In this document: one piece after another, positions 1 through 64,000 of the stretch
Layout of the letters: every line of letters starts with the position of its first letter
How positions within the stretch are numbered: position 1 is the first letter of the stretch
Assembly (NCBI RefSeq): GCF_024502345.1
Contig: NZ_JALDNN010000001.1
DNA length: 64,000 bases
Direction: 5' to 3' (one strand)
DNA from: Escherichia coli
Lineage (GTDB): Bacteria; Pseudomonadota; Gammaproteobacteria; Enterobacterales; Enterobacteriaceae
Translations under genes and position numbers: made by a program
The notes under the pieces: model-generated
What the model saw: only the letters and a program-made list of their open reading frames with translations
What the model was told of the DNA's origin: nothing
Database searches by the model: none

Positions 1-2
1 AA

Positions 3-1118
3 ACGTTTTTTGTCAAATTTATTGAACAACTGAAAGGTATTTCGGTTGAGGATGATGTTGAATTCAATTTTTTTGAATTGGGTGGTTCCGGATATCTCGA
101 AAATCCAACTACGGATTTGATGGCTTTGTTTATGGGAGCCCAGAAAATGGTGCCGCCATGGTTGCTCAAAGCATTGCTATGTTGCCTAGATGATTCCCTC
201 GATGTTGATGAAATTGATTTCACTTCTCTGGAGCTAATGAGAGAGGCCCGAACAGAAGATGGGAAATATATTGATATTCTTATCAGACATGATGAATTCA
301 TTATAGGTATTGAGCATAAAGTTCTGGCTGATACATATAATCCTTTTCCCAGCTATGTAAGTCTCATTGATAGTTACGGCGGCAACAATCAAAAACTATT
401 TCGCTGTATATTAAAGCCTGACGGTAACAGCGCTAAAGGCGTAGACGGTTGGCAACTGATCAATTATTCACTGCTGCTGGAAACCGCCATTCGACGTCTG
501 GGGTTAGAGATGATGAATCAAGAGTTCAGCAAGTGGACTTTTTTTTATCAGGAGTTTTTAAGTCATCTTAAAAAATTGAGTGAGGTTAGTATGGATAAGG
601 TATCTGATAAAAATGTGGAGTTTGTCACTGAAAATTTCACAGCTTTGATAAAATCGGTTCAATTGCTGGAAATGTACCAAAATGCTATCACCGAGGAAGC
701 TAAATCGGTTGTCTCAGAGGTATTGCCTGATATTCATATTGCAACAGGTATTAATAACTGGAAGGGTTACTATAAAGCAATTCATCTGATGCCGGGATGC
801 TGGGGGCAAGGTAAAACAGGAATTACGTTAGTTTATCGCCCTTCAGAGGATGGTCGAGATGAAGCTGAGTTCTATGTATATGGATGGATACATTCAGATG
901 ATTACCCTGAAGTTAATGCACTAAAAGAAGAAATAAGAGTTGCTTTAAGTGCTGGAGATTTCATTCCAACAGCTAGCCCTGAGGACTATGAAGTATCAAT
1001 TACTGGGAAGGGGAAAGTGCTTGAACTGAGTTTTTGGGGGAATACGAGAAGCAAAAAAGATGCACTGGTTCTTCTTAAGGATATGACTAAGTGGATGGAC
1101 TCAAAAATAAGAACATAA
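3..1118 (+). CDS. Hypothetical protein, 5'-truncated at window edge; PD-(D/E)XK-type nuclease motif (YIDILIRHDEFIIGIEHK)
   Basis: Frame is open from nt 3 with no in-frame stop before the track ORF at 78 (TTG), so the true start is upstream; stop TAA at 1116-1118; AT-rich codon usage. Confidence 0.7.
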   Translation, partial: TFFVKFIEQLKGISVEDDVEFNFFELGGSGYLENPTTDLMALFMGAQKMVPPWLLKALLCCLDDSLDVDEIDFTSLELMREARTEDGKYIDILIRHDEFIIGIEHKVLADTYNPFPSYVSLIDSYGGNNQKLFRCILKPDGNSAKGVDGWQLINYSLLLETAIRRLGLEMMNQEFSKWTFFYQEFLSHLKKLSEVSMDKVSDKNVEFVTENFTALIKSVQLLEMYQNAITEEAKSVVSEVLPDIHIATGINNWKGYYKAIHLMPGCWGQGKTGITLVYRPSEDGRDEAEFYVYGWIHSDDYPEVNALKEEIRVALSAGDFIPTASPEDYEVSITGKGKVLELSFWGNTRSKKDALVLLKDMTKWMDSKIRT

Positions 1119-1222
1119 AGTAATATGACTGAGTGATGACGATCTTTTTTAAATTGTGGATTATTAGGCTGGTAATTGAAGCGCCGAATAGACAGATATT
1201 AGAATAAAAGGAGAATATTCAA

Positions 1223-2404
1223 ATGATTTATCAGTGTGATACTTGCAGTAGAACGACTTTTGAGGTTAATTGTCCCTGGTGTAGTGGAGTTTCGCCTGTA
1301 AAAACGTCTGCATGGGGTTCAGCATCATCGACCTCACAAGCAATAGATATACAACGTATGACACCATTGAATCCATCGTTTTATCCAGAGTTTCAGTATC
1401 GTTCAAAGGGTGTTCTAAAAGATCTATTTGGGAAAAAGAAAGAGCAAACTCAGCTTAATCAATTGCTTGAAAATGTTCTCGAAAAATACTCCAGTTTAAA
1501 AGATCCATATTTTACTAACTTCATTTACACTTCCAGATTCTCACATAATAATAAATCGGAAGCAGATTACTCAACAGATAATGGTACATACTCCGAATTA
1601 CAACTTTTCCGTGAGGTGTTGGTCAGAAAAGGGTTCAATGAGCTTGAAGAGTTACCTGAGCTATTAGATAAATTACTCCTTACCACGTCATTTAACGCTC
1701 TTTATTATGGTTTCGCTAAGGAAGTTAAACGGCATATTAAATCTACACTTACTGAATCCTTGAAGTCATGGATTGAGGAAGCGGGTACCACTTTTAGGGC
1801 AGATCTTTCATTGTTTCTATTCTATATATGGAGCAATAAAATAGAGTTCTCATCAGTAGAGTTCAATGAAAAAGCGGAGGCTACGCCTGGTGTTCCTTTA
1901 GTTTCATTTGATGAAGTTAAAAAATACTTAGCTGTGTGCGAACATATTTATTTTGATATTCTGGTTGATAGATTAGCTACACGGCTCGAACATTTTAACC
2001 CTAACAAATTCGTCACCATGTATTTAGTTGATGCAATGGACGGTTTCCAGTTTGAAGATTTCCTTGTGGAAGTATTCCAGACTATGGGCTATGACGTCAA
2101 AGAAACCAAGAGAACGCAAGATCAGGGGGCAGATCTCTTCGTCACTCGATTTGGTAAGGATATGGTTATTCAGGCGAAAAATTATTCTGGTTCTGTAGGT
2201 AACTCGGCGGTGCAGCAGGTGATCTCTGCTAAAACATTCTATGGTTGTGATGAGGCGATGGTTGTGACTAATTCCTACTTCACTCGCTCTGCGAAAGAGT
2301 TAGCTGAATCAGCCTTGGTACGTCTGATCGACAGGGATGAACTGCAAAAGTATCTGGATGATTACAATCAGAAGATAATTGAAGATTTCCAGTCAAACTC
2401 GTAA
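1223..2404 (+). CDS. Zinc-ribbon protein with C-terminal Mrr-like (type IV restriction endonuclease-like) catalytic domain
   Basis: 393-aa ORF; SD aaggag upstream of ATG; N-terminal CDTC...CPWC; C-terminal GADLFVTRFGKDMVIQAKNYSG...LIDRDEL resembles the Mrr_cat core (D ... QxK). Confidence 0.75.
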   Translation: MIYQCDTCSRTTFEVNCPWCSGVSPVKTSAWGSASSTSQAIDIQRMTPLNPSFYPEFQYRSKGVLKDLFGKKKEQTQLNQLLENVLEKYSSLKDPYFTNFIYTSRFSHNNKSEADYSTDNGTYSELQLFREVLVRKGFNELEELPELLDKLLLTTSFNALYYGFAKEVKRHIKSTLTESLKSWIEEAGTTFRADLSLFLFYIWSNKIEFSSVEFNEKAEATPGVPLVSFDEVKKYLAVCEHIYFDILVDRLATRLEHFNPNKFVTMYLVDAMDGFQFEDFLVEVFQTMGYDVKETKRTQDQGADLFVTRFGKDMVIQAKNYSGSVGNSAVQQVISAKTFYGCDEAMVVTNSYFTRSAKELAESALVRLIDRDELQKYLDDYNQKIIEDFQSNS

Positions 2405-2589
2405 CTTTGCAGTCATATAGATATAGCAAAGGACAGGTAGGCCTCCGTGAGAGGGGGACTTACCTGTGCAGATTCTGTGCTCAAAGTTATCCAAGTCTAT
2501 CTATTTACTGCCAATTACAGTAAAATGAGTAAACAATTACAGCAAAGTTTCGCAATGCACTGCTATGTAACTCATTGATCCTGCGTAGA

Positions 2590-2645
2590 ATTTAAAATCC
2601 CTCGGCGTTCGCGCTGTGCGGGTTCAAGTCCCGCTCCGGGTACCA
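2590..2645 (+). repeat. attR-like partial tRNA-Leu (leuZ) copy: anticodon loop to 3' CCA only
   Basis: atttaaaatccctcggcgttcgcgctgtgcgggttcaagtcccgctccgggtacca matches the 3' half of E. coli leuZ; the preceding sequence does not match the 5' half. Confidence 0.8.
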
Positions 2646-2687
2646 TGGGAAAGATAAGAATAAAATCAAAGCAATAAGCAGTGTCGT

Positions 2688-2713
2688 GAAACCACCTTCG
2701 GGTGGTTTTTTTG
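2688..2713 (+). terminator. Rho-independent terminator downstream of the tRNA 3' end
   Basis: Stem accacc-ttcg-ggtggt followed by a T-run. Confidence 0.75.
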
Positions 2714-2840
2714 TGCCTGCAACTTGTCGTTACACCCTCCTTAATTTTTAATCACCGGCAAAGCCACTCAAAAAGTATCTCTGATACGGACCGGCATGTA
2801 AGATAGGTGCTGGCGAGTTGAGATCCACAAGGAAAAACGT

Positions 2841-3506
2841 ATGAAAACGGGACCGTTAAACGAAAGTGAGTTGGAATGGCTGGACGATATTCTGACCAAA
2901 TACAACACTGACCACGCCATCCTTGATGTGGCGGAGCTGGACGGTTTATTGACGGCGGTGTTGAGTTCTCCGCAAGAGATTGAACCGGAACAGTGGCTGG
3001 TTGCCGTGTGGGGTGGGGCTGACTATGTGCCGCGCTGGGCGTCAGAGAAAGAGATGACGCGCTTTATGAACCTGGCTTTTCAACATATGGCCGATACCGC
3101 AGAGCGTCTGAACGAATTCCCGGAGCAGTTTGAGCCGTTATTCGGCTTGCGAGAAGTTGATGGCAGCGAGCTGACGATTGTTGAGGAGTGGTGCTTTGGC
3201 TATATGCGGGGCGTGGCACTTTCTGACTGGTCAACATTGCCCGATTCGTTAAAACCAGCGCTGGAGGCGATTGCGCTGCACGGTACTGAGGAAAACTTCG
3301 AGCGGGTAGAAAAGATGTCGCCAGAAGCGTTTGAAGAGAGCGTAGATGCCATTCGACTGGCGGCGCTTGATCTACATGCGTACTGGATGGCGCATCCGCA
3401 GGAAAAAGCTGTTCAGCAACCGATCAAAGCAGAAGAGAAACCGGGGCGTAACGATCCTTGCCCGTGCGGTAGTGGTAAGAAATTTAAGCAGTGCTGCCTG
3501 CATTAA
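2841..3506 (+). CDS. yecA: SEC-C motif protein YecA (UPF0149)
   Basis: 221 aa; C-terminal [17 protein letters not shown] metal-binding motif; matches K-12 YecA. Confidence 0.93.
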
Positions 3507-3567
3507 GAGGCCAAATTGGGTGTCAGCGTTAATTCTGGCACCCAATAAGGAATTTGAGGCTATCTGA

Positions 3568-4779
3568 TCACCCCACTTCTGGTAACAACCCTGCCGCAAT
3601 CAAAAATTGCACGCCAATCACAGCAATACCACAGAGAAACACCACCACCAGCGCCGGACGACCACCTTTGACCCGGTAACCCGCCTGAGGATTGTGCTTT
3701 CTGCTTTGCCAGGTCAACAGCGAAGGGATAATCAATGCCAGTACCGCCAGCGCCACACCGGCGTAACCCAGCGCCATCACAAATCCTCGTGGATAAAACA
3801 GTGCAAACGCCAACGGCGGCAGAAAGGTAATTGCACCAGTTTGCAACCGTCCACCAACGGTATTTGAACGCTGAAATAAATCAGCCAGATAATCAAATAA
3901 GCCTAACGCAACGCCGAGAAATGACGTGGCGAGGGCTAAATCAGCAAATAAATGCACTGCCAGCTCAACATGCGGAGAGGCCACCATTTCGCGTAACGCC
4001 TGTAACAGCCCGTTTAATCCAGCATGATTAGCCAGCAATCCCATAAAGGTTGTTGAATCAATGCTGCCAAGCGTTGCCACCTGCCAGAAAATATATGCCA
4101 CCAGGGGGATCGCACTACCGGTTATAAACACCCAGCGTAGCTTACGAACGTTGCCATCCATATAGCTGACAATACTCGGCACGCTACCGTGAAAACCAAA
4201 TGAGGTAAAAATCACCGGGATTGCTGACAGAGCCAGCCCCTGTTGCAACGGCAGGGTTAAAAGATTCACTTTGTGAATATGCGGTAGCAGCAATACCAGC
4301 ATCACCACCAGAAAAATAATTTTGGCGCTGAACAGAAAACGGTTAAATAAATCGACCAGCGATGTTCCAACACAAACCACGCCACCGGCAACAAAAGTGA
4401 ACAACAGCACGCCAGCGGTTGCCGACATTGAAATACCTGTCCAGTCGCTGATGCTGGAGGCCAACAATTCACCGGCACCGCTGATGTATGCCGCAGTCAG
4501 AGCATACATTAAGAACATCATACTGAAGCCCGTCAGCCACTGACCGTAGCGTCCCAGATAGCGTTTTGCCAGCGTGCCAAGACCGGTATCTGCCGGAACA
4601 TGCTGGTACACCTCCAGCAGTAATAGCGCCGTGTAGCACATCAACGCCCAAAGCCCAATCAACAAGATTAACGTGACGCTAAAACCAACACCTGCCGCAG
4701 CCAGCGGCATTGCCAGCATGCCTGCGCCAATTGTGGTTCCCGCCACGATAAAAACACTTCCCAGAGTTCTGTTTTTCAC
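3568..4779 (-). CDS. tyrP: Tyrosine-specific transporter
   Basis: 403-aa polytopic membrane protein matching K-12 TyrP. Confidence 0.95.
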
Positions 4780-4870
4780 GCTTTCTTCTGTCCTGACGAT
4801 CTTTATGAGTGATATCTGCGGCGCAGGTTAAGGCATAACGGCTGCTTCGTCAAACCGACGTTACATATGG

Positions 4871-4888
4871 TGTAAATATAAATGTACA
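4871..4888. promoter_or_regulatory. TyrR box-like site upstream of tyrP
   Basis: TGTAAA-tataaa-TGTACA, one mismatch to TGTAAA-N6-TTTACA, about 90-110 nt upstream of the tyrP start. Confidence 0.5.
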
Positions 4889-4969
4889 ATAAAAAGCATT
4901 CAGTTCTGCTCTGGCGCAAAGTCTTCATAAGCGGCAATCGCTACGCTAGGCTTTTTTTGAGGAGGAACG

Positions 4970-5209
4970 ATGGACTCTATTCACGGTCATGAAGTGTTAA
5001 ATATGATGATTGAATCAGGTGAGCAATATACGCATGCCAGTCTGGAAGCTGCGATTAAAGCGCGTTTTGGTGAACAGGCACGTTTTCACACCTGCTCGGC
5101 AGAAGGGATGACAGCGGGAGAGCTGGTGGCGTTTCTGGCAGCAAAAGGCAAATTTATTCCTTCTGAAGACGGTTTTTCGACCGATCAGAGTAAGATTTGC
5201 CGTCACTGA
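4970..5209 (+). CDS. yecH: DUF2492 protein YecH
   Basis: 79 aa matching K-12 YecH. Confidence 0.9.
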   Translation: MDSIHGHEVLNMMIESGEQYTHASLEAAIKARFGEQARFHTCSAEGMTAGELVAFLAAKGKFIPSEDGFSTDQSKICRH

Positions 5210-5246
5210 TTTGAAACGGCGGCAGAAAACCTGCCGCCGGAGAGCA

Positions 5247-5744
5247 TTAGTTTTGTGTGTCGAGGGTAGAGAGTTCTTTGTCGATAAAATACAGACCTTC
5301 GCCGCTTTTGCCTGCCAGGCTTAATTTATCAATAATCGATTTGAACAGTTTCTCTTCTTCATGCTGCTCAGAAACATACCATTGCAGGAAATTAAATGTT
5401 GGGTAGTCCTGATTGGTCATTGCAGCATGAGCCAGTTCGTTAATTTTCTGGGTGATTAATTGTTCGTGTTTATAGGTTTCCTGGAATAATTCATCAAGTG
5501 AGGAATATTCAGCAAACGGAGATTCAACGGTATTAATACGCGGTAAATTGCCGGTATCAGTCAGGTAATCAAACAGACGCTGCATATGCGTCATCTCTTC
5601 CTGGGCGTGACGGCGCAGGAACGCGGCAGCACCTTCGAAGGTATGATAGCTGCACCAGGCGCTCATTTGCTGATAAAGCAGTGAAGAGTACAGTTCCAGG
5701 TTCATCTGCTCATTAAGTTTTTCAATCATTTCTGGTTTCAGCAT
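5247..5744 (-). CDS. ftnA: Ferritin FtnA
   Basis: Track ORF is 170 aa; internal start [10 protein letters not shown] gives the known 165-aa FtnA. Confidence 0.93.
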
Positions 5745-5914
5745 GATAGTGCTCCACAAAGGTTATATTTGTTGCTGTGGCGTCACTATAATTTGTTATT
5801 TTATTATTTGCAAAAGGTAAAATATAAACTTCAATTATTAAAAATACGAATGGGAATAAAACGCATTACCGCTATTTCTTTAATCAGCGAAGATCCCCTC
5901 GCTGATTAAAATAT

Positions 5915-6238
5915 TTAGAGAAAGACAGGGAAGGCGGAATGATGGCACTGATATGACAAAGTGAATTCCGTATTCAAACATAAGGAACCCGCAAAAAGGC
6001 TACAGTTGCCTACTGGCTGACCAAAGGGGATCGCGTGGGTATAGCCTTCCTGCTGGCATGCGCGATCGGCGATCCCGCGACTGACATAACGATCGGTATG
6101 GGCATGCTGCAAAAAAGCCTGGTTATAAACCAACCGTACAATACCTGTTGCCGCGTCAACTTCGCTCACATGGGCCTGGCGAGTAACCGTACACCCCGCC
6201 AGCGTTATTAATGAAAGAGTCAGAATCAGAAGTCTCAT
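5915..6238 (-). CDS. yecR: Lipoprotein YecR
   Basis: 107 aa; signal peptide with lipobox LAGC; matches K-12 YecR. Confidence 0.9.
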   Translation of the reverse strand: MRLLILTLSLITLAGCTVTRQAHVSEVDAATGIVRLVYNQAFLQHAHTDRYVSRGIADRACQQEGYTHAIPFGQPVGNCSLFAGSLCLNTEFTLSYQCHHSAFPVFL

Positions 6239-6402
6239 GGTCCAGCCAGAAGAGTAAGAGAAAGCACTATTTTACGCGTTACAGCGCTGCGACAATGACC
6301 GGAAAAGACGCCTGGCAGGCGCTATTTCTTGCCATCTGTAGGTGTCAGAAATAGGGGGGCTGTTTTTTGATTATCATTTTTATAACATTAAAGGGGTGTT
6401 TA

Positions 6403-6418
6403 TGTGATTTGTATCACA
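6403..6418. promoter_or_regulatory. CRP binding site upstream of azuC
   Basis: TGTGA-tttgta-TCACA, a perfect TGTGA-N6-TCACA. Confidence 0.7.
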
Positions 6419-6432
6419 TAAAGATTGATTTT

Positions 6433-6448
6433 TGTGATGGTTGTCATA
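6433..6448. promoter_or_regulatory. Second CRP-like site upstream of azuC
   Basis: TGTGA-tggttg-TCATA. Confidence 0.5.
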
Positions 6449-6500
6449 TTATAAGCGCAAAGACAATAACACCTGTATAACAAATGGTCGGAGTGCCGCG

Positions 6501-6587
6501 ATGAAACTGCGCAAAATCCTGAAAAGTATGTTCAATAACTATTGCAAGACGTTCAAAGACGTACCGCCAGGCAATATGTTCCGATAA
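6501..6587 (+). CDS. azuC: Small protein AzuC (28 aa), within the AzuCR dual-function RNA locus
   Basis: atgaaactgcgcaaaatcctg... encodes MKLRKILKSMFNNYCKTFKDVPPGNMFR; below the 60-aa track cutoff; terminator follows immediately. Confidence 0.85.
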   Translation: MKLRKILKSMFNNYCKTFKDVPPGNMFR

Positions 6588-6589
6588 CA

Positions 6590-6616
6590 AAAAACCTGCT
6601 CCGGCAGGTTTTTTTG
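6590..6616 (+). terminator. Rho-independent terminator of azuC
   Basis: cctgctccggcagg hairpin followed by a T7 run. Confidence 0.85.
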
Positions 6617-6701
6617 TGTCCTGATGACGGTGGATGTGACTATCGCTGAAGATGTGAAGCCGCTACTATAACGGCTTTCAAAATGCTATCAGGAGTTTAC
6701 G

Positions 6702-6953
6702 ATGTCCCAGCCGCTGAATGCCGATCAGGAACTGGTTTCTGATGTGGTTGCTTGCCAGTTGGTTATCAAACAAATTCTGGATGTTCTCGATGTAATCGCG
6801 CCCGTTGAAGTTCGCGAAAAAATGTCCAGCCAGCTGAAGAATATCGACTTTACTAACCATCCCGCCGCCGCAGACCCGGTCACCATGCGGGCAATCCAAA
6901 AAGCCATCGCGCTGATTGAACTCAAGTTTACCCCACAAGGCGGATCCCATTAA
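6702..6953 (+). CDS. yecJ: DUF2766 protein YecJ
   Basis: 83 aa matching K-12 YecJ. Confidence 0.9.
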
Positions 6954-7031
6954 AAAACCGCTGCTTCAAAAAGATGAGGCAGCGGTTTCTCAAAAACTTC
7001 ATCGGCGCAATGCATTAGCGCCGATGTATGA

Positions 7032-7535
7032 TCAATGCAGCTGATGCGACACGACATTCAGAACATGTTGGTCGGTCTGCACTGGGCACATACCAGCAAG
7101 TTTCGCACTGCGCACTTCATCAAGAATGATTTGCAGCAACAGACCATCATGCTGCTGTTCTTTTTCCAGATCGCGCAGGAAATTGACGGTTGAATCATCA
7201 TTCAGTTCTTTCGCTTCATCGGCTAACTGTGCCAACGTACTAGAACGTTGCTCGTATTCTTCCATCGTTTTTTGGAACAGTTCTTCCAGAGAGTTCAGTT
7301 TTTCACCGGGAACATCAATGGCTTTAACGATGGGGGTAGCGCCGACACTCTTCATAAAGTTAAACATGCGCATCATTTGGGTCACATTACTCTGTGCCTG
7401 GGCGCGAAGGAAAGTGGCGGTGCCGTTCAGACTCTGTTCAGAACACCAGTTACTCAGGTGAAGGTAGAGATTGGATGCGTAAAACTCGCGGTTAATTTGA
7501 GAGTTGAGTTTGAGAAGCATTCCAGCGGTTGCCAT
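7032..7535 (-). CDS. ftnB: Ferritin-like protein FtnB
   Basis: 167 aa matching K-12 FtnB. Confidence 0.92.
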
Positions 7536-8331
7536 ACCTAATATCCTTATATCCAGAAGTGGAGAGGTGCAAGATAAATCAAAACACCATAATTACTGTT
7601 TGCAGAATAATTCCTTTCTGCCGGTCCGAAATGTGATCGTGGAGTCAATTCTGACGATGATCTGAAATAAGAATAACGTCTGAACGGGTATAAGAAAATG
7701 CTTAAATCATCAAGTTTATATATTTTTACATTTCATTGATGAAATCAATGTAACTGCAATGAATTTTAATGATAGTGCTTTTTGTATCTTGTTGATATTA
7801 ATCAATTAATTTGAATTCATGATGAAGTGATGATTTTATAAAACGTTTTTTCATTTTTGCGAGATGGCTCTCATTATACGTGTTCTGTTAATTAATGAGC
7901 ACAGTGATAATTAATGACGAAATGAATGACGTGCATTTTCCACATCTTTGAGTTGCGGTTATTACACCATTTCAAAAACTCAACGCCAGGTAATGCGGCC
8001 TATTGACTGGTTAAAAAGAAGACATCCCGCATGGGTACCAAAGACAACAAGGATTTCCAGGCTAATCTTATGGATTAATCTGCTGTGCATTCGACAATTT
8101 GTCTGACAAATTGGCTTTCCCTTATGTCTTTTCCCGCTAAATTTATGCACGTTCTCACTGTAATTCTGCGATGTGATATTGCTCTCCTATGGAGAATTAA
8201 TTTCTCGCTAAAACTATGTCAACACGGTCACTTATCTTTTAGTTAAAAGGTAATGCTTTGTTTTCCGATTAATTTAACGAATGTCATTCGTTTTTGCCCT
8301 ACACAAAACGACACTAAAGCTGGAGAGAACC

Positions 8332-9321
8332 ATGCACAAATTTACTAAAGCCCTGGCAGCCATTGGTCTGGCAGCTGTTATGTCACAATCCGCTATGGCG
8401 GAGAACCTGAAGCTCGGTTTTCTGGTGAAGCAACCGGAAGAGCCGTGGTTCCAGACCGAATGGAAGTTTGCCGATAAAGCCGGGAAGGATTTAGGGTTTG
8501 AGGTTATTAAGATTGCCGTGCCGGATGGCGAAAAAACATTGAACGCGATCGACAGCCTGGCTGCCAGTGGCGCAAAAGGTTTCGTTATTTGTACTCCGGA
8601 CCCCAAACTCGGCTCTGCCATCGTCGCGAAAGCGCGTGGCTACGATATGAAAGTCATTGCCGTGGATGACCAGTTTGTTAACGCCAAAGGTAAGCCAATG
8701 GATACCGTTCCTCTGGTGATGATGGCGGCGACTAAAATTGGCGAACGTCAGGGCCAGGAACTGTATAAAGAGATGCAGAAACGTGGCTGGGATGTCAAAG
8801 AAAGCGCGGTGATGGCGATTACCGCCAACGAACTGGATACCGCCCGCCGCCGTACAACGGGTTCTATGGACGCACTGAAAGCTGCAGGATTCCCGGAAAA
8901 ACAAATTTATCAGGTACCTACCAAATCTAACGACATCCCGGGGGCATTTGACGCTGCCAACTCAATGCTGGTTCAACATCCGGAAGTTAAACATTGGCTG
9001 ATCGTCGGTATGAACGACAGCACCGTGCTGGGTGGCGTACGCGCGACGGAAGGTCAGGGCTTTAAAGCTGCCGATATCATCGGCATTGGCATTAACGGTG
9101 TGGATGCGGTGAGCGAACTGTCTAAAGCACAGGCAACCGGCTTCTACGGTTCCCTGCTGCCAAGCCCGGACGTACATGGCTATAAATCCAGCGAAATGCT
9201 TTACAACTGGGTAGCAAAAGACGTTGAACCGCCAAAATTTACCGAAGTTACCGACGTGGTGCTGATCACTCGTGACAACTTTAAAGAAGAACTGGAGAAA
9301 AAAGGTTTAGGCGGTAAGTAA
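8332..9321 (+). CDS. araF: L-arabinose ABC transporter periplasmic binding protein
   Basis: Track ORF 346 aa; internal start MHKFTKALAAIG with SD ggagag gives 329-aa AraF. Confidence 0.95.
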   Translation: MHKFTKALAAIGLAAVMSQSAMAENLKLGFLVKQPEEPWFQTEWKFADKAGKDLGFEVIKIAVPDGEKTLNAIDSLAASGAKGFVICTPDPKLGSAIVAKARGYDMKVIAVDDQFVNAKGKPMDTVPLVMMAATKIGERQGQELYKEMQKRGWDVKESAVMAITANELDTARRRTTGSMDALKAAGFPEKQIYQVPTKSNDIPGAFDAANSMLVQHPEVKHWLIVGMNDSTVLGGVRATEGQGFKAADIIGIGINGVDAVSELSKAQATGFYGSLLPSPDVHGYKSSEMLYNWVAKDVEPPKFTEVTDVVLITRDNFKEELEKKGLGGK

Positions 9322-9390
9322 TTTGCCGGAAAAATTCCCCTCTGCATGATGCAGAGGGGGTGTGAACGACCAGTGATTCACGGAGACGTT

Positions 9391-10905
9391 ATGCAACAGT
9401 CTACCCCGTATCTCTCATTTCGCGGCATCGGTAAAACGTTTCCCGGCGTTAAGGCGCTGACGGATATTAGTTTTGACTGCTATGCCGGTCAGGTTCATGC
9501 GTTGATGGGTGAAAATGGCGCAGGAAAATCAACTCTCTTAAAAATCCTCAGCGGCAACTATGCGCCAACCACGGGTTCTGTAGTGATTAATGGGCAGGAA
9601 ATGTCCTTTTCCGACACGACCGCAGCACTTAACGCGGGTGTGGCGATTATTTACCAGGAACTGCATCTCGTGCCGGAAATGACCGTCGCGGAAAACATCT
9701 ATCTCGGCCAGCTGCCGCATAAAGGCGGCATTGTGAATCGCTCATTGCTGAATTATGAGGCGGGTTTACAACTTAAACATCTTGGTATGGATATTGACCC
9801 GGACACGCCGCTGAAATATCTCTCCATTGGTCAGTGGCAGATGGTTGAAATTGCCAAAGCCCTGGCGCGTAATGCCAAAATTATCGCCTTTGATGAGCCA
9901 ACCAGCTCCCTTTCTGCCCGTGAAATCGACAATCTTTTTCGCGTTATTCGTGAACTGCGAAAAGAGGGGCGGGTGATCTTATACGTTTCTCACCGTATGG
10001 AAGAAATATTTGCCCTCAGCGATGCCATCACCGTCTTTAAAGATGGGCGTTATGTCAAAACCTTTACCGATATGCAGCAGGTTGACCACGACGCGCTGGT
10101 GCAGGCGATGGTCGGGCGCGACATTGGCGATATCTACGGCTGGCAACCGCGTAGTTATGGCGAGGAGCGCCTGCGTCTTGATGCTGTGAAAGCACCAGGC
10201 GTGCGTACGCCAATAAATCTGGCGGTTCGCAGTGGTGAAATTGTTGGGCTGTTTGGTCTGGTAGGGGCGGGGCGTAGCGAATTAATGAAAGGCTTGTTTG
10301 GCGGGACGCAAATCACCGCCGGTCAGGTTTATATCGACCAACAGCCGATCGATATTCGTAAACCGAGCCACGCCATTGCCGCAGGCATGATGCTCTGCCC
10401 GGAAGATCGCAAAGCGGAAGGCATTATTCCCGTGCACTCCGTTCGCGACAATATCAACATCAGTGCCAGACGTAAACATGTGCTCGGCGGTTGTGTAATC
10501 AACAACGGTTGGGAAGAAAACAATGCCGATCACCACATTCGTTCGCTCAACATCAAAACGCCGGGCGCGGAGCAACTGATCATGAATCTCTCAGGCGTAA
10601 ATCAGCAAAAAGCCATTCTGGGCCGCTGGTTATCGGAAGAGATGAAGGTCATTTTGCTGGATGAACCTACGCGCGGCATTGATGTTGGCGCTAAGCACGA
10701 AATATATAACGTAATTTATGCGCTGGCGGCGCAGGGTGTGGCGGTGCTGTTTGCCTCCAGCGACTTACCTGAAGTCCTCGGCGTTGCCGACCGGATTGTG
10801 GTGATGCGGGAAGGTGAAATCGCCGGTGAATTGTTACACGAGCAGGCAGATGAGCGTCAGGCATTGAGCCTTGCGATGCCTAAAGTCAGCCAGGCTGTTG
10901 CCTGA
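9391..10905 (+). CDS. araG: L-arabinose ABC transporter ATP-binding protein
   Basis: Internal start [10 protein letters not shown] gives 504 aa; two Walker A-type ABC domains. Confidence 0.95.
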
Positions 10906-10919
10906 GTAAGGAGAGTATG

Positions 10920-14272
<3,353 letters not shown>

Positions 14273-14278
14273 GAGCGG

Positions 14279-14707
14279 TTAATCTCCCGTAAGTGGAACT
14301 AACAGCACATCGACCTCACTTGAGGCAATAACTCTTTTCGCCGAGCAGGATGCTCGCGAAAAGAAACTGTGATTGTGATTACCGCAAATCACCAAATCGA
14401 AATGATGCTTGTGACATACTTCCAGAATATGTTCGCTTAACTCACCGTAGGCAATAAACGTCTTGTCAACGGGATACCCCGCATCCTGAATTAACTTATC
14501 AAGAAAGCTTTGCGTTTCTTCCTGCATCACGCTGCGTAAATCTTCAAGCATCGGCGCAGCTAATTGATTGTACATTTCCGGGTCGGAAGCGAGAGTAATT
14601 AAACTGATGTGTCCCTTTACTGGCCTGGCGATAGATACCGCTTTTGCCAGCAGTTGCTGACTTTCCGGTGTAACCGCAACAGCGACAAGAATATTGCTAT
14701 AGCTCAT
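14279..14707 (-). CDS. uspC: Universal stress protein C
   Basis: 142 aa matching K-12 UspC (YecG). Confidence 0.92.
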   Translation of the reverse strand: MSYSNILVAVAVTPESQQLLAKAVSIARPVKGHISLITLASDPEMYNQLAAPMLEDLRSVMQEETQSFLDKLIQDAGYPVDKTFIAYGELSEHILEVCHKHHFDLVICGNHNHSFFSRASCSAKRVIASSEVDVLLVPLTGD

Positions 14708-15209
14708 AACCTGTTCCTTATTCTGTGAACTTCAGGTGACATTAAAGCTTTACTCCTAATGGAGAAACGACGCAATCCCAACTCGGTCAAACAGGTAAAT
14801 ATTAGTCTGATTATTAGTAAAGACAATTAATCAATCACTCCCGGTGATCATATAATTTCAAATGTAATTATAAGAAAATAGTGTACTGATTCTCCGCATT
14901 AAACAAGTGGTTAATATATGTAAAACATTTCATCAACATTAAGTTGATTGTTGCCTTTCTTTGTATTTAATTAGTTTGTTGTGCGGTAAGTGTCTGTTTA
15001 AAAATAGCTTATCTGGTATTGCATGAAAGTGATTATTTATAGCAGATGATTATTTACGGTGAGTTATTTTGACTGTGCGCAACATCCCATTTCGATTATT
15101 CCTGTTTCATTTTTGCTTGCTAGCGTAGCGAAAAACTTTTTAACAGATTGAAATACACCCAAAACAAAAGTATGACTTATACATTTATGTTAAGTAACTG
15201 AGTGTTTTG

Positions 15210-15225
15210 TGTGATCTGCATCACA
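15210..15225. promoter_or_regulatory. CRP site in the flhDC regulatory region
   Basis: TGTGA-tctgca-TCACA, a perfect consensus about 270 nt upstream of the flhD ATG, consistent with the known CRP activation site. Confidence 0.8.
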
Positions 15226-15486
15226 CATTATTGAAAATCGCAGCCCCCCTCCGTTGTATGTGCGTGTAGTGACGAGTACAGTTGCGTCGATTTAGGAAAA
15301 ATCTTAGATAAGTGTAAAGGCCCATTTCTATTTGTAAGGACATATTAAACCAAAAAGGTGGTTCTGCTTATTGCAGCTTATCGCAACTATTCTAATGCTA
15401 ATTATTTTTTACCGGGGCTTCCCGGCGACATTACGGGGTGCGGTGAAACCGCATAAAAATAAAGTTGGTTATTCTGGGTGGGAATA

Positions 15487-15837
15487 ATGCATACCTCCGA
15501 GTTGCTGAAACACATTTATGACATCAACTTGTCATATTTACTACTTGCACAGCGTTTGATTGTTCAGGACAAAGCGTCCGCTATGTTTCGTCTCGGCATA
15601 AATGAAGAAATGGCGACAACGTTAGCGGCACTGACTCTTCCGCAAATGGTTAAGCTGGCAGAAACCAATCAACTGGTTTGTCACTTCCGTTTTGACAGCC
15701 ACCAGACGATTACTCAGTTGACGCAAGATTCCCGCGTTGACGATCTCCAGCAAATTCATACCGGCATCATGCTCTCAACACGCTTGCTGAATGATGTTAA
15801 TCAGCCTGAAGAAGCGCTGCGCAAGAAAAGGGCCTGA
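15487..15837 (+). CDS. flhD: Flagellar master regulator FlhD
   Basis: Start [12 protein letters not shown] gives 116 aa; the track ORF begins 9 nt upstream at GTG. Confidence 0.95.
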
Positions 15838-15839
15838 TC

Positions 15840-16418
15840 ATGAGTGAAAAAAGCATTGTTCAGGAAGCGCGGGATATTCAGCTGGCAATGGAATTGATCA
15901 CCCTGGGCGCTCGTTTGCAGATGCTGGAAAGCGAAACACAGTTAAGTCGCGGACGCCTGATAAAACTTTATAAAGAACTGCGCGGAAGCCCACCGCCGAA
16001 AGGCATGCTGCCATTCTCAACCGACTGGTTTATGACCTGGGAACAAAACGTTCATGCTTCGATGTTCTGTAATGCATGGCAGTTTTTACTGAAAACCGGT
16101 TTGTGTAATGGCGTCGATGCGGTGATCAAAGCCTACCGTTTATACCTTGAACAGTGCCCACAAGCAGAAGAAGGACCACTGCTGGCATTAACCCGTGCCT
16201 GGACATTGGTGCGGTTTGTTGAAAGTGGATTACTGCAACTTTCCAGCTGCAACTGCTGCGGCGGCAATTTTATTACCCACGCTCACCAGCCTGTTGGCAG
16301 CTTTGCCTGCAGCTTATGTCAACCGCCATCCCGGGCAGTAAAAAGACGTAAACTTTCCCAGAATCCTGCCGATATTATCCCACAACTGCTGGATGAACAG
16401 AGAGTACAGGCTGTTTAA
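15840..16418 (+). CDS. flhC: Flagellar master regulator FlhC
   Basis: 192 aa; starts 2 nt after the flhD stop. Confidence 0.96.
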
Positions 16419-16444
16419 CTGATACGGTGAGGCGCAACATTCCA

Positions 16445-16476
16445 GCAGCGGTAACGACGTACCGCTGCTTTTTTTT
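16445..16476 (+). terminator. Rho-independent terminator after flhC
   Basis: gcagcggta-acgac-taccgctgc hairpin followed by a T8 run. Confidence 0.8.
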
Positions 16477-16544
16477 GCCCCAATCGCGCGTTAACGCCTG
16501 ACGACTGAACATCCTGTCATGGTCAACAGTGGAAGGATGATGTC

Positions 16545-17428
16545 GTGCTTATCTTATTAGGTTACCTGGTTGTTCTCGGTACAGTTTTCGGCGGTTATTT
16601 GATGACCGGTGGAAGCCTTGGAGCACTCTATCAACCCGCTGAACTGGTGATTATTGCCGGTGCAGGGATTGGGTCGTTTATCGTCGGCAATAATGGCAAA
16701 GCGATTAAAGGCACGCTGAAGGCGCTGCCGTTGCTGTTTCGTCGCTCCAAATACACCAAAGCAATGTATATGGATCTGCTGGCTCTGCTTTATCGGTTGA
16801 TGGCGAAATCGCGGCAGATGGGGATGTTTTCGCTGGAACGTGATATTGAAAATCCCCGTGAGAGCGAGATCTTCGCCAGCTACCCACGCATCCTCGCGGA
16901 TAGCGTCATGCTTGATTTTATCGTCGATTATCTGCGTCTGATTATCAGCGGTCATATGAACACCTTCGAAATCGAAGCCCTGATGGATGAAGAGATTGAG
17001 ACGCACGAAAGCGAGGCAGAAGTCCCGGCGAACAGTCTGGCGCTGGTCGGGGACTCACTTCCGGCGTTTGGTATTGTCGCGGCTGTAATGGGGGTCGTTC
17101 ACGCGTTAGGTTCAGCCGATCGTCCTGCCGCCGAGCTGGGTGCGCTTATCGCACATGCGATGGTGGGGACTTTCCTCGGCATTTTATTGGCTTACGGATT
17201 TATTTCCCCATTAGCGAGTGTTTTACGTCAGAAAAGCGCCGAAACCAGCAAAATGATGCAGTGCGTCAAAGTCACTCTGCTTTCTAATCTGAACGGTTAC
17301 GCACCGCCTATCGCCGTTGAGTTTGGTCGCAAAACGCTCTATTCCAGCGAACGTCCGTCGTTTATTGAACTGGAAGAGCATGTGCGTGCGGTGAAAAATC
17401 CGCAACAACAGACGACAACCGAGGAAGC

Positions 17429-17432
<4 letters not shown>
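16545..17432 (+). CDS. motA: Flagellar stator protein MotA
   Basis: 295 aa; GTG start. Confidence 0.95.
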
Positions 17433-20324
<2,892 letters not shown>

Positions 20325-20344
20325 ATGAGTAAAAAGGTAACAAT

Positions 20345-20848
20345 ATGACCGGTATGACGAATGTAACAAAGCTGGCCAGCGAGCCGTCAGGCCAGGAATT
20401 TCTGGTATTTACCCTTGGTGATGAAGAGTACGGTATTGATATTCTGAAAGTGCAGGAGATCCGTGGCTACGATCAGGTAACACGGATTGCAAACACGCCA
20501 GCGTTTATCAAAGGCGTCACGAATCTGCGCGGCGTTATTGTGCCGATTGTTGACTTACGAATTAAGTTCAGCCAGGTGGATGTGGACTATAACGACAACA
20601 CGGTAGTTATCGTCCTGAATCTCGGACAACGGGTGGTTGGCATCGTGGTTGACGGCGTCTCAGACGTGCTTTCATTGACGGCGGAGCAAATTCGTCCGGC
20701 ACCAGAATTTGCCGTGACGCTTTCAACAGAATATCTCACTGGACTGGGCGCACTGGGCGACCGGATGTTGATTCTGGTGAACATCGAAAAACTGCTGAAC
20801 AGCGAAGAGATGGCGCTGTTAGATAGCGCGGCGTCAGAAGTGGCGTAA
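20345..20848 (+). CDS. cheW: Chemotaxis coupling protein CheW
   Basis: 167 aa. Confidence 0.96.
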
Positions 20849-20876
20849 TTCTCCCGATTTCCTCAATTGAAATGAA

Positions 20877-20904
20877 CCCGATGATCTGCGCATCGGGTTT
20901 TTTA
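20877..20904 (+). terminator. Rho-independent terminator after cheW
   Basis: cccgatg-atctgcg-catcggg hairpin followed by a T-run. Confidence 0.8.
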
Positions 20905-20934
20905 TTTCAATTTCGCGGCGGGTGGCATCAGCAA

Positions 20935-20961
20935 TAAAGTTTCCCCCCTCCTTGCCGATAA
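20935..20961 (+). promoter_or_regulatory. Sigma-28 (FliA) class 3 promoter of the tar-tap-cheRBYZ operon
   Basis: TAAAGTTT-N11-GCCGATAA, an exact match to the FliA consensus. Confidence 0.9.
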
Positions 20962-20992
20962 CGAGATCAACTTGTTTTCAGGAAGGTGCCTT

Positions 20993-22654
20993 ATGATTAA
21001 CCGTATCCGCGTAGTCACGCTGTTGGTAATGGTGCTGGGGGTATTCGCACTGTTACAGCTTATTTCCGGCAGTCTGTTTTTTTCTTCCCTTCACCATAGC
21101 CAGAAGAGCTTTGTGGTTTCCAATCAATTACGGGAACAGCAGGGCGAGCTGACGTCAACCTGGGATTTAATGCTGCAAACGCGCATTAACCTGAGTCGTT
21201 CAGCGGTACGGATGATGATGGATTCCTCCAATCAACAAAGTAACGCCAAAGTTGAATTGCTCGATAGCGCCAGGAAAACATTGGCGCAGGCAGCGACGCA
21301 TTATAAAAAATTCAAAAGCATGGCACCGTTACCTGAAATGGTCGCTACCAGTCGTAATATTGATGAAAAATATAAAAACTATTACACAGCGTTAACTGAA
21401 CTGATTGATTATCTAGATTATGGCAATACTGGAGCTTATTTCGCTCAGCCAACCCAGGGAATGCAAAATGCAATGGGCGAAGCGTTTGCTCAGTACGCCC
21501 TCAGCAGTGAAAAACTGTATCGCGATATCGTCACTGGCAACGCAGATGATTACCGATTTGCCCAGTGGCAACTGGCGGTTATCGCGCTGGTGGTGGTATT
21601 GATTCTGCTGGTGGCGTGGTACGGCATTCGCCGTATGTTGCTTACTCCGCTGGCAAAAATTATTGCTCACATTCGCGAAATCGCCGGTGGTAACCTGGCG
21701 AATACCCTGACCATTGACGGGCGCAGTGAAATGGGCGACCTGGCGCAGAGCGTTTCACATATGCAACGCTCTTTGACTGACACCGTCACTCATGTCCGCG
21801 AAGGTTCAGATGCCATCTATGCCGGTACCCGTGAAATTGCGGCGGGCAACACCGATCTTTCCTCCCGTACTGAACAGCAGGCATCCGCGCTGGAAGAAAC
21901 TGCCTCCAGCATGGAGCAGCTCACCGCGACAGTGAAGCAAAACGCCGATAACGCCCGCCAGGCCTCGCAACTGGCGCAAAGTGCCTCCGACACCGCCCAG
22001 CACGGCGGCAAAGTGGTGGATGGCGTAGTGAAAACGATGCATGAGATCGCCGATAGTTCGAAGAAAATTGCCGACATTATCAGCGTTATCGACGGTATTG
22101 CCTTCCAGACTAATATCCTCGCGCTGAATGCCGCGGTTGAAGCCGCGCGTGCGGGTGAACAGGGCCGTGGTTTTGCCGTGGTGGCGGGTGAAGTGCGTAA
22201 TCTTGCCAGTCGCAGCGCCCAGGCGGCAAAAGAGATCAAAGCCCTCATTGAAGACTCCGTCGCACGCGTTGATACCGGTTCGGTGCTGGTCGAAAGCGCC
22301 GGGGAAACAATGAACAATATCGTCAATGCTGTCACTCGCGTGACTGACATTATGGGCGAGATTGCATCGGCATCGGATGAACAGAGCCGTGGCATCGATC
22401 AAGTCGCATTGGCGGTTTCGGAAATGGATCGCGTCACGCAACAGAACGCATCGCTGGTGCAGGAATCAGCTGCCGCCGCCGCTGCGCTGGAAGAACAGGC
22501 GAGTCGTTTAACGCAAGCGGTTTCCGCGTTCCGTCTGGCAGCCAGCCCACTCACCAATAAACCGCAAACACCATCCCGTCCTGCCAGTGAGCAACCACCG
22601 GCACAGCCACGACTGCGAATTGCTGAACAAGATCCAAACTGGGAAACATTTTGA
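20993..22654 (+). CDS. tar: Methyl-accepting chemotaxis protein II (aspartate/maltose)
   Basis: Start [11 protein letters not shown] gives 553 aa; C-terminal NWETF pentapeptide. Confidence 0.95.
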
Positions 22655-22699
22655 CGAGTATTTACTAACGCGGTCATTGCCGCCTGATGGGGAGCGTTG

Positions 22700-24301
22700 A
22701 TGTTTAATCGTATTCGAATTTCGACCACGCTGTTTTTAATTTTGATTCTCTGCGGGATCTTGCAGATTGGCAGTAACGGCATGTCTTTTTGGGCATTTCG
22801 CGACGATTTGCAACGACTGAATCAGGTCGAGCAGAGCAATCAGCAACGTGCGGCATTAGCGCAAACTCGGGCGGTAATGTTACAGGCCAGTACCGCGCTG
22901 AACAAAGCGGGCACTCTGACGGCACTTAGCTATCCGGCGGATGACATTAAAACGTTGATGACGACGGCGCGCGCCAGTCTGACGCAATCCACCACGCTGT
23001 TTAAAAGTTTTATGGCGATGACTGCGGGCAACGAGCACGTCAGGGCATTGCAAAAAGAGACGGAGAAAAGTTTTGCCCGCTGGCACAACGATCTCGAACA
23101 TCAGGCGACCTGGCTTGAAAGTAATCAACTTTCGGATTTCCTCACAGCGCCGGTGCAGGGATCACAGAATGCGTTTGACGTTAACTTTGAGGCCTGGCAG
23201 GTGGAGATCAACCATGTGCTGGAAGCCGCCAGTGCGCAAAGCCAGCGTAACTATCAGATTTCGGCGCTGGTGTTTATCAGCATGATTATTGTTGCGGCGA
23301 TCTACATCAGCAGTGCGCTGTGGTGGACGCGCAAGATGATTGTTCAACCACTGGCCATTATCGGTAGCCATTTTGACAGCATTGCTGCGGGTAATCTGGC
23401 GCGTCCGATTGCGGTATATGGTCGCAACGAGATCACCGCCATTTTTGCCAGCCTGAAGACCATGCAGCAGGCTTTGCGTGGGACGGTGAGTGATGTGCGT
23501 AAGGGAAGCCAGGAGATGCACATTGGTATCGCGGAGATTGTCGCAGGCAATAACGATCTCTCAAGTCGTACCGAACAGCAGGCGGCATCGCTGGCACAAA
23601 CGGCCGCCAGTATGGAGCAATTAACCGCCACGGTAGGGCAAAACGCCGATAACGCACGACAGGCGTCGGAACTGGCAAAAAATGCCGCGACAACGGCGCA
23701 GGCGGGCGGTGTTCAGGTCAGTACCATGACTCACACCATGCAGGAGATCGCCACCAGCTCGCAAAAAATTGGCGACATTATCAGCGTTATCGACGGAATT
23801 GCTTTCCAGACCAATATTCTGGCCCTGAATGCGGCAGTGGAAGCGGCTCGCGCCGGAGAGCAGGGGCGTGGTTTTGCGGTAGTGGCAGGTGAAGTGCGCA
23901 ATCTTGCCAGCCGTAGCGCGCAGGCAGCAAAAGAGATCAAAGGGCTGATCGAAGAGTCAGTCAATCGTGTCCAGCAGGGTTCGAAACTGGTGAATAACGC
24001 CGCCGCGACCATGACCGATATTGTCAGTTCGGTGACCCGCGTGAACGACATTATGGGAGAAATTGCTTCGGCGTCGGAAGAACAACGGCGGGGGATTGAG
24101 CAGGTTGCACAGGCTGTCAGCCAGATGGATCAGGTGACTCAGCAGAACGCCTCGCTGGTAGAAGAAGCGGCGGTGGCAACGGAACAACTGGCGAATCAGG
24201 CCGACCATCTTTCGTCGCGTGTGGCGGTATTTACCCTTGAAGAACATGAAGTAGCACGACATGAGTCGGCGCAGTTACAAATTGCGCCAGTGGTATCCTG
24301 A
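22700..24301 (+). CDS. tap: Methyl-accepting chemotaxis protein IV (dipeptide/pyrimidine)
   Basis: ATG at 22700 gives 533 aa; tar paralogue. Confidence 0.95.
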   Translation: MFNRIRISTTLFLILILCGILQIGSNGMSFWAFRDDLQRLNQVEQSNQQRAALAQTRAVMLQASTALNKAGTLTALSYPADDIKTLMTTARASLTQSTTLFKSFMAMTAGNEHVRALQKETEKSFARWHNDLEHQATWLESNQLSDFLTAPVQGSQNAFDVNFEAWQVEINHVLEAASAQSQRNYQISALVFISMIIVAAIYISSALWWTRKMIVQPLAIIGSHFDSIAAGNLARPIAVYGRNEITAIFASLKTMQQALRGTVSDVRKGSQEMHIGIAEIVAGNNDLSSRTEQQAASLAQTAASMEQLTATVGQNADNARQASELAKNAATTAQAGGVQVSTMTHTMQEIATSSQKIGDIISVIDGIAFQTNILALNAAVEAARAGEQGRGFAVVAGEVRNLASRSAQAAKEIKGLIEESVNRVQQGSKLVNNAAATMTDIVSSVTRVNDIMGEIASASEEQRRGIEQVAQAVSQMDQVTQQNASLVEEAAVATEQLANQADHLSSRVAVFTLEEHEVARHESAQLQIAPVVS

Positions 24302-24319
24302 AGTGATTGAGAAGGCGCT

Positions 24320-25180
24320 ATGACTTCATCTCTGCCCTGTGGGCAAACGTCTTTATTGTTACAGATGACCGAGCGCCTGGCGCTTTCCGACGCGCATTTT
24401 CGGCGGATAAGTCAATTGATCTATCAACGAGCCGGGATCGTTCTGGCTGACCATAAACGCGACATGGTTTACAACCGACTGGTTCGTCGTTTGCGTTCGC
24501 TGGGAATGACGGATTTCGGTCATTATCTGAACTTGCTGGAATCTAATCAGCACAGCGGTGAGTGGCAGGCGTTTATCAATTCGCTGACCACGAATCTGAC
24601 GGCATTTTTCCGTGAGGCACATCATTTCCCTCTTCTCGCGGATCACGCACGTCGCCGTTCTGGCGAGTATCGCGTATGGAGCGCGGCGGCTTCGACCGGC
24701 GAAGAGCCGTACAGCATTGCGATGACGCTGGCTGACACATTGGGCACCGCGCCCGGACGCTGGAAAGTGTTTGCCAGTGATATCGACACCGAAGTGCTGG
24801 AAAAAGCCAGAAGCGGTATCTATCGCCATGAAGAGTTGAAAAACCTGACGCCGCAGCAACTGCAACGGTATTTCATGCGAGGGACGGGACCGCATGAAGG
24901 GCTGGTACGCGTGCGTCAGGAGCTGGCGAACTATGTTGATTTTGCCCCGCTGAATTTACTGGCGAAACAGTACACCGTGCCGGGGCCGTTTGATGCGATC
25001 TTCTGTCGTAACGTCATGATCTACTTCGATCAAAATACCCAGCAGGAGATTTTGCGCCGCTTTGTTCCGCTCCTTAAACCCGACGGATTGCTGTTTGCGG
25101 GTCACTCTGAAAACTTTAGCCACCTTGAGCGCCGCTTCACGCTGCGTGGTCAGACGGTGTATGCGCTAAGTAAGGATTAA
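24320..25180 (+). CDS. cheR: Chemotaxis methyltransferase CheR
   Basis: 286 aa. Confidence 0.96.
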
Positions 25181-25182
25181 CG

Positions 25183-26636
<1,454 letters not shown>

Positions 26637-26646
26637 GGATGCGACT

Positions 26647-27291
26647 ATGATGCAACCATCAATCAAACCTGCTGACGAGCATTCAGCTGGCGATATCATT
26701 GCGCGCATCGGCAGCCTGACGCGTATGCTGCGCGACAGTTTGCGGGAACTGGGGCTGGATCAGGCCATTGCCGAAGCGGCGGAAGCCATCCCCGATGCGC
26801 GCGATCGTTTGTACTATGTTGTGCAGATGACCGCCCAGGCTGCGGAGCGGGCGCTGAACAGTGTTGAGGCGTCACAACCGCATCAGGATCAAATGGAGAA
26901 ATCAGCAAAAGCGTTAACCCAACGTTGGGATGACTGGTTTGCCGATCCGATTGACCTTGCCGACGCCCGTGAACTGGTAACAGATACACGACAATTTCTG
27001 GCAGATGTACCCGCACATACCAGCTTTACTAACGCGCAACTGCTGGAAATCATGATGGCGCAGGATTTTCAGGATCTCACCGGGCAGGTCATTAAGCGGA
27101 TGATGGATGTCATTCAGGAGATCGAACGTCAGTTGCTGATGGTGCTGTTGGAAAACATCCCGGAACAGGAGTCGCGTCCAAAGCGTGAAAATCAGAGTTT
27201 GCTTAATGGACCTCAGGTCGATACCAGCAAAGCCGGTGTGGTAGCCAGTCAGGATCAGGTGGACGATTTGTTGGATAGTCTTGGATTTTGA
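26647..27291 (+). CDS. cheZ: CheY-P phosphatase CheZ
   Basis: Internal start [11 protein letters not shown] gives 214 aa. Confidence 0.95.
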
Positions 27292-27296
27292 TTTGT

Positions 27297-27365
27297 ATTG
27301 CCTGATGTGGCGTGACCACGTCATATCAGGCGGTCTGATAAGGTGATGACGCCGCATCCGACAAA
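27297..27365. repeat. REP (repetitive extragenic palindromic) elements
   Basis: gcctgatgtggcgtgaccacgtcatatcaggc and gatgacgccgcatccgaca palindromic units. Confidence 0.7.
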
Positions 27366-27492
27366 CGCACACTATGCTTGATGTGTGGCAGCAAAAGCCC
27401 TAAATCCCGCCTGTTTTGCCCCTTACTCAAACCATTGAACGCTTTGCGCTCTGGCATCATTTACGCTTAATACTCTTTCCAGGATTGGCGAC

Positions 27493-28641
27493 GTGTCTGA
27501 CGAGAGCGACGACAAAACAGAAGCCCCCACACCTCACCGACTAGAAAAAGCGCGGGAAGAGGGGCAAATCCCACGTTCCCGTGAACTGACTTCACTGCTG
27601 ATTTTGCTGGTGGGCGTGTGTGTTATCTGGTTTGGCGGTGTGTCCCTGGCCCGTCGATTGTCGGGCATGCTCTCCGCTGGGCTGCATTTTGATCACAGTA
27701 TTATCAAAGACCCGAATCTGATCCTCGGGCAGATTATTCTGCTGATCAGAGAAGCCATGCTGGCGCTGCTACCGCTGATTAGCGGCGTGGTGCTGGTAGC
27801 GCTCATTTCTCCGGTCATGCTGGGGGGGCTGGTATTTAGCGGAAAATCCTTGCAGCCGAAGTTTTCCAAACTCAACCCGCTACCGGGCATTAAACGGATG
27901 TTCTCGGCACAGACTGGCGCGGAGTTGCTTAAAGCAATTTTGAAAACCATCCTGGTTGGCAGCGTGACGGGGTTTTTTCTCTGGCATCACTGGCCGCAGA
28001 TGATGCGCTTACTGGCCGAGTCTCCGATTACCGCCATGGGTAATGCGATGGATTTGGTAGGGCTATGCGCACTGCTGGTGGTGCTTGGTGTCATTCCAAT
28101 GGTGGGGTTTGACGTCTTTTTCCAAATCTTCAGCCACCTGAAAAAGCTGCGAATGTCGCGGCAGGATATTCGTGATGAGTTCAAACAAAGCGAAGGCGAC
28201 CCCCATGTTAAAGGACGGATCCGTCAGATGCAGCGAGCTGCCGCACGGCGTCGGATGATGGCCGATGTGCCGAAAGCGGATGTCATTGTCAATAACCCGA
28301 CCCACTATTCGGTAGCGTTGCAGTATGACGAAAACAAAATGAGCGCACCGAAAGTGGTCGCTAAAGGTGCAGGGCTGGTCGCGCTGCGCATTCGTGAAAT
28401 TGGCGCTGAAAATAACGTCCCGACGCTTGAAGCGCCGCCGCTGGCGCGAGCGCTGTATCGACATGCGGAGATTGGTCAACAAATCCCGGGTCAACTGTAC
28501 GCCGCGGTGGCGGAAGTGCTGGCCTGGGTCTGGCAACTGAAACGCTGGCGTCTGGCTGGTGGACAGCGCCCTGTACAACCTACTCATCTTCCGGTGCCGG
28601 AAGCACTGGATTTTATTAACGAGAAACCGACCCATGAGTAA
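27493..28641 (+). CDS. flhB: Flagellar export apparatus protein FlhB
   Basis: 382 aa; GTG start. Confidence 0.94.
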   Translation: MSDESDDKTEAPTPHRLEKAREEGQIPRSRELTSLLILLVGVCVIWFGGVSLARRLSGMLSAGLHFDHSIIKDPNLILGQIILLIREAMLALLPLISGVVLVALISPVMLGGLVFSGKSLQPKFSKLNPLPGIKRMFSAQTGAELLKAILKTILVGSVTGFFLWHHWPQMMRLLAESPITAMGNAMDLVGLCALLVVLGVIPMVGFDVFFQIFSHLKKLRMSRQDIRDEFKQSEGDPHVKGRIRQMQRAAARRRMMADVPKADVIVNNPTHYSVALQYDENKMSAPKVVAKGAGLVALRIREIGAENNVPTLEAPPLARALYRHAEIGQQIPGQLYAAVAEVLAWVWQLKRWRLAGGQRPVQPTHLPVPEALDFINEKPTHE

Positions 28642-30712
28642 TCTGGCCGCGATGCTGCGCCTGCCCGCAAACCTGAAATCGACACAATGGCAGATCCTTG
28701 CCGGACCGATTTTGATCCTGTTGATCTTGTCGATGATGGTGCTGCCACTGCCCGCATTCATACTCGACCTGTTGTTTACCTTCAATATTGCCTTGTCGAT
28801 CATGGTGTTGCTGGTGGCGATGTTTACCCAGCGCACGCTTGAGTTTGCTGCGTTTCCGACCATTCTGTTGTTTACTACGTTGTTGCGTCTGGCACTTAAC
28901 GTGGCTTCAACCCGTATCATTTTGATGGAAGGGCATACCGGCGCGGCGGCGGCAGGGAAGGTGGTCGAAGCGTTCGGTCACTTCCTCGTTGGTGGCAATT
29001 TCGCTATAGGTATCGTGGTGTTTGTCATTCTCGTGATCATCAACTTTATGGTCATTACCAAAGGTGCCGGGCGTATCGCAGAAGTGGGTGCGCGCTTTGT
29101 TCTCGATGGTATGCCGGGTAAGCAGATGGCGATTGACGCCGACCTTAACGCTGGATTGATTGGTGAAGATGAGGCGAAAAAACGCCGCTCCGAAGTGACT
29201 CAGGAAGCCGATTTTTACGGCTCAATGGACGGGGCAAGTAAGTTTGTTCGCGGCGATGCCATCGCCGGGATCCTCATCATGGTCATTAACGTTGTCGGCG
29301 GGTTGCTGGTCGGCGTGCTGCAACATGGCATGAGCATGGGACACGCGGCGGAAAGTTATACGCTATTGACCATTGGCGACGGTCTGGTGGCACAAATTCC
29401 GGCGCTGGTGATTTCTACCGCCGCGGGGGTCATCGTTACGCGTGTCAGCACCGATCAGGATGTTGGCGAGCAGATGGTGAATCAGCTTTTCAGTAACCCA
29501 AGCGTTATGTTGTTAAGCGCCGCCGTGCTCGGTTTACTCGGCCTGGTGCCTGGAATGCCGAACCTGGTATTTTTGCTGTTCACGGCGGGATTGCTCGGGC
29601 TGGCCTGGTGGATACGCGGGCGCGAACAAAAAGCGCCTGCCGAACCCAAACCGGTAAAAATGGCAGAAAATAATGCTGTAGTCGAAGCAACGTGGAATGA
29701 TGTGCAGCTGGAAGATTCCCTGGGAATGGAAGTAGGCTATCGGCTGATCCCGATGGTCGATTTCCAGCAGGATGGTGAGTTGTTGGGCCGTATACGCAGT
29801 ATCCGCAAGAAATTTGCCCAGGAGATGGGATTTCTGCCGCCAGTGGTGCACATTCGCGACAATATGGATCTGCAACCTGCCCGCTATCGCATTTTGATGA
29901 AAGGCGTGGAGATAGGCAGTGGTGATGCTTATCCGGGGCGCTGGCTGGCGATTAACCCTGGAACCGCTGCCGGGACGTTACCTGGTGAGGCGACCATCGA
30001 TCCGGCATTTGGCCTGAATGCTATCTGGATTGAAAGTGCGCTAAAAGAACAGGCGCAGATTCAGGGGTACACCGTGGTTGAGGCCAGCACGGTGGTGGCA
30101 ACGCATCTTAACCACCTCATTAGCCAGCATGCCGCAGAGCTGTTTGGTCGTCAGGAGGCGCAACAGCTGCTGGATCGCGTCGCCCAGGAGATGCCAAAGC
30201 TGACGGAAGATCTCGTTCCTAGCGTCGTCACGCTCACCACACTGCATAAAGTGCTGCAAAATCTCCTCGATGAAAAAGTACCGATTCGCGATATGCGCAC
30301 CATTCTCGAAACGCTGGTGGAACATGCGCCCATCCAAAGCGATCCGCATGAATTAACCGCCGTCGTGCGCGTAGCGTTGGGGCGAGCGATTACCCAGCAG
30401 TGGTTCCCCGGCAAAGATGAAGTCCATGTTATTGGCCTCGACACGCCGCTGGAACGTTTGTTATTGCAGGCGTTGCAGGGCGGGGGCGCACTGGAGCCAG
30501 GTCTGGCGGATCGTTTGCTGGCGCAAACTCAGGAAGCGCTATCCCGTCAGGAGATGCTGGGTGCGCCGCCAGTATTGTTGGTGAACCACGCGCTGCGACC
30601 ATTATTGTCTCGCTTCCTGCGCCGCAGCTTGCCGCAGTTAGTGGTTCTGTCGAATCTGGAACTGTCTGATAACCGACATATCCGTATGACAGCGACAATT
30701 GGCGGTAAATGA
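28634..30712 (+). CDS. flhA: Flagellar export apparatus protein FlhA
   Basis: Internal start MSNLAAMLRLP gives 692 aa; 8-nt overlap with flhB. Confidence 0.95.
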   Translation: MSNLAAMLRLPANLKSTQWQILAGPILILLILSMMVLPLPAFILDLLFTFNIALSIMVLLVAMFTQRTLEFAAFPTILLFTTLLRLALNVASTRIILMEGHTGAAAAGKVVEAFGHFLVGGNFAIGIVVFVILVIINFMVITKGAGRIAEVGARFVLDGMPGKQMAIDADLNAGLIGEDEAKKRRSEVTQEADFYGSMDGASKFVRGDAIAGILIMVINVVGGLLVGVLQHGMSMGHAAESYTLLTIGDGLVAQIPALVISTAAGVIVTRVSTDQDVGEQMVNQLFSNPSVMLLSAAVLGLLGLVPGMPNLVFLLFTAGLLGLAWWIRGREQKAPAEPKPVKMAENNAVVEATWNDVQLEDSLGMEVGYRLIPMVDFQQDGELLGRIRSIRKKFAQEMGFLPPVVHIRDNMDLQPARYRILMKGVEIGSGDAYPGRWLAINPGTAAGTLPGEATIDPAFGLNAIWIESALKEQAQIQGYTVVEASTVVATHLNHLISQHAAELFGRQEAQQLLDRVAQEMPKLTEDLVPSVVTLTTLHKVLQNLLDEKVPIRDMRTILETLVEHAPIQSDPHELTAVVRVALGRAITQQWFPGKDEVHVIGLDTPLERLLLQALQGGGALEPGLADRLLAQTQEALSRQEMLGAPPVLLVNHALRPLLSRFLRRSLPQLVVLSNLELSDNRHIRMTATIGGK

Positions 30713-31104
30713 TGAGAACCTTATTAGCAATATTATTGTTTCCGCTGCTGGTGCAAGCCGCCGGGGAGGGGATGTGGCAGGCAAGTAGTGTAGGAATTAC
30801 GCTAAATCATCGCGGTGAGTCGATGTCGTCTGCACCTCTTTCTACGCGACAACCTGCTTCAGGATTGATGACGCTGGTGGCGTGGCGGTATCAGCTTATC
30901 GGCCCGACACCTGCAGGACTGCGGGTTCGCTTGTGTTCGCAATCTCGTTGTGTCGAATTAGAGGGGCAGAGCGGAACCACCGTGGCCTTTTCCGGTATAG
31001 CGGCAGCAGAACCGTTGCGCTTTATCTGGGAAGTGCCTGGCGGTGGGCGGTTAATTCCGTCGCTGAAAGTACAACGTAATGAAGTGATTGTGAATTATCG
31101 CTGA
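30712..31104 (+). CDS. flhE: Flagellar protein FlhE
   Basis: 130 aa with signal peptide; ATGATG at 30709-30714 overlaps the flhA stop. Confidence 0.9.
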   Translation: MRTLLAILLFPLLVQAAGEGMWQASSVGITLNHRGESMSSAPLSTRQPASGLMTLVAWRYQLIGPTPAGLRVRLCSQSRCVELEGQSGTTVAFSGIAAAEPLRFIWEVPGGGRLIPSLKVQRNEVIVNYR

Positions 31105-31161
31105 AGGACAAAAAAAATTACGCGCTCGCGAGTATGTTTAATGACTCAGTGAAAAAGGCTG

Positions 31162-31209
31162 GATGTTTTGTTGCATTCATTTATCAGGAATAGCTTGCAA
31201 CAAAACATG
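31162..31209. terminator. Long hairpin between convergent flhE and yecT (putative bidirectional terminator)
   Basis: 13-bp perfect inverted repeat atgttttgttgca / tgcaacaaaacat with a 20-nt loop. Confidence 0.5.
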
Positions 31210-31224
31210 CCAAAAATATGTGAA

Positions 31225-31713
31225 TTATCCTCTTGTCAAAGGGCTTGGATAAAAATCTTCAGAGTTACGGTATAGCTGCAACTGGCGAGTTCGCGTATTG
31301 GTCTGTATGATCATACATGATAGCCATTCTGATTCAGAATAAGGGTCACTTAAATCCTGAACATCCTCATTTGAAAGGATTAATTCACATTCTTTGTCCC
31401 TAAAATCCAGCCAGGCTCGTTGTGATTTTTTAAGCAAGTTAAGTTGTTCGGTATCAGGTTTTTTTGCACCTGTGCGTGGCACTTGTTCTATATAACGATA
31501 AGCTTCACCATAAGCTTTATTTAATTGCGCATCGACGAGGTTGTATTCTTGTCGCAGACATGATTTGATCACGTTAATGTCAGTATCATCATCTGAATTT
31601 TTTTGCCAACAATCTTTGATGGCTGAAATGTCATGATCATTTACTATAACCGTATCTTCTGCGTAAGCCTGGCAAGAGATAATGCCTAATGTTAATACAA
31701 GAAATTTAAACAC
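31225..31713 (-). CDS. yecT: DUF1311 (LprI-like) periplasmic protein YecT
   Basis: 162 aa with signal peptide; matches K-12 YecT. Confidence 0.85.
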   Translation of the reverse strand: MFKFLVLTLGIISCQAYAEDTVIVNDHDISAIKDCWQKNSDDDTDINVIKSCLRQEYNLVDAQLNKAYGEAYRYIEQVPRTGAKKPDTEQLNLLKKSQRAWLDFRDKECELILSNEDVQDLSDPYSESEWLSCMIIQTNTRTRQLQLYRNSEDFYPSPLTRG

Positions 31714-31889
31714 TGCGGTATTCCTTAAATTGAACCGTTATCGTTTTCCTGGGCCTGGATATTACGCTTCTGGCCTCTTACTCAACAGTGAGAAAACGAT
31801 GGCATGTCCGTTTTCAGAATACATTTAGATGGCAATAAAAAAGCCTGATCGGCTAACCCTGATCAGGCTTCACTCTCACGAAAAATCGA

Positions 31890-33623
31890 TTACATACGCT
31901 CTACAGTCTCAATACCCAGCGTATCCAGACCCAGCTTCAGCGTCTTCGCTGTCAGTTGTGCCAGTTTCAGACGGCTGTTACGCACTTCTTCGTTTTCTGC
32001 GCTGAGGATCGGGCAGTGCTCGTAGAAGCCAGAGAACAGACCGGCCAGATCGTACAGGTAAGCACACATTACATGCGGCATGCCTTCACGGGCAACCACG
32101 GTGAGGGTTTCTTCAAACTGCAGCAGGCGAGCTGCCAGTTGCGCTTCACGATCTTCACGGATGATAACCGGAGCTGCAGCCAGTTGCTCTTCGTTAATTT
32201 CTGCTTTACGGAACACGGACAATACACGCGTGTATGCATACTGCATGTATGGCGCGGTATTACCCTCAAACGCCAGCATGTTGTCCCAGTCGAAGATGTA
32301 GTCCGTGGTGCGGTTTTTGGAGAGATCCGCATATTTCACCGCACCAATACCAACCGCGTTAGCCAGTTTTTCCAGCTCGTCGGCTGGCATATCCGGGTTC
32401 TTTTCTGCCACCAGACGGCGTGCACGTTCCAGGGCTTCATCCAGCAGATCGGCCAGTTTCACTGTACCACCCGCGCGGGTTTTGAACGGTTTGCCGTCTT
32501 TACCCAGCATCATGCCGAACATGTGGTGTTCCAGCGGTACGGATTCCGGTACATAGCCTGCTTTACGGACGATCGCCCATGCCTGCATCAGGTGTTGATG
32601 CTGACGGGAGTCGATGTAATACAGCACGCGATCGGCATGCAGTGTTTCATAACGATATTTCGCACAGGCGATATCAGTGGTGGTGTAGAGATAGCCGCCA
32701 TCTTTCTTCTGAATGATCACGCCCATCGGTTCGCCTTCCTTGTTTTTAAACTCATCAAGGAATACGACGGTCGCCCCTTCGCTTTCTACTGCCAGACCTT
32801 TGGCTTTGAGATCCGCCACAATTCCTGGCAGCATTGGGTTGTAGAGGCTTTCGCCCATCACGTCATCACGGGTCAGCGTCACGTTGAGACGATCGTAAGT
32901 GATCTGGTTCTGCGTCATGGTGATGTCGACCAGTTTGCGCCACATCTCGCGGAAATATTCGTCACCGCTTTGCAGTTTTACCACGTAGTTACGTGCACGC
33001 TCGGCAAACTCTTCATCTTCGTCGTAATGTTTTTTCGCATCGCGGTAGAAACCTTCAAGGTCAGCCAGTTCCATTTCACCGGCGTTTTCCTGCTGCTGCT
33101 TTTCCAGCCATGCAATCAGCATACCGAACTGAGTGCCCCAGTCGCCGACGTGGTTTGCGCGAATCACTTTGTGACCGAGGAACTCCAGAGTACGCACTGC
33201 TGCGTCACCAATAATGGTAGAGCGCAGGTGACCGACGTGCATCTCTTTCGCCACGTTTGGCGCAGAGTAGTCAACCACAATGGTCTGTTTTTCTGGCGTA
33301 GCAACACCGAGACGATCGGACGCCAGCGCCTGCTGAACATGTTCAGCCAGGAATGCCGGATCAAGGAAAATGTTGATAAAGCCTGGACCGGCGATCTCAA
33401 CTTTGCTGGCGATACCGTTAAGATCCAGATGAGTCAGCACCTGCTCTGCTAATTGTCGCGGTGCCATACCCAGTTTTTTAGCAACTGCCATCATGCCGTT
33501 AGCCTGATAGTCGCCGAACTGAACTTTTGCTGACTGACGAACCTGCGGTTCGCAATCCGCAGGCGCGCCTGCCGCAATCATGGCCTGACGGACTTTTTCT
33601 GAGAGAAGAGCCTGAATATTCAC
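31890..33623 (-). CDS. argS: Arginine--tRNA ligase
   Basis: 577 aa; class I HIGH motif HVGHLR. Confidence 0.97.
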
Positions 33624-33838
33624 CGGAATACCTTACATTGATGAAGCGAGCAAAAATTGCCCGCACCAGTTAAAGAAATTAGGGCGGGAGTATACTGCAA
33701 ATGGCTGTTTTCGTCAGCAACGTGCGCGTGGCGTATTGCCGTTTTCACTATTGCATCAGAAGCGGCGTGAAATCAGCGGTTGGTTGGCGCAGGGCAACAG
33801 GGTAAATTAACGCTTTTACTGAAAGACGAAGAGTGATT

Positions 33839-34405
33839 ATGGCGAACTGGCAATCTATCGACGAGCTGCAGGATATTGCATCGGATTTACCGCGATTTAC
33901 CCACGCATTAGATGAACTTTCCCGCCGTCTGGGGTTGAATATCACTCCGCTGACTGCCGATCACATTTCTTTGCGTTGCCATCAAAACGCCACTGCTGAA
34001 CGCTGGCGTCGCGGGTTTGAACAGTGTGGCGAGCTTTTGTCAGAAAATATGATCAATGGCAGACCGATTTGTCTGTTTAAATTGCATGAACCGGTACAGG
34101 TTGCGCACTGGCAGTTTTCTATTGTGGAGCTACCGTGGCCCGGGGAAAAACGTTACCCACACGAAGGTTGGGAACATATTGAAATCGTTCTGCCGGGTGA
34201 TCCAGAAACGCTGAATGCCCGTGCGCTGGCATTGCTTTCTGATGAAGGACTCAGCCTACCGGGGATCTCAGTGAAAACCAGTTCGCCAAAAGGTGAGCAT
34301 GAGCGATTACCGAATCCGACGCTGGCGGTCACCGATGGCAAAACAACTATTAAGTTTCATCCATGGTCCATTGAAGAGATCGTTGCCAGCGAGCAGTCGG
34401 CGTAA
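33839..34405 (+). CDS. yecM: VOC-family protein YecM
   Basis: Start MANWQSIDELQD gives 188 aa. Confidence 0.9.
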   Translation: MANWQSIDELQDIASDLPRFTHALDELSRRLGLNITPLTADHISLRCHQNATAERWRRGFEQCGELLSENMINGRPICLFKLHEPVQVAHWQFSIVELPWPGEKRYPHEGWEHIEIVLPGDPETLNARALALLSDEGLSLPGISVKTSSPKGEHERLPNPTLAVTDGKTTIKFHPWSIEEIVASEQSA

Positions 34406-34409
34406 TTAA

Positions 34410-35165
<756 letters not shown>

Positions 35166-35551
35166 TTTTTACCGTTGCATCATGTCGCCCAATATGATGC
35201 TTGCTCGTACCAGGCCCCTGCAATTTCAACAGGGGCCTTTTTTTATCCCTGAGCAGTATAAAAAACGAACGATTACCGTGATCTGTTGAGCGGGTGACAG
35301 TGAACATAGCGTTGTGCTAAAAATATTTTATATATTCACATTAATTATGGGATTTAAATTACTAAAACTAATAAATATATATTCTAAATAGCAACTGGTT
35401 ATTCCTTAGCAATTAATGATTACATTGTAATAAATCATATTCTTTATCGATTATTTCAGGCAGTGTTGTGCCGAATTATGCAAGCGGTTAATTCGTTGTA
35501 TATTTAATTATACAATGATTTCGGTGTTCTGGAATTTAATTAGAGGAATCT

Positions 35552-36652
35552 ATGCGAGGGAAAAAACGCATTGGGTTATTGTTTTTGCTGATAGCGGTTG
35601 TGGTTGGTGGCGGCGGGTTATTGCTGGCGCAAAAAGCCTTACATAAAACGTCGGATACAGCATTTTGCCTTTCCTGCCACTCGATGAGTAAACCTTTTGA
35701 GGAATATCAGGGAACTGTCCACTTTTCGAACCAGAAAGGGATACGTGCGGAATGTGCCGATTGCCATATTCCAAAGTCAGGGATGGATTATTTATTTGCT
35801 AAATTAAAGGCATCTAAAGATATTTATCATGAATTTGTTAGCGGCAAAATAGACAGTGATGATAAGTTCGAAGCTCATCGCCAGGAAATGGCCGAAACAG
35901 TATGGAAAGAATTAAAGGCAACTGACTCTGCAACCTGCCGTAGTTGCCATTCTTTTGATGCTATGGATATAGCCTCGCAAAGTGAATCTGCGCAGAAAAT
36001 GCATAACAAAGCACAAAAGGGCGGCGAAACCTGTATCGATTGTCATAAAGGCATTGCCCATTTTCCGCCAGAAATAAAAATGGATGACAACGCGGCGCAT
36101 GAGCTGGAAAGTCAGGCCGCTACTTCAGTGACTAATGGCGCACATATTTATCCTTTCAAAACTTCTCGCATAGGCGAGCTGGCTACCGTGAATCCTGGTA
36201 CCGATCTCACCGTCGTTGATGCCAGTGGCAAACAGCCGATCGTTCTGTTGCAGGGTTATCAAATGCAGGGCAGTGAAAACACGCTCTACCTGGCGGCAGG
36301 TCAACGGCTGGCGCTAGCCACATTAAGTGAAGAAGGTATCAAGGCGCTCACGGTAAACGGGGAATGGCAGGCTGACGAATACGGCAATCAATGGCGTCAG
36401 GCGTCTTTACAGGGTGCGCTTACCGATCCCGCATTAGCGGACCGTAAACCGCTATGGCAATACGCTGAAAAACTTGACGATACCTATTGCGCTGGTTGTC
36501 ATGCCCCTATTGCCGCCGACCATTACACCGTCAATGCGTGGCCTTCCATTGCCAAAGGAATGGGGGCACGAACCAGCATGAGCGAAAACGAACTGGACAT
36601 TTTAACGCGGTATTTCCAGTACAACGCCAAAGATATTACCGAGAAACAGTGA
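35552..36652 (+). CDS. torY: NapC/NirT-family multihaem c-type cytochrome TorY
   Basis: 366 aa; several CxxCH haem motifs (CLSCH, CADCH, CRSCH, CIDCH, CAGCH). Confidence 0.94.
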
Positions 36653-36676
36653 TCCTCGTTGATCAGGGAGGAAGTT

Positions 36677-39106
36677 ATGACATTAACAAGACGTGAATTT
36701 ATTAAACACAGCGGTATTGCCGCTGGAGCGCTGGTGGTGACATCGGCAGCACCGCTACCCGCATGGGCAGAAGAGAAGGGCGGTAAAATCCTCACCGCGG
36801 GACGTTGGGGAGCGATGAACGTAGAAGTGAAGGACGGCAAGATTGTTTCTTCGACAGGTGCGCTGGCGAAAACCATACCGAACTCCTTACAGTCTACGGC
36901 GGCGGATCAGGTACACACCACGGCGCGTATTCAGCATCCGATGGTGAGAAAAAGCTATCTCGATAATCCACTGCAACCGACGAAAGGTCGTGGCGAAGAT
37001 ACCTATGTACAGGTGAGCTGGGAACAAGCATTAAAACTGATTCATGAGCAACACGATCGCATTCGCAAAGCTAACGGACCATCGGCTATTTTTGCCGGAT
37101 CTTACGGCTGGCGCTCTTCTGGCGTGTTGCATAAAGCGCAAACGTTACTGCAACGTTATATGAACCTGGCAGGCGGTTATTCCGGGCATAGCGGCGATTA
37201 TTCAACCGGGGCAGCACAGGTGATCATGCCGCATGTGGTCGGTTCTGTAGAGGTGTATGAACAGCAGACCTCCTGGCCGCTGATTCTGGAAAACAGCCAG
37301 GTTGTGGTGCTGTGGGGGATGAACCCGCTGAATACCTTAAAAATTGCCTGGAGCAGTACCGATGAGCAAGGGCTGGAATACTTCCATCAGCTGAAAAAAT
37401 CTGGCAAACCAGTGATTGCCATTGATCCTATCCGCTCCGAAACCATCGAGTTCTTTGGCGATAATGCCACCTGGATCGCGCCGAATATGGGCACCGACGT
37501 GGCACTGATGTTAGGGATTGCGCATACCCTGATGACACAAGGCAAACACGATAAAGTGTTCCTTGAAAAATACACTACCGGGTATCCGCAGTTTGAAGAG
37601 TATCTGACAGGTAAGAGCGATAATACGCCGAAGAGCGCGGCCTGGGCGGCGGAAATTACTGGCGTACCGGAAGCGCAGATAGTCAAATTCGCTGAACTGA
37701 TGGCGGCGAATCGCACAATGCTGATGGCAGGCTGGGGAATTCAGCGCCAGCAATATGGTGAACAGAAACACTGGATGCTGGTGACGCTGGCGGCGATGTT
37801 AGGGCAGATTGGTACACCGGGCGGCGGTTTTGGTTTCTCTTATCATTACTCCAACGGTGGCAACCCGACGCGTGTTGGCGCCGTGCTGCCGGAAATGTCT
37901 GCGGCGATTGCCGGACAGGCCAGCGAGGCCGCTGATGATGGCGGAATGACGGCGATTCCTGTTGCCCGTATCGTCGATGCGCTGGAAAATCCTGGCGGCA
38001 AATATCAGCATAACGGTAAAGAACAAACGTATCCGAATATCAAAATGATCTGGTGGGCGGGTGGCGGTAACTTTACCCATCACCAGGATACTAATCGTCT
38101 GATCAAAGCATGGCAGAAACCGGAGATGATCGTCGTTTCTGAATGCTACTGGACTGCAGCTGCTAAACATGCAGATATCGTATTACCGATCACCACATCG
38201 TTTGAGCGCAATGACTTGACGATGACCGGTGATTACAGCAACCAGCATATTGTGCCGATGAAGCAGGCTGTCGCTCCGCAATTTGAAGCGCGTAACGATT
38301 TTGACGTGTTTGCCGATCTTGCTGAATTACTGAAACCTGGCGGAAAAGAGATCTATACCGAAGGTAAAGATGAAATGGCGTGGCTGAAATTTTTCTATGA
38401 TGCCGCTCAGAAAGGTGCCCGTGCGCAACGCGTCACTATGCCAATGTTTAATGCCTTCTGGCAGCAAAATAAACTGATCGAAATGCGCCGCAGCGAGAAG
38501 AACGAACAGTATGTTCGTTATGGTGATTTCCGCGCCGATCCGGTGAAAAATGCGCTGGGTACGCCAAGCGGCAAAATTGAGATTTACTCCAAAACGCTGG
38601 AAAAATTTGGCTATAAGGATTGCCCGGCACACCCGACTTGGCTTGCGCCTGATGAGTGGAAGGGTACCGCCGACGAGAAGCAGTTACAGCTTCTGACCGC
38701 ACATCCGGCACACCGTTTACACAGTCAGCTTAACTATGCGGAACTCCGTAATAAATATGCGGTTGCCGATCGTGAACCGATCACTATTCACACCGAAGAT
38801 GCTGCACGCTTTGGTATTGCGAATGGCGATCTGGTGCGTGTCTGGAACAAACGTGGTCAGATTTTGACAGGCGCGGTGGTGACTGACGGGATCAAAAAAG
38901 GCGTGGTATGCGTGCATGAAGGTGCATGGCCAGATCTGGAAAATGGCTTGTGTAAAAACGGCAGTGCGAACGTGTTAACGGCGGATATCCCCAGCTCGCA
39001 GCTGGCAAATGCCTGTGCCGGTAACTCTGCGCTGGTGTATATCGAAAAATATACGGGTAACGCACCGAAGTTAACGGCGTTTGATCAGCCAGCTGTTCAG
39101 GCATAA
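36677..39106 (+). CDS. torZ: Molybdoenzyme TMAO/N-oxide reductase TorZ (BisZ)
   Basis: Start [13 protein letters not shown] (Tat motif) gives 809 aa. Confidence 0.95.
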
Positions 39107-39157
39107 GACGTGAAAAGCGCCCGGAAACGGGCGCTGAGGTTATGCAAACATAAAGCT

Positions 39158-39262
39158 GCCTGATGCGCTATGCTTATCAGGCCTACATAGTCCCTGCAAT
39201 ATATTGAATTAGCAAGGTTTTGTAGGCCGGATAAGGCGTTCACGCCGCATCCGGCAGTAATA
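39158..39262. repeat. REP/BIME cluster
   Basis: gcctgatgcgctatgcttatcaggcctac and tgtaggccggataaggcgttcacgccgcatccggca units. Confidence 0.8.
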
Positions 39263-39270
39263 CCAGACCT

Positions 39271-41418
<2,148 letters not shown>

Positions 41419-41470
41419 ACAAACTCCCTTTAAAATGGCCGATGGCACCTGTCTATGATAGGTGGCAAAT

Positions 41471-42289
41471 TCAGAAAAGAGAAGATTGCTGTGGAATAGC
41501 CGGAACTGCTCCGATCTCTGGAAGCGTTTTACGTAAGTCTTCCCACAGGGTATGTACCAGTTCCGGGGCCTGGGCAATATCTGGCGTATGTAAAAAAAGA
41601 TAAGGCGTAGTGGTCTGATGCCACTGCGCTAATTTTTGTAACCAGACCTGAAATAATTCCCGGTTTTGCGTCATATCATCACTACCGATAAAACGGATCA
41701 GCGGATTTGTCGCCGTCAGTACAGCATGTACCGGAACTTTAGGTTTTTTTCGTTGAGCGTCGCGAATAGCTTCACTGTGTGGACGTGCTGCATGAACCGG
41801 GCGGCTGTCTAAAATCACCCGATTAACGCCGCGCTGATGTAAACCGCGATTAAGCGTTTGTTCCTCTTCCCCTTTGGCGAAAAACTGTGGATGGCGGACT
41901 TCCACACCATAATTAAATTCGCCAGGGAGAGAATCGAGAAAATGCCAAAGCGCAGGCAGCTCCCGTGGGCCGAATGTGGCAGGCAGTTGCAGCCAGTATT
42001 GCCCAATGCGCGGAGCCAACGGTGACATGCGGGTCAAAAATTCAGTCACTAAATCATCGCAATGTCGTAATGCTGCCTGATGCGAAATGGTCGCCGGAAA
42101 CTTAAAACAGAAGCGGAAGTCATCTGTGGTCTGTTCACGCCAGCGCAGGACAACCTCGGGTTTCGGCAGGGCGTAAAGCGTGGTGTTGCCCTCCACGCAG
42201 TTAAAGTGGCGGGCATACTCTTCAAGGCTGGTGATCCCCAACCGCACCCATTTAGGATGCGACCATTGCGGTAGACCGATGTAAATCAT
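41471..42289 (-). CDS. yecE: DUF72 protein YecE
   Basis: 272 aa. Confidence 0.9.
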
Positions 42290-42852
42290 AACGCGTGAAG
42301 GATCTCTTCCACGCTACGCACACGGGCGATGCGCGGGTAGATATGATTAATGCTGTTATTGTGTTGCTCGGCGCTGGCGGCACTACAGGCGTCTTCGGCA
42401 ATCACCAGATTAAAGCCAAGTTCCCAGGCATTGCGGGCGGTGGATTCAACACCGATATTGGTCGAGATCCCACATAACACTATTGTATCGATACCTCGGC
42501 GGCGTAATTGCAACTCCAGATCCGTACCGTAAAACGCACCCCACTGACGTTTGATGATTTCGATATCACTGTCAGTTGCACCTAATGCAGCTGGATGTTG
42601 CCACCAGTTTTCGGGCAACACTTTAGCGGGGGAGGGGGCATCAACCGGCTGTTTTAATGCTTCGGCGTAATCGGCAGACCAGCCAACTCGCACCAGAAAC
42701 ACGGGCTGACCGCTGGCGCGAAATTTCGCCGCCAGCTTCCCGGCGCGATTAACTACCTCATCGGCAGTATATGGACCACCGGCAAAAGGTAAGATGCCTT
42801 CTTGTAAATCGATCACCACCAGCGCAGTGGTTTTAGCATTAAGTTCAAGCAT
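42286..42852 (-). CDS. yecD: Isochorismatase-family hydrolase YecD
   Basis: Internal start [13 protein letters not shown] gives 188 aa. Confidence 0.9.
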
Positions 42853-43161
42853 AATGACTCCTGAAAAAACAAAATCGTGCCTCACACCTTAATGCGATTA
42901 GCCGATGGCGGAACGACAAATTTTGTTAATTTTTATGAGTTCGGGCAACACCTTTATAGCAAACTGGCGTAGAGTCTGATTTCAGGCCCGATATAAAGTG
43001 GTAACGAGGCGTTCCAGCGCGGGCCAGGCTCTTACGGTGCGGCAGAATTTCCAGTATAATAGCCGCCTTTTTTCATTCAGTTGTGACATACAGCTAACGC
43101 TGCGACTTGGTCACCTGCGCAGCAGGGGGCATCCGCCGGCAGCTAAGTTAAGGGATATCTC

Positions 43162-44934
43162 ATGCGTACAGAATATTGTGGACAGCTCCGTTTGTCCCAC
43201 GTGGGGCAGCAGGTGACTCTGTGTGGTTGGGTCAACCGTCGTCGTGATCTTGGTAGCCTGATCTTCATCGATATGCGCGACCGCGAAGGTATCGTGCAGG
43301 TATTTTTCGATCCGGATCGTGCGGACGCGTTAAAGCTGGCCTCTGAACTGCGTAATGAGTTCTGCATTCAGGTCACGGGCACCGTACGTGCGCGTGACGA
43401 AAAAAATATTAACCGCGATATGGCGACCGGCGAAATCGAAGTGCTGGCGTCCTCGCTGACTATCATCAACCGCGCAGATGTTCTGCCGCTTGACTCTAAC
43501 CACGTCAACACCGAAGAAGCGCGTCTGAAATACCGCTACCTCGACCTGCGTCGCCCGGAAATGGCTCAGCGCCTGAAAACCCGCGCTAAAATCACCAGCC
43601 TGGTGCGCCGTTTTATGGATGACCACGGCTTCCTCGACATCGAAACTCCGATGCTGACCAAAGCCACGCCGGAAGGCGCGCGTGACTACCTGGTGCCTTC
43701 TCGTGTGCACAAAGGTAAATTCTACGCGCTGCCACAATCCCCGCAGTTGTTCAAACAGCTGCTGATGATGTCCGGCTTTGACCGCTACTATCAGATCGTT
43801 AAATGCTTCCGTGACGAAGACCTGCGCGCTGATCGTCAGCCTGAATTTACTCAGATCGATGTGGAAACTTCTTTCATGACCGCGCCGCAAGTGCGTGAAG
43901 TGATGGAAGCGCTGGTGCGCCATCTGTGGCTGGAAGTGAAGGGCGTGGATCTGGGCGATTTCCCGGTAATGACCTTTGCGGAAGCCGAACGCCGTTATGG
44001 TTCTGATAAACCGGATCTGCGTAACCCGATGGAACTGACCGACGTTGCTGATCTGCTGAAATCTGTTGAGTTTGCAGTATTTGCAGGTCCGGCGAACGAT
44101 CCGAAAGGTCGCGTTGCCGCTCTGCGTGTTCCGGGTGGCGCATCGCTGACCCGTAAGCAGATCGACGAATACGGTAACTTCGTTAAAATCTACGGCGCGA
44201 AAGGTCTGGCTTACATCAAAGTTAACGAACGCGCGAAAGGTCTGGAAGGTATCAACAGCCCGGTAGCGAAGTTCCTTAATGCTGAAATCATCGAAGCCAT
44301 CCTGGATCGTACTGCCGCGCAAGATGGCGATATGATTTTCTTCGGTGCCGACAACAAGAAAATTGTTGCCGACGCGATGGGCGCACTGCGCCTGAAAGTG
44401 GGTAAAGACCTTGGTCTGACCGACGAAAGCAAATGGGCACCGCTGTGGGTTATCGACTTCCCGATGTTTGAAGACGACGGTGAAGGCGGCCTGACGGCAA
44501 TGCACCATCCGTTCACCTCACCGAAAGACATGACGGCTGCAGAGCTGAAAGCTGCACCGGAAAATGCGGTGGCGAACGCTTACGATATGGTCATCAATGG
44601 TTACGAAGTGGGCGGTGGTTCAGTACGTATCCATAATGGTGATATGCAGCAGACGGTGTTTGGTATTCTGGGTATCAACGAAGAGGAACAGCGCGAGAAA
44701 TTCGGCTTCCTGCTCGACGCCCTGAAATACGGTACTCCGCCGCACGCAGGTCTGGCATTCGGTCTTGACCGTCTGACCATGCTGCTGACCGGCACCGACA
44801 ATATCCGTGACGTTATCGCCTTCCCGAAAACCACGGCGGCAGCGTGTCTGATGACTGAAGCACCGAGCTTTGCTAACCCGACTGCACTGGCTGAGCTGAG
44901 CATTCAGGTTGTGAAGAAGGCTGAGAATAACTGA
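43162..44934 (+). CDS. aspS: Aspartate--tRNA ligase
   Basis: 590 aa. Confidence 0.97.
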
Positions 44935-45051
44935 TATGACTCAAATACACGAAATCATTCGCGTTGCATCGAGGCGGCAACTGAGTGAACTCCCATGAGC
45001 ATAGATAACTATGTGAATGGGATGAGCGAAGGCAGTCAACGAAGAGGCAGC

Positions 45052-45504
45052 GTGAAGGATAAAGTGTATAAGCGTCCCGTTTCGATCTTAGTGGTCATCT
45101 ACGCACAAGATACGAAACGGGTGCTGATGTTGCAGCGGCGTGATGACCCCGATTTCTGGCAGTCGGTAACCGGCAGCGTGGAAGAGGGTGAAACCGCGCC
45201 GCAAGCTGCCATGCGCGAAGTAAAGGAAGAGGTCACCATTGATGTTGTCGCCGAACAACTGACCTTAATTGACTGTCAGCGCACGGTAGAGTTTGAAATT
45301 TTTTCACATTTACGTCATCGCTATGCGCCGGGCGTGACGCGTAATACGGAATCATGGTTCTGTCTTGCGCTTCCGCACGAGCGGCAGATCGTTTTCACTG
45401 AACATCTGGCTTACAAGTGGCTTGATGCGCCTGCTGCGGCGGCGCTCACTAAGTCCTGGAGCAACCGGCAGGCGATTGAACAGTTTGTAATTAACGCTGC
45501 CTGA
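45052..45504 (+). CDS. nudB: Dihydroneopterin triphosphate diphosphatase NudB
   Basis: GTG start ([11 protein letters not shown]) gives 150 aa; Nudix box [21 protein letters not shown]. Confidence 0.9.
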
Positions 45505-45532
45505 ACAGGCAGGGCTATCTGGAGATATTTTT

Positions 45533-46273
45533 ATGGCAGGTCATAGTAAATGGGCCAACACCAGACATCGTAAAGCTGCGCAGGATGCTAAGCGCGGTAA
45601 AATCTTCACTAAAATCATTCGTGAGCTGGTAACCGCGGCTAAGCTGGGCGGTGGCGATCCGGACGCTAACCCGCGTCTGCGTGCAGCAATTGATAAAGCA
45701 CTGTCTAACAACATGACCCGCGACACACTGAACCGCGCAATTGCACGTGGTGTGGGCGGTGATGATGATGCAAACATGGAAACCATCATCTACGAAGGTT
45801 ACGGTCCTGGCGGCACGGCAATCATGATTGAATGTCTGTCTGACAACCGCAACCGTACCGTTGCTGAAGTGCGTCATGCATTCAGCAAATGTGGCGGTAA
45901 CCTCGGTACTGATGGTTCCGTAGCCTATCTGTTCAGCAAAAAAGGCGTGATCTCCTTCGAGAAAGGCGATGAAGACACCATCATGGAAGCAGCATTGGAA
46001 GCAGGTGCTGAAGACGTTGTGACCTATGATGACGGCGCGATTGATGTCTACACTGCATGGGAAGAAATGGGTAAAGTGCGCGACGCTCTGGAAGCGGCAG
46101 GTCTGAAAGCAGACAGCGCGGAAGTTTCCATGATCCCGTCCACCAAAGCTGATATGGATGCAGAAACCGCACCGAAACTGATGCGTCTGATCGATATGCT
46201 GGAAGATTGCGACGACGTGCAGGAAGTTTACCATAACGGTGAAATCTCTGATGAGGTTGCAGCGACTCTCTGA
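45533..46273 (+). CDS. yebC: YebC/PmpR-family transcriptional regulator
   Basis: 246 aa. Confidence 0.95.
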
Positions 46274-46307
46274 TTAGGCCTGCTAAACAGCAAAACGGAG
46301 ACGCGTG

Positions 46308-46829
46308 ATGGCTATTATTCTCGGCATTGACCCGGGTTCGCGCGTGACCGGCTATGGCGTCATCCGCCAGGTAGGCAGGCAACTGTCCTACCTGGGTAGC
46401 GGATGCATACGCACCAAGGTGGATGATTTACCGTCTCGTCTGAAGCTCATCTATGCGGGCGTGACGGAAATCATCACCCAGTTCCAGCCAGATTATTTCG
46501 CCATTGAACAAGTCTTTATGGCCAAAAATGCCGACTCGGCTCTGAAACTGGGGCAGGCGCGCGGCGTGGCGATTGTGGCGGCGGTGAATCAGGAATTGCC
46601 GGTATTTGAATACGCGGCACGTCAGGTAAAGCAAACGGTGGTAGGTATTGGTAGTGCCGAAAAAAGCCAGGTGCAGCATATGGTCCGCACCTTGCTGAAA
46701 CTGCCCGCTAATCCACAGGCGGATGCCGCCGATGCGCTGGCGATTGCCATCACCCACTGCCACGTTAGTCAGAATGCGATGCAGATGAGCGAATCGCGGC
46801 TGAACCTGGCGAGAGGGCGACTGCGTTAA
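46308..46829 (+). CDS. ruvC: Holliday junction resolvase RuvC
   Basis: Start [12 protein letters not shown] gives 173 aa. Confidence 0.96.
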
Positions 46830-46830
46830 G

Positions 46831-47433
46831 TTATACCGCCTCGGTCAGTTCCGGCTGAGGCGTTTCCACTCCCTCCGCATGAATCAACACCAAACCCGGA
46901 TGATGCCACAAACTGGCTGGCGTGACGGTTTTACGCTCCCACGGAATAGAACCCAGGAACCAGAATTTCCAGAAAGTGAGTTTTGCATTCGGATTGCTAT
47001 TTAACAATTCTCCAAACGTCTCTATTTCACCCACCGGAATACATAGCGCTTCTTTATAAATATCAAAAACAAATTTTGAACAGAACTGGCGCGAAGATTC
47101 GTATTTAAAACCGGTGTGGTAAAGTTTGCGTAGCCGGGAGGGAACCTGTTCAACAATTCGTTGTTTTTGTTGTTCTGTCAGCCCAGCGTCTAATCGCTTT
47201 ATAGCATAGCGTTGATTAGACGAACGTTTAATAAAACGAGATAGCGTGGTGATGGTTGAAAGGGGAACCCGGCTTTCTGCAACCAGGAAGTCTTCACCGT
47301 TATGACCGATAATGATCCCGACGTGATTACTCCAGCAATTTGATGCGGCTGATATTTGACCAAATAAGGCAGCACCTATACATGTAAAGACGATATCTCC
47401 AATTTCATATTCAGCAGGGTAATTAATATTCAC
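46831..47433 (-). CDS. yebB: DUF830 protein YebB
   Basis: 200 aa. Confidence 0.88.
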
Positions 47434-47637
47434 GTTGTCATTCCATTGAAATAGATACGAATATACGTAATAGCATAAAAAATTATTTTTTCAGGAGGCG
47501 CAATGTATATTTTTATTACGCATTTCTTCACTGAATACGTAATATTTAAATATTTGCTTCCAATATAACCTGTAGAATAAATCATACTGCGCCATTTTTC
47601 AGTTCATCGAGACACCTCGCAAGTTTTCTTCATCCTT

Positions 47638-47657
47638 CGCTGGATATCTATCCAGCA
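47638..47657. promoter_or_regulatory. LexA (SOS) box upstream of ruvAB
   Basis: cgCTGgatatctatcCAGca, a CTG-N10-CAG motif about 50 nt upstream of ruvA. Confidence 0.8.
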
Positions 47658-47706
47658 TTTTTTTATCATACAGCATTATCTTTGATTCATTACGCAGGAG
47701 CGTCAT

Positions 47707-48318
47707 GTGATAGGCAGACTCAGAGGCATCATCATTGAAAAACAACCCCCGCTGGTGTTAATTGAAGTGGGCGGCGTAGGCTATGAAGTGCATATGCCGA
47801 TGACCTGTTTTTATGAACTCCCTGAAGCGGGTCAGGAAGCGATCGTTTTCACCCACTTTGTGGTGCGTGAAGACGCGCAACTGCTGTACGGTTTTAACAA
47901 TAAACAAGAGCGCACGTTGTTTAAAGAGTTAATCAAAACCAACGGCGTCGGCCCGAAGTTGGCGCTGGCGATCCTCTCCGGAATGTCAGCGCAGCAGTTC
48001 GTTAATGCCGTTGAACGTGAAGAAGTGGGAGCACTGGTGAAACTGCCGGGCATTGGTAAAAAAACCGCCGAGCGTTTAATTGTCGAAATGAAAGACCGAT
48101 TTAAAGGTTTGCACGGCGATCTCTTTACGCCAGCCGCCGATCTGGTGCTCACGTCACCTGCCAGCCCGGCGACCGACGATGCTGAACAGGAAGCGGTTGC
48201 CGCGCTGGTGGCGCTGGGCTATAAACCACAAGAAGCAAGCCGCATGGTGAGCAAAATCGCTCGCCCTGACGCCAGCAGTGAAACATTAATTCGCGAAGCC
48301 CTACGCGCCGCGTTATGA
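47707..48318 (+). CDS. ruvA: Holliday junction branch migration protein RuvA
   Basis: 203 aa; GTG start. Confidence 0.96.
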
Positions 48319-48323
48319 GGTAA

Positions 48324-49337
<1,014 letters not shown>

Positions 49338-49338
49338 G

Positions 49339-49468
49339 TCGGATTGGTCGCTCGCACCGCATCCGACATTGGCAGTGTGCCTGATGCGACGCTATTCGCG
49401 TCTTATCAGGCATATACCAGAGATAGCGAACCGTAGGTCGGAAAAGGCGCTCGCGCCGCATCCGACAT
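49339..49468. repeat. REP/BIME cluster (three palindromic units)
   Basis: gtcggattggtcgctcgcaccgcatccgac; gcctgatgcgacgctattcgcgtcttatcaggc; gtaggtcggaaaaggcgctcgcgccgcatccgac. Confidence 0.8.
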
Positions 49469-49480
49469 TTTAGGTTTAAA

Positions 49481-50266
49481 TTAACTGGCCTGTTTTTTCA
49501 TCATACTGATAATAAACAATAGTGCAGCACATAGTACTACCGACGGACCCGCCGGCGTATCGTAAAATGCGGAAAAGGTTAAACCGCCAGTCACTGCCAC
49601 CATCCCCACCAAAACAGCGACACCAGCCATCTGTTCCGGCGTGCGGGCAAAGCGACGCGCAGTAGCTGCAGGAATAATCAGCAACGAAGTAATAATCAAC
49701 GCACCGACAAATTTCATCGCTACACCAATCGTCAATGCCGTCACCAGCATCAACAACAATTTCACGCGCTGTAATTTCACACCATCAACAAACGCCAGAT
49801 CCGGGCTAATCGTCATCGACAGCAAATTGCGCCATTGCCAGAACAAAATAGCCACCACGATGACCACGCCAATTGCAATAGAGATGAGATCTTCTGGCGT
49901 CACTGCCAGTAAATCACCGAACAGGTAAGCCATCAAATCAACACGAATGTTAGACATCAGACTAACGACCACCAGGCCCAGCGACAGGGCACTGTGCGCC
50001 ATAATCCCTAATAACGTGTCGATCGCCAGCTGTGGACGCTTCTCCAGCCATACCAGACCGCCCGCCAGCAGCAGCGTAACGGCAATTACCGCATAGAATG
50101 GATTCACGTCCAGCAACAAACCAAACGCGACACCAAGTAATGAGGCATGAGCCAGCGTATCACCGAAATAAGACATACGACGCCAGACTACAAACGAACC
50201 CAGCGGACCCGCGGCACAGGCGAGCATGATCCCGGCTAACCAACCGGGAAATAATAATTCAATCAT
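49481..50266 (-). CDS. znuB: Zinc ABC transporter permease ZnuB
   Basis: 261 aa. Confidence 0.95.
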
Positions 50267-51018
50267 GAGCGATCATTTCCCCGACGCAAAACAATTCGTC
50301 CCTGTAAATCGTGACGATGATTATGATGATGGCGATAGATACCCAGTTGTTCAGCACCACGAGGACCAAACATTGAAATAAACTCCGGATGCAGGGAAAC
50401 AACTTCCGGTGTGCCGGAACAACAAATGTGGTGATTCAGGCACAGCACTTCATCGGTTTTTGCCATCACCAGATGCAGATCGTGAGAAACCATTAAAACG
50501 CCACAATCCAGTTCACGACGCAGTTGGTCAATAAGGTCATATAACGCCACCTGACCATTTACATCCACGCCTTGAGTGGGTTCATCCAGCACTAATAATT
50601 GCGGGCGATTTAACAATGCTCGCGCTAACAGTACACGCTGCGTTTCGCCACCAGAGAGCTTTTGCATCGGTGCGTTAATCAGGTGCCCGGCCTGGACACG
50701 TTTCAGTGCAGGCAAAATATCTTCTTTATGTGTACCAGGGCGTAAGCGTAAAAAACGGTTTACGGTCAGTGGCAACGTGGTGTCGAGATACAGCTTCTGC
50801 GGTACATAGCCGATGCGCAGTTTTCCGTTGCGCTTGATAACCCCTTCATCGGGTGTTACCAGCCCGAGCACTACCCGTACCAGTGTCGACTTACCTGCGC
50901 CATTTGGCCCAAGTAAAGTCAAAATTTTTCCAGGTTTAAGTTCCAGCGACACATCAGAGAGGACGCGGCGTTGGCCAAAAGAAACCGAGACATTTTCCAG
51001 GGAAACCAGACTTGTCAT
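50263..51018 (-). CDS. znuC: Zinc ABC transporter ATPase ZnuC
   Basis: 251 aa; Walker [10 protein letters not shown]; 4-nt overlap with znuB. Confidence 0.95.
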
Positions 51019-51042
51019 GTTAATTTTAGTCTTGCAGTAGTC

Positions 51043-51065
51043 ATGAAATGTTATAATATCACACT
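51043..51065. promoter_or_regulatory. Zur box in the divergent znuA / znuCB promoter region
   Basis: tgaaatgttataatatcacactt, near-palindromic around GAAATGTTATAATATCACA. Confidence 0.8.
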
Positions 51066-51096
51066 TCTCATATTCATTACGATGATTGGTCGCATT

Positions 51097-52029
51097 ATGT
51101 TACATAAAAAAACGCTTCTTTTCGCAGCATTATCCGCCGCTCTCTGGGGAGGTGCAACACAGGCCGCAGATGCCGCCGTTGTCGCTTCGCTTAAACCCGT
51201 TGGGTTCATCGCTTCTGCCATTGCTGATGGGGTAACAGAAACGGAGGTTTTACTTCCTGACGGCGCTTCAGAACATGATTATTCACTGCGTCCATCGGAT
51301 GTAAAACGCTTACAGAACGCGGACTTAGTCGTTTGGGTTGGCCCGGAGATGGAAGCGTTTATGCAAAAACCGGTAAGCAAATTACCAGAAGCGAAGCAGG
51401 TAACGATTGCGCAGCTTGAAGATGTGAAACCGCTACTGATGAAAAGTATTCACGGCGATGATGATGATCACGACCACGCGGAAAAAAGTGACGAAGATCA
51501 CCATCACGGCGATTTCAACATGCATCTTTGGCTTTCCCCAGAGATAGCGCGGGCTACAGCGGTTGCAATCCATGGAAAATTAGTGGAACTTATGCCGCAA
51601 AGTCGAGCCAAACTTGACGCCAACCTGAAGGATTTTGAGGCACAATTAGCCTCAACCGAAACGCAGGTTGGTAACGAGCTCGCGCCGCTCAAGGGGAAAG
51701 GTTATTTCGTTTTTCACGATGCTTACGGCTATTTCGAAAAACAGTTCGGACTGACACCGCTTGGTCATTTTACCGTTAACCCTGAGATTCAACCTGGCGC
51801 GCAGCGTTTACATGAAATAAGAACACAGTTGGTTGAGCAAAAAGCAACCTGCGTTTTTGCTGAGCCACAGTTCAGGCCAGCGGTCGTTGAGAGCGTCGCA
51901 CGAGGGACATCCGTTCGTATGGGAACGTTGGATCCCCTGGGGACGAATATCAAACTGGGTAAAACAAGCTATTCAGAATTCCTGAGTCAATTAGCCAACC
52001 AGTATGCGAGCTGCCTGAAAGGAGATTAA
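51097..52029 (+). CDS. znuA: Zinc ABC transporter periplasmic binding protein ZnuA
   Basis: Internal start [12 protein letters not shown] gives 310 aa; His-rich loop [19 protein letters not shown]; the track ORF is extended to 352 aa. Confidence 0.95.
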
Positions 52030-52044
52030 TGAGGAAGTGATTAC

Positions 52045-53367
52045 GTGCAACAGATAGCCCGCTCTGTCGCCCTGGCGTTTAATAATTTACCGCGACCACA
52101 CCGCGTTATGTTGGGGTCGCTCACCGTTCTTACTCTGGCCGTCGCTGTCTGGCGGCCCTATGTTTATCACCGCGATGCCACGCCAATTGTCAAAACCATT
52201 GAGCTGGAACAGAACGAAATTCGTTCGCTCTTGCCTGAAGCCAGTGAGCCGATTGATCAAGCTGCACAAGAAGATGAAGCCATTCCCCAGGACGAACTGG
52301 ATGACAAAATCGCCGGTGAAGCGGGCGTGCATGAATATGTTGTTTCCACTGGCGATACGCTAAGCAGCATTCTCAATCAGTATGGTATTGATATGGGTGA
52401 TATCACCCAACTGGCTGCGGCCGACAAAGAATTGCGTAACCTGAAAATCGGTCAACAACTCTCCTGGACATTAACCGCGGACGGCGAACTGCAGCGCCTC
52501 ACCTGGGAAGTGTCTCGTCGTGAAACCCGAACCTATGACCGTACTGCCGCTAACGGTTTTAAAATGACCAGCGAAATGCAGCAAGGAGAGTGGGTTAACA
52601 ATCTGCTGAAAGGTACCGTCGGGGGGAGCTTTGTTGCCAGCGCCAGAAACGCCGGTTTAACCAGCGCCGAAGTGAGCGCAGTGATTAAAGCCATGCAGTG
52701 GCAAATGGATTTCCGCAAACTGAAAAAAGGCGATGAATTTGCGGTATTAATGTCTCGAGAAATGCTTGATGGTAAACGTGAGCAAAGCCAGCTGCTGGGC
52801 GTACGTTTGCGTTCAGAAGGTAAAGATTATTACGCTATCCGCGCTGAAGATGGCAAATTCTACGATCGTAACGGTACTGGTCTGGCGAAAGGATTCTTGC
52901 GATTCCCGACGGCGAAACAGTTCCGTATCTCGTCTAACTTTAACCCGCGTCGTACTAATCCGGTGACCGGTCGCGTTGCACCACACAGAGGTGTTGATTT
53001 CGCCATGCCGCAGGGTACGCCAGTGCTTTCAGTGGGTGACGGTGAAGTGGTGGTTGCCAAACGCAGTGGCGCAGCAGGTTATTATGTGGCTATTCGTCAT
53101 GGTCGCAGCTACACCACGCGTTATATGCACTTGCGCAAGATTCTGGTGAAACCGGGACAGAAGGTGAAACGTGGCGACCGTATCGCGCTTTCCGGTAATA
53201 CCGGACGTTCAACCGGGCCGCATCTGCACTATGAAGTATGGATAAACCAGCAGGCCGTAAACCCGCTGACGGCAAAACTGCCGCGTACCGAAGGGCTGAC
53301 CGGCTCCGATCGTCGCGAATTCCTGGCGCAGGCCAAAGAGATTGTGCCGCAGCTACGGTTTGATTAA
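52045..53367 (+). CDS. mepM: Murein DD-endopeptidase MepM (YebA); LysM plus M23 peptidase
   Basis: 440 aa; GTG start. Confidence 0.93.
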
Positions 53368-53486
53368 TTAACATCCATTCGCAGCCGGTACGCAGTCAGT
53401 ACCGGCTTTTTTTATTTGGTGCGGGGCAAGTTGCGCCGCTACACTATCACCAGATTGATTTTTGCCTTATCCGAAACTGGAAAAGC

Positions 53487-54458
53487 ATGGAAACGAAAAA
53501 AAATAATAGCGAATACATTCCTGAGTTTGATAAATCCTTTCGCCACCCGCGCTACTGGGGAGCATGGCTGGGCGTAGCAGCGATGGCGGGTATCGCTTTA
53601 ACGCCGCCAAAGTTCCGTGATCCCATTCTGGCACGGCTGGGACGTTTTGCCGGACGACTGGGAAAAAGCTCACGCCGTCGTGCGTTAATCAATCTGTCGC
53701 TCTGCTTTCCAGAACGTAGTGAAGCTGAACGCGAAGCGATTGTTGATGAGATGTTTGCCACCGCGCCGCAAGCGATGGCAATGATGGCTGAGTTGGCAAT
53801 ACGCGGGCCGGAGAAAATTCAGCCGCGCGTTGACTGGCAAGGGCTGGAGATCATCGAAGAGATGCGGCGTAATAACGAGAAAGTTATCTTTCTGGTGCCG
53901 CACGGTTGGGCCGTCGATATTCCTGCCATGCTGATGGCCTCGCAAGGGCAGAAAATGGCAGCGATGTTCCATAATCAGGGCAACCCGGTTTTTGATTATG
54001 TCTGGAACACGGTGCGTCGTCGCTTTGGCGGTCGTCTGCATGCGAGAAATGACGGTATTAAACCATTCATCCAGTCGGTACGTCAGGGGTACTGGGGATA
54101 TTATTTACCCGATCAGGATCATGGCCCAGAGCACAGCGAATTTGTGGATTTCTTTGCCACCTATAAAGCGACGTTGCCCGCGATTGGTCGTTTGATGAAA
54201 GTGTGCCGTGCGCGCGTTGTACCGCTGTTTCCGATTTATGATGGCAAGACGCATCGTCTGACGATTCAGGTGCGCCCACCGATGGATGATCTGTTAGAGG
54301 CGGATGATCATACGATTGCGCGGCGGATGAATGAAGAAGTCGAGATTTTTGTTGGTCCGCGACCAGAACAATACACCTGGATACTAAAATTGCTGAAAAC
54401 TCGCAAACCGGGCGAAATCCAGCCGTATAAGCGCAAAGATCTTTATCCCATCAAATAA
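53487..54458 (+). CDS. lpxM: Lipid A myristoyltransferase LpxM (MsbB)
   Basis: 323 aa. Confidence 0.95.
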
Positions 54459-54545
54459 AAAAGCCTCTCGCGAGGAGAGGCCTTCGCCTGATGATAAGTT
54501 CAAGTTTGCTTCAGAATATTCGAAATCTGTTGAACTATCATTGAA

Positions 54546-54585
54546 CTGTAGGCCGGATGTGGCGTTTTCGCCGCATCCGGCAACG
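54546..54585. repeat. REP element
   Basis: ctgtaggccggatgtggcgttttcgccgcatccggcaacg. Confidence 0.75.
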
Positions 54586-54588
54586 TAC

Positions 54589-56031
54589 TTACTCTACCGT
54601 TAAAATACGCGTGGTATTAGTAGAACCCACGGTACTCATCACGTCGCCCTGGGTGACAATCACCAGGTCACCAGACATCAAGTAACCTTTATCGCGCAGC
54701 AGATTAACCGCTTCGCTGGCAGCTGCTACGCCGTCATTAGCGCTATCAAAGTGCACCGGCGTAACGCCACGATAGAGAGCAGTCAGGTTCAGCGTACGTT
54801 CATGGCGCGACATGGCGAAAATTGGTAGACCAGAGCTGATACGGGAGGTCATCAGCGCGGTACGACCCGATTCGGTCATGGTAATGATCGCCGTAACGCC
54901 TTTCAGGTGGTTAGCTGCGTACATTGCTGACATGGCAATAGCTTCTTCCACATTGTCGAACTGAACGTCCAGACGGTGTTTAGAAACGTTGATGCTCGGG
55001 ATTTTTTCCGCACCCAGGCAAACGCGCGCCATGGCTGCAACAGTTTCTGACGGATACTGCCCAGCGGCAGTTTCTGCAGACAGCATCACAGCGTCAGTAC
55101 CATCCAGAACGGCGTTTGCTACGTCCATGACTTCTGCACGCGTCGGCATCGGGTTAGTAATCATTGACTCCATCATCTGGGTCGCCGTGATTACCGCGCG
55201 GTTAAGCTGACGTGCACGACGGATCAACGCTTTCTGAATGCCGACCAGTTCCGGGTCGCCAATTTCCACACCGAGGTCGCCACGTGCAACCATTACCACG
55301 TCAGAGGCGAGGATGATGTCATCCATTGCATCCTGGCTGCAAACGGCTTCCGCACGTTCAACCTTGGCAACAATTTTCGCATCACATCCTGCATCGCGTG
55401 CCAGGCGACGGGCATAGTTCAGATCTTCGCCACAGCGTGGGAAGGAGACAGCCAGGTAATCTACGCCAATCAACGCCGCAGTCTTAATGTCTGCTTTGTC
55501 TTTTTCGGTCAGCGCTTCAGCCGACAAACCGCCGCCAAGTTTGTTGATACCTTTATTGTTGGAGAGGGGACCACCGACGGTGACTTCGGTGAACACTTTC
55601 ATGCCCTGAACTTCCAGTACTTTTAACTGGACGCGACCATCGTCCAGCAGCAGGATGTCGCCAGGCACAACGTCAGCAGGCAGGCCTTTGTAGTCGATAC
55701 CGACTTTTTCTTTGTCGCCTTCACCTTTACCCAGGTTGGCGTCGAGCAGGAATTTATCCCCAATATTGAGGAAAACTTTGCCTTCTTTAAAGGTGGATAC
55801 ACGGATTTTGGGCCCCTGGAGGTCACCCAGAATAGCCACATGACGCCCCAGTTTTGCGGCAATCTCACGAACTTTATCCGCGCGCATTTTGTGATCTTCA
55901 GGCGAGCCGTGAGAAAAGTTCATACGTACAACGTTGGCACCCGCCGCGATAACTTTTTCAAGGTTATTATCGCGATCTGTTGCTGGGCCTAACGTGGTAA
56001 CGATTTTTGTTCTGCGAAGCCTTCTGGACAT
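54589..56031 (-). CDS. pykA: Pyruvate kinase II
   Basis: Internal start [16 protein letters not shown] gives 480 aa; the track ORF is extended by 47 aa. Confidence 0.95.
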
Positions 56032-56158
56032 GTAATACTCCGTTGACTGAAACAACCAGGTGTTGCTTGAACATGAAATCCGAATGAAATAACGCCGCGA
56101 TGGCGATAAATTAATCTCATTCGGATGTCGTATAAGATTAGGACAGTGACAGTCGCTT

Positions 56159-57028
56159 TTAGCGATCGTCACTTAAATTAAGTAACTGCTTATCAAAACG
56201 CGATTCCTTCAGCGCTTCCTTGACCCGCTTCAAGTTATCTCTGAATTTTGCACCGCGCCGCAAAGTAAATCCTGTCGCCAGCACATCTATCACGGTCAGC
56301 TGTGCAAGTCGAGAAACCATGGGCATATAAATGTCAGTATCTTCCGGTACGTCGAGGGTAATTGCCAGCGTTGCTTCCCGGGCGAGCGGGGTACCCGCAG
56401 AGGTGAGGGCAATCACCATAGCGTCGTTTTCGCGTGCCAGCTGCGCCAGCTCGACCAGATTTTTTGTTCTTCCGGTGTGAGAAATCAGCACCACCACGTC
56501 TCCGTCGCTACAATTCATACAACTCATGCGTTGCAGCACAATATCATCGGAGTACACCACCGGAACATTAAAACGAAAGAACTTATTCATCGCATCGTGG
56601 GCAACGGCGGCTGAAGAGCCTAATCCGAAAAAGGCGATTTTTTTTGCCTGAGTGAGCAAGTCGACGGCGCGGTTGATGGCAGATTTATCCAGTGAATGAC
56701 GGACATGATCGAGCGTTGCCATTGCGGACTCAAATATTTTCCCCGTGTATGATTCAACGCTGTCATCTTCATTGACGTTGCGATTAACATAGGGAGTGCC
56801 ATTCGCCAGACTTTGTGCCAGATGAAGTTTAAAATCAGGAAAACCGCGCGTGTCCATGCTGCGACAGAAACGATTCACCGTCGGTTCGCTAACATTGGCT
56901 TCCAGCGCCAGAGCAGCAATACTCGAATGGATCGCGTTATCGGGCGAAGCCAGAATGACCTCGGCAACTTTGCGCTCCGATTTGCTCAAATGTTCCAGCT
57001 GAGACTGGATTTTTTCCAGCATATTCAT
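56159..57028 (-). CDS. hexR: RpiR-family transcriptional repressor HexR
   Basis: 289 aa; HTH plus SIS domain. Confidence 0.94.
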
Positions 57029-57365
57029 GATGTAAAGAGACTCACGGGTAATGACGATTTCCGCACTGAAAGAAATCGAAATGCAGTTTTGTCAGATATT
57101 ACGCCTGTGTGCTGTGTTAATGACAAAAGCAGATAAAAAAGTTGTTATTTTTTTTCATAACATGATCAGTGTCAGATTTTTACCCAATGGAAAACGATGA
57201 TTTTTTTATCAGTTTTGCCGCACTTTACGCGCTTTTACCGTAATCGCACGGGTGGATAAGCGTTTACAGTTTTCGCAAGCTCGTAAAAGCAGTACAGTGC
57301 ACCGTAAGAAAATTACAAGTATACCCTGGCTTAAGTACCGGGTTAGTTAACTTAAGGAGAATGAC

Positions 57366-58841
57366 ATGGCGGTAACGCAAACAGCCCAGGCCTGTGACCT
57401 GGTCATTTTCGGCGCGAAAGGCGACCTTGCGCGTCGTAAATTGCTGCCTTCCCTGTATCAACTGGAAAAAGCCGGTCAGCTCAACCCGGACACCCGGATT
57501 ATCGGCGTAGGGCGTGCTGACTGGGATAAAGCGGCATATACCAAAGTTGTCCGCGAGGCGCTCGAAACTTTCATGAAAGAAACCATTGATGAAGGTTTAT
57601 GGGACACCCTGAGTGCACGTCTGGATTTTTGTAATCTCGATGTCAATGACACTGCTGCATTCAGCCGTCTCGGCGCGATGCTGGATCAAAAAAATCGTAT
57701 CACCATTAACTACTTTGCCATGCCGCCCAGCACTTTTGGCGCAATTTGCAAAGGGCTTGGCGAGGCAAAACTGAATGCCAAACCGGCACGCGTAGTCATG
57801 GAGAAACCGCTGGGGACGTCGCTGGCGACCTCGCAGGAAATCAATGATCAGGTTGGCGAATACTTCGAGGAGTGCCAGGTTTACCGTATCGACCACTATC
57901 TTGGTAAAGAAACGGTGCTGAACCTGTTGGCGCTGCGTTTTGCTAACTCCCTGTTTGTGAATAACTGGGACAATCGCACCATTGATCATGTTGAGATTAC
58001 CGTGGCAGAAGAAGTGGGGATCGAAGGGCGCTGGGGCTATTTTGATAAAGCCGGTCAGATGCGCGACATGATCCAGAACCACCTGCTGCAAATTCTTTGC
58101 ATGATTGCGATGTCTCCGCCGTCTGACCTGAGCGCAGACAGCATCCGCGATGAAAAAGTGAAAGTACTGAAGTCTCTGCGCCGCATCGACCGCTCCAACG
58201 TACGCGAAAAAACCGTACGCGGGCAATATACTGCGGGCTTCGCCCAGGGCAAAAAAGTGCCGGGATATCTGGAAGAAGAGGGCGCGAACAAGAGCAGCAA
58301 TACAGAAACCTTCGTGGCGATCCGCGTCGATATTGATAACTGGCGCTGGGCCGGTGTGCCATTCTACCTGCGTACTGGTAAACGTCTGCCGACCAAATGT
58401 TCTGAAGTCGTGGTCTATTTCAAAACACCTGAACTGAATCTGTTTAAAGAGTCGTGGCAGGATCTGCCGCAGAATAAACTGACTATCCGTCTGCAACCTG
58501 ATGAAGGCGTGGATATCCAGGTACTGAATAAAGTTCCTGGCCTTGACCACAAACATAACCTGCAAATCACCAAGCTGGATCTGAGCTATTCAGAAACCTT
58601 TAATCAGACGCATCTGGCGGATGCCTATGAACGTTTGCTGCTGGAAACCATGCGTGGTATTCAGGCACTGTTTGTACGTCGCGACGAAGTGGAAGAAGCC
58701 TGGAAATGGGTAGACTCCATTACTGAGGCGTGGGCGATGGACAATGATGCGCCGAAACCGTATCAGGCCGGAACCTGGGGACCCGTTGCCTCGGTGGCGA
58801 TGATTACCCGTGATGGTCGTTCCTGGAATGAGTTTGAGTAA
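57366..58841 (+). CDS. zwf: Glucose-6-phosphate 1-dehydrogenase
   Basis: 491 aa. Confidence 0.97.
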
Positions 58842-59075
58842 TATCTGCGCTTATCCTTTATGGTTATTTTACCGGTAACATGATCTTGCACAGATTGTAG
58901 AACAATTTTTACACTTTCAGGCCTCGTGCGGATTCACCCACGAGGCTTTTTTTATTACACTGACTGAAACGTTTTTGCCCTATGAGCTCCGGTTACAGGC
59001 GTTTCACTCATAAATCCTCTGAATGAAACGCGTTGTGAATCATCCTGCTCTGACAACTCAATTTCAGGAGCCTTT

Positions 59076-60887
59076 ATGAATCCACAATTGTTACGCGTAA
59101 CAAATCGAATCATTGAACGTTCGCGCGAGACTCGCTCTGCTTATCTCGCCCGGATAGAACAAGCGAAAACGTCGACCGTTCATCGTTCGCAGTTGGCATG
59201 CGGTAACCTGGCACACGGTTTCGCTGCCTGCCAGCCAGAAGACAAAGCCTCTTTGAAAAGCATGTTGCGTAACAATATCGCCATCATCACCTCCTATAAC
59301 GACATGCTCTCCGCTCACCAGCCTTATGAACACTATCCAGAAATCATTCGTAAAGCCCTGCATGAAGCGAATGCGGTTGGTCAGGTTGCGGGCGGTGTTC
59401 CGGCGATGTGTGATGGTGTCACCCAGGGGCAGGATGGAATGGAATTGTCGCTGCTAAGCCGCGAAGTGATAGCGATGTCTGCGGCGGTCGGGCTGTCCCA
59501 TAACATGTTTGATGGTGCTCTGTTCCTCGGGGTGTGCGACAAGATTGTCCCGGGTCTGACGATGGCAGCCCTGTCGTTTGGTCATTTGCCTGCGGTGTTT
59601 GTGCCGTCTGGACCGATGGCAAGCGGTTTGCCAAATAAAGAAAAAGTGCGTATTCGCCAGCTTTATGCCGAAGGTAAAGTGGACCGCATGGCCTTACTGG
59701 AGTCAGAAGCCGCGTCTTATCATGCACCGGGAACATGTACTTTCTACGGTACTGCCAACACCAACCAGATGGTGGTGGAGTTTATGGGGATGCAGTTGCC
59801 AGGCTCTTCTTTTGTTCATCCGGATTCTCCGCTGCGCGATGCTTTGACCGCTGCCGCTGCGCGTCAGGTTACACGCATGACCGGTAATGGTAATGAATGG
59901 ATGCCGATCGGTAAGATGATCGATGAGAAAGTGGTGGTGAACGGTATCGTTGCACTGCTGGCGACCGGTGGTTCCACTAACCACACCATGCACCTGGTGG
60001 CGATGGCGCGCGCGGCCGGTATTCAGATTAACTGGGATGACTTCTCTGACCTTTCTGATGTTGTACCGCTGATGGCACGTCTCTACCCGAACGGTCCGGC
60101 CGATATTAACCACTTCCAGGCGGCAGGTGGCGTACCGGTTCTGGTGCGTGAACTGCTCAAAGCTGGCCTGCTGCATGAAGATGTCAATACGGTGGCAGGC
60201 TTTGGTCTGTCTCGTTATACCCTTGAACCATGGCTGAATAATGGTGAACTGGACTGGCGGGAAGGGGCGGAAAAATCACTCGACAGCAATGTGATCGCTT
60301 CCTTCGAACAACCTTTCTCTCATCATGGTGGGACAAAAGTGTTAAGCGGTAACCTGGGCCGTGCGGTTATGAAAACCTCTGCCGTGCCGGTTGAGAACCA
60401 GGTGATTGAAGCGCCAGCGGTTGTTTTTGAAAGCCAGCATGACGTTATGCCGGCCTTTGAAGCGGGTTTGCTGGACCGCGATTGTGTCGTTGTTGTCCGT
60501 CATCAGGGGCCAAAAGCGAACGGAATGCCAGAATTACATAAACTCATGCCGCCACTTGGTGTATTATTGGACCGGTGTTTCAAAATTGCGTTAGTTACCG
60601 ATGGACGACTCTCCGGCGCTTCAGGTAAAGTGCCGTCAGCTATCCACGTAACACCAGAAGCCTACGATGGCGGGCTGCTGGCAAAAGTGCGCGACGGGGA
60701 CATCATTCGTGTGAATGGACAGACAGGCGAACTGACGCTGCTGGTAGACGAAGCGGAACTGGCTGCTCGCGAACCGCACATTCCTGACCTGAGCGCGTCA
60801 CGCGTGGGAACAGGACGTGAATTATTCAGCGCCTTGCGTGAAAAACTGTCCGGTGCCGAACAGGGCGCAACCTGTATCACTTTTTAA
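59076..60887 (+). CDS. edd: Phosphogluconate dehydratase
   Basis: 603 aa. Confidence 0.97.
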
Positions 60888-60923
60888 GACGACAAATTTG
60901 TAATCAGGCGAGAGAAAACTCTG

Positions 60924-61565
60924 ATGAAAAACTGGAAAACAAGTGCAGAATCAATCCTGACCACCGGCCCGGTTGTACCGGTTATCGTGGTAAAAAAACT
61001 GGAACACGCGGTGCCGATGGCAAAAGCGTTGGTTGCTGGTGGGGTGCGCGTTCTGGAAGTGACTCTGCGTACCGAGTGTGCAGTTGACGCTATCCGTGCT
61101 ATCGCCAAAGAAGTGCCTGAAGCGATTGTGGGTGCCGGTACGGTGCTGAATCCACAGCAGCTGGCAGAAGTCACTGAAGCGGGTGCACAGTTCGCAATTA
61201 GCCCGGGTCTGACCGAGCCGCTGCTGAAAGCTGCTACCGAAGGGACTATTCCTCTGATTCCGGGGATCAGCACTGTTTCCGAACTGATGCTGGGTATGGA
61301 CTACGGTTTGAAAGAGTTCAAATTCTTCCCGGCTGAAGCTAACGGCGGCGTGAAAGCCCTGCAGGCGATCGCGGGTCCGTTCTCCCAGGTCCGTTTCTGC
61401 CCGACGGGTGGTATTTCTCCGGCTAACTACCGTGACTACCTGGCGCTGAAAAGCGTGCTGTGCATCGGTGGTTCCTGGCTGGTTCCGGCAGATGCGCTGG
61501 AAGCGGGCGATTACGACCGCATTACTAAGCTGGCGCGTGAAGCTGTAGAAGGCGCTAAGCTGTAA
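60924..61565 (+). CDS. eda: KDPG/KHG aldolase
   Basis: 213 aa. Confidence 0.97.
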
Positions 61566-61573
61566 AAGTCAAA

Positions 61574-61600
61574 ATGCCCGATCGAGGATCGGGCATTTTT
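61574..61600. terminator. Bidirectional rho-independent terminator between convergent eda and purT
   Basis: atgcccgatc-gag-gatcgggcat hairpin flanked by A-run and T-run. Confidence 0.8.
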
Positions 61601-61620
61601 GTAGCGTTTTTTTGCCGGGT

Positions 61621-62799
61621 TTAACCCTGTACTTTTACCTGTCCGGCGGCGTGCTTCGCGCGTTCAATGGCGTCAACAACACTCTCTGCAGTAGCCAGTG
61701 CCACCCCCAGACGACGGCTGCCATCAATTTCCGGCTTACCAAATAAACGAATCTGCAAATCTGCGCCTACGGCATTCTGCACATTATCAAACGTGACATT
61801 CTGACTGGTCAGTTGTGGCAGAATAACGGCAGAAGCTGCAGGACCATACTGACGGATCCCGCCAACCGGAAGTCCGAGGAAGGCACGTACATGCAGGGCA
61901 AACTCTGAGAGATCTTGAGAAATTAACGTCACCATCCCGGTATCATGTGGACGAGGGGAGACCTCACTGAAAATCACCTCATCACCACAGACAAACAGCT
62001 CGACACCAAACAGACCATAACCGCCCAGTGCCAGCACCACTTTACGGGCAATCTCCTGCGCACGTTCAAGGGCAAGCGGGCTCATTTGCTGTGGTTGCCA
62101 GGATTCACGGTAGTCGCCATCTTCCTGGCGATGACCTACTGGTGCACAGAAATGGACGCCATCCACCGCGCTGACGGTTAGCAGGGTAATTTCGAAGTCA
62201 AACTTAACGACGCCTTCAACAATTACGCGGCCCGCTCCGGCGCGACCGCCTTGCTGAGCGTATTCCCATGCCTGAGCAAGTTGCTCTGCAGAGCGAATAA
62301 ACGTCTGCCCCTTGCCGGAAGAGCTCATCACCGGTTTTACAATGCAGGGATAGCCAATGGCGGCAACCGCCTCGCGGAAAAGGCTTTCGCTATCGGCAAA
62401 ACGATAAGTGGAAGTGGGCAGCTGCAGCTCTTCTGCCGCCAGGCGACGGATACCCTCGCGATTCATCGTTAATTTCGTTGCGCGAGCGCAGGGGACAACA
62501 TTCAGTCCTTCCTCTTCAAGTTGGATCAGCATATCGGTGGCAATAGCTTCGATCTCCGGCACGATATAATGTGGTTTTTCCAGTTCAACCACACGGCGTA
62601 ATGCATCACCATCAAGCATATTAATGACATGGGAGCGATGCGCGACATGCATGGCTGGTGCGTCGGCATAGCGATCGACGGCAATCACCTCTACGCCGAG
62701 ACGCTGACACTCGATTGCCACTTCTTTACCCAGTTCACCGGAGCCTAATAACATCACGCGAGTTGCTGCCGGACGCAGCGCAGTGCCTAATAACGTCAT
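61621..62799 (-). CDS. purT: Formate-dependent GAR transformylase PurT
   Basis: 392 aa. Confidence 0.96.
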
Positions 62800-62836
62800 A
62801 ACGAATATCCCCTGATTAATTCCGCGCGCAGTATAA

Positions 62837-62852
62837 ACGAAAACGTTTGCGT
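62837..62852. promoter_or_regulatory. PurR operator upstream of purT
   Basis: acgaaaacgtttgcgt, the palindromic PUR box. Confidence 0.8.
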
Positions 62853-62895
62853 GTGTCTTTATTGCTGGTGTTGATTTCTCAACCGAAAAGAAATA

Positions 62896-62915
62896 TACTG
62901 TATAAAATCACAGTT
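62896..62915. promoter_or_regulatory. LexA (SOS) box upstream of yebG
   Basis: taCTGTataaaatcACAGtt, a CTGT-N8-ACAG motif about 20 nt upstream of yebG. Confidence 0.85.
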
Positions 62916-62932
62916 ATTATGAGAGGCTGCAA

Positions 62933-63223
62933 ATGGCGGTTGAAGTTAAATACGTAGTCATTCGTGAGGGCGAAGAGAAAATGTCGTTTACCAGCAAAAA
63001 GGAAGCCGATGCTTATGACAAAATGCTTGATACGGCGGATCTGCTTGACACCTGGCTGACAAATTCTCCAGTGCAAATGGAAGACGAGCAACGTGAAGCC
63101 CTTTCGCTATGGCTGGCAGAACAAAAAGATGTGCTGAGCACCATTCTGAAAACCGGCAAATTACCGTCCCCACAGGTCGTCGGTGCTGAATCCGAAGAGG
63201 AAGATGCCTCACACGCGGCCTGA
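62933..63223 (+). CDS. yebG: DNA damage-inducible protein YebG
   Basis: 96 aa. Confidence 0.93.
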   Translation: MAVEVKYVVIREGEEKMSFTSKKEADAYDKMLDTADLLDTWLTNSPVQMEDEQREALSLWLAEQKDVLSTILKTGKLPSPQVVGAESEEEDASHAA

Positions 63224-63241
63224 AGCAACTTGCGCTCCTGA

Positions 63242-63646
<405 letters not shown>

Positions 63647-63970
63647 TGGCTTCTGATAATTCGATTGACCGTTGGCGGATGCGGCGCGAGTGCCTTGTCC
63701 GCCCACAACACACCACAATCGTAGGCCTGAGAAGACGCAACAGCGTAGCATCGGGCAATCAGCATCATACTGTGCCACTCAAAACGTCAAACTACTTTCA
63801 CCTAAAATACCCTTATCACCTGATATACAGTAAACACCTTACCTGGCGCGAATTTCTTTGAATAACGGCCAACCGCCCCGCTTATTTGCGCATCTTTTGT
63901 CTCGATATACATTTTCTGACATCCTCATCCACTATGCTACAGGCACTAAAATGGTTATTGAGGAGCAAAT

Positions 63971-64000
63971 ATGGCTAACCTGTTAAATCAACTGCAATCC
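63971..64000 (+). CDS. yebE: First codons of YebE-like inner membrane protein (3'-truncated by window end)
   Basis: aggag SD followed by ATG GCT AAC CTG TTA AAT CAA CTG CAA TCC (MANLLNQLQS); position matches yebE in K-12. Confidence 0.45.
   Translation, partial: MANLLNQLQS

Follow-up and report, generated by a model that had tools for sequence, protein, structure and literature searches.

The tar-tap locus

The window, i.e., the whole stretch of 64,000 nt of Escherichia coli DNA that was analysed, carries tar and tap in the standard cluster of the species, motAB-cheAW-tar-tap-cheRBYZ (Table 1). Tar matched the NF011622 profile with 1194.3 bits (curated cut-off of 900), residues 1-553 lying on profile positions 1-553, and Tap matched NF007309 with 1182.2 bits (curated cut-off of 903), 1-533 on 1-533; the RefSeq names at a 99.7%-identical locus are "tar" and "tap", at matching positions. 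With both equivalog scores above their cut-offs and RefSeq in agreement, the gene identities and the tandem paralogy given in an earlier note on this DNA were correct. Tar comprises a TarH sensor (PF02203), a HAMP domain (PF00672) and an MCPsignal domain (PF00015), each above the Pfam gathering score, and Tap has the same architecture in Pfam. Their translations end differently, Tar in ...QDPNWETF and Tap in ...LQIAPVVS, which lacks the NWETF pentapeptide and is of the low-abundance type. Tap is the predicted mediator of dipeptide taxis through DppA, an assignment made by equivalog homology only.

The sigma-28 (FliA) promoter in front of tar was the sole match in the 64 kb to the pattern TAAA-N14-16-GCCGATAA, with 0 expected. 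Because the tar-tap spacer holds no match to this pattern, tap is read as transcribed from the tar promoter. Three minus-strand ORFs across the homology block (21806-22441, 23731-24051 and 22399-22782) were considered as genes and rejected, having no Pfam match; they are taken to be shadow ORFs of the Ala/Glu/Gln-rich coiled-coil coding sequence.

Table 1. Features of the tar-tap locus, with positions in the window
Feature	Position	Strand	Basis or remark
Terminator-like hairpin and T-run, 3' of cheW	20874..20909	+	
Sigma-28 (FliA) class-3 promoter, perfect consensus TAAAGTTT-N11-GCCGATAA, 5' of tar	20935..20961	+	Consensus match
tar, aspartate/maltose chemoreceptor (MCP-II)	20993..22654	+	553 aa; NF011622 equivalog
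Shared signalling-domain homology block, tar copy (Tar aa ~281-489)	21833..22458	+	BLASTN
18-nt exact block GCAAAACGCCGATAACGC, tar copy, encodes QNADNA	21937..21954	+	BLASTN
24-nt exact block CGACATTATCAGCGTTATCGACGG, tar copy, encodes DIISVIDG	22072..22095	+	BLASTN; conserved in other strains
16-nt exact block, tar copy	22226..22241	+	BLASTN
NWETF codons, Tar C-terminal pentapeptide	22637..22651	+	Sequence read; missing in Tap and in natural Tar-Tap hybrids
tar-tap spacer, 45 nt	22655..22699	+	Sequence read
GGGGAG ribosome-binding site in the spacer	22689-22694	+	Sequence read
tap, dipeptide chemoreceptor (MCP-IV)	22700..24301	+	533 aa; NF007309 equivalog
Junction repeat of the 1374-bp tap deletion, upstream copy GAATCAGGTCGA	22819..22830	+	
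Shared signalling-domain homology block, tap copy, 1701 nt downstream in register	23534..24159	+	Repeat search, BLASTN
18-nt exact block, tap copy	23638..23655	+	BLASTN
24-nt exact block, tap copy	23773..23796	+	BLASTN
16-nt exact block, tap copy	23927-23942	+	BLASTN
Junction repeat of the 1374-bp tap deletion, downstream copy GAATCAGGCCGA	24193..24204	+	

Extent of the similarity

The earlier note had described long near-identical stretches, in direct orientation, in the signalling-domain coding regions of both genes. The direct repeat is real: the window holds exactly two copies of the 23-mer GACATTATCAGCGTTATCGACGG, one at 22073-22095 and the other at 23774-23796, both on the plus strand (0 copies expected by chance), within the signalling-domain coding parts of tar and tap and in register at an offset of 1701 nt. 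"Long near-identical" is, however, not what the comparison gave. A repeat search returned tar-tap matches, one of 300 nt with 77% identity and one of 185 nt with 73%, and BLASTN a single alignment of 634 columns (approximately 630 nt) with 74.6% identity and 8 gap openings. A segmental duplication that confounds assembly would be expected to keep at least approximately 95% identity for hundreds of bases and to share exact sequence beyond the length of assembler k-mers or read seeds. By codon alignment the signalling regions are 78% identical in amino acids and 73.7% in nucleotides, and the best 20-codon (60-nt) window reaches 83%, with none above. No direct repeat between tar and tap is longer than the exact runs of 24, 18 and 16 nt, and they have no k-mer in common at k>=25. 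When codon columns were shuffled the longest run averaged 18.2 ± 4.0 nt, with P(>=24) = 0.089, and an exact run of 24 nt is about what 74% identity yields. The suggestion that the pair is a source of mis-assembly likewise fell away, given the zero sharing at k>=25 and the same collinear tar-tap in 4,321 complete genomes, and the risk of mis-assembly from this similarity is negligible.

Origin of the similarity

The two genes are 46% identical in amino acids and 54% in nucleotides over their whole length, but the ligand-binding halves are only 20% and 38% identical, respectively, and the kinase-control domains 72-78% in amino acids overall, rising to 100% across 56 residues around the hairpin tip. 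For comparison we used the unlinked receptor genes tsr, trg and aer, taken from K-12. Between tar and tsr the identity is 58% (amino acids) and 62% (nucleotides) for the whole gene and 85.6% and 77.7% for the signalling region. Because the unlinked tsr is nearer to tar than tap is, we attribute the similarity to an old signalling domain conserved at the protein level. On this reading tar and tap, which are adjacent, co-oriented and co-transcribed, are old paralogues whose ligand-binding halves have diverged almost completely, with purifying selection on the protein keeping the cytoplasmic kinase-control domains alike; protein conservation and shared codon usage leave approximately 630 nt of directly repeated DNA at about 75% identity, in which perfect runs are few and measure 16-24 nt.

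Gene conversion and recent duplication were both rejected as sources of the similarity in the comparison with tsr, trg and aer. Ongoing conversion between the tandem copies, i.e., concerted evolution, might be favoured by their adjacency and co-orientation and by the hairpin core, which is invariant in protein and whose 56 codons are 85.7% identical in DNA between tar and tap, marginally above the 82% between tar and tsr. It is nevertheless very improbable as what maintains the similarity, since tar-tap did not exceed tar-tsr on any overall or signalling-region measure, the longest exact blocks belong to unlinked pairs (28 nt for tar-tsr and 29 nt for tap-aer), the same codon is used at identical amino acids as often in the linked pair (53%) as in the unlinked one (54%), the longest tar-tap run falls within the shuffle expectation, and no mosaic tar/tap patches were seen in any allele examined. 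The picture implied by the earlier note, of a recent tandem duplication with long near-identical stretches, free recombination and assembly collapse, draws on the common architecture, the tandem position and the shared 24-mer, but is refuted by the identity profile; the overall identity, the ligand-binding half and the want of any common k-mer at k>=25 speak against it, and it has almost no probability left when both genes are collinear in so many complete genomes and fused in only 3 of the 5,386 with the locus.

Natural tar-tap fusions

Fusions were searched for with a query in which the tar segment 5' of the homology was joined to the tap/cheR segment 3' of it. This flank-joining search found the in-register 1701-bp fusion in 3/5,386 complete E. 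coli genomes (approximately 0.06%), those of ETEC4088 (CP122629), ET474 (CP100954) and PEC389 (CM168012), which are two pig isolates and a frog isolate; only in these three did a single place cover the query, over exactly the predicted 1375 bp each time, and the annotated order is cheW, a 1608-bp "tar" and cheR. Tracing of informative sites gave one clean switch from tar to tap in every fusion, between window positions 22071 and 23797 in ET474 and PEC389, which is the 24-nt block, and between 21936 and 23656 in ETEC4088, which is the 18-nt block; none of the three genomes had its crossover in the 16-nt block. ET474 and PEC389, which come from different countries and hosts, are identical over 4375 bp, and because ETEC4088 differs from this pair at 64 positions, at least two fusion events are counted. 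Judged from these two independent mapped events, the junctions appear to favour the longest blocks of identity; with a uniform distribution of crossovers along the 626 nt, the two events would both lie within the two longest blocks with a chance of approximately 0.005 (our own arithmetic). The proposal that the pair is a recombination substrate giving fusions thus holds, borne out by three natural fusions at the 24- and 18-nt blocks, but with a weak substrate and a rare outcome.

The product is a hybrid of 535 aa without the NWETF tail of Tar, joined at Tar residues ~315-321 or ~360-368. Tar contributes the sensor, the transmembrane helices, the HAMP domain and the first methylation helix, and Tap the hairpin tip, the second methylation helix and its NWETF-less tail. 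The hybrid gene occupies the position of tar, immediately 5' of cheR, and each of its halves differs by 0-2 nt from ordinary tar or tap alleles. Of the two exact hybrid proteins, one was located on 28 contigs (58 index blocks) and the other on 71 (140 index blocks), so that they recur in dozens of independent assemblies of varied source, deposited by many submitters; every contig read with a hybrid protein had the context cheW-hybrid-cheR; a protein database clustered at 90% identity conceals them within the Tar cluster, e.g., P0002.

Mechanism of the deletion

Mis-assembly having been put forward in the earlier note, the three fusion genomes could be thought artefacts of an assembly that merged tar with tap. 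This is very improbable, because exact sharing of at most 24 nt is too short for collapse at usual k-mer sizes or with long reads, and because identical hybrid proteins recur in the same context among many submitters, as does one identical allele in two complete genomes of different origin. Taken as genuine, the fusions complete a reading that we hold to be very probable overall, in which old paralogues are alike through conservation of their proteins and their exact runs serve as occasional points of 1701-bp deletion. At such runs crossover or misalignment removes the in-register segment and leaves a single gene, with the sensor half of Tar joined to the signalling tip and tail of Tap. The enzymology could be RecA-dependent, at the limit of minimum identity, or RecA-independent, by slipped misalignment. 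RecA/RecBC recombination has a minimum identity of 23-27 bp (PMC12074656), and mismatch repair aborts exchange between diverged sequences (PMC12074656, PMC8918686). Against that minimum, only the 24-nt block is at the threshold, the next perfect blocks having 18 and 16 nt, and the flanks are approximately 25% diverged.

We lean slightly towards short-repeat slippage independent of RecA, because one junction block has 18 nt and because the junction repeats of other natural deletions at the tar-tap locus match exactly over no more than 6-9 nt, which is typical of RecA-independent events. Canonical RecA/RecBCD recombination across the diverged block of approximately 630 nt, an alternative in mechanism only, has a little less than an even chance. 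The 24-nt junction block does reach the minimum and the flanking similarity could stabilise pairing, and by the repeat-deletion work of the Lovett laboratory a spacing of 1.7 kb is reportedly large for slippage; yet the other junction is under the minimum, flanks so diverged should provoke abortion by mismatch repair, and the reciprocal duplication (tar, tap'-'tar hybrid, tap) was found in 0/5,381 genomes with a 313-nt flank query.

Intragenic loss of tap

A class of genomes with 61% coverage was considered as tar-tap recombinants and rejected, as it corresponds to a 1374-bp deletion within tap. This natural loss of tap was present in 1,059/5,426 genomes (approximately 20%), left tar intact and a 152-bp remnant of tap, and has at its junction the 12-nt repeats GAATCAGG(T/C)CGA, matching at 11 positions. 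Loss of tap in phylogroup B2 and in uropathogenic E. coli is credited to Lane et al. (2006) and Borziak et al. (2013) in the summaries given by PMC3559539 and PMC12623472. It resembles the fusions in being a natural deletion at the locus that abolishes Tap function, but lies within tap, leaves tar untouched and involves no tar-tap exchange. The frequent loss of tap is thus an intragenic short-repeat deletion, unrelated to tar-tap fusion.

Comparison with known hybrids and implications

The shared signalling domain of tar and tap and the hybrids formed by tar-tap deletion have been known since the 1980s. Slocum, Halden and Parkinson (1987, J Bacteriol 169:2938) are said to have obtained spontaneous laboratory tar-tap deletions in K-12 strains giving hybrid transducers, reportedly with 5' tar joined in frame to 3' tap and with the sensing specificity of Tar kept. 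The present alleles are likewise in-frame fusions by deletion between homologous 3' regions, but come from wild isolates instead of K-12 in the laboratory, with their junctions at the 24-nt and 18-nt blocks. Weerasuriya, Schneider and Manson (1998, J Bacteriol 180:914) reportedly engineered both Tar-Tap (Tarp) and Tap-Tar (Tapr) chimeras, of which Tarp is said to sense aspartate and to signal and adapt poorly alone. Tarp shares with the natural hybrids the Tar sensing domain and the Tap signalling sequence, without the NWETF tail for CheR/CheB docking, but was reportedly joined within the linker that directly follows TM2, whereas the natural fusions retain the HAMP domain and first methylation helix of Tar. 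Tsr, Trg and Aer have the same conserved kinase-control domain, with exact blocks similar to or longer than those of tar-tap, but their genes do not adjoin tar or tap, and because of this an exchange with tsr, trg or aer would rearrange the chromosome and give no simple viable deletion.

We expect the hybrids to have lost dipeptide taxis, to keep aspartate/maltose sensing and to depend on help from Tsr for adaptation. That they are maintained as useful in some animal-associated E. coli lineages, the two junction types being convergent solutions, is improbable. If true, an aspartate/maltose sensor made from the high-output tar position would carry the hairpin, second methylation helix and tail of Tap, so that adaptation and the balance of the receptor array could be retuned, and dipeptide and pyrimidine sensing would be discarded.

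Full-text literature searches for natural tar-tap fusions found only genotypes such as delta(tar-tap) and two classic references. The biology is already known, and what is new is a small population-level footnote: wild isolates do carry such fusions, and their junctions fall in the two longest blocks of perfect identity. To this is added a calibration, in that a similarity of about 75%, explained by conservation of the protein, is harmless to assembly and fusion is rare. Annotation pipelines call the hybrids plain "tar", and counts of the chemoreceptor repertoire therefore overlook that both tap and the NWETF tail have been lost.

Natural fusions of tar and tap

Rare natural fusions of the adjacent chemoreceptor genes tar and tap exist, and some of them are joined at the very motif from which the earlier note had proposed that the pair could recombine. 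A 702-nt query was built by joining tar 21480-21830, which ends shortly before the homology, to 24205-24555, which holds the 3' end of tap and the 5' end of cheR; pieces were merged only when no further apart than half of the query's length plus 500 nt, so that the two halves can come together only after an in-register loss of about 1.7 kb. This happened in exactly 3 of 5,386 matching genomes, each with the predicted span of 1375 bp, namely ETEC4088 (pig, Belgium), ET474 (frog, China) and PEC389 (pig, South Korea), all of them annotated with cheW, a single 1608-bp 'tar' and cheR. Tracing of the junctions over 785 sites distinguishing the window's tar from its tap revealed a single clean tar-to-tap switch in every hybrid. 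ET474 and PEC389 are tar-type up to 22071 and tap-type from 23797, placing the crossover within the 24-nt block that contains the quoted motif, and ETEC4088 is tar-type up to 21936 and tap-type from 23656, with the crossover within the 18-nt block. Since no difference separates ET474 from PEC389 over 4375 bp and ETEC4088 departs from both at 64 positions, at least two fusion events took place. Under a uniform distribution of crossovers along the 626-nt block, both events would fall in the two longest runs with a probability of about 0.005 (n = 2).

Each half of the hybrids is 0-2 nt away from ordinary tar or tap alleles, and both blocks are kept in other strains. The exact hybrid proteins recur in public data, one on 28 contigs and the other on 71 (58 and 140 index blocks), with the cheW-hybrid-cheR context in every hybrid contig read, a recurrence that counts against an assembly artefact. 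The reciprocal duplication product, sought with a mirror-image query, was found in none of 5,381 genomes. In the draft assembly GCA_907172595.1, which carries a hybrid with the 24-nt junction, the downstream cheR is split into ORFs of 210 and 89 aa (4627-5486 of the retrieved segment) by an apparent frameshift. No report of natural tar-tap fusions was found in the literature searched, which covered few of the relevant journals. Spontaneous tar-tap deletions were reportedly described by Slocum, Halden and Parkinson in 1987 as yielding hybrid transducers; those arose in laboratory K-12, whereas the three complete genomes found here with a fusion come from pig and frog isolates.

Coordinates of the features discussed (in the window unless stated)
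Feature	Position	Strand	Remarks
ORF, mechanical list	20972-22654	+	first of two consecutive ORFs
ORF, mechanical list	22697-24301	+	second of two consecutive ORFs
tar, 553 aa	20993-22654	+	ATG start as in RefSeq
tap, 533 aa	22700-24301	+	ATG start as in RefSeq
sigma-28 promoter	20935-20961		perfect consensus TAAAGTTT-N11-GCCGATAA; sole such match in window
C0465 sRNA match (Rfam)	20868-20945	-	cheW-tar intergenic region
Quoted 23-mer	22073-22095; 23774-23796		exact at both places
24-nt identity block	22072-22095; 23773-23796
18-nt identity block	21937-21954; 23638-23655
Antisense ORFs	21806-22441; 22399-22782; 23731-24051	-	211, 127, 106 aa
Repeats, 1374-bp tap deletion	GAATCAGGTCGA 22819-22830; GAATCAGGCCGA 24193-24204		junction 3419-3430 in retrieved deleted locus
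Repeats, 222-bp tar deletion	22152-22168; 22374-22390		two 17-nt, 15 positions matching; PI24 locus ~2173-2191
CAGGCG repeats, 81-bp tap deletion	23579-23584; 23660-23665		LD39-1 locus ~3600-3605
K-12 tsr	5658-7313		within retrieved K-12 segment
K-12 aer	5557-7077	-	within retrieved K-12 segment

Possible pathway and expected behavior of the hybrids

The fusions are in-register 1701-bp deletions whose junctions lie within blocks of perfect identity. Exchange by RecA/RecBC requires a minimum perfect identity of 23-27 bp (PMC12074656), and mismatches beside the initiating block lead to its abortion by MutS/MutL (PMC8918686). That the fusions are RecA events at the identity limit is possible, though we consider it somewhat less likely: the 24-nt block does stand at this minimum, but the 18-nt block is under it, the flanks are about 25% diverged, and the other natural deletions at the locus (1374, 222 and 81 bp) joined at repeats with exact matches still shorter than the fusion blocks. 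For these reasons we lean slightly toward RecA-independent slipped misalignment between short direct repeats, which may have removed the 1701 bp.

The hybrids take from Tar residues 1 to ~320 or ~365, that is, the sensor, transmembrane helices, HAMP domain and first methylation helix, and from Tap the hairpin tip, second methylation helix and tail, so that they end in ...QIAPVVS and not in ...NWETF. Judging by published NWETF-less receptors and Tar-Tap chimeras, reportedly the work of Feng in 1997 and Weerasuriya in 1998, aspartate and maltose sensing by the hybrid would be expected to need the help of Tsr to adapt, and dipeptide taxis would be expected to be lost.

Extent and origin of the tar-tap similarity

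The earlier note had described long, near-identical stretches in direct orientation. The quoted 23-mer is indeed exact at both places (chance expectation, none) and the repeat is direct, with an offset of 1701 nt, but the identity was overstated. BLASTN aligned the two genes in one piece over 634 columns, 74.6% identical and with 8 gap openings (21833-22458 against 23534-24159), the repeat families measured 300 nt (77%) and 185 nt (73%), no 20-codon window exceeded 83%, the longest exact runs were just 24, 18 and 16 nt, and no k-mers were shared at k>=25. When the codon columns of the in-register block were shuffled, the longest run averaged 18.2 +/- 4.0, with P(>=24) = 0.089; therefore the 24-mer is as expected from ~74% identity. 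Because the two genes have no 25-mers in common, are ~75% identical and lie concordantly in thousands of complete genomes, mis-assembly of the pair is not a realistic concern, contrary to what had been suggested.

For comparison with unlinked receptors, tar and tap were put into a five-way codon alignment with tsr, trg and aer from K-12. Adjacent tar and tap share 46% aa / 54% nt overall and 78% / 73.7% in the signalling region (Tar 281-489), against 58% / 62% and 85.6% / 77.7% for the unlinked tar and tsr. The same codon is used at same-amino-acid positions in 53% (tar-tap) and 54% (tar-tsr), and exact blocks equal to or longer than that of tar-tap occur in unlinked pairs (tar-tsr, 28 nt; tap-aer, 29 nt). 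This higher tar-tsr identity, equal codon use and longer unlinked blocks point to what a strongly conserved kinase-control domain ordinarily leaves in the DNA, with no sign of recent tandem duplication or gene conversion. The ligand-binding and transmembrane part of tar and tap is just 20% aa / 38% nt identical, and a run of 56 residues around the hairpin tip is identical in both proteins. A megablast cross-match of tap and aer reached 83.6% over 122 nt.

The locus and its other variants

The tar-tap locus itself is ordinary and well understood. Tar and Tap scored 1194 and 1182 bits against the NCBIfam equivalogs for methyl-accepting chemotaxis proteins II and IV (cut-offs 900 and 903), and each carries a TarH sensor, a HAMP and an MCPsignal domain. 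The gene order is motA-motB-cheA-cheW-tar-tap-cheR-cheB-cheY-cheZ-flhB, with 99.33% identity to K-12 over 10 kb. Window 20900-24400 was matched by 5,425 of 5,426 complete E. coli genomes (top match 99.7% identical), and tar, tap and cheR are annotated in one collinear place, with at least 80% of it covered, in 4,321. A terminator-like hairpin follows cheW upstream of the sigma-28 consensus, and the 45-nt tar-tap spacer holds a ribosome-binding site and nothing else. The C0465 match (111.6 bits; gathering score 40) is antisense to this hairpin and adjoins the promoter. The window's Tar and Tap are natural alleles, present as exact proteins on 32 and 77 public contigs. Just 3 nucleotide changes, all non-synonymous, separate its tar from that of strains ARS-C301 and LD39-1; relative to K-12 these are D182G, A305S, in the first methylation helix, and S424A. 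The antisense ORFs that overlap the tar-tap junction and the parts coding for the signalling domains had no Pfam matches and are probably shadow ORFs of coiled-coil coding sequence.

That B2/uropathogenic strains have lost tap is already known, according to PMC3559539 and PMC12623472, and here this loss resolves to a single 1374-bp junction between GAATCAGG(T/C)CGA repeats, found with a junction-specific query in 1,059 of 5,426 complete E. coli genomes, leaving a 152-bp tap remnant and tar intact. Being intragenic in tap, this deletion is ruled out as a product of tar-tap homology. The locus is 222 bp short in strains PI24, 673 and 472, whose shortened tar carries the annotation 'Tar ligand binding domain-containing protein'. 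The one of them sequenced, PI24, has an in-frame deletion between GGTGAACAGGGCCGTGG and GATGAACAGAGCCGTGG that removed roughly Tar residues 387-460, hairpin tip included, with tap intact. The locus is 81 bp short in LD39-1, 30COLEC, NCTC9066, LR-33 and FDAARGOS_1250, and in LD39-1, the one sequenced of these, the first methylation helix of Tap has lost residues ~294-320 through an in-frame deletion. Strain A23, from a capybara (NZ_CP028752.1, 1977394-1984245), has an annotated IS1A transposase in its tar-tap region, adjoining a truncated 'Tar ligand binding domain-containing protein'.

Follow-up and report, generated by a model that had tools for sequence, protein, structure and literature searches.

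Close gene junctions in the flagellar, chemotaxis and neighbouring operons of Escherichia coli as an ordinary operon layout

The nine close junctions described here most probably (at roughly 0.8) represent the ordinary intra-operon layout of E. coli polycistronic mRNAs, a layout that allows partial translational coupling on top of de novo initiation. Short overlaps and coupling in E. coli operons are already known and well described, and two of the junctions listed below have been studied experimentally. The window, a stretch of 64,000 nucleotides, is E. coli chromosome with the gene order ara–ots–flhDC–mot–che–flhBAE … znu–zwf–eda. Its gene table was transferred from the RefSeq record NZ_CP195164.1, which is 99.9% identical, and each coding sequence was checked in the window for an intact start, stop and reading frame. 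All nine junctions named in an earlier note on this DNA were recovered by direct reading of the window, among them the 8-nt overlap of flhB and flhA. All nine pairs are same-strand neighbours, which would allow each pair to share one transcript, and flhBAE has been described as an operon (PMC11247099). The junctions and the flhBAE coding sequences are as follows (negative distances denote overlap; SD, Shine-Dalgarno sequence).

12848..12873, + strand: otsB/otsA overlap of 26 nt (-26), ATG at 12848, TAA at 12871-12873, SD CAGGAG
15835..15842, + strand: flhD/flhC, 2-nt spacer (+2), flhD TGA ending at 15837, flhC ATG at 15840
17429..17432, + strand: motA/motB ATGA overlap (-4), SD GAGGAA within motA
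25178..25185, + strand: cheR/cheB, 2-nt spacer (+2), cheR TAA ending at 25180, cheB ATG at 25183, SD TAAGGA within cheR
27493..28641, + strand: flhB coding sequence, 382 aa, GTG start, weak SD (-4.9 kcal/mol)
28634..28641, + strand: flhB/flhA 8-nt overlap ATGAGTAA (-8), flhA ATG at 28634-28636, flhB TAA at 28639-28641
28634..30712, + strand: flhA coding sequence, 692 aa, ATG start, almost no SD (-3.0 kcal/mol)
30709..30714, + strand: flhA/flhE junction ATGATG, candidate flhE starts at 30709 (ATGA, -4) and 30712 (TGATG, -1)
30712..31104, + strand: flhE coding sequence, 130 aa, SD GGCGG inside the last flhA codons (-6.1 kcal/mol)
40239..40242, - strand: cmoA/cmoB ATGA overlap (-4), read from the window
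42286..42289, - strand: yecD/yecE ATGA overlap (-4), yecD upstream, read from the window, yecE without SD (-2.9 kcal/mol)
50263..50266, - strand: znuC/znuB ATGA overlap (-4), read from the window

Of 25 close pairs, four have a distance of exactly -4 (P = 1.5e-4 against a null of uniform spacing from -30 to +60), and -4, -1 and -8 are the three overlap classes enriched in E. coli and across prokaryotes (PMC10666635, PMC12548453, PMC6728339). Same-strand pairs spaced at -8 to +6 nt make up 9/38 (23.7%) in the window and 707/2987 (23.7%) genome-wide in E. coli (PMC10666635). The overlap pattern is real and non-random, yet nothing special to this region. The claim that overlaps run throughout the flagellar and chemotaxis operons was overstated: within flhDC, motAB-cheAW, tar-tap-cheRBYZ and flhBAE, just 3 of 11 junctions overlap, and unrelated operons hold four of the seven overlaps of the window. 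An enrichment specific to the flagellar and chemotaxis operons (6/11 versus 3/14 of the other close pairs) is unsupported (Fisher P = 0.12).

On native E. coli gene pairs, termination-reinitiation operates at -8 to +6 nt (PMC6728339, PMC10666635) and drops steeply with spacing (PMC10666635, PMC12548453, PMC6728339). This range takes in eight of the nine junctions, with stop-to-start distances of -8, -4 (four pairs), -1 and +2 (two pairs). In general, the proposal that the junctions are consistent with translational coupling stands; otsB/otsA, at -26, is outside the efficient range. In the phase classes of PMC10666635, the otsB/otsA overlap belongs with -8 in phase 1. Coupling of cheR_cheB has been measured at 0.2-0.6, and cheB_cheY, cheY_cheZ and cheA_cheW were likewise measured as partially coupled, at 0.2-0.6 (PMC2716512). 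Coupling of motA/motB was reported by Van Way et al. 2000, as cited in PMC6728339. No direct coupling test of flhB/flhA, flhA/flhE, otsBA, cmoAB, yecDE or znuCB was found in the literature searched; the geometry of flhBA, flhAE, flhDC, cmoAB, yecDE and znuCB suggests that these pairs may be coupled as well. Four of five native -4 pairs are tightly coupled, and overlapping E. coli pairs show a 4.5-fold enrichment for heteromeric complex subunits (PMC6728339, PMC10666635). The native -4 pair bioBF shows zero coupling and initiates de novo (PMC6728339), and geometry alone is therefore no proof of coupling.

In the favoured explanation, a ribosome ending the upstream gene would sit over or beside the next start codon and could reinitiate there after termination, and its passage would keep the downstream initiation region unfolded. 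The expected outcome is partial coupling, added to de novo initiation at internal Shine-Dalgarno sites. SD strength is moderate at motB, cmoB, otsA, cheB, znuB and flhE (-5.7 to -6.9 kcal/mol) and lower at flhC (-4.4 kcal/mol); flhA and yecE are essentially SD-less, and the remaining downstream genes lie close to the median of the window. Termination-reinitiation pairs often, though not obligatorily, carry an SD within the upstream gene's 3' end. Within flhBAE, flhB would be a poorly initiated gene, given its conserved GTG and weak SD, with the flhA ATG placed 5 nt ahead of its stop codon and the putative flhE ATG having one base in common with the flhA stop. Since each FlhB calls for 9 copies of FlhA, which is also by far the more abundant protein, initiation at flhA is probably mostly de novo, and reinitiation from flhB would contribute only a minor share.

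The stoichiometry of the export gate is FlhA9:FlhB1 (PMC9307174). In the EV9 proteome tables of Mori 2021, FlhA accounts for 2-3.5e-4 of proteome mass and FlhB was never quantified; FlhB equimolar to FlhA would be at a mass fraction of ~1.7e-4, and the excess of FlhA over FlhB depends in part on a low-copy membrane protein going undetected, possibly for technical reasons. In moles, CheB is present at ~1.5-2.1 times CheR (computed with molecular weights), FlhA:FlhE is ~1.5 (flhE at ~0.7 per FlhA), MotA:MotB is ~1.4 (motB at ~0.7 per MotA) and CmoB is at ~0.64 per CmoA by calculation. These abundances are those of the steady-state proteome, not synthesis rates, and znuB, znuC and otsA/otsB rows are not included. 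In these steady-state data, downstream output is no greater than upstream output for MotA/MotB, FlhA/FlhE and CmoA/CmoB, but is greater for CheR/CheB and apparently also for FlhB/FlhA. Reinitiation alone gives a maximum of one downstream protein per upstream protein, so that FlhA9:FlhB1 and the excess of CheB over CheR also require initiation de novo, which would be the main route at flhA and an added one at cheB. The flhE, motB and cmoB ratios would be within what reinitiation-type coupling could supply.

The flhB/flhA junction overlaps in 79/79 Enterobacterales loci, which are phylogenetically non-independent, with a distance of -8 in 74 and of -1 in 5. Changes occur between -8 and -1, which needs a frame change, and a spacer is present in 0/79 genomes. 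In all 79 loci the flhA ATG and the N-terminus that follows (M-A/S-N-L) can be aligned; codon 2 of flhA carries T at the wobble position in 77/79 loci and codon 3 either T or C, and the initiation region of flhA is predicted to be 63% unpaired. The flhB GTG start is found at the homologous position in 71/73 scored sequences.

At the flhA/flhE junction, the sequence AAATGATGAGA places the flhA TGA at 30710-30712 and contains two adjacent candidate flhE starts. The ATGA that the two genes were said to share is present, but the start of flhE that is annotated in RefSeq and conserved in relatives is the second ATG, at 30712, which makes the overlap a 1-nt TGATG. Relative to the flhA stop, the flhE start is at -1 in 54, at -4 in 9 and at +1 to +12 in 12 of 75 loci, so that wherever flhE is present among the 79 Enterobacterales genomes its start lies from -4 to +12 nt. 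The -1 start is aligned across the 28 sequences of the junction alignment, and the flhE SD in relatives is GGAGG (median -8.6 kcal/mol). For the pair written as yecE/yecD, the 4-nt overlap was likewise found, with the order reversed, since yecD is upstream of yecE.

Several other features of flhBAE were considered and set aside. A scan of the sequence found no promoter-like sites above background within flhB or flhA; no sigma-70-like site that could uncouple flhA from flhB lies inside flhB, the single such site, at 30686-30713, is below shuffle expectation, and sigma-28 has a single consensus match in the window, the tar promoter at 20935-20961. The terminator-like hairpin seen at 28590-28610, with TTTTATT after it and 24 nt before the flhA start, was rejected as a functional element, as the count of such hairpins is not above that of shuffles; its pairs fall on codon positions 1 and 2 of the conserved FlhB motif LPVPEALDF, without covariation. 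A programmed frameshift yielding an FlhB-FlhA fusion was also discarded, there being by eye no slippery heptamer in GAGAAACCGACCCATGAGTAA.

Alternative readings of the nine junctions can be weighed against these data. A neutral origin of the overlaps, as a by-product of compaction of the genome and drift of stop codons, with downstream genes initiating independently and no regulatory effect of the overlap, is unlikely. The background frequency in the window, the position of otsBA beyond the efficient range, de novo initiation of bioBF and the mostly de novo initiation at flhA all agree with it, and conservation of the flhB TAA could follow from protein constraint, as this stop is made of the conserved FlhA codons 2-3. 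However, the spacings cluster sharply at -4, -1 and -8 instead of spreading, flhB/flhA toggles between -8 and -1 and has a spacer in none of the 79 genomes, the codon 2 wobble base is nearly fixed while that of codon 3 varies, and coupling has been shown for cheRB and reported for motAB. Strict 1:1 termination-reinitiation, in which all downstream protein would come from ribosomes just off the upstream gene and the overlaps would fix stoichiometry, is highly improbable. Enrichment of overlapping pairs for complex subunits, the tight coupling of most native -4 pairs and the compatible MotB, FlhE and CmoB levels favor it, but the complexes themselves are not 1:1, being FlhA9:FlhB1 and MotA5:MotB2. 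Moreover, FlhA is abundant with FlhB undetected, CheB exceeds CheR, and measured che coupling is only partial.

A hairpin that hides the downstream start or SD until opened by upstream translation, as in atpHA, is very unlikely to explain the junctions. In the E. coli sequence, the flhE SD and AUG are within a stem (z = -1.77), as is the yecE AUG, and the motB initiation region is enclosed by the 8-bp stem GACGACAA/UUGUCGUC (z = -1.93); nevertheless, single-sequence z-scores range from -1.93 to +0.91, none past -2, and prediction leaves the initiation region of flhA largely unpaired. RNAalifold with 26-28 relatives detected no conserved mRNA structure at flhB/flhA or flhA/flhE (-0.21 and -0.23 kcal/mol, no compensatory pairs). 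That the overlaps are annotation artefacts arising from wrong start codons is hardly credible: the two ATGs of flhE are adjacent and an upstream GTG (28559) opens the longest flhA ORF, but N-terminal conservation speaks against misannotated starts, the flhE -1 start is aligned in relatives, RefSeq coordinates agree, and the OtsA N-terminus begins at the overlapping ATG. A more specific proposal, considered quite unlikely, is that the flhB-flhA junction is a conserved device for unequal rather than 1:1 stoichiometry, acting through neither SD-driven initiation nor simple reinitiation. The features kept together across Enterobacterales are the flhB GTG and weak SD, the invariant 8-nt (or 1-nt) overlap and the SD-poor, unstructured flhA ATG. 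If this proposal were true, flhA would be translated ~9-fold more than the flhB that it overlaps, possibly by each flhB-terminating ribosome licensing several de novo initiations at flhA or, alternatively, by A-rich, S1-dependent loading.

The ordinary intra-operon layout has little significance beyond confirmation, with the caution that overlap does not equal 1:1 coupling. The flhB/flhA junction is a good natural test case for reinitiation versus de novo initiation at overlapping genes, because flhB, the gene that flhA overlaps, encodes a protein needed at one-ninth the level of FlhA.

Known systems resemble these junctions to different degrees. In the atpHA type (Rex et al. 1994, as cited in PMC2716512), downstream translation depends on upstream translation, as in the coupling proposed here; according to that citation it needs inhibitory mRNA structure, whereas no conserved structure was found at flhB/flhA or flhA/flhE. 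The motA/motB coupling of Van Way et al. 2000, as cited in PMC6728339, concerns the same ATGA junction in E. coli. In the chemotaxis operons (Lovdok et al. 2009, PMC2716512), the identical cheR/cheB junction (+2 nt) and its neighbours were measured; those junctions are non-overlapping short spacers, and flhBAE, motAB and the metabolic pairs were not covered. The termination-reinitiation pairs (Huber et al. 2019, PMC6728339; Huber et al. 2023, PMC10666635; review PMC12548453) belong to a tested set that included no pair of this window, but they share identical spacing classes, ATGA, TGATG and ATGNNTAA. Where the pairs of the window have an SD, it lies in the upstream gene as in those pairs, and several of them likewise encode complex subunits (MotAB, ZnuCB, FlhBA). 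In contrast to them, flhA and yecE are without an SD, and FlhA must exceed FlhB.

All nine stop/start junctions listed in the earlier note are present in the sequence as described. Each was read in the window and is given below with its spacing, negative values denoting overlap in nucleotides and positive values a spacer between the upstream stop and the downstream start.

Stop/start junctions in the window
12848–12873, otsB/otsA, −26
Stop end 15837, ATG 15840, flhD/flhC, +2
17429–17432, motA/motB, ATGA (−4)
Stop end 25180, ATG 25183, cheR/cheB, +2
ATG 28634, TAA 28639–28641, flhB/flhA, −8
30709–30714, flhA/flhE, ATGATG
40239–40242, minus strand, cmoA/cmoB, ATGA (−4)
42286–42289, minus strand, yecD/yecE, ATGA (−4)
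50263–50266, minus strand, znuC/znuB, ATGA (−4)

The ATGA said to be shared by flhA and flhE does exist in AAATGATGAGA, but RefSeq places the flhE start at the second ATG (30712), giving a 1-nt TGATG overlap; since the flhA stop in most relatives is TAA, leaving only the −1 ATG for flhE, the second ATG is the conserved start. The order yecE/yecD was reversed, yecD being the upstream gene. To say that overlaps run throughout the flagellar and chemotaxis operons goes too far: they occur at 3 of the 11 junctions of those four operons (motAB, flhBA, and flhAE), the remaining junctions carry spacers of +2 to +45 nt, and the window's seven overlaps include four in operons unrelated to flagella or chemotaxis.

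Gene coordinates were taken from the RefSeq annotation of strain G47-1 (NZ_CP195164.1), with a check of start codon, stop codon, and open frame for each CDS. Bases 28000–31500 are matched in 5,417 of 5,426 complete E. coli genomes, with G47-1 as the top match (99.9%); a 1-nt indel distinguishes the window from the G47-1 record between uspC and flhD. The gene order on this stretch of E. coli chromosome is yecA, araFGH, otsBA, flhDC, motAB-cheAW, tar-tap-cheRBYZ, flhBAE, argS, torYZ, cmoAB, and yecDE, continued by aspS, ruvCAB, znuCB/znuA, zwf-edd-eda, and, at the end, yebF. Just 5′ of yecA lie two adjoining nuclease-like ORFs (78–2404), one (346 aa) carrying a PD-(D/E)XK_4 domain and the other (393 aa) an Mrr_cat domain of the restriction-endonuclease type. 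This 2.8-kb segment, beside tRNA-Leu, is complete in only 212 of the 5,426 genomes and is therefore a defence-like accessory islet, variably present, at a hotspot linked to a tRNA gene; in its place, G47-1 carries an IS3 element along with other genes. Three Rfam matches pass the gathering score, all to known E. coli sRNAs: MicL (34937–35244, plus strand, within and 3′ of cutC), C0465 (20868–20945, minus strand, in the cheW–tar interval), and ES036 (CssrF; 39179–39221, minus strand, in the torZ–cmoB interval). The sole exact sigma-28 consensus in the window, TAAAGTTT-N11-GCCGATAA (20935–20961), lies 5′ of tar; the C0465 match overlaps it from the other strand.

Against a uniform spacing model, the junction pattern is beyond chance, both for spacing of exactly −4 (four of 25 close pairs, P = 1.5e-4) and for −1, −4, or −8 (six pairs, P = 1.3e-4). 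Against the genome background, which is the right comparison, it is not: 9 of 38 same-strand window pairs (23.7%) are spaced at −8 to +6 nt, and the genome-wide figure for E. coli is 707 of 2,987, or 23.7% (PMC10666635). Enrichment in flagellar and chemotaxis operons was not significant (6/11 versus 3/14 other close window pairs, Fisher P = 0.12). The phenomenon thus occurs at exactly the genomic background rate and is not particular to flagellar genes.

The flhBAE junctions were compared in 80 Enterobacterales loci, one genome per species, with FlhA identities of 80–99%. In all 79 loci that take in the junction, flhB and flhA overlap, as ATGnnTAA (−8) in 74 and as TGATG or TAATG (−1) in five (two Erwinia, one Pantoea, and two Yersinia); a spacer was found in none of the 79. 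Because the switch between −8 and −1 alters the relative frame, indels at the variable FlhB C terminus have, on two or more occasions, brought the junction to another of the canonical geometries. The wobble position of flhA codon 2 doubles as the first base of the flhB TAA and is a T in 77 of the 79 loci (hand count); that of codon 3, just beyond the flhB stop, varies between T and C. For flhE, the start lies at −1 in 54, −4 in nine, and +1 to +12 in 12 of 75 loci, and thus within −4 to +12 nt of the flhA stop in all non-Photorhabdus loci examined. The five Photorhabdus loci (L073 and L075–L078 of the comparative set) have no flhE 3′ of flhA, and their flhA ends in TAG or TAA, no start codon lying nearby. 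A 285-aa antisense ORF (28063–28920, minus strand) spans the flhB/flhA junction, is absent from the RefSeq annotation, and most probably stays open only by chance, as it faces coding sequence.

Some of the weakest Shine-Dalgarno (SD) sequences at the 55 window starts belong to flhA (−3.0 kcal/mol to the anti-SD) and yecE (−2.9); motB, cmoB, otsA, cheB, znuB, and flhE have average ones (−5.7 to −6.9), and flhC has a weaker one (−4.4). The flhA SD of relatives ranges from weak to moderate (median −5.4, with no value below −7.4), and their flhE SD is mostly a strong GGAGG inside the FlhA codons I-G-G-K (median −8.6; GGCGG in E. coli). Of 73 sequences scored, 71 have GTG at the position homologous to the flhB start (27493), preceded by weak SDs, and two, both Serratia, have TTG; the overlapping flhA start is always ATG (loci L004–L083).

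No conserved mRNA structure was found at flhB/flhA or flhA/flhE (consensus energies −0.21 and −0.23 kcal/mol, zero compensatory pairs), and single-sequence folds of the nine junction regions gave z-scores of −1.93 to +0.91 versus shuffles. The motB SD and start codon lie inside a perfect 8-bp stem, GACGACAA...UUGUCGUC (17411–17462), that pairs the end of motA with motB codons ~9–11; its 110-nt fold (z = −1.93; 9 of 200 shuffles equally stable, E. coli sequence alone) could play a part in the motAB coupling that has been described. A terminator-like hairpin, UCCGGUGC-CGGAA-GCACUGGA followed by UUUUAUU (28590–28617), lies in the flhB 3′ end, 24 nt 5′ of the flhA start. Such sites are no more numerous than in shuffles, the paired bases fall on codon positions 1 and 2 of the conserved FlhB motif LPVPEALDF, and covariation is absent; the hairpin is probably incidental.

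Reinitiation can supply no more than one copy of the downstream protein for each copy of the upstream one. MotA:MotB (~1.4), FlhA:FlhE (~1.5), and CmoB/CmoA (~0.64, our own calculation) are within this ceiling. FlhB/FlhA and CheR/CheB do not fit it. In the export gate, nine FlhA subunits accompany a single FlhB (PMC9307174), and FlhA accounts for 2–3.5e-4 of protein mass under motile conditions in the Mori 2021 absolute proteome, where FlhB was never quantified; FlhB equimolar to FlhA would be ~1.7e-4, and other proteins were quantified near 1e-5, far lower. CheB exceeds CheR ~1.5–2.1-fold in moles (Mori 2021 EV9). These ratios therefore call for substantial independent initiation at cheB and at flhA, the latter despite its near-absent SD. 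The flhB GTG and weak SD, set against the flhA ATG, fit the 1:9 FlhB:FlhA stoichiometry; the conserved GTG and weak SD also fit deliberate under-translation of flhB by design, a suggestive point short of proof since the non-detection of FlhB may be partly technical. At otsA (−26), initiation is probably de novo at its own SD. The best-supported account is partial coupling via termination–reinitiation on top of de novo initiation, and the earlier interpretation, consistency with translational coupling, is broadly right.

The term "translational coupling" was not found in the flhB/flhA/flhE literature searched. The stop/start overlap phenomenon itself is already known, as are the enriched classes −4, −1, and −8; "phase 1" takes in both −8, the shortest such overlap possible, and −26. 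Spacings of −8 to +10 nt are taken as predictive of reinitiation, which collapses within ~20 nt (Huber et al. 2023, PMC10666635). Coupling of 0.2–0.6 has been measured for cheR_cheB, cheB_cheY, cheY_cheZ, and cheA_cheW (Lovdok et al., PMC2716512). Huber et al. include motAB among coupled pairs already described, citing Van Way 2000, and found four of five native E. coli −4 pairs to be tightly coupled, bioBF being the uncoupled exception (PMC6728339).

Follow-up and report, generated by a model that had tools for sequence, protein, structure and literature searches.

The torZ-cmoB intergenic region

The stretch of DNA analyzed here (the window, 64 kb in length) is part of the Escherichia coli chromosome; judged by the annotations of G47-1 and MG1655, it extends between the yecA region and yebE and is oriented in reverse to K-12, where it corresponds to approximately 1.93-1.99 Mb. 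Over positions 38000-40500 the sequence and that of strain G47-1 are 100% identical. Positions 39107-39270 make up the whole gap of 164 bp between two convergent genes, torZ on the plus strand (stop codon 39104-39106, gene end 39106) and cmoB on the minus strand (gene end 39271). The gap in MG1655 is also 164 bp long, and the torZ and cmoB flanks were found in 5,425 of 5,426 complete E. coli genomes. Reading from torZ towards cmoB, the gap contains a terminator-type hairpin, an outer flank motif, a REP of the z1 type, a linker (L), a REP of the y type, and a stretch of 14 nt (39257-39270) up to the cmoB stop codon. REP and BIME elements have been on record for some 40 years. A preliminary description of the window had listed palindromic REP units in this gap and after cheZ, ruvB, lpxM and yebF under the joint name of REP/BIME clusters, and our analysis supports that interpretation as real and correctly read.

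REP units in the window

The L linker core, of the TGCNAATTCAATANATTGCAG type, was searched in one genome per GTDB species, which yielded copies of the y-L-z1 arrangement. A covariance model (R1) was built from 58 distinct REPs of other Escherichia and Pseudocitrobacter genomes; the two loci orthologous to torZ-cmoB were left out of its training set. With its filters off, R1 picked out precisely ten REP units across the 64 kb, at E-values from 2e-12 to 0.036 and all within five gaps, and the only further matches were reverse-strand echoes of the same palindromes or had E above approximately 1.6. Since the model finds these ten units and none elsewhere, the list of five sites given in the preliminary description, every one of which was borne out, is complete for the window. 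The consensus half-sites are found 6- to 23-fold more often than in shuffles: GCCGCATCCGRCA, with at most one mismatch, has 7 matches where 0.30 are expected, and GTAGGYCKGAWAAGRCG, with at most three mismatches, has 7 matches where 1.19 are expected, all seven inside the five gaps. The Rfam model naRNA4, which is derived from REP325, gave nine matches at E<=10 in the 64 kb, and these also fall inside the five gaps without exception; they stay under the gathering score because the model covers two REPs at the REP325 spacing. A scan with REP consensus models had been proposed beforehand as the check on the REP reading, with a failure to match as the outcome that would speak against it; the units matched both R1 and naRNA4, and no such failure occurred.

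The ten units can be aligned with each other and with independent REPs, with which they share the GTAG tetranucleotide, a GCCKGAT/ATCMGGC stem and a bubble in that stem. All ten fold, with energies from -10.7 to -28.8 kcal/mol, in a manner compatible with the 11-bp structure of R1. GTAG is present in five of them (both torZ-cmoB units, the third ruvB unit, the lpxM unit and the second yebF unit) and is degenerate in the other five, reading GTAA in the first ruvB unit, TATA in the second, and GTGG in the first yebF unit, with none in the cheZ pair. The AA/GC bubble is found in the canonical units and is missing from the lpxM unit. The ten units are extragenic except for 5 nt at the ruvB stop codon. 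Strict REP regular expressions also matched inside genes (at 12366, 38647 and 42075); these matches were rejected as chance half-sites with no partner arm and no model score.

The palindromes lie at gene 3' ends, have stable folds and, at 39116-39135, are accompanied by a genuine terminator-type hairpin, all of which might be taken as signs of ordinary intrinsic terminators, or of GC-rich hairpins arisen by chance, that belong to no repeat family. This explanation has a close to negligible probability in view of the alignment of the ten units with each other and with independent REPs, the R1 E-values down to 2e-12 with nothing elsewhere in the 64 kb, the enrichment of the half-sites over shuffles, and the fact that no unit is followed by a T-run. 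The palindromes are therefore treated here as members of the REP family.

REP-bearing gaps account for 5 of the 58 gaps in the window: three of the 12 convergent and two of the 34 tandem gaps carry REPs, and none of the 12 divergent gaps does, a placement that agrees with the known bias of REPs towards 3' ends. The wording of the preliminary description, by which the clusters fill their gaps, is apt for ruvB-znuB (REP/BIME share of approximately 94%) and torZ-cmoB (approximately 75%) and generous for the other three (approximately 27-33%).

Architecture of the torZ-cmoB element

The hairpin nearest to torZ, AGCGCCCG-GAAA-CGGGCGCT at 39116-39135, lies 10 nt past the torZ stop codon and is a perfect, GC-rich inverted repeat of 8 bp (100% complementary). 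This hairpin forms the stem of the torZ/cmoB terminator, lies outside the BIME, and is kept in alleles with and without the BIME. It is followed by the outer flank motif of the z1 side, GAGGTTATGCAAACATAAAGC (39136-39156), a diverged version of the flank GAGACTGATGACAAACGCAAAAC (the reverse complement of GTTTTGCGTTTGTCATCAGTCTC) that is common to dozens of independent BIME-1 copies; this motif is missing from the empty allele described below.

The z1-type REP occupies 39157-39187 on the minus strand (TGCCTGATGCGCTATGCTTATCAGGCCTACA). GTAG comes first on the minus strand, so that the unit is an "iREP" when read on the plus strand. It scores 54.5 bits with R1 (E 2.7e-10), has a fold of -12.8 kcal/mol, and agrees with the published z1 consensus at 28 of 30 positions (PMC11208160). 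The y-type REP, on the plus strand at 39221-39256 (TGTAGGCCGGATAAGGCGTTCACGCCGCATCCGGCA; GTAG at 39222-39225), is the stronger match of the two, with 64 bits and E 2e-12 in R1 and 39.7 bits over its hairpin in naRNA4; it folds at -20.9 kcal/mol with the AA/GC bubble included, and 34 of its 35 positions agree with the published y consensus (PMC11208160). Inverted-repeat analysis confirms that the z1 and y REPs are mutually inverted copies.

The two REPs are separated by the L linker, 33 nt long (39188-39220, TAGTCCCTGCAATATATTGAATTAGCAAGGTTT), whose core, flanked by a y REP and a z1 REP, was found in 80-odd copies in other Escherichia and Pseudocitrobacter genomes. The linker carries a predicted IHF-like site, ATTCAATATATTG, at 39197-39209 on the minus strand, which agrees at 8 of 9 specified positions with the IHF consensus WATCAANNNNTTR, itself of low information content. 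The flank motif of the y side is not recognizable, GTAATACCAGACC standing in its place beside cmoB, and therefore the copy appears to fall short of a full-length BIME-1. One copy of the BIME is present at the locus here, in MG1655, and in all full-length matches (each spanning 564 bp). Its core is 100% identical to that of K-12, both differences in the gap (n=2) lying outside the core; the copy of the MG1655 record used for comparison lists no REP annotation. Per E. coli genome, the element cross-matches a median of at least 35-38 other places, counted with a ceiling of 40 matching pieces per record; this, together with the nearly universal flanks, upholds the earlier characterization of these repeats as typical of the E. 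coli core genome.

A BIME-1 is defined by inverted z1 and y REPs around a long conserved L linker, often with an IHF site, and by its occurrence as a single copy (PMC3333891). We conclude, at a probability of roughly 90%, that the torZ-cmoB gap holds one BIME-1 (RIP/RIB, the IHF-binding class of REP clusters), with inverted z1 and y REPs around the 33-nt L linker and with one recognizable flank. The inverted z1/y arrangement, the conserved linker of 33 nt with its IHF-like site, the single copy at the locus, the position at the 3' end of transcription units and the high copy number in the genome are all those of the BIME-1 class; the element differs in that only one of the two conserved outer flanks is recognizable. 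It is unlike BIME-2, having z1 in place of z2, an L linker, and a single copy. The preliminary name of REP/BIME is thus refined to BIME-1 at this locus and to a BIME-2-like cluster at ruvB-znuB, and otherwise stands. The BIME abuts the 3' foot of the terminator hairpin common to both convergent genes.

The only Rfam match in the gap that reaches its gathering score is to ES036; it covers 39179-39221 (minus strand) with 45.5 bits, the gathering score being 37.6. ES036 corresponds to CssrF, an approximately 290-nt transcript detected by northern blot from the dacB/yhbZ gap of Shigella flexneri (PMC3071730), and both the score and the blotted transcript could argue for a free-standing sRNA gene at 39179-39221 with the REPs merely incidental to it. 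Alignment shows, however, that the 43-nt ES036 model consists of the L linker plus GTAGGCCT of the neighboring REP. The motif recurs many times per genome, each time flanked by a y REP and a z1 REP, which marks it as a repeat family and not as a locus-specific gene. In addition, no sigma-70-like promoter was found in or near the torZ-cmoB gap, the segment sits within the 3' UTRs of two convergent genes, and it is absent from approximately 22% of E. coli genomes. A separate sRNA gene is thus very unlikely, and the Rfam call of an "ES036 sRNA" at torZ-cmoB is best read as a repeat motif, in other words as the L linker of the BIME-1 scoring above the gathering threshold. The same applies to naRNA4, whose first hairpin is fitted by the y REP at 39221-39256: both Rfam families model pieces of repeats. 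The role proposed for naRNA4 in chromosome compaction is disputed (bioRxiv 10.64898/2026.03.23.713779).

An open reading frame of 48 codons with a GTG start can be drawn mechanically on the minus strand at 39097-39243, and the gap might on this ground be proposed to encode a small protein. The frame runs antisense over the torZ stop codon and on through repeat sequence that owes its conservation to the REP and L motifs; it is annotated neither in G47-1 nor in MG1655, and the segment is absent from approximately 22% of strains; a coding function is hardly credible.

As compared with the REPIN/RAYT system, the BIME-1 at torZ-cmoB likewise pairs two inverted REPs that can fold into a single long hairpin, and its units have the GTAG and the stem mismatch, both of which are needed for binding by TnpA_REP (PMC3333891). 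Units elsewhere in the window differ from that system, the bubble being absent from the lpxM REP and GTAG from both cheZ units and one of the yebF units. No RAYT (tnpA_REP) gene was found within the 64-kb window.

Strain polymorphism at torZ-cmoB

The locus exists in three main states among the 5,426 complete E. coli genomes. The filled allele, counted with a 564-bp query across the gap that had to be covered to at least 80% in one place, is present in 3,775 genomes (approximately 70%). About 1,207 genomes (22%) have an empty allele; this number was obtained by subtracting the 3,775 filled genomes from the 4,982 that are contiguous with a 434-bp empty-allele query, whose matches join over the 130-bp gap. 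An allele occupied by IS621, counted with a 300-bp junction query covered to at least 80%, is found in 325 genomes (6%), and the remainder of approximately 119 genomes shows other states, for example a truncated torZ.

In empty alleles, such as those of CH4796 and AR_0058, the hairpin is joined to cmoB by AATCTTTAC or AAATTTTTAC; the ST131 type of this allele reads CGGGCGCTAAATTTTTAC. These alleles are without some 130 bp, roughly 39136-39265. Also missing from them are approximately 12 nt (GTAATACCAGAC) from outside the BIME core, and they have an AAT/AAATT that is not found in the filled allele. Owing to these further differences, the comparison yields neither a clean excision footprint nor a clean insertion footprint.

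Outside E. coli, a divergent Escherichia lineage (L029) carries an oppositely oriented BIME-1 at this site, and Escherichia sp. E1V33 has the site occupied in the same orientation. None of the 5,426 E. coli genomes reached 80% coverage with the inverted form at torZ-cmoB, the best single match covering bases 1-204 of 256. The gap, which is naturally polymorphic (BIME present, absent, or interrupted by IS621), could be used as a natural experiment on BIME-1, termination, and the mRNA stability of convergent genes.

Targeting by insertion sequences

The natural target of IS621 is the 11-bp sequence ATCAGGCCTAC (or ATCGGGCCTAC) with a CT core, and 144 of 173 experimental IS621 insertion sites lay within REPs (PMC11208160). 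The sole exact copy of ATCAGGCCTAC in the window lies at 39176-39186 on the plus strand, in the tail of the z1 REP, with its CT core at 39183-39184. Moreover, the 50-mer at 39160-39209 is present verbatim in the published list of natural targets as entry TBL_ATCGGGCCTAC_seq327 (PMC11208160). The site is in actual use: strain MS 119-7 carries an IS621 in the torZ-cmoB gap inserted directly after the CT of ATCAGGC-CT-AC (39183-39184), with junctions TTATCAGGCCT|TGTATTATCC and ACAGTATCT|ACATAGTCCC, and it is this type of junction, in the z1 REP and at the CT core, that is shared by the 325 occupied genomes. The locus thus matches the targets of IS621, a bridge-RNA-guided recombinase of the IS110 family, in its 11-mer, in its occupancy at the CT core, and in its membership in the published list. 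As a step of the proposed mechanism, the z1 tail ATCAGGC-CT-AC would be the sequence read by the IS621 bridge RNA and would thus make the element a natural docking site for IS621.

The second insertion sequence concerned is IS1397, a BIME-specific member of the IS3 family, which occupies the loop of the z2 REP in the ruvB-znuB cluster in 555 of 5,426 genomes (10%). Bachellier, Clement, Wilde and colleagues reportedly described REP loops as the targets of IS1397. Both the IS621 and the IS1397 sites are unoccupied in the window analyzed here. Occupancies of 6% and 10% at two defined REP sites are the numbers behind the notion of REPs as landing pads for IS elements; targeting of REPs by such elements is documented in an earlier publication (PMC1525189).

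The torZ-cmoB element is of a kind already known, and nothing in it departs from the literature on REP/BIME elements, IS targets, gyrase or 3' UTRs. For genome biology at large it carries little weight, given that the same 164-bp gap is present in K-12 and that the z1 tail is already part of the published IS621 target list.

Terminator context and possible roles of the element

In the empty allele the hairpin is surrounded by an A-run and a T-run, and a terminator was called on both strands. In the filled allele, as found in the window, a terminator scan of the gap called none on either strand. Here the BIME starts right at the 3' foot of the stem, in the place held by the plus-strand T-tract in the empty allele, and this T-tract is thereby displaced; on the minus strand, the hairpin at 39116-39135 is followed by TTTTCACG only. 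As RNA, the gap folds far better than shuffled sequences on either strand (z-scores of -5.41 and -5.08), with the z1 REP pairing with the y REP and the L linker in apical position.

REPs have been reported to block 3'-to-5' decay and to act as leaky, partly Rho-dependent terminators, and convergent gene pairs with a REP show higher expression (bioRxiv 10.64898/2026.03.23.713779). The same study describes REP effects as context-dependent and does not tie terminal REPs in general to longer half-lives (bioRxiv 10.64898/2026.03.23.713779). Taken together, the terminator scans, the predicted fold and these published roles suggest that torZ transcripts run into the REPs in approximately 70% of strains. 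In strains with the BIME, torZ transcripts would then be left without a canonical terminator end, and cmoB transcripts would carry the whole BIME ahead of the hairpin.

The properties of the family suggest the further steps. The BIME would be transcribed into the 3' ends of the torZ and cmoB mRNAs, where the individual REP stems, or the long composite hairpin of z1 and y, could block 3'-to-5' exonucleases and bring about leaky, partly Rho-dependent termination. At the DNA level, the L linker may offer a binding site for IHF, and the y REPs of the BIME-2 cluster may offer sites for gyrase, as y REPs of BIME-2 elements are preferred gyrase cleavage sites (PMC6379681). The BIME itself is probably not self-moving; it would be spread or lost rarely, probably through the action of TnpA_REP/RAYT in trans or through recombination.

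The relation between the BIME and the hairpin also allows for a different view, in which the torZ-cmoB element is no passive repeat and instead an active, site-specific mobile unit (MITE- or REPIN-like) aimed at the 3' foot of the terminator hairpin. Three allelic states exist within E. coli, L029 and E1V33 also have the site occupied, in opposite and in the same orientation respectively, the element abuts the hairpin exactly at the place of the T-tract of the empty allele, and truncation against a hairpin is also seen in several independent BIME-1 copies; TnpA_REP, for its part, recognizes and cleaves REP/BIME DNA in vitro (PMC3333891). However, the torZ-cmoB locus shows neither a target-site duplication nor a clean footprint, and the inverted form is essentially absent from the 5,426 E. 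coli genomes. According to the literature, REPs are stable on plasmids and an insertion mechanism in vivo is not established; any element able to persist only at gene 3' ends, moreover, would be expected close to a terminator. We therefore consider an active mobile unit unlikely. The broader proposition, that the feet of intrinsic terminators are sites of repeated, site-specific integration by BIME-1 elements, which thereby rewire termination, appears equally doubtful. If it were true, the torZ-cmoB gap would record at least two independent hairpin-directed integrations, and a Rho-independent bidirectional terminator would have been turned into a REP-dependent one in approximately 70% of E. 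coli.

Other REP-containing gaps

The cluster between ruvB and znuB consists of three units in alternating orientation, in the order y-like (49333-49368, plus strand, R1 E 0.0014), z2 (49378-49416, minus strand, E 0.00019) and y (49432-49467, plus strand, E 2.5e-06). The GTAA of the first unit overlaps the ruvB stop codon (49335-49337), and naRNA4 matches the cluster with 51.2 bits over 49337-49412. The cluster is BIME-2-like, which the torZ-cmoB element is not: it has the alternation of y and z2, the short linkers and the variable copy number of BIME-2, although its units are somewhat degenerate, with GTCGGAT for GCCGGAT and a z2 tail of GGCATAT for GGCCTAC. The cluster is hypervariable. As compared with MG1655, 23 of 143 positions differ in the gap against 15 of 400 in the flanks, and the comparison of copy number across strains that had been suggested in advance gave three REPs here and in K-12 and five in O157:H7, by tandem duplication of z2 and y. 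In some strains the last y REP of the cluster contains a remnant, 73 bp long, of the left end of IS621.

These observations bear on the earlier suggestion that the REP clusters are potential hotspots for recombination or IS insertion. The suggestion holds for torZ-cmoB, with its IS621 insertions and the absence of the BIME from approximately 22% of genomes, and for ruvB-znuB, with its IS1397 insertions and its change in REP number. It does not hold for the cheZ and yebF pairs, which are degenerate and essentially fixed and are therefore not hotspots, nor do the insertions seen in the lpxM-pykA gap fall within a REP.

The lpxM-pykA gap contains a single canonical y REP ahead of the pykA end (54547-54582, plus strand; R1 49.4 bits, E 3.7e-09), whose stem is made continuous by a change of AA to GT and folds at -28.8 kcal/mol. 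The REP region is identical to that of MG1655. In approximately 9% of genomes an IS1 or an island is inserted in this gap, adjoining lpxM and outside the REP. The AT-rich segment at 54490-54546 was considered as an L-type linker with a z1 remnant and rejected, a small-region scan at E<=10 having given no ES036 match.

The cheZ-flhB and yebF-yebE gaps each contain a degenerate pair of REPs arranged tail to tail. The cheZ pair (27299-27331, minus strand, R1 E 0.0019; 27332-27363, plus strand, E 0.001) has no linker at all and begins 8 nt past the stop codon; among 5,426 genomes, 5,274 show a conserved locus that varies only slightly in length. The relation between REPs near a stop codon and translation was reportedly addressed by Liang, Rudd and Deutscher in 2015. 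In the yebF pair, a 12-nt linker separates the first unit (63673-63707, minus strand, R1 E 0.003) from the second (63720-63757, plus strand, E 0.036); the span of about 63660-63720 given for this site in the preliminary description takes in the first unit and leaves the second outside. This locus is conserved in 5,424 of 5,426 genomes. At the megablast level, neither pair cross-matches other REPs, and both pairs are old members of the REP family.

Orientation and distribution of BIME-1

We compared the BIME-1 in the torZ-cmoB gap of the window (39107-39270) with the corresponding element in related genomes. Strain SCPM-O-B-8794 is the representative of a separate GTDB species, although it is labelled 'E. 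coli', and in its torZ-cmoB gap (locus L029, 6545-6800, minus strand) the BIME-1 is inverted relative to that of the window. Reading toward cmoB, the order is full flank, y REP, L linker and z1 REP, and the inverted element is bounded by the window's hairpin and the window's AGTAATACC..CTTTAC sequence. In Escherichia sp. E1V33 (L051) the element is oriented as in the window.

The exact core of the L linker, TGCNAATTCAATANATTGCAG, was searched in contigs of GTDB species representatives, where it is confined to species of Escherichia and Pseudocitrobacter apart from two kinds of exception in other taxa. A few chance matches without REPs were found in unrelated taxa (L020, L048 and L049). The other exception, contig L076 of a Collinsella MAG, carries a full BIME-1 and appears to be contamination. 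Among these representatives, the exact core was absent from all records of Salmonella, Klebsiella and Citrobacter. BIME-1 has been described as present in single copies (PMC3333891), whereas in Escherichia sp. MOD1-EC7003 the L motif occurs in tandem arrays, one with five copies at a 162-bp period (L071:13967-14635) and two with spacings of 115/230 bp (L070:7908-8503 and L075:388-983).

An IS621 remnant in the ruvB-znuB cluster

The ruvB-znuB region of the window (49338-49480) is a rare variant: over 543 bp, 17 of the 5,426 complete E. coli genomes match it with at least 99% identity, and 4,937 do so at 90-95% identity only. The junction proximal to znuB reads TTTTAGGTTTAAATTAAC in the window; in K-12 and O157 it is AATGTGTTCAGCGATAGATTAGC. 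In strains PE144 and SK1144 the same gap (L010:183-436 and L011:2440-2680, respectively) contains a 73-bp insert within the last y REP, which corresponds to the reverse complement of the initial ~62 nt of the left end of IS621 and is flanked by repeats of a target sequence resembling TATCCGACCT. The insert stops where IS621 itself has TATCGGGCCT, the segment encoding the target-binding loop. Judging from these sequences, the solo IS621 end looks like what remained after the DNA separating the target from the guide-encoding segment was deleted.

REPs and insertions next to stop codons

The first REP after ruvB begins inside the gene (overlap at 49333-49337), its GTAA tetranucleotide including the TAA stop codon of ruvB, and the REP after cheZ starts no more than 8 nt from the cheZ stop codon. 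Liang, Rudd and Deutscher reportedly found in 2015 that a REP can stall terminating ribosomes when no more than about 15 nt separate it from the stop codon.

In the lpxM-pykA gap, the y REP before the end of pykA (54547-54582) carries an AA to GT change that makes the stem continuous, so that the usual bubble is lost. Binding and cleavage by TnpA_REP depend in vitro on the stem mismatch (PMC3333891), and because this mismatch is absent here, the sequence suggests that the REP may be inert to the transposase. On the lpxM side of the gap (54459-54470), directly after the lpxM stop codon and terminator hairpin, ~9% of E. coli genomes carry an insertion. Strain EC7072022BGR has an IS1 there, and the insertion in strain 98E11 is an island that includes genes for alpha-mannosidase and beta-L-arabinofuranosidase.

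Other features of the window

Two Rfam matches score above the gathering score: MicL sRNA, at 373.7 bits, lies within and after cutC (34937-35244, plus strand), and C0465, at 111.6 bits, lies between cheW and tar (20868-20945, minus strand). Two further matches fall below threshold: V_AS5 in the aspS-nudB gap (44943-45066, plus strand) reaches 44.5 bits with E 2e-6, and STnc370 (6583-6647, minus strand), where azuC (6502-6588) starts, reaches 33.4 bits.

No tRNA genes were found in the 64-kb window; on the K-12 map yecA is followed by the tRNA genes leuZ-cysT-glyW. Three genes adjoin yecA in the window (325-2305): one is hypothetical, one is a DUF2787 gene (397-831) and the third encodes an IS3-family transposase (1170-2305). 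The segment appears to be a strain-specific insertion.

Follow-up and report, generated by a model that had tools for sequence, protein, structure and literature searches.

LexA operators upstream of ruvAB and yebG in Escherichia coli and a possible second role of the ruvA palindrome in termination

Introduction

In Escherichia coli, the SOS box of the ruv genes was reportedly first described by Shinagawa et al. 1988 and Benson et al. 1988. The recognition of yebG as an SOS gene is credited to Lomba et al. 1997, with confirmation reported by Fernandez de Henestrosa et al. 2000 and Courcelle et al. 2001. LexA binding data for E. coli are reported in Shinagawa 1988, Fernandez de Henestrosa 2000, and Wade 2005.

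Both ruvAB and yebG are listed among the LexA-regulated genes of E. coli in a review (PMC6590174) and are counted as canonical SOS genes shared with the Vibrionaceae (PMC3323433). The consensus of the SOS box is quoted as TACTG(TA)5CAGTA (PMC11228462; PMC6590174), and in strain K-12 the boxes TTCGCTGGATATCTATCCAGCATTT (ruvA) and TATACTGTATAAAATCACAGTTATT (yebG) were found upstream of UV-induced genes (PMC3009722). In the same study, a single UV-induced transcript was observed to span yebG and yebF, and yebF proved fully LexA-dependent. RNA-seq values for the response to AZT are available for all three main genes (PMC11228462, Table 1): yebG was induced 4.4-fold with a LexA dependence of 9.7-fold and a heterology index (HI) of 6.3, whereas ruvA was induced 2.0-fold with a dependence on LexA cleavage of 1.9-fold, and ruvB 2.8-fold with a dependence of 2.6-fold, the two sharing an HI of 7.6. 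SOS control of ruvAB is weak and lies atop substantial basal expression.

The closest described systems outside E. coli are those of Salmonella enterica and the Vibrionaceae. The yebG gene of S. enterica likewise carries one box 17 bp from its ATG, although the sequence of that box differs from the E. coli one, and it was induced 41-fold by nalidixic acid; Salmonella ruvA, on the other hand, showed no upregulation by nalidixic acid and was added to the list by hand (PMC8072944). In the ruvCAB cluster of the Vibrionaceae, a LexA site lies between ruvC and ruvAB, where a secondary promoter is presumed, and in some species ruvC additionally has a LexA site of its own (PMC3323433). Some of these species also carry insertions between ruvC and ruvAB, which resemble the position of yebB and yobI in E. 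coli. A terminator role of the internal site is not discussed for the Vibrionaceae (PMC3323433), whereas the corresponding site in Enterobacterales is a strong hairpin with a T-run directly after the ruvC stop codon.

The analyzed window and its genes

The window, meaning the whole stretch of 64,000 nucleotides that was analyzed, is part of the E. coli chromosome. Of 5,426 complete E. coli genomes, 5,425 contain a match to its ruvA and yebG regions, several strains being 100% identical, and positions 45001-64000 differ from a near-identical annotated strain at only 6 of 19,000 positions. The gene calls at both loci are those of the RefSeq annotation of near-identical E. coli genomes, and the products are independently confirmed by the Pfam families RuvA_N/RuvA_C, RuvB_N, and YebG. 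At the first locus, the plus strand carries yobI (47503-47568), a gene for a small protein of 21 aa that in E. coli is the co-oriented gene 5' of the ruvA hairpin described below, followed by ruvA (47707-48318, GTG start) and ruvB (48327-49337), which belong to the same regulated operon. At the second locus, yebG (62933-63223, ATG start) is likewise encoded on the plus strand, with yebF (63290-63646, plus strand) downstream of it and co-induced by read-through (PMC3009722), and the divergent purT on the minus strand ends at 62799.

The beginning of the window (1-2589, approximately 2.6 kb) is a strain-variable island annotated with a restriction endonuclease and a PD-(D/E)XK nuclease family protein. 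It adjoins a tRNA-Leu gene in the related genomes that carry it, is present at full length in only 212 of the 5,426 genomes, and is 100% identical to that of strain CT02; most E. coli genomes have the uvrC-pgsA-tRNA genes at this position instead.

Sequence and statistical strength of the two boxes

The SOS box of ruvAB, CGCTGGATATCTATCCAGCA, occupies 47638-47657 with its CTG-N10-CAG core at 47640-47655, and that of yebG, TACTGTATAAAATCACAGTT, occupies 62896-62915 with its core at 62898-62913. These are exactly the positions at which an earlier note on this DNA had placed LexA motifs, and its statement that they lie upstream of ruvA and yebG is borne out by the RefSeq annotation and the Pfam families of the downstream genes. 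In both sites, the invariant triplets CTG and CAG stand ten nucleotides apart and form the 16-bp core within the 20-bp frame of the consensus, and the sites end 49 nt before the GTG of ruvA and 17 nt before the ATG of yebG, respectively. The ruvA box departs from the consensus in its CG..CA flanks and its CTGG/CCAG half-sites. Letter for letter, the two boxes are identical to those published for K-12 (PMC3009722), and the comparison with that strain can be extended to the surroundings. At ruvAB, K-12 has the same 20-mer and flanks, the same promoter (TGGATA-17-TATCAT), the same distance to the ruvA GTG, and the same neighbors yobI and yebB, so that operator and promoter show no difference and the few positions at which the strain of the window departs from K-12 all lie further upstream, in the yobI region and in a weak second motif. 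At yebG, the box, the promoter (TTGATT-17-TATACT), the divergent purT, and the downstream yebF are all shared, and no difference was detected.

It may be asked whether the two motifs are chance matches to CTG-N10-CAG that have no regulatory role. The six-base pattern is indeed common, with 27 copies in the 64-kb window against 13.6 expected, 22 of which fall fully within coding sequence and five do not. The bare pattern was dropped as evidence for this lack of specificity, and a weight matrix over the full 20 positions was therefore built. This matrix was symmetrized and derived from 25 other E. coli LexA boxes, the ruvA and yebG boxes being excluded; of the 25 boxes, 16 are confirmed by the tables of PMC3009722 and nine are provisional. 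With this matrix, the yebG box scores 20.8 bits and the ruvA box 19.7 bits, ranking first and second in the window, and both lie inside the range of the reference boxes (12.9-26.4 bits, n = 25). The next best site reaches 11.9 bits, that is, 8-9 bits less, and 25 of the 27 CTG-N10-CAG copies score at most 10.3 bits, below every reference box. Of 300 shuffles that preserved the dinucleotide composition, none reached 19 bits, and a site of at least 19.7 bits is expected analytically 0.009 times per 64 kb. An HI-type index computed here amounts to 7.2 for ruvA and 4.0 for yebG (reference range 1.2-9.1). A matrix scan of the 64 kb detected no further LexA site in the range of the proven boxes. The third-best site (16387-16406, inside flhC) was rejected, as its 11.9 bits are below all reference boxes and about equal to the average shuffle maximum of 11.8 bits, and it lacks the CAG. 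A scan of both loci against Rfam found no known structured RNA overlapping them, the single sub-threshold lncRNA match being noise.

The overlap of both 20-mers with promoters, their match to experimentally characterized boxes, and their conservation (the ruvA box across an order, the yebG box across widely diverged homologues) equally speak against coincidence, for which we see next to no probability. The chance explanation is refuted for practical purposes.

A second CTG-N10-CAG motif upstream of ruvA

A second motif of this form, TACTGCGCCATTTTTCAGTT, is located at 47585-47604, 53 nt upstream of the main box, and could in principle place ruvAB under two LexA boxes. Its TACTG...CAGTT ends would fit such an arrangement, and the K-12 allele scores higher than the one in the window (9.4 bits). 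The motif nevertheless reaches only 3.4-3.7 bits here; its score in other strains ranges from -1.1 to 9.4 bits, so that no allele attains the 12.9 bits of the weakest reference box, and its GC-rich interior (GCGCCA) is unlike a (TA)n spacer. It lies upstream of the ruvA promoter and is not constant in E. coli: strains differ in its sequence, and R32_14_1F has no such motif but retains the main box and the promoter. The motif was accordingly judged to be no LexA site and was rejected as a second ruvA box for being weak, variable, and dispensable; control by two boxes is very improbable.

Promoters overlapping the boxes

A consensus scan predicted a sigma-70 promoter on the plus strand at each locus. 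The ruvAB promoter (47641-47669) consists of the -35 hexamer TGGATA (47641-47646), which lies inside the box, a 17-nt spacer, and the -10 hexamer TATCAT (47664-47669). The yebG promoter (62871-62899) has the -35 hexamer TTGATT (62871-62876), a 17-nt spacer, and the -10 hexamer TATACT (62894-62899), and the last four bases of this predicted -10 hexamer are at the same time the first four of the box. Judging from the spacing, the yebG box probably covers the transcription start as well. The same hexamer pairs are given for ruvAB and yebG in a genomic SELEX study of RpoD promoters (PMC3946193). Between yebG and yebF, the consensus scan found no terminator-like site, which fits the published single UV-induced yebG-yebF transcript (PMC3009722).

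Two further observations concern the promoter regions. In many Enterobacterales, the sequence after the T-run that follows the ruvA box reads TGnTATAAg and resembles an extended -10 element; E. coli, Enterobacter, and Citrobacter have TATCAT, TATTAT, or TATGAT one turn closer instead. With the box constant, the type of the ruvA promoter may thus not be the same in all lineages. The window also carries ACGAAAACGTTTGCGT (62838-62853) in the region that separates purT from the divergent yebG, where it overlaps the purT promoter hexamers AAGACA-18-TATACT. Its reverse complement, ACGCAAACGTTTTCGT, fits the PurR operator consensus, and the site is probably the known PurR box of purT.

Conservation of the ruvA box

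Eight diverse E. coli genomes were aligned across the yebB-ruvA spacer, and the ruvA box was invariant in seven of them. The eighth strain carries a C-to-T change (CAGCA to CAGTA) that brings the box closer to the consensus and raises it to 21.1 bits. In these eight genomes, hardly any variation is seen in the segment that begins about 12 nt before the box and comprises the box, the promoter, and the 5' UTR; the changes are concentrated upstream, in the yobI region and the second CTG-N10-CAG motif. Homology of the divergent strain R32_14_1F, which is devoid of yebB and yobI, to the window also starts about 12 nt before the box, and this point was therefore regarded as the left edge of the functional unit. 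The spacer itself (yebB-yobI-ruvA, 47434-47637) is unusually polymorphic in E. coli, with 96-100% identity over 327 nt, and its changes include yobI and the ribosome-binding region of that gene.

Beyond E. coli, a DNA-pattern scan for ruvA codons 29-37 with one genome per species delivered 120 Enterobacterales loci, from genera ranging from Escherichia to Photorhabdus, Providencia, Serratia, Pantoea, and Dickeya. A box of at least 12.9 bits was present upstream of ruvA in 111 of the 114 loci with enough upstream sequence, compared with 0 of 111 equal-sized coding-region controls, and in most cases 47-60 nt separate its end from the start codon. Across the order, hardly any change is seen in the core CTGGAT-N4-ATCCAG outside its four variable central bases. 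The commonest form, GGCTGGAT..ATCCAGCC, reaches only 14.6 bits and stands near the bottom of the proven boxes; some lineages may therefore have only weak LexA control or have lost it.

Conservation of the yebG box

Homologues of yebG were collected through a metagenome scan with a pattern coding for EADAYDKML, which yielded 106 usable loci and 75 distinct proteins. The box was found for 56 of the 75 distinct homologues but for only 1 of 67 controls. It ends 10-75 nt before the start codon (within 52 nt in 55 of the 56) with a mode of 15 nt, and the homologues that carry it share 47-100% identity with E. coli YebG over the first 75 residues. The other 19 have no LexA box within 200 nt upstream. 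On the metagenome contigs, these boxless homologues mostly belong to two recurring protein types (...IVVRNGEEKMTFATKK... and ...VRNGVELDKVFDVKK...), which suggests that in some lineages yebG is no longer part of the SOS regulon or is controlled through another operator. The sequence, position, statistical strength, and conservation of both boxes are results of the present analysis.

LexA control of ruvAB and yebG

Both sites are almost certainly LexA operators (SOS boxes) of the gammaproteobacterial type, serving ruvAB and yebG(-yebF), respectively. Nothing within the window was found to contradict this explanation. The claim of the earlier note that ruvAB and yebG are under SOS control is supported by the agreement of sequence quality, promoter position, cross-species conservation, and published experiments, of which the last supply the LexA dependence and the damage induction. 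The observation is confirmed and its interpretation supported, and both sites are operators long known to place these DNA-repair genes under LexA.

At these two particular promoters, we infer a steric mechanism. In the undamaged cell, a LexA dimer bound to each 20-bp palindrome would exclude RNA polymerase from the overlapping sigma-70 promoter, occluding the -35 hexamer at ruvAB and the -10 hexamer and, by spacing, the transcription start at yebG. Upon DNA damage, RecA filaments on single-stranded DNA trigger the self-cleavage of LexA, the operators become free, and the transcription of ruvAB and yebG(-yebF) increases. The yebG box, with its overlap of the -10 hexamer and its lower published heterology index, confers strong repression and induction, and the ruvAB box, with its non-consensus flanks and half-sites on a promoter of basal activity, confers only about twofold control.

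The ruvA box as a possible terminator

The palindrome of the ruvA box is also part of a terminator-like element on the plus strand (47639-47664), in which a 7-bp stem with a 4-nt loop (47639-47656) precedes a run of seven T (T7, 47658-47664). The element has the form of an intrinsic terminator, namely a GC-rich stem (four G-C pairs out of seven) directly followed by a U-tract, and in the window it lies 70 nt after the stop codon of the co-oriented yobI. The consensus scan called one terminator at ruvA, where 0.2 were expected, and the predicted RNA fold of the hairpin amounts to -10.6 kcal/mol (z = -5.3). The palindrome might thus have two functions: as DNA, it would be the LexA operator and contain the -35 hexamer, and as RNA, together with the T-run, it would act as an intrinsic terminator. 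Such a terminator would end the transcripts of yobI in E. coli and of ruvC in most Enterobacterales and thereby keep LexA-independent read-through away from ruvAB. This proposal, which we regard as slightly favored, adds to the explanation of the box as a LexA operator and does not replace it. The predicted transcription start of ruvA is 3' of the hairpin, which would consequently be absent from the ruvAB mRNA itself. In MG1655, where ruvA starts at 1,945,976, the T-run bases 47661-47665 of the window correspond to about 1,946,018-1,946,022 on the minus strand.

The cross-species data are consistent with a terminator. Among 111 Enterobacterales species, the predicted hairpin energy has a median of -14.6 kcal/mol, and in 102 of them the hairpin is directly followed by T6-7. 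A co-oriented ruvC is part of the locus in 109 species, and in 94 of these the first base of the 20-mer follows the ruvC stop codon at a distance of 1-51 nt, mostly 1-26 nt. In the commonest form, GGCTGGATATTCATCCAGCC directly precedes TTTTTT(T), and the ruvC-ruvA junction of Enterobacter cloacae, for example, reads TAA-tcagaaatca-GGCTGGATGTTTATCCAGCC-TTTTTTT. E. coli shares with a few relatives an insertion of yebB and other genes between ruvC and the element, which in E. coli also includes yobI. The GG..CC flanks of the commonest form lower the LexA score to 14.6 bits compared with 24.4 bits for TA..TA flanks, a loss of about 10 bits, yet they lengthen the stem by two G-C pairs.

The hairpins were found to be weaker where ruvC and the box have other genes between them (median -11.4 vs -14.6 kcal/mol, Mann-Whitney p = 8e-5, uncorrected for phylogeny), and GG..CC flanks occur in 7 of 15 separated loci vs 73 of 94 loci with an adjacent ruvC (p = 0.02, likewise uncorrected for phylogeny). 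The retention of the T-run did not differ significantly between separated and adjacent ruvC loci (p = 0.08), which together with the phylogenetic caveat weakens this near-versus-far comparison as an argument for termination. Two further points tell against a terminator role. Every LexA box is palindromic and folds as RNA, so that the stem by itself does not discriminate, and the T-run is the promoter spacer running into the -10 hexamer, the function of which could explain its conservation. Covariation cannot separate a hairpin from a LexA palindrome because both predict the same symmetric substitutions.

Taking both sides together, the ruvA element probably also terminates upstream transcription, as judged from its sequence features, and insulates ruvAB from the upstream unit, which would have been ruvC ancestrally and would be yobI in E. 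coli. A more far-reaching proposal is that across Enterobacterales the element has three overlapping jobs, as LexA operator, as -35 site of ruvA, and, with the T-run, as terminator of the constitutive upstream unit (ruvC in most species, yobI in E. coli), and that the LexA-weakening GG..CC flanks are kept for the strength of the stem, repressor affinity being traded against insulation; for this we consider the case evenly balanced. No description of an overlap between a terminator and the LexA operator at ruvA was found in the searchable literature.

Discussion

The finding recovers two members of the E. coli SOS regulon that have long been established, and its value in this respect is that of an annotation check. 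The two boxes illustrate that real operators can be recognized from the sequence alone.

At the ruvC-ruvA junction of more than 100 species, about 30 bp accommodate a LexA operator, a promoter, and a hairpin shaped like a terminator. The possible second use of the ruvA box in termination offers a modest, testable lead. A functional terminator would explain how the SOS-controlled ruvAB can be situated directly behind ruvC, which has been published as not SOS-regulated in E. coli, and also why most ruvA boxes have flanks that are poor for LexA.

Follow-up and report, generated by a model that had tools for sequence, protein, structure and literature searches.

The studies credited with the Zur operator of PznuABC in Escherichia coli K-12 are reportedly those of Patzer and Hantke in 2000 and of Outten in 2001. 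The znu operator is a model for zinc-responsive repression, and the first structure of a Fur-family protein with DNA was solved on it. According to the literature, the region with the bidirectional promoter for znuA and znuCB contains a single element bound by Zur. Two Zur dimers occupy opposite faces of this DNA with high cooperativity (apparent Kd of 8.2 x 10^-18 M^2 by EMSA), and each monomer touches the purine in an RNNNY element, with most weight on the central bases (Gilston et al., 2014; PMC4219657). The crystal structure from that work is cited as PDB 4MTD, and an extended −10 RNA polymerase site lies inside the crystallised duplex (PMC4219657, Figure 1B legend). The affinity of Zur for the znu operator ranks among the lowest, yet this site has the top position-weight-matrix score (Gilston et al., 2014; PMC4219657). 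In E. coli, Yersinia pestis, and Erwinia, expression of the znu genes has been reported to depend on zinc and on zur.

In Y. pestis, znuA and znuCB are also divergent, with a gap of 73 bp and a Zur box lying over both −10 elements (Li et al., 2009; PMC2706843). Repression by Zur was demonstrated there with lacZ fusions, EMSA, and footprinting, and repression through occlusion was read from start-site mapping as well (PMC2706843). Zur left two footprints, of which site 1 includes the box and site 2 lacks it, whereas a single region is described in E. coli. In Erwinia, qRT-PCR in a zur mutant showed that Zur represses znuA-eagA and znuCB, and c-di-GMP also affects the cluster. The other Zur boxes of E. 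coli, at zinT, ykgM-ykgO (encoding L31p/L36p), and pliG, share the RNNNYRNNRYNNYRNNNY skeleton and dimer-of-dimers binding with the znu site but, unlike it, control one direction only. Another close comparison is the general class of bidirectional promoters, in which divergent starts 7–25 bp apart, most commonly 18 bp, are served by −10 hexamers overlapping on opposite strands (Warman et al., bioRxiv 10.1101/2020.01.31.928960; PMC12825309). The word "znu" is absent from the main text of both of these reports.

The DNA studied here, referred to as the window, is a stretch of 64,000 nucleotides from the chromosome of another E. coli strain. A 701-nt stretch around the Zur site is 100% identical to many E. 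coli chromosomes; of 5426 complete E. coli genomes, 5425 contain it, and their annotation names the genes znuC and znuA. Separately, among the 5427 E. coli matches to the junction of znuC and znuA, one is carried by a plasmid and not by a chromosome. The znuC gene (50263-51018, minus strand, start at 51018) encodes the ATPase of a zinc ABC transporter, and znuA (51097-52029, plus strand, start at 51097) its periplasmic zinc-binding protein, both by RefSeq annotation and by NCBIfam equivalog matches of 536 and 525 bits, respectively. Behind znuC lies znuB (49481-50266), which overlaps znuC and is co-transcribed with it. Downstream of znuA, the murein DD-endopeptidase gene mepM (52045-53367, plus strand) begins 15 nt past the znuA stop and is followed by lpxM. 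All five genes have NCBIfam equivalog matches far over the cut-offs. The zur gene itself lies outside this window, and the window contains no tRNA genes; Rfam matches over the gathering score are the MicL sRNA (34937-35244, plus), the C0465 RNA (20868-20945, minus), and the ES036 (CssrF) sRNA (39179-39221, minus).

The gap between znuC and znuA is 78 nt (51019-51096) and 69% A+T, which bears out the first-pass annotation of a divergent pair separated by about 80 nt. Both the flanking genes and the 78-nt spacing are the same as in E. coli K-12, to which this strain is about 98.6% identical over 6 kb around znu. The only intergenic difference is a single base at 51084, outside the operator (G here, T in K-12). 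This base completes an in-frame ATG at 51082-51084, 15 nt 5′ of the annotated znuA start, which would shrink the gap to 63 nt. The triplet reads ATT in K-12 and the ATG is absent in many genera; it was therefore rejected as a start codon and is taken to be a strain polymorphism. At the other end of the operon, the convergent gap between ruvB and znuB (49338-49480) resembles a REP-type repeat by eye and varies in length by strain, measuring 143 nt in this one, against 146 nt for K-12 and 243 nt for ABWA45. At this gap, the megablast alignment of the window with strain ABWA45 breaks and overlaps. The two are otherwise collinear over 2590-63998 at 98.4–99.4% identity, bar two insertions, one of IS30 between flhD and uspC and one of ISKpn26 within tar, that are present in ABWA45 and absent here (at about 14950 and 21415).

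The evidence that carries the assignment is identity with DNA on which Zur binding has been characterised. The crystallisation oligonucleotide TAGTCATGAAATGTTATAATATCACACTTCTCA (Gilston et al., 2014; PMC4219657, Table S2), the 33-nt 31mer2bpOH-r comprising a 31-bp duplex and an overhang, was co-crystallised with Zn-Zur as (Zur2)2; it has one match in the window, at 51038-51070, with no mismatch. The EMSA probe of the same study is likewise identical to 51030-51075 of the window. Over both intervals, the sequence is that of the E. coli K-12 PznuABC operator, and there is no difference inside the operator. Within the species, the 31-mer at 51039-51069 is identical in at least 5169 of the 5426 complete genomes. 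The site is the already known E. coli Zur operator, found in another E. coli strain, and that it serves the bidirectional promoter of znuA(-mepM) and znuCB can be held with near certainty.

Motif analysis places the Zur box more exactly. The intergenic sequence around the site reads tcttgcagtagtcatGAAATGTTATAATATCACActtctcatattcattacgatgattggtcgcattATG, and the 19-mer gaaatgttataatatcaca quoted in the first-pass annotation is found at 51045-51063. Scanning was carried out with the 23-bp consensus GAAATGTTATAWTATAACATTTC of proteobacterial and gamma-proteobacterial Zur boxes, also written as the half-sites GAAATGTTATA-N-TATAACATTTC. Its sole match in the window at three or fewer mismatches is GAAATGTTATAATATCACACTTC at 51045-51067, with two mismatches (51060 and 51064), and 100 shuffles gave no match. 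In addition, the 20-mer at 51044-51063 is an exact match to TGWNAYRWTATAWYRTNWCA, the structure-based pattern derived from Gilston et al. (2014), for which about 5 x 10^-4 chance matches per window are expected at uniform base frequencies. The znu site accordingly has both sequence features of the Zur-box class, the consensus 23-mer and the TGWNAYRWTATAWYRTNWCA pattern. The interval first proposed for the box, 51043-51065, covers the quoted 19-mer but is shifted leftward by 2 nt relative to the 23-bp box and overruns the 20-mer by 1–2 nt at each end. Its description as near-palindromic holds, since 9 of 11 arm positions pair around A51056, including 6 of 7 in the 7-1-7 core TGTTATA-A-TATCACA. 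Palindromy was rejected as evidence, the window having 11 comparable 11-1-11 palindromes against 7.1 ± 2.0 in shuffles; the RNNNYRNNRYNNYRNNNY skeleton, with 235 occurrences, was likewise set aside as uninformative alone. The match to the Zur motif, unlike palindromy alone, exceeds chance. The exact site string did not occur in a full-text literature search, and consensus and pattern scans placed none of the zinT, ykgM-ykgO, and pliG boxes in the window.

Zur and Fur are paralogues, and the boxes of the Fur family are AT-rich inverted repeats, 7-1-7 or 9-1-9, of comparable size, so a Fur box, or a site for a different member of that family under iron instead of zinc control, has to be weighed at this point. 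The 19-bp Fur consensus GATAATGATAATCATTATC, however, is without a match at three or fewer mismatches anywhere in the window. The central TATA touched by Tyr45 of Zur is reported to occur specifically in Zur boxes and to be lacking from the Fur consensus (PMC4219657), and the neighbouring genes encode a zinc importer. Control by Fur or another such relative can hardly be credited.

The Zur box overlaps the core promoters of zinc-acquisition genes, znuA and znuCB, as is typical of the Zur-box class. Because the intergenic region is identical in K-12 and in the window except at 51084, start sites mapped in K-12 by SMRT-Cappable-seq (PMC6131387, Supplementary Data 1 and 2) can be transferred. The znuA start falls at 51066 on the plus strand (K-12 1942614), with a minor start at 51068 (K-12 1942612), and the znuCB start at 51047 on the minus strand (K-12 1942633). 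The two are served by a shared symmetric −10 region (51052-51058), with TATAAT at 51052-51057 on the plus strand for znuA and TATTAT from 51058 down to 51053 on the minus strand for znuCB. Each hexamer is part of an extended −10 element, TGtTATAAT at 51049-51057 on the plus strand (TG at 51049-51050) and TGaTATTAT from 51061 down to 51053 on the minus strand (TG at 51061-51060). The starts at 51066 and 51047 are 19 nt apart, against the canonical 18 nt, and fall on T residues at the edges of the 23-bp box, with the −10 hexamers within it. The hexamers overlap by 5 nt, and position 2 of each pairs with position 6 of the other. The symmetric −10, the 5-nt overlap, and the 2/6 pairing are shared with the bidirectional promoters of Warman et al., and the spacing falls within the 7–25 bp of that class. 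The znu region differs from the class in that a symmetric repressor site is laid over the shared −10, switching both directions together.

Upstream of each start, a candidate −35 element can be placed, TTGCAG at 51032-51037 on the plus strand for znuA (−34 to −29 from the mapped start) and TCGTAA at 51077-51082 on the minus strand for znuCB (−35 to −30), of which TCG (plus-strand 51080-51082) is 99–100% conserved. A simple sigma-70 scan of 50850-51250 found no promoter, an outcome that reflects a −35 requirement too strict for weak −35 elements with an extended −10 and is not evidence of absence. The Cappable-seq supplementary files of PMC4782308 contain no entry for the znu locus. A SoxS/marbox reading of TTGCA, which agrees by eye with about 10 of 14 consensus positions and would be badly placed for both promoters, was dropped in favour of the −35 assignment. 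SoxS has been reported to raise znuACB expression, and a direct interaction was judged unlikely in a 2026 paper. A 2024 study described partial ZntR recognition sequences overlapping Zur boxes and found that ZntR speeds the unbinding of Zur from the 31-bp znu DNA.

The reach of these elements across the family was followed in znuA loci from 80 Enterobacteriaceae species, drawn from genera including Escherichia, Salmonella, Citrobacter, Enterobacter, Klebsiella, Kluyvera, Cedecea, and Buttiauxella. Alignment of the 140 nt upstream of znuA gave 75 distinct sequences, with no indels between 51025 and 51097. A phylogenetic footprint of 16 nt, ATGTTATAATATCACA at 51048-51063, is invariant in all 75 bar one A-to-T change at 51056, the position that is W in the Zur consensus. 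Just outside the footprint, identity drops to 39–60% (51044-51045, 51064, 51066, and 51068-51071), so that the site is conserved at orthologous loci amid diverging intergenic DNA, as is characteristic of Zur boxes. Two further conserved islands flank the box, TTGCA at 51032-51036 (95–100%) and ACGA at 51079-51082 (89–100%). Their conservation and their distance from the start sites indicate that these islands are probably weak −35 elements. The boxless second footprint of Y. pestis might be the counterpart of one of these islands.

A symmetric bidirectional −10 promoter could, in principle, account for such a footprint without any repressor site, through RNA polymerase recognition on both strands. 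The invariant block at 51049-51063 consists of plus-strand TGtTATAAT and minus-strand TGTGATATTAT, the 19-nt separation of the divergent starts fits the general class of bidirectional promoters, and the palindromy of the site is at chance level. Since this block is exactly the union of both extended −10 elements and coincides at the same time with the 7-1-7 Zur-box core, operator and promoter cannot be told apart by conservation alone. It is the crystal structure and the EMSA data that distinguish them, as the site matches the structure-based Zur box exactly and is identical in sequence to the DNA crystallised and gel-shifted with Zur. The outer arms, GAAxGT (51045-51050) and ACAYTYC (51061-51067), also keep their Zur-box character in other genera, beyond what the −10 elements need. 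A promoter and an operator are compatible in the same sequence, and the promoter fails just as the sole explanation, in which role it is highly improbable. No evidence was encountered that contradicts a Zur operator. The initial proposal of a Zur box in which a single operator represses both transcripts is supported by the identity with crystallised DNA, by the literature, and by the K-12 start sites.

For the Zur operator, the following course of repression can be proposed, in which the motif match, the identity with the crystallised operator, the phylogenetic footprint, and the start-site mapping come from the present analysis, while Zur binding, its stoichiometry, and its zinc dependence are taken from the literature. 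When zinc is sufficient, two Zn-loaded Zur dimers would occupy the pseudo-palindrome at 51044-51063 cooperatively, on opposite faces, and the (Zur2)2 footprint would extend over some 31 bp, about 51039-51069. The symmetric −10 shared by the divergent promoters (51049-51061) and their starts at 51066 and 51047 all lie inside the operator. With both −10 elements and both starts within the roughly 31 bp covered by (Zur2)2, bound Zur would exclude RNA polymerase from both promoters, and we infer that repression in E. coli works by occluding the promoters. Under zinc scarcity, Zur would lose its regulatory zinc and leave the box, and both transcription units would be expressed together.

Several features of the locus may add to this arrangement. 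C51060 departs from the A of the Zur consensus and breaks the palindrome, yet is invariant in 75 of 75 sequences; this asymmetry may be under selection, through either the extended −10 of the minus strand or a tuned affinity. Two extra znuCB starts have also been mapped on the minus strand. One, at 51091 (K-12 1942589), lies just before the znuA start codon, with a candidate −10 of TAACAT from 51102 down to 51097, and the other, at 51123 (K-12 1942557), lies inside the znuA coding region, with a candidate −10 of GATAAT from 51134 down to 51129. The Zur box is located about 28–79 nt downstream of these starts, where Zur would have to act as a roadblock and not by promoter occlusion.

On the znuA side, the transcription unit extends in part into mepM. 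No terminator is predicted in the 15-nt gap between znuA and mepM, and a strong terminator follows mepM at 53383-53407. The SMRT-Cappable-seq operon list (PMC6131387) contains znuA|mepM operon variants (b1857|b1856) from the Zur-controlled start. Among 41 reads beginning at the znuA start, 16 stop at a "novel TTS" (K-12 1941517, window 52163) and 10 read through. Just before this 3′ end, inside codons ~31–40 of mepM, lies the plus-strand hairpin GGCCGTCGC-TGTCT-GGCGGCC (52137-52157), the stem of which is kept in 69 distinct Enterobacteriaceae sequences, with covariation confounded by the coding constraint. In addition, internal starts for mepM or mepM-lpxM are found on the plus strand inside znuA at 51599 (K-12 1942081) and 51654 (K-12 1942026), so that mepM does not rely on the Zur-controlled promoter alone. 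The literature reports that mepM is induced in a zinc-dependent way in E. coli, and it reports co-transcription in Erwinia. That mepM can be reached from the Zur-controlled promoter and from internal promoters answers a question left by Murphy et al. (2019).

Taken as a whole, a locus more layered than one operator with two promoters, in which a roadblock, a tuned affinity, and a partial terminator in mepM all take part, is a tentative and rather unlikely reading. If it were true, C51060 would be selected to keep the operator weak, and znu would be de-repressed first as zinc falls; the mepM hairpin, as a partial intragenic terminator, would set the ratio of znuA to mepM. No discussion of the roadblock, the tuned affinity, or the partial terminator was found in the literature searched, the studies of Patzer and Hantke (2000) and Warner and Levy (2012) falling outside the search. 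The invariant, non-consensus C51060, the znuCB starts upstream of the box, and the 3′ end within mepM are small refinements and not discoveries.

The znu site illustrates that a real regulatory site can be recognised from sequence alone, here without adding new biology. ZnuABC is relevant to zinc acquisition and virulence in enteric pathogens, and the additions made for its operator are modest, namely a family-wide footprint, the placement of published starts on a shared symmetric −10, the upstream starts, and the 3′ end inside mepM. Finer dissection of the balance between znuA, mepM, and znuCB could start from these.

Follow-up and report, generated by a model that had tools for sequence, protein, structure and literature searches.

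A consensus PurR operator within the promoter spacer of Escherichia coli purT

The 16-mer at positions 62837-62852 of a 64-kb stretch of Escherichia coli DNA (hereafter the window, meaning the whole stretch that was analysed) is a genuine, functional and well-conserved PurR operator of the ordinary kind, and it is the specific site published before for purT rather than a sequence that merely resembles a known system. The + strand there reads ACGAAAACGTTTGCGT, exactly as it had been quoted in an earlier reading of this DNA (the sequence-only reading), which had called it a PUR box. We consider it almost certain that this one operator, set in the promoter spacer, mediates simple repression of purT, in that purine-loaded PurR bound there excludes RNA polymerase.

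Sequence and position of the operator

The box agrees with 15 of the 16 bases of the perfect palindrome ACGCAAACGTTTGCGT, and its two half-sites are symmetric at seven of eight pairs, with the central CpG at 62844-62845 (box positions 8-9). It also agrees at all 14 specified bases with the motif of Cho et al. (2011; Nucleic Acids Res 39:6456, PMC3159470), whose Table 1 gives the purT motif at 1,928,852-1,928,867 as a sequence identical to that in the window. The palindrome, the central CpG, the overlap with the promoter and the conservation, which are the properties of a PUR box that can be checked at the level of the sequence, were all found. The sequence-only reading had placed the box about 40 nt upstream of the purT start codon, in a divergent region and next to the yebG SOS box. 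This description holds, since the start codon, whose first base is 62799, is separated by 37 nt from the edge of the box at 62837, or by about 45 nt when the distance is taken from the centre of the box, and both the divergent arrangement and the LexA box, 43 nt from the PUR box, were confirmed. The features of the region are listed in Table 1.

Table 1. Features of the purT-yebG region, with positions in the window
Feature	Position	Strand	Sequence or product	Basis or role
purT coding sequence	61621..62799	-	formate-dependent GAR transformylase, 392 aa	regulated gene
purT -10-like hexamer (putative)	62830..62835	-	TATACT	consensus scan, sequence
PurR operator (PUR box)	62837..62852		ACGAAAACGTTTGCGT on +; ACGCAAACGTTTTCGT in purT sense	sequence, PWM, Table 1 of Cho et al. 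2011
purT -35-like hexamer (putative)	62854..62859	-	AAGACA	consensus scan, sequence
yebG promoter-like site	62871..62899	+	TTGATT, 17 nt, TATACT	consensus match only
yebG LexA (SOS) box	62896..62915	+	TACTGTATAAAATCACAGTT	neighbour of the PurR system, outside it
yebG coding sequence	62933..63223	+	DNA damage-inducible protein, 96 aa	divergent neighbour

Read in the purT sense, the region presents AAGACA (62859-62854), an 18-nt spacer with the sequence CACGCAAACGTTTTCGTT and TATACT (62835-62830); GGGGA, which resembles a Shine-Dalgarno sequence, lies in the 30 nt separating TATACT from the ATG. The consensus scan that yielded these hexamers returned two promoter-like sites in 500 nt, where about one is expected by chance; the assignment of the -35 and -10 elements is thus putative and not proof on its own, and it agrees with the verbal description of the purT promoter given by Belliveau et al. 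(2018; PNAS 115:E4796, PMC6003448). The PUR box occupies 16 of the 18 bases of the predicted spacer (62836-62853), and a PurR dimer seated on it would overlap the inner edges of both hexamers, which is the classical geometry of polymerase exclusion. Since the box fills nearly the whole spacer between the hexamers, bound PurR would block RNA polymerase.

When a 301-bp query spanning the purT-yebG region was compared with complete E. coli genomes, 5,425 of 5,426 had a match with at least 95% identity. The genes within the match are annotated as purT and yebG, and their neighbours are edd, eda (kdgA), yebF, yebE and ptrB, which identifies the window as part of the E. coli chromosome.

As to the window itself, it is 100% identical to K-12 DH5alpha over purT-yebG and 99.1% identical over tar-tap-cheR-cheB (21913-25913), and its coordinates are shifted against those of DH5alpha by amounts that differ by about 1.3 kb from one of these regions to the other. 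From these differences in identity and offset, the window is either not K-12 or mosaic relative to K-12, with an indel in between. The window also contains three matches above the Rfam gathering score: the MicL sRNA (34937-35244, + strand, 373.7 bits), the C0465 RNA (20868-20945, - strand, 111.6 bits), which lies just upstream of the tar ORF, and the ES036/CssrF sRNA (39179-39221, - strand, 45.5 bits).

Chance expectation and conservation of the box

A consensus match of this kind could in principle arise by chance in AT-rich intergenic DNA and have no regulatory role. A loose search appears to favour this explanation: when up to three mismatches to the palindrome were allowed, 0.46 matches were expected per window, and 39 of 100 shuffled sequences contained at least one. 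Matches at that stringency are uninformative because chance alone produces about that number in each window, and the loose search was replaced by a search allowing one mismatch and by a position weight matrix (PWM). At one mismatch or fewer, the purT box is the sole site in the window, and none of 100 dinucleotide-preserving shuffles contained a site that close to the palindrome. As training sites for the PWM we took all PurR motifs in Table 1 of Cho et al. (2011) except that of purT, 27 in number, and both strands were scanned. The purT box scored 24.99 bits, which is the maximum of the matrix, while the best of the 27 training sites reached 23.5 bits; of the listed PUR boxes it therefore comes closest to the consensus, a difference in degree and nothing categorical. 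The corresponding probability is approximately 2.5-5e-10 per position, so that chance would supply 3-7e-5 matches in a 64-kb window and about 0.002 in a genome of 4.6 Mb. Across the purT-yebG region, the PWM scan found no second operator, the next best local score being below 0 bits.

The second-best PWM match in the window was CGGAAACCGCTTGCGT, on the - strand at 22511-22526, with 17.7 bits. About 0.08 matches of this strength are expected per window, and the score falls among those of ChIP-supported sites (e.g., guaBA, 16.9; carAB, 18.4). The site lies in the 3'-terminal part of the tar ORF (20972-22654), and none of the 35 regions bound in the ChIP data of Cho et al. (2011) contains it. This PurR-like site in tar is probably non-functional.

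Conservation was assessed in two samples of other species. For the pattern-seeded sample, one genome per species was scanned for ACGNAAACGTTTNCGT, which gave at least 120 loci; most of those listed are in unrelated phyla (Bacteroidota, Bacillota) and represent chance or other regulators. A tblastn comparison with PurT and YebG identified at least eight purT-linked boxes among the matches listed, all of them in Enterobacterales: Citrobacter werkmanii, Citrobacter sp. FP75, Enterobacter cloacae, Enterobacter spp. Bisph1, BIGb0383 and Ag1, Pantoea sp. AS-PWVM4 and Rosenbergiella gaditana. In these eight species, the box is identical to that of the window in the purT sense and is situated 34-43 nt from the ATG. 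Since the scan selected species through the box, the invariance of 14 of the 16 box positions is by construction; the constancy of the orientation, the distance to the gene, the neighbouring -10 and the two free positions was not imposed in this way. The protein-seeded sample was obtained, independently of the box, from a sequence search that listed PurT proteins at least 88% identical, and covers close relatives (PurT at least 89% identical). The box was present at the same position in all four of its species (E. albertii, Salmonella enterica, Citrobacter koseri and C. amalonaticus). Taken together, 12 further species of Enterobacterales carry the box at this place and in this orientation, and the DNA around it is unalignable in the more distant genera of the pattern-seeded sample. 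The central CG is invariant in these 12 species (by construction in the eight pattern-seeded ones) and in all E. coli alleles examined.

The elements of the putative promoter differ in how well they are kept. TATACT is found one base past the box in all 13 aligned species, the sole change being TAAACT in Rosenbergiella. AAGACA is retained in E. coli, E. albertii, Salmonella, Citrobacter and most Enterobacter, and is not retained in Pantoea, Enterobacter sp. Ag1 and Rosenbergiella.

That position and orientation persist in 12 further species with diverging flanks argues against a chance match, as do the single mismatch that no shuffle reached, the maximal PWM score and the published ChIP, affinity mass spectrometry and genetics (Cho et al. 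2011; Belliveau et al. 2018). On the basis of the shuffles, the PWM, the cross-species conservation and these experiments, a chance match was excluded, and the probability that we would still assign to it is negligible.

Within E. coli, we compared eight alleles selected across the range of identity, including the most divergent. The sequence from the purT ATG through the -10, plus 15 of the 16 positions of the box, is invariant among them, and the part of the spacer proximal to yebG holds several SNPs. Position 16 (62852), the outermost base, is the sole variable position that we saw in the box. A natural T-to-C change occurs there in E. coli 317, N47, Z0117EC0056 and 203740, as well as in E. 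albertii, and the resulting allele, ACGAAAACGTTTGCGC, equals the purHD operator in sequence, with a score of 22.9 bits.

Box positions 4 and 13 (62840 and 62849), which commonly vary among PurR sites, are invariant in all 13 species, with A4 and G13 on the + strand. The orientation of the half-sites is also constant in the 13 species, Pantoea and Rosenbergiella included: ACGC lies beside the -35 and ACGA beside the -10. This asymmetry could reflect a second constraint, such as tuning of RNA polymerase binding by the spacer or recognition by a second factor, or could bear weakly on the yebG promoter; we regard these readings as unlikely. Selection for an operator of maximal affinity, plus the ascertainment bias of the scan sample, is a simpler explanation and probably accounts for it.

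Control of purT by PurR and the proposed mechanism

The sequence-only reading had proposed PurR binding at this site and purine-dependent repression of a purT fusion as checks, and equivalent experiments, with positive outcomes, had in effect already been published. By ChIP-chip, Cho et al. (2011) mapped a PurR-bound region at 1,928,502-1,929,233, assigned to the transcription unit purT, in which the peak reached a log2 enrichment of 2.00 with adenine and 1.02 without it; the site is thus occupied even when adenine is not added. The same study counts purT with the directly PurR-repressed genes, whose expression changed in arrays both when purR was deleted and when adenine was added. Belliveau et al. 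(2018) carried out Sort-Seq on a purT promoter-GFP fusion with and without adenine. In minimal medium, the -10 and -35 were visible; a repressor site between them appeared only with adenine and was lost in a purR deletion, and the energy matrix inferred for this site matched that of PurR (r = 0.82). In DNA-affinity chromatography coupled with mass spectrometry, enrichment of PurR required the presence of hypoxanthine (Belliveau et al. 2018). Compared with the simple-repression architecture that these authors proposed for purT, our analysis shows no difference; what it adds is the conservation across species and the E. coli allele data.

Evidence from other strains and species is available as well. 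In a purR deletion of Yersinia pestis, purT tops the tables of derepressed purine-biosynthesis genes (log2FC = 3.92 at 26 C and 4.18 at 37 C), and the purT promoter was used in deriving the Y. pestis PurR motif. A 2026 study of ExPEC observed by EMSA that guanine and hypoxanthine enhance the binding of PurR; the DNA used was purE, not purT. The identity of the purT site with the consensus of the regulon fits both its residual occupancy without adenine in E. coli and the derepression of purT in Y. pestis, the strongest listed.

In the mechanism that we propose, when hypoxanthine or guanine is abundant, the dimer of PurR, a LacI-family protein, would take up the corepressor and then bind the palindrome. 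Once bound in the spacer between the -35 and the -10, PurR would keep the sigma-70 RNA polymerase off the purT promoter, and when purines are scarce it would depart and allow purT to be transcribed. The molecular step at purT would then be steric occlusion of RNA polymerase. E. coli carries purR, and this gene was not found in the 64-kb window. In structures of PurR bound to its operators, the central CpG at positions 8-9 is the site where Leu54 of the hinge helix intercalates. The basis for the analogy is a crystal structure of PurR with the purF operator, reportedly solved by Schumacher and colleagues in 1994; by this analogy, the DNA of the purT operator may be kinked at its central CpG. 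The purR locus is at about 1.736 Mb in the study of Cho et al. (2011).

We also considered that the palindrome might be bound chiefly by another regulator of the LacI/GalR family, for instance CytR or RbsR, the closest paralogue of PurR. Operators of the LacI family have in common a palindrome with a central CG, and RbsR, in work from Shimada and colleagues in 2013, is said to bind some purine gene promoters. Against this, the purT site is the consensus of the sites bound by PurR in ChIP. Moreover, the repressor signature in Sort-Seq disappears in the purR deletion, repression is adenine-dependent, and the factor enriched by affinity is PurR itself, only in the presence of its corepressor hypoxanthine (Belliveau et al. 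2018). Predominant binding by a different family member is therefore extremely improbable.

The divergent yebG side and comparison with other operators

The purT-yebG intergenic region spans 133 bp with 38% G+C. The CTGT-N8-ACAG core of the yebG LexA box is at 62898-62913 and is one of only two such matches in the window; the -10 of the yebG promoter-like site overlaps the LexA box. The arrangement raises the question of a shared operator that would also control yebG and link purine status to an SOS gene, given that the PUR box is just 18 nt upstream of the -35-like hexamer of yebG and within the common 133-bp region. In this position, however, the box is upstream of the yebG -35, where a repressor of the LacI type would not occlude the polymerase. 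The Sort-Seq experiments on yebG confirmed LexA and RNAP sites and none besides, with the RNAP site 9 bp downstream of the older computational annotation (Belliveau et al. 2018). In addition, Enterobacter cloacae, Pantoea and Rosenbergiella keep the purT box, and tblastn detected no yebG in the surrounding DNA that was fetched. We consider control of yebG by this box very unlikely; this reading and that of binding by another LacI-family protein were rejected on the purR-deletion and directional Sort-Seq data (Belliveau et al. 2018).

In E. coli MS 21-1 (NZ_CP146670.1, 2630-4546 of the locus stretch), an ISL3-like ISEc53 transposase and a gene of the ClbS/DfsB family, related to colibactin self-protection, are inserted between purT and yebG. 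The breakpoint falls inside the yebG LexA box, after TATAAAATC, and corresponds to position ~62909 of the window; the PurR box and the purT promoter are intact in this strain despite the insertion.

Like the PUR boxes of purF, purHD, purL, purMN and purC in E. coli, the purT box is an imperfect palindrome of 16 bp that follows the pattern ACGNAAACGTTTGCNT and has CG at its centre. The purT site has in common with other members of the regulon, of which purT is itself a listed one, its location between the -35 and the -10, as in 14 of 32 PurR-regulated promoters (Cho et al. 2011), and the dependence of binding on corepressor (Cho et al. 2011; Belliveau et al. 2018). The arrangement also resembles that of LacI with lac O1, and of LacI-GalR pairs generally, in that a dimeric helix-turn-helix repressor under allosteric control by a small ligand recognises a palindromic operator overlapping the core promoter. 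The two systems differ in the effect of the ligand, which for PurR is a corepressor that promotes DNA binding and for LacI an inducer that releases the DNA, and the operator sequences of PurR and LacI are distinct. Autoregulation of purR involves two operators downstream of the transcription start, unlike purT, which has a single operator. In the ChIP-chip data, both purB and purR are bound by PurR within the coding region (Cho et al. 2011).

The value of the purT operator as a discovery is low, as it was mapped by ChIP-chip in 2011 and described at base-pair resolution, together with a quantitative thermodynamic model, in 2018. Its use is that of a positive control, since it is a true and functional site whose coordinates and context were correctly recognised from the raw sequence. 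The additions made here are small: the operator is the consensus of the other ChIP-supported sites, its orientation is fixed in at least five named genera besides Escherichia, and a common allele of E. coli and E. albertii differs at the outermost base alone, which gives the purHD form of the operator.
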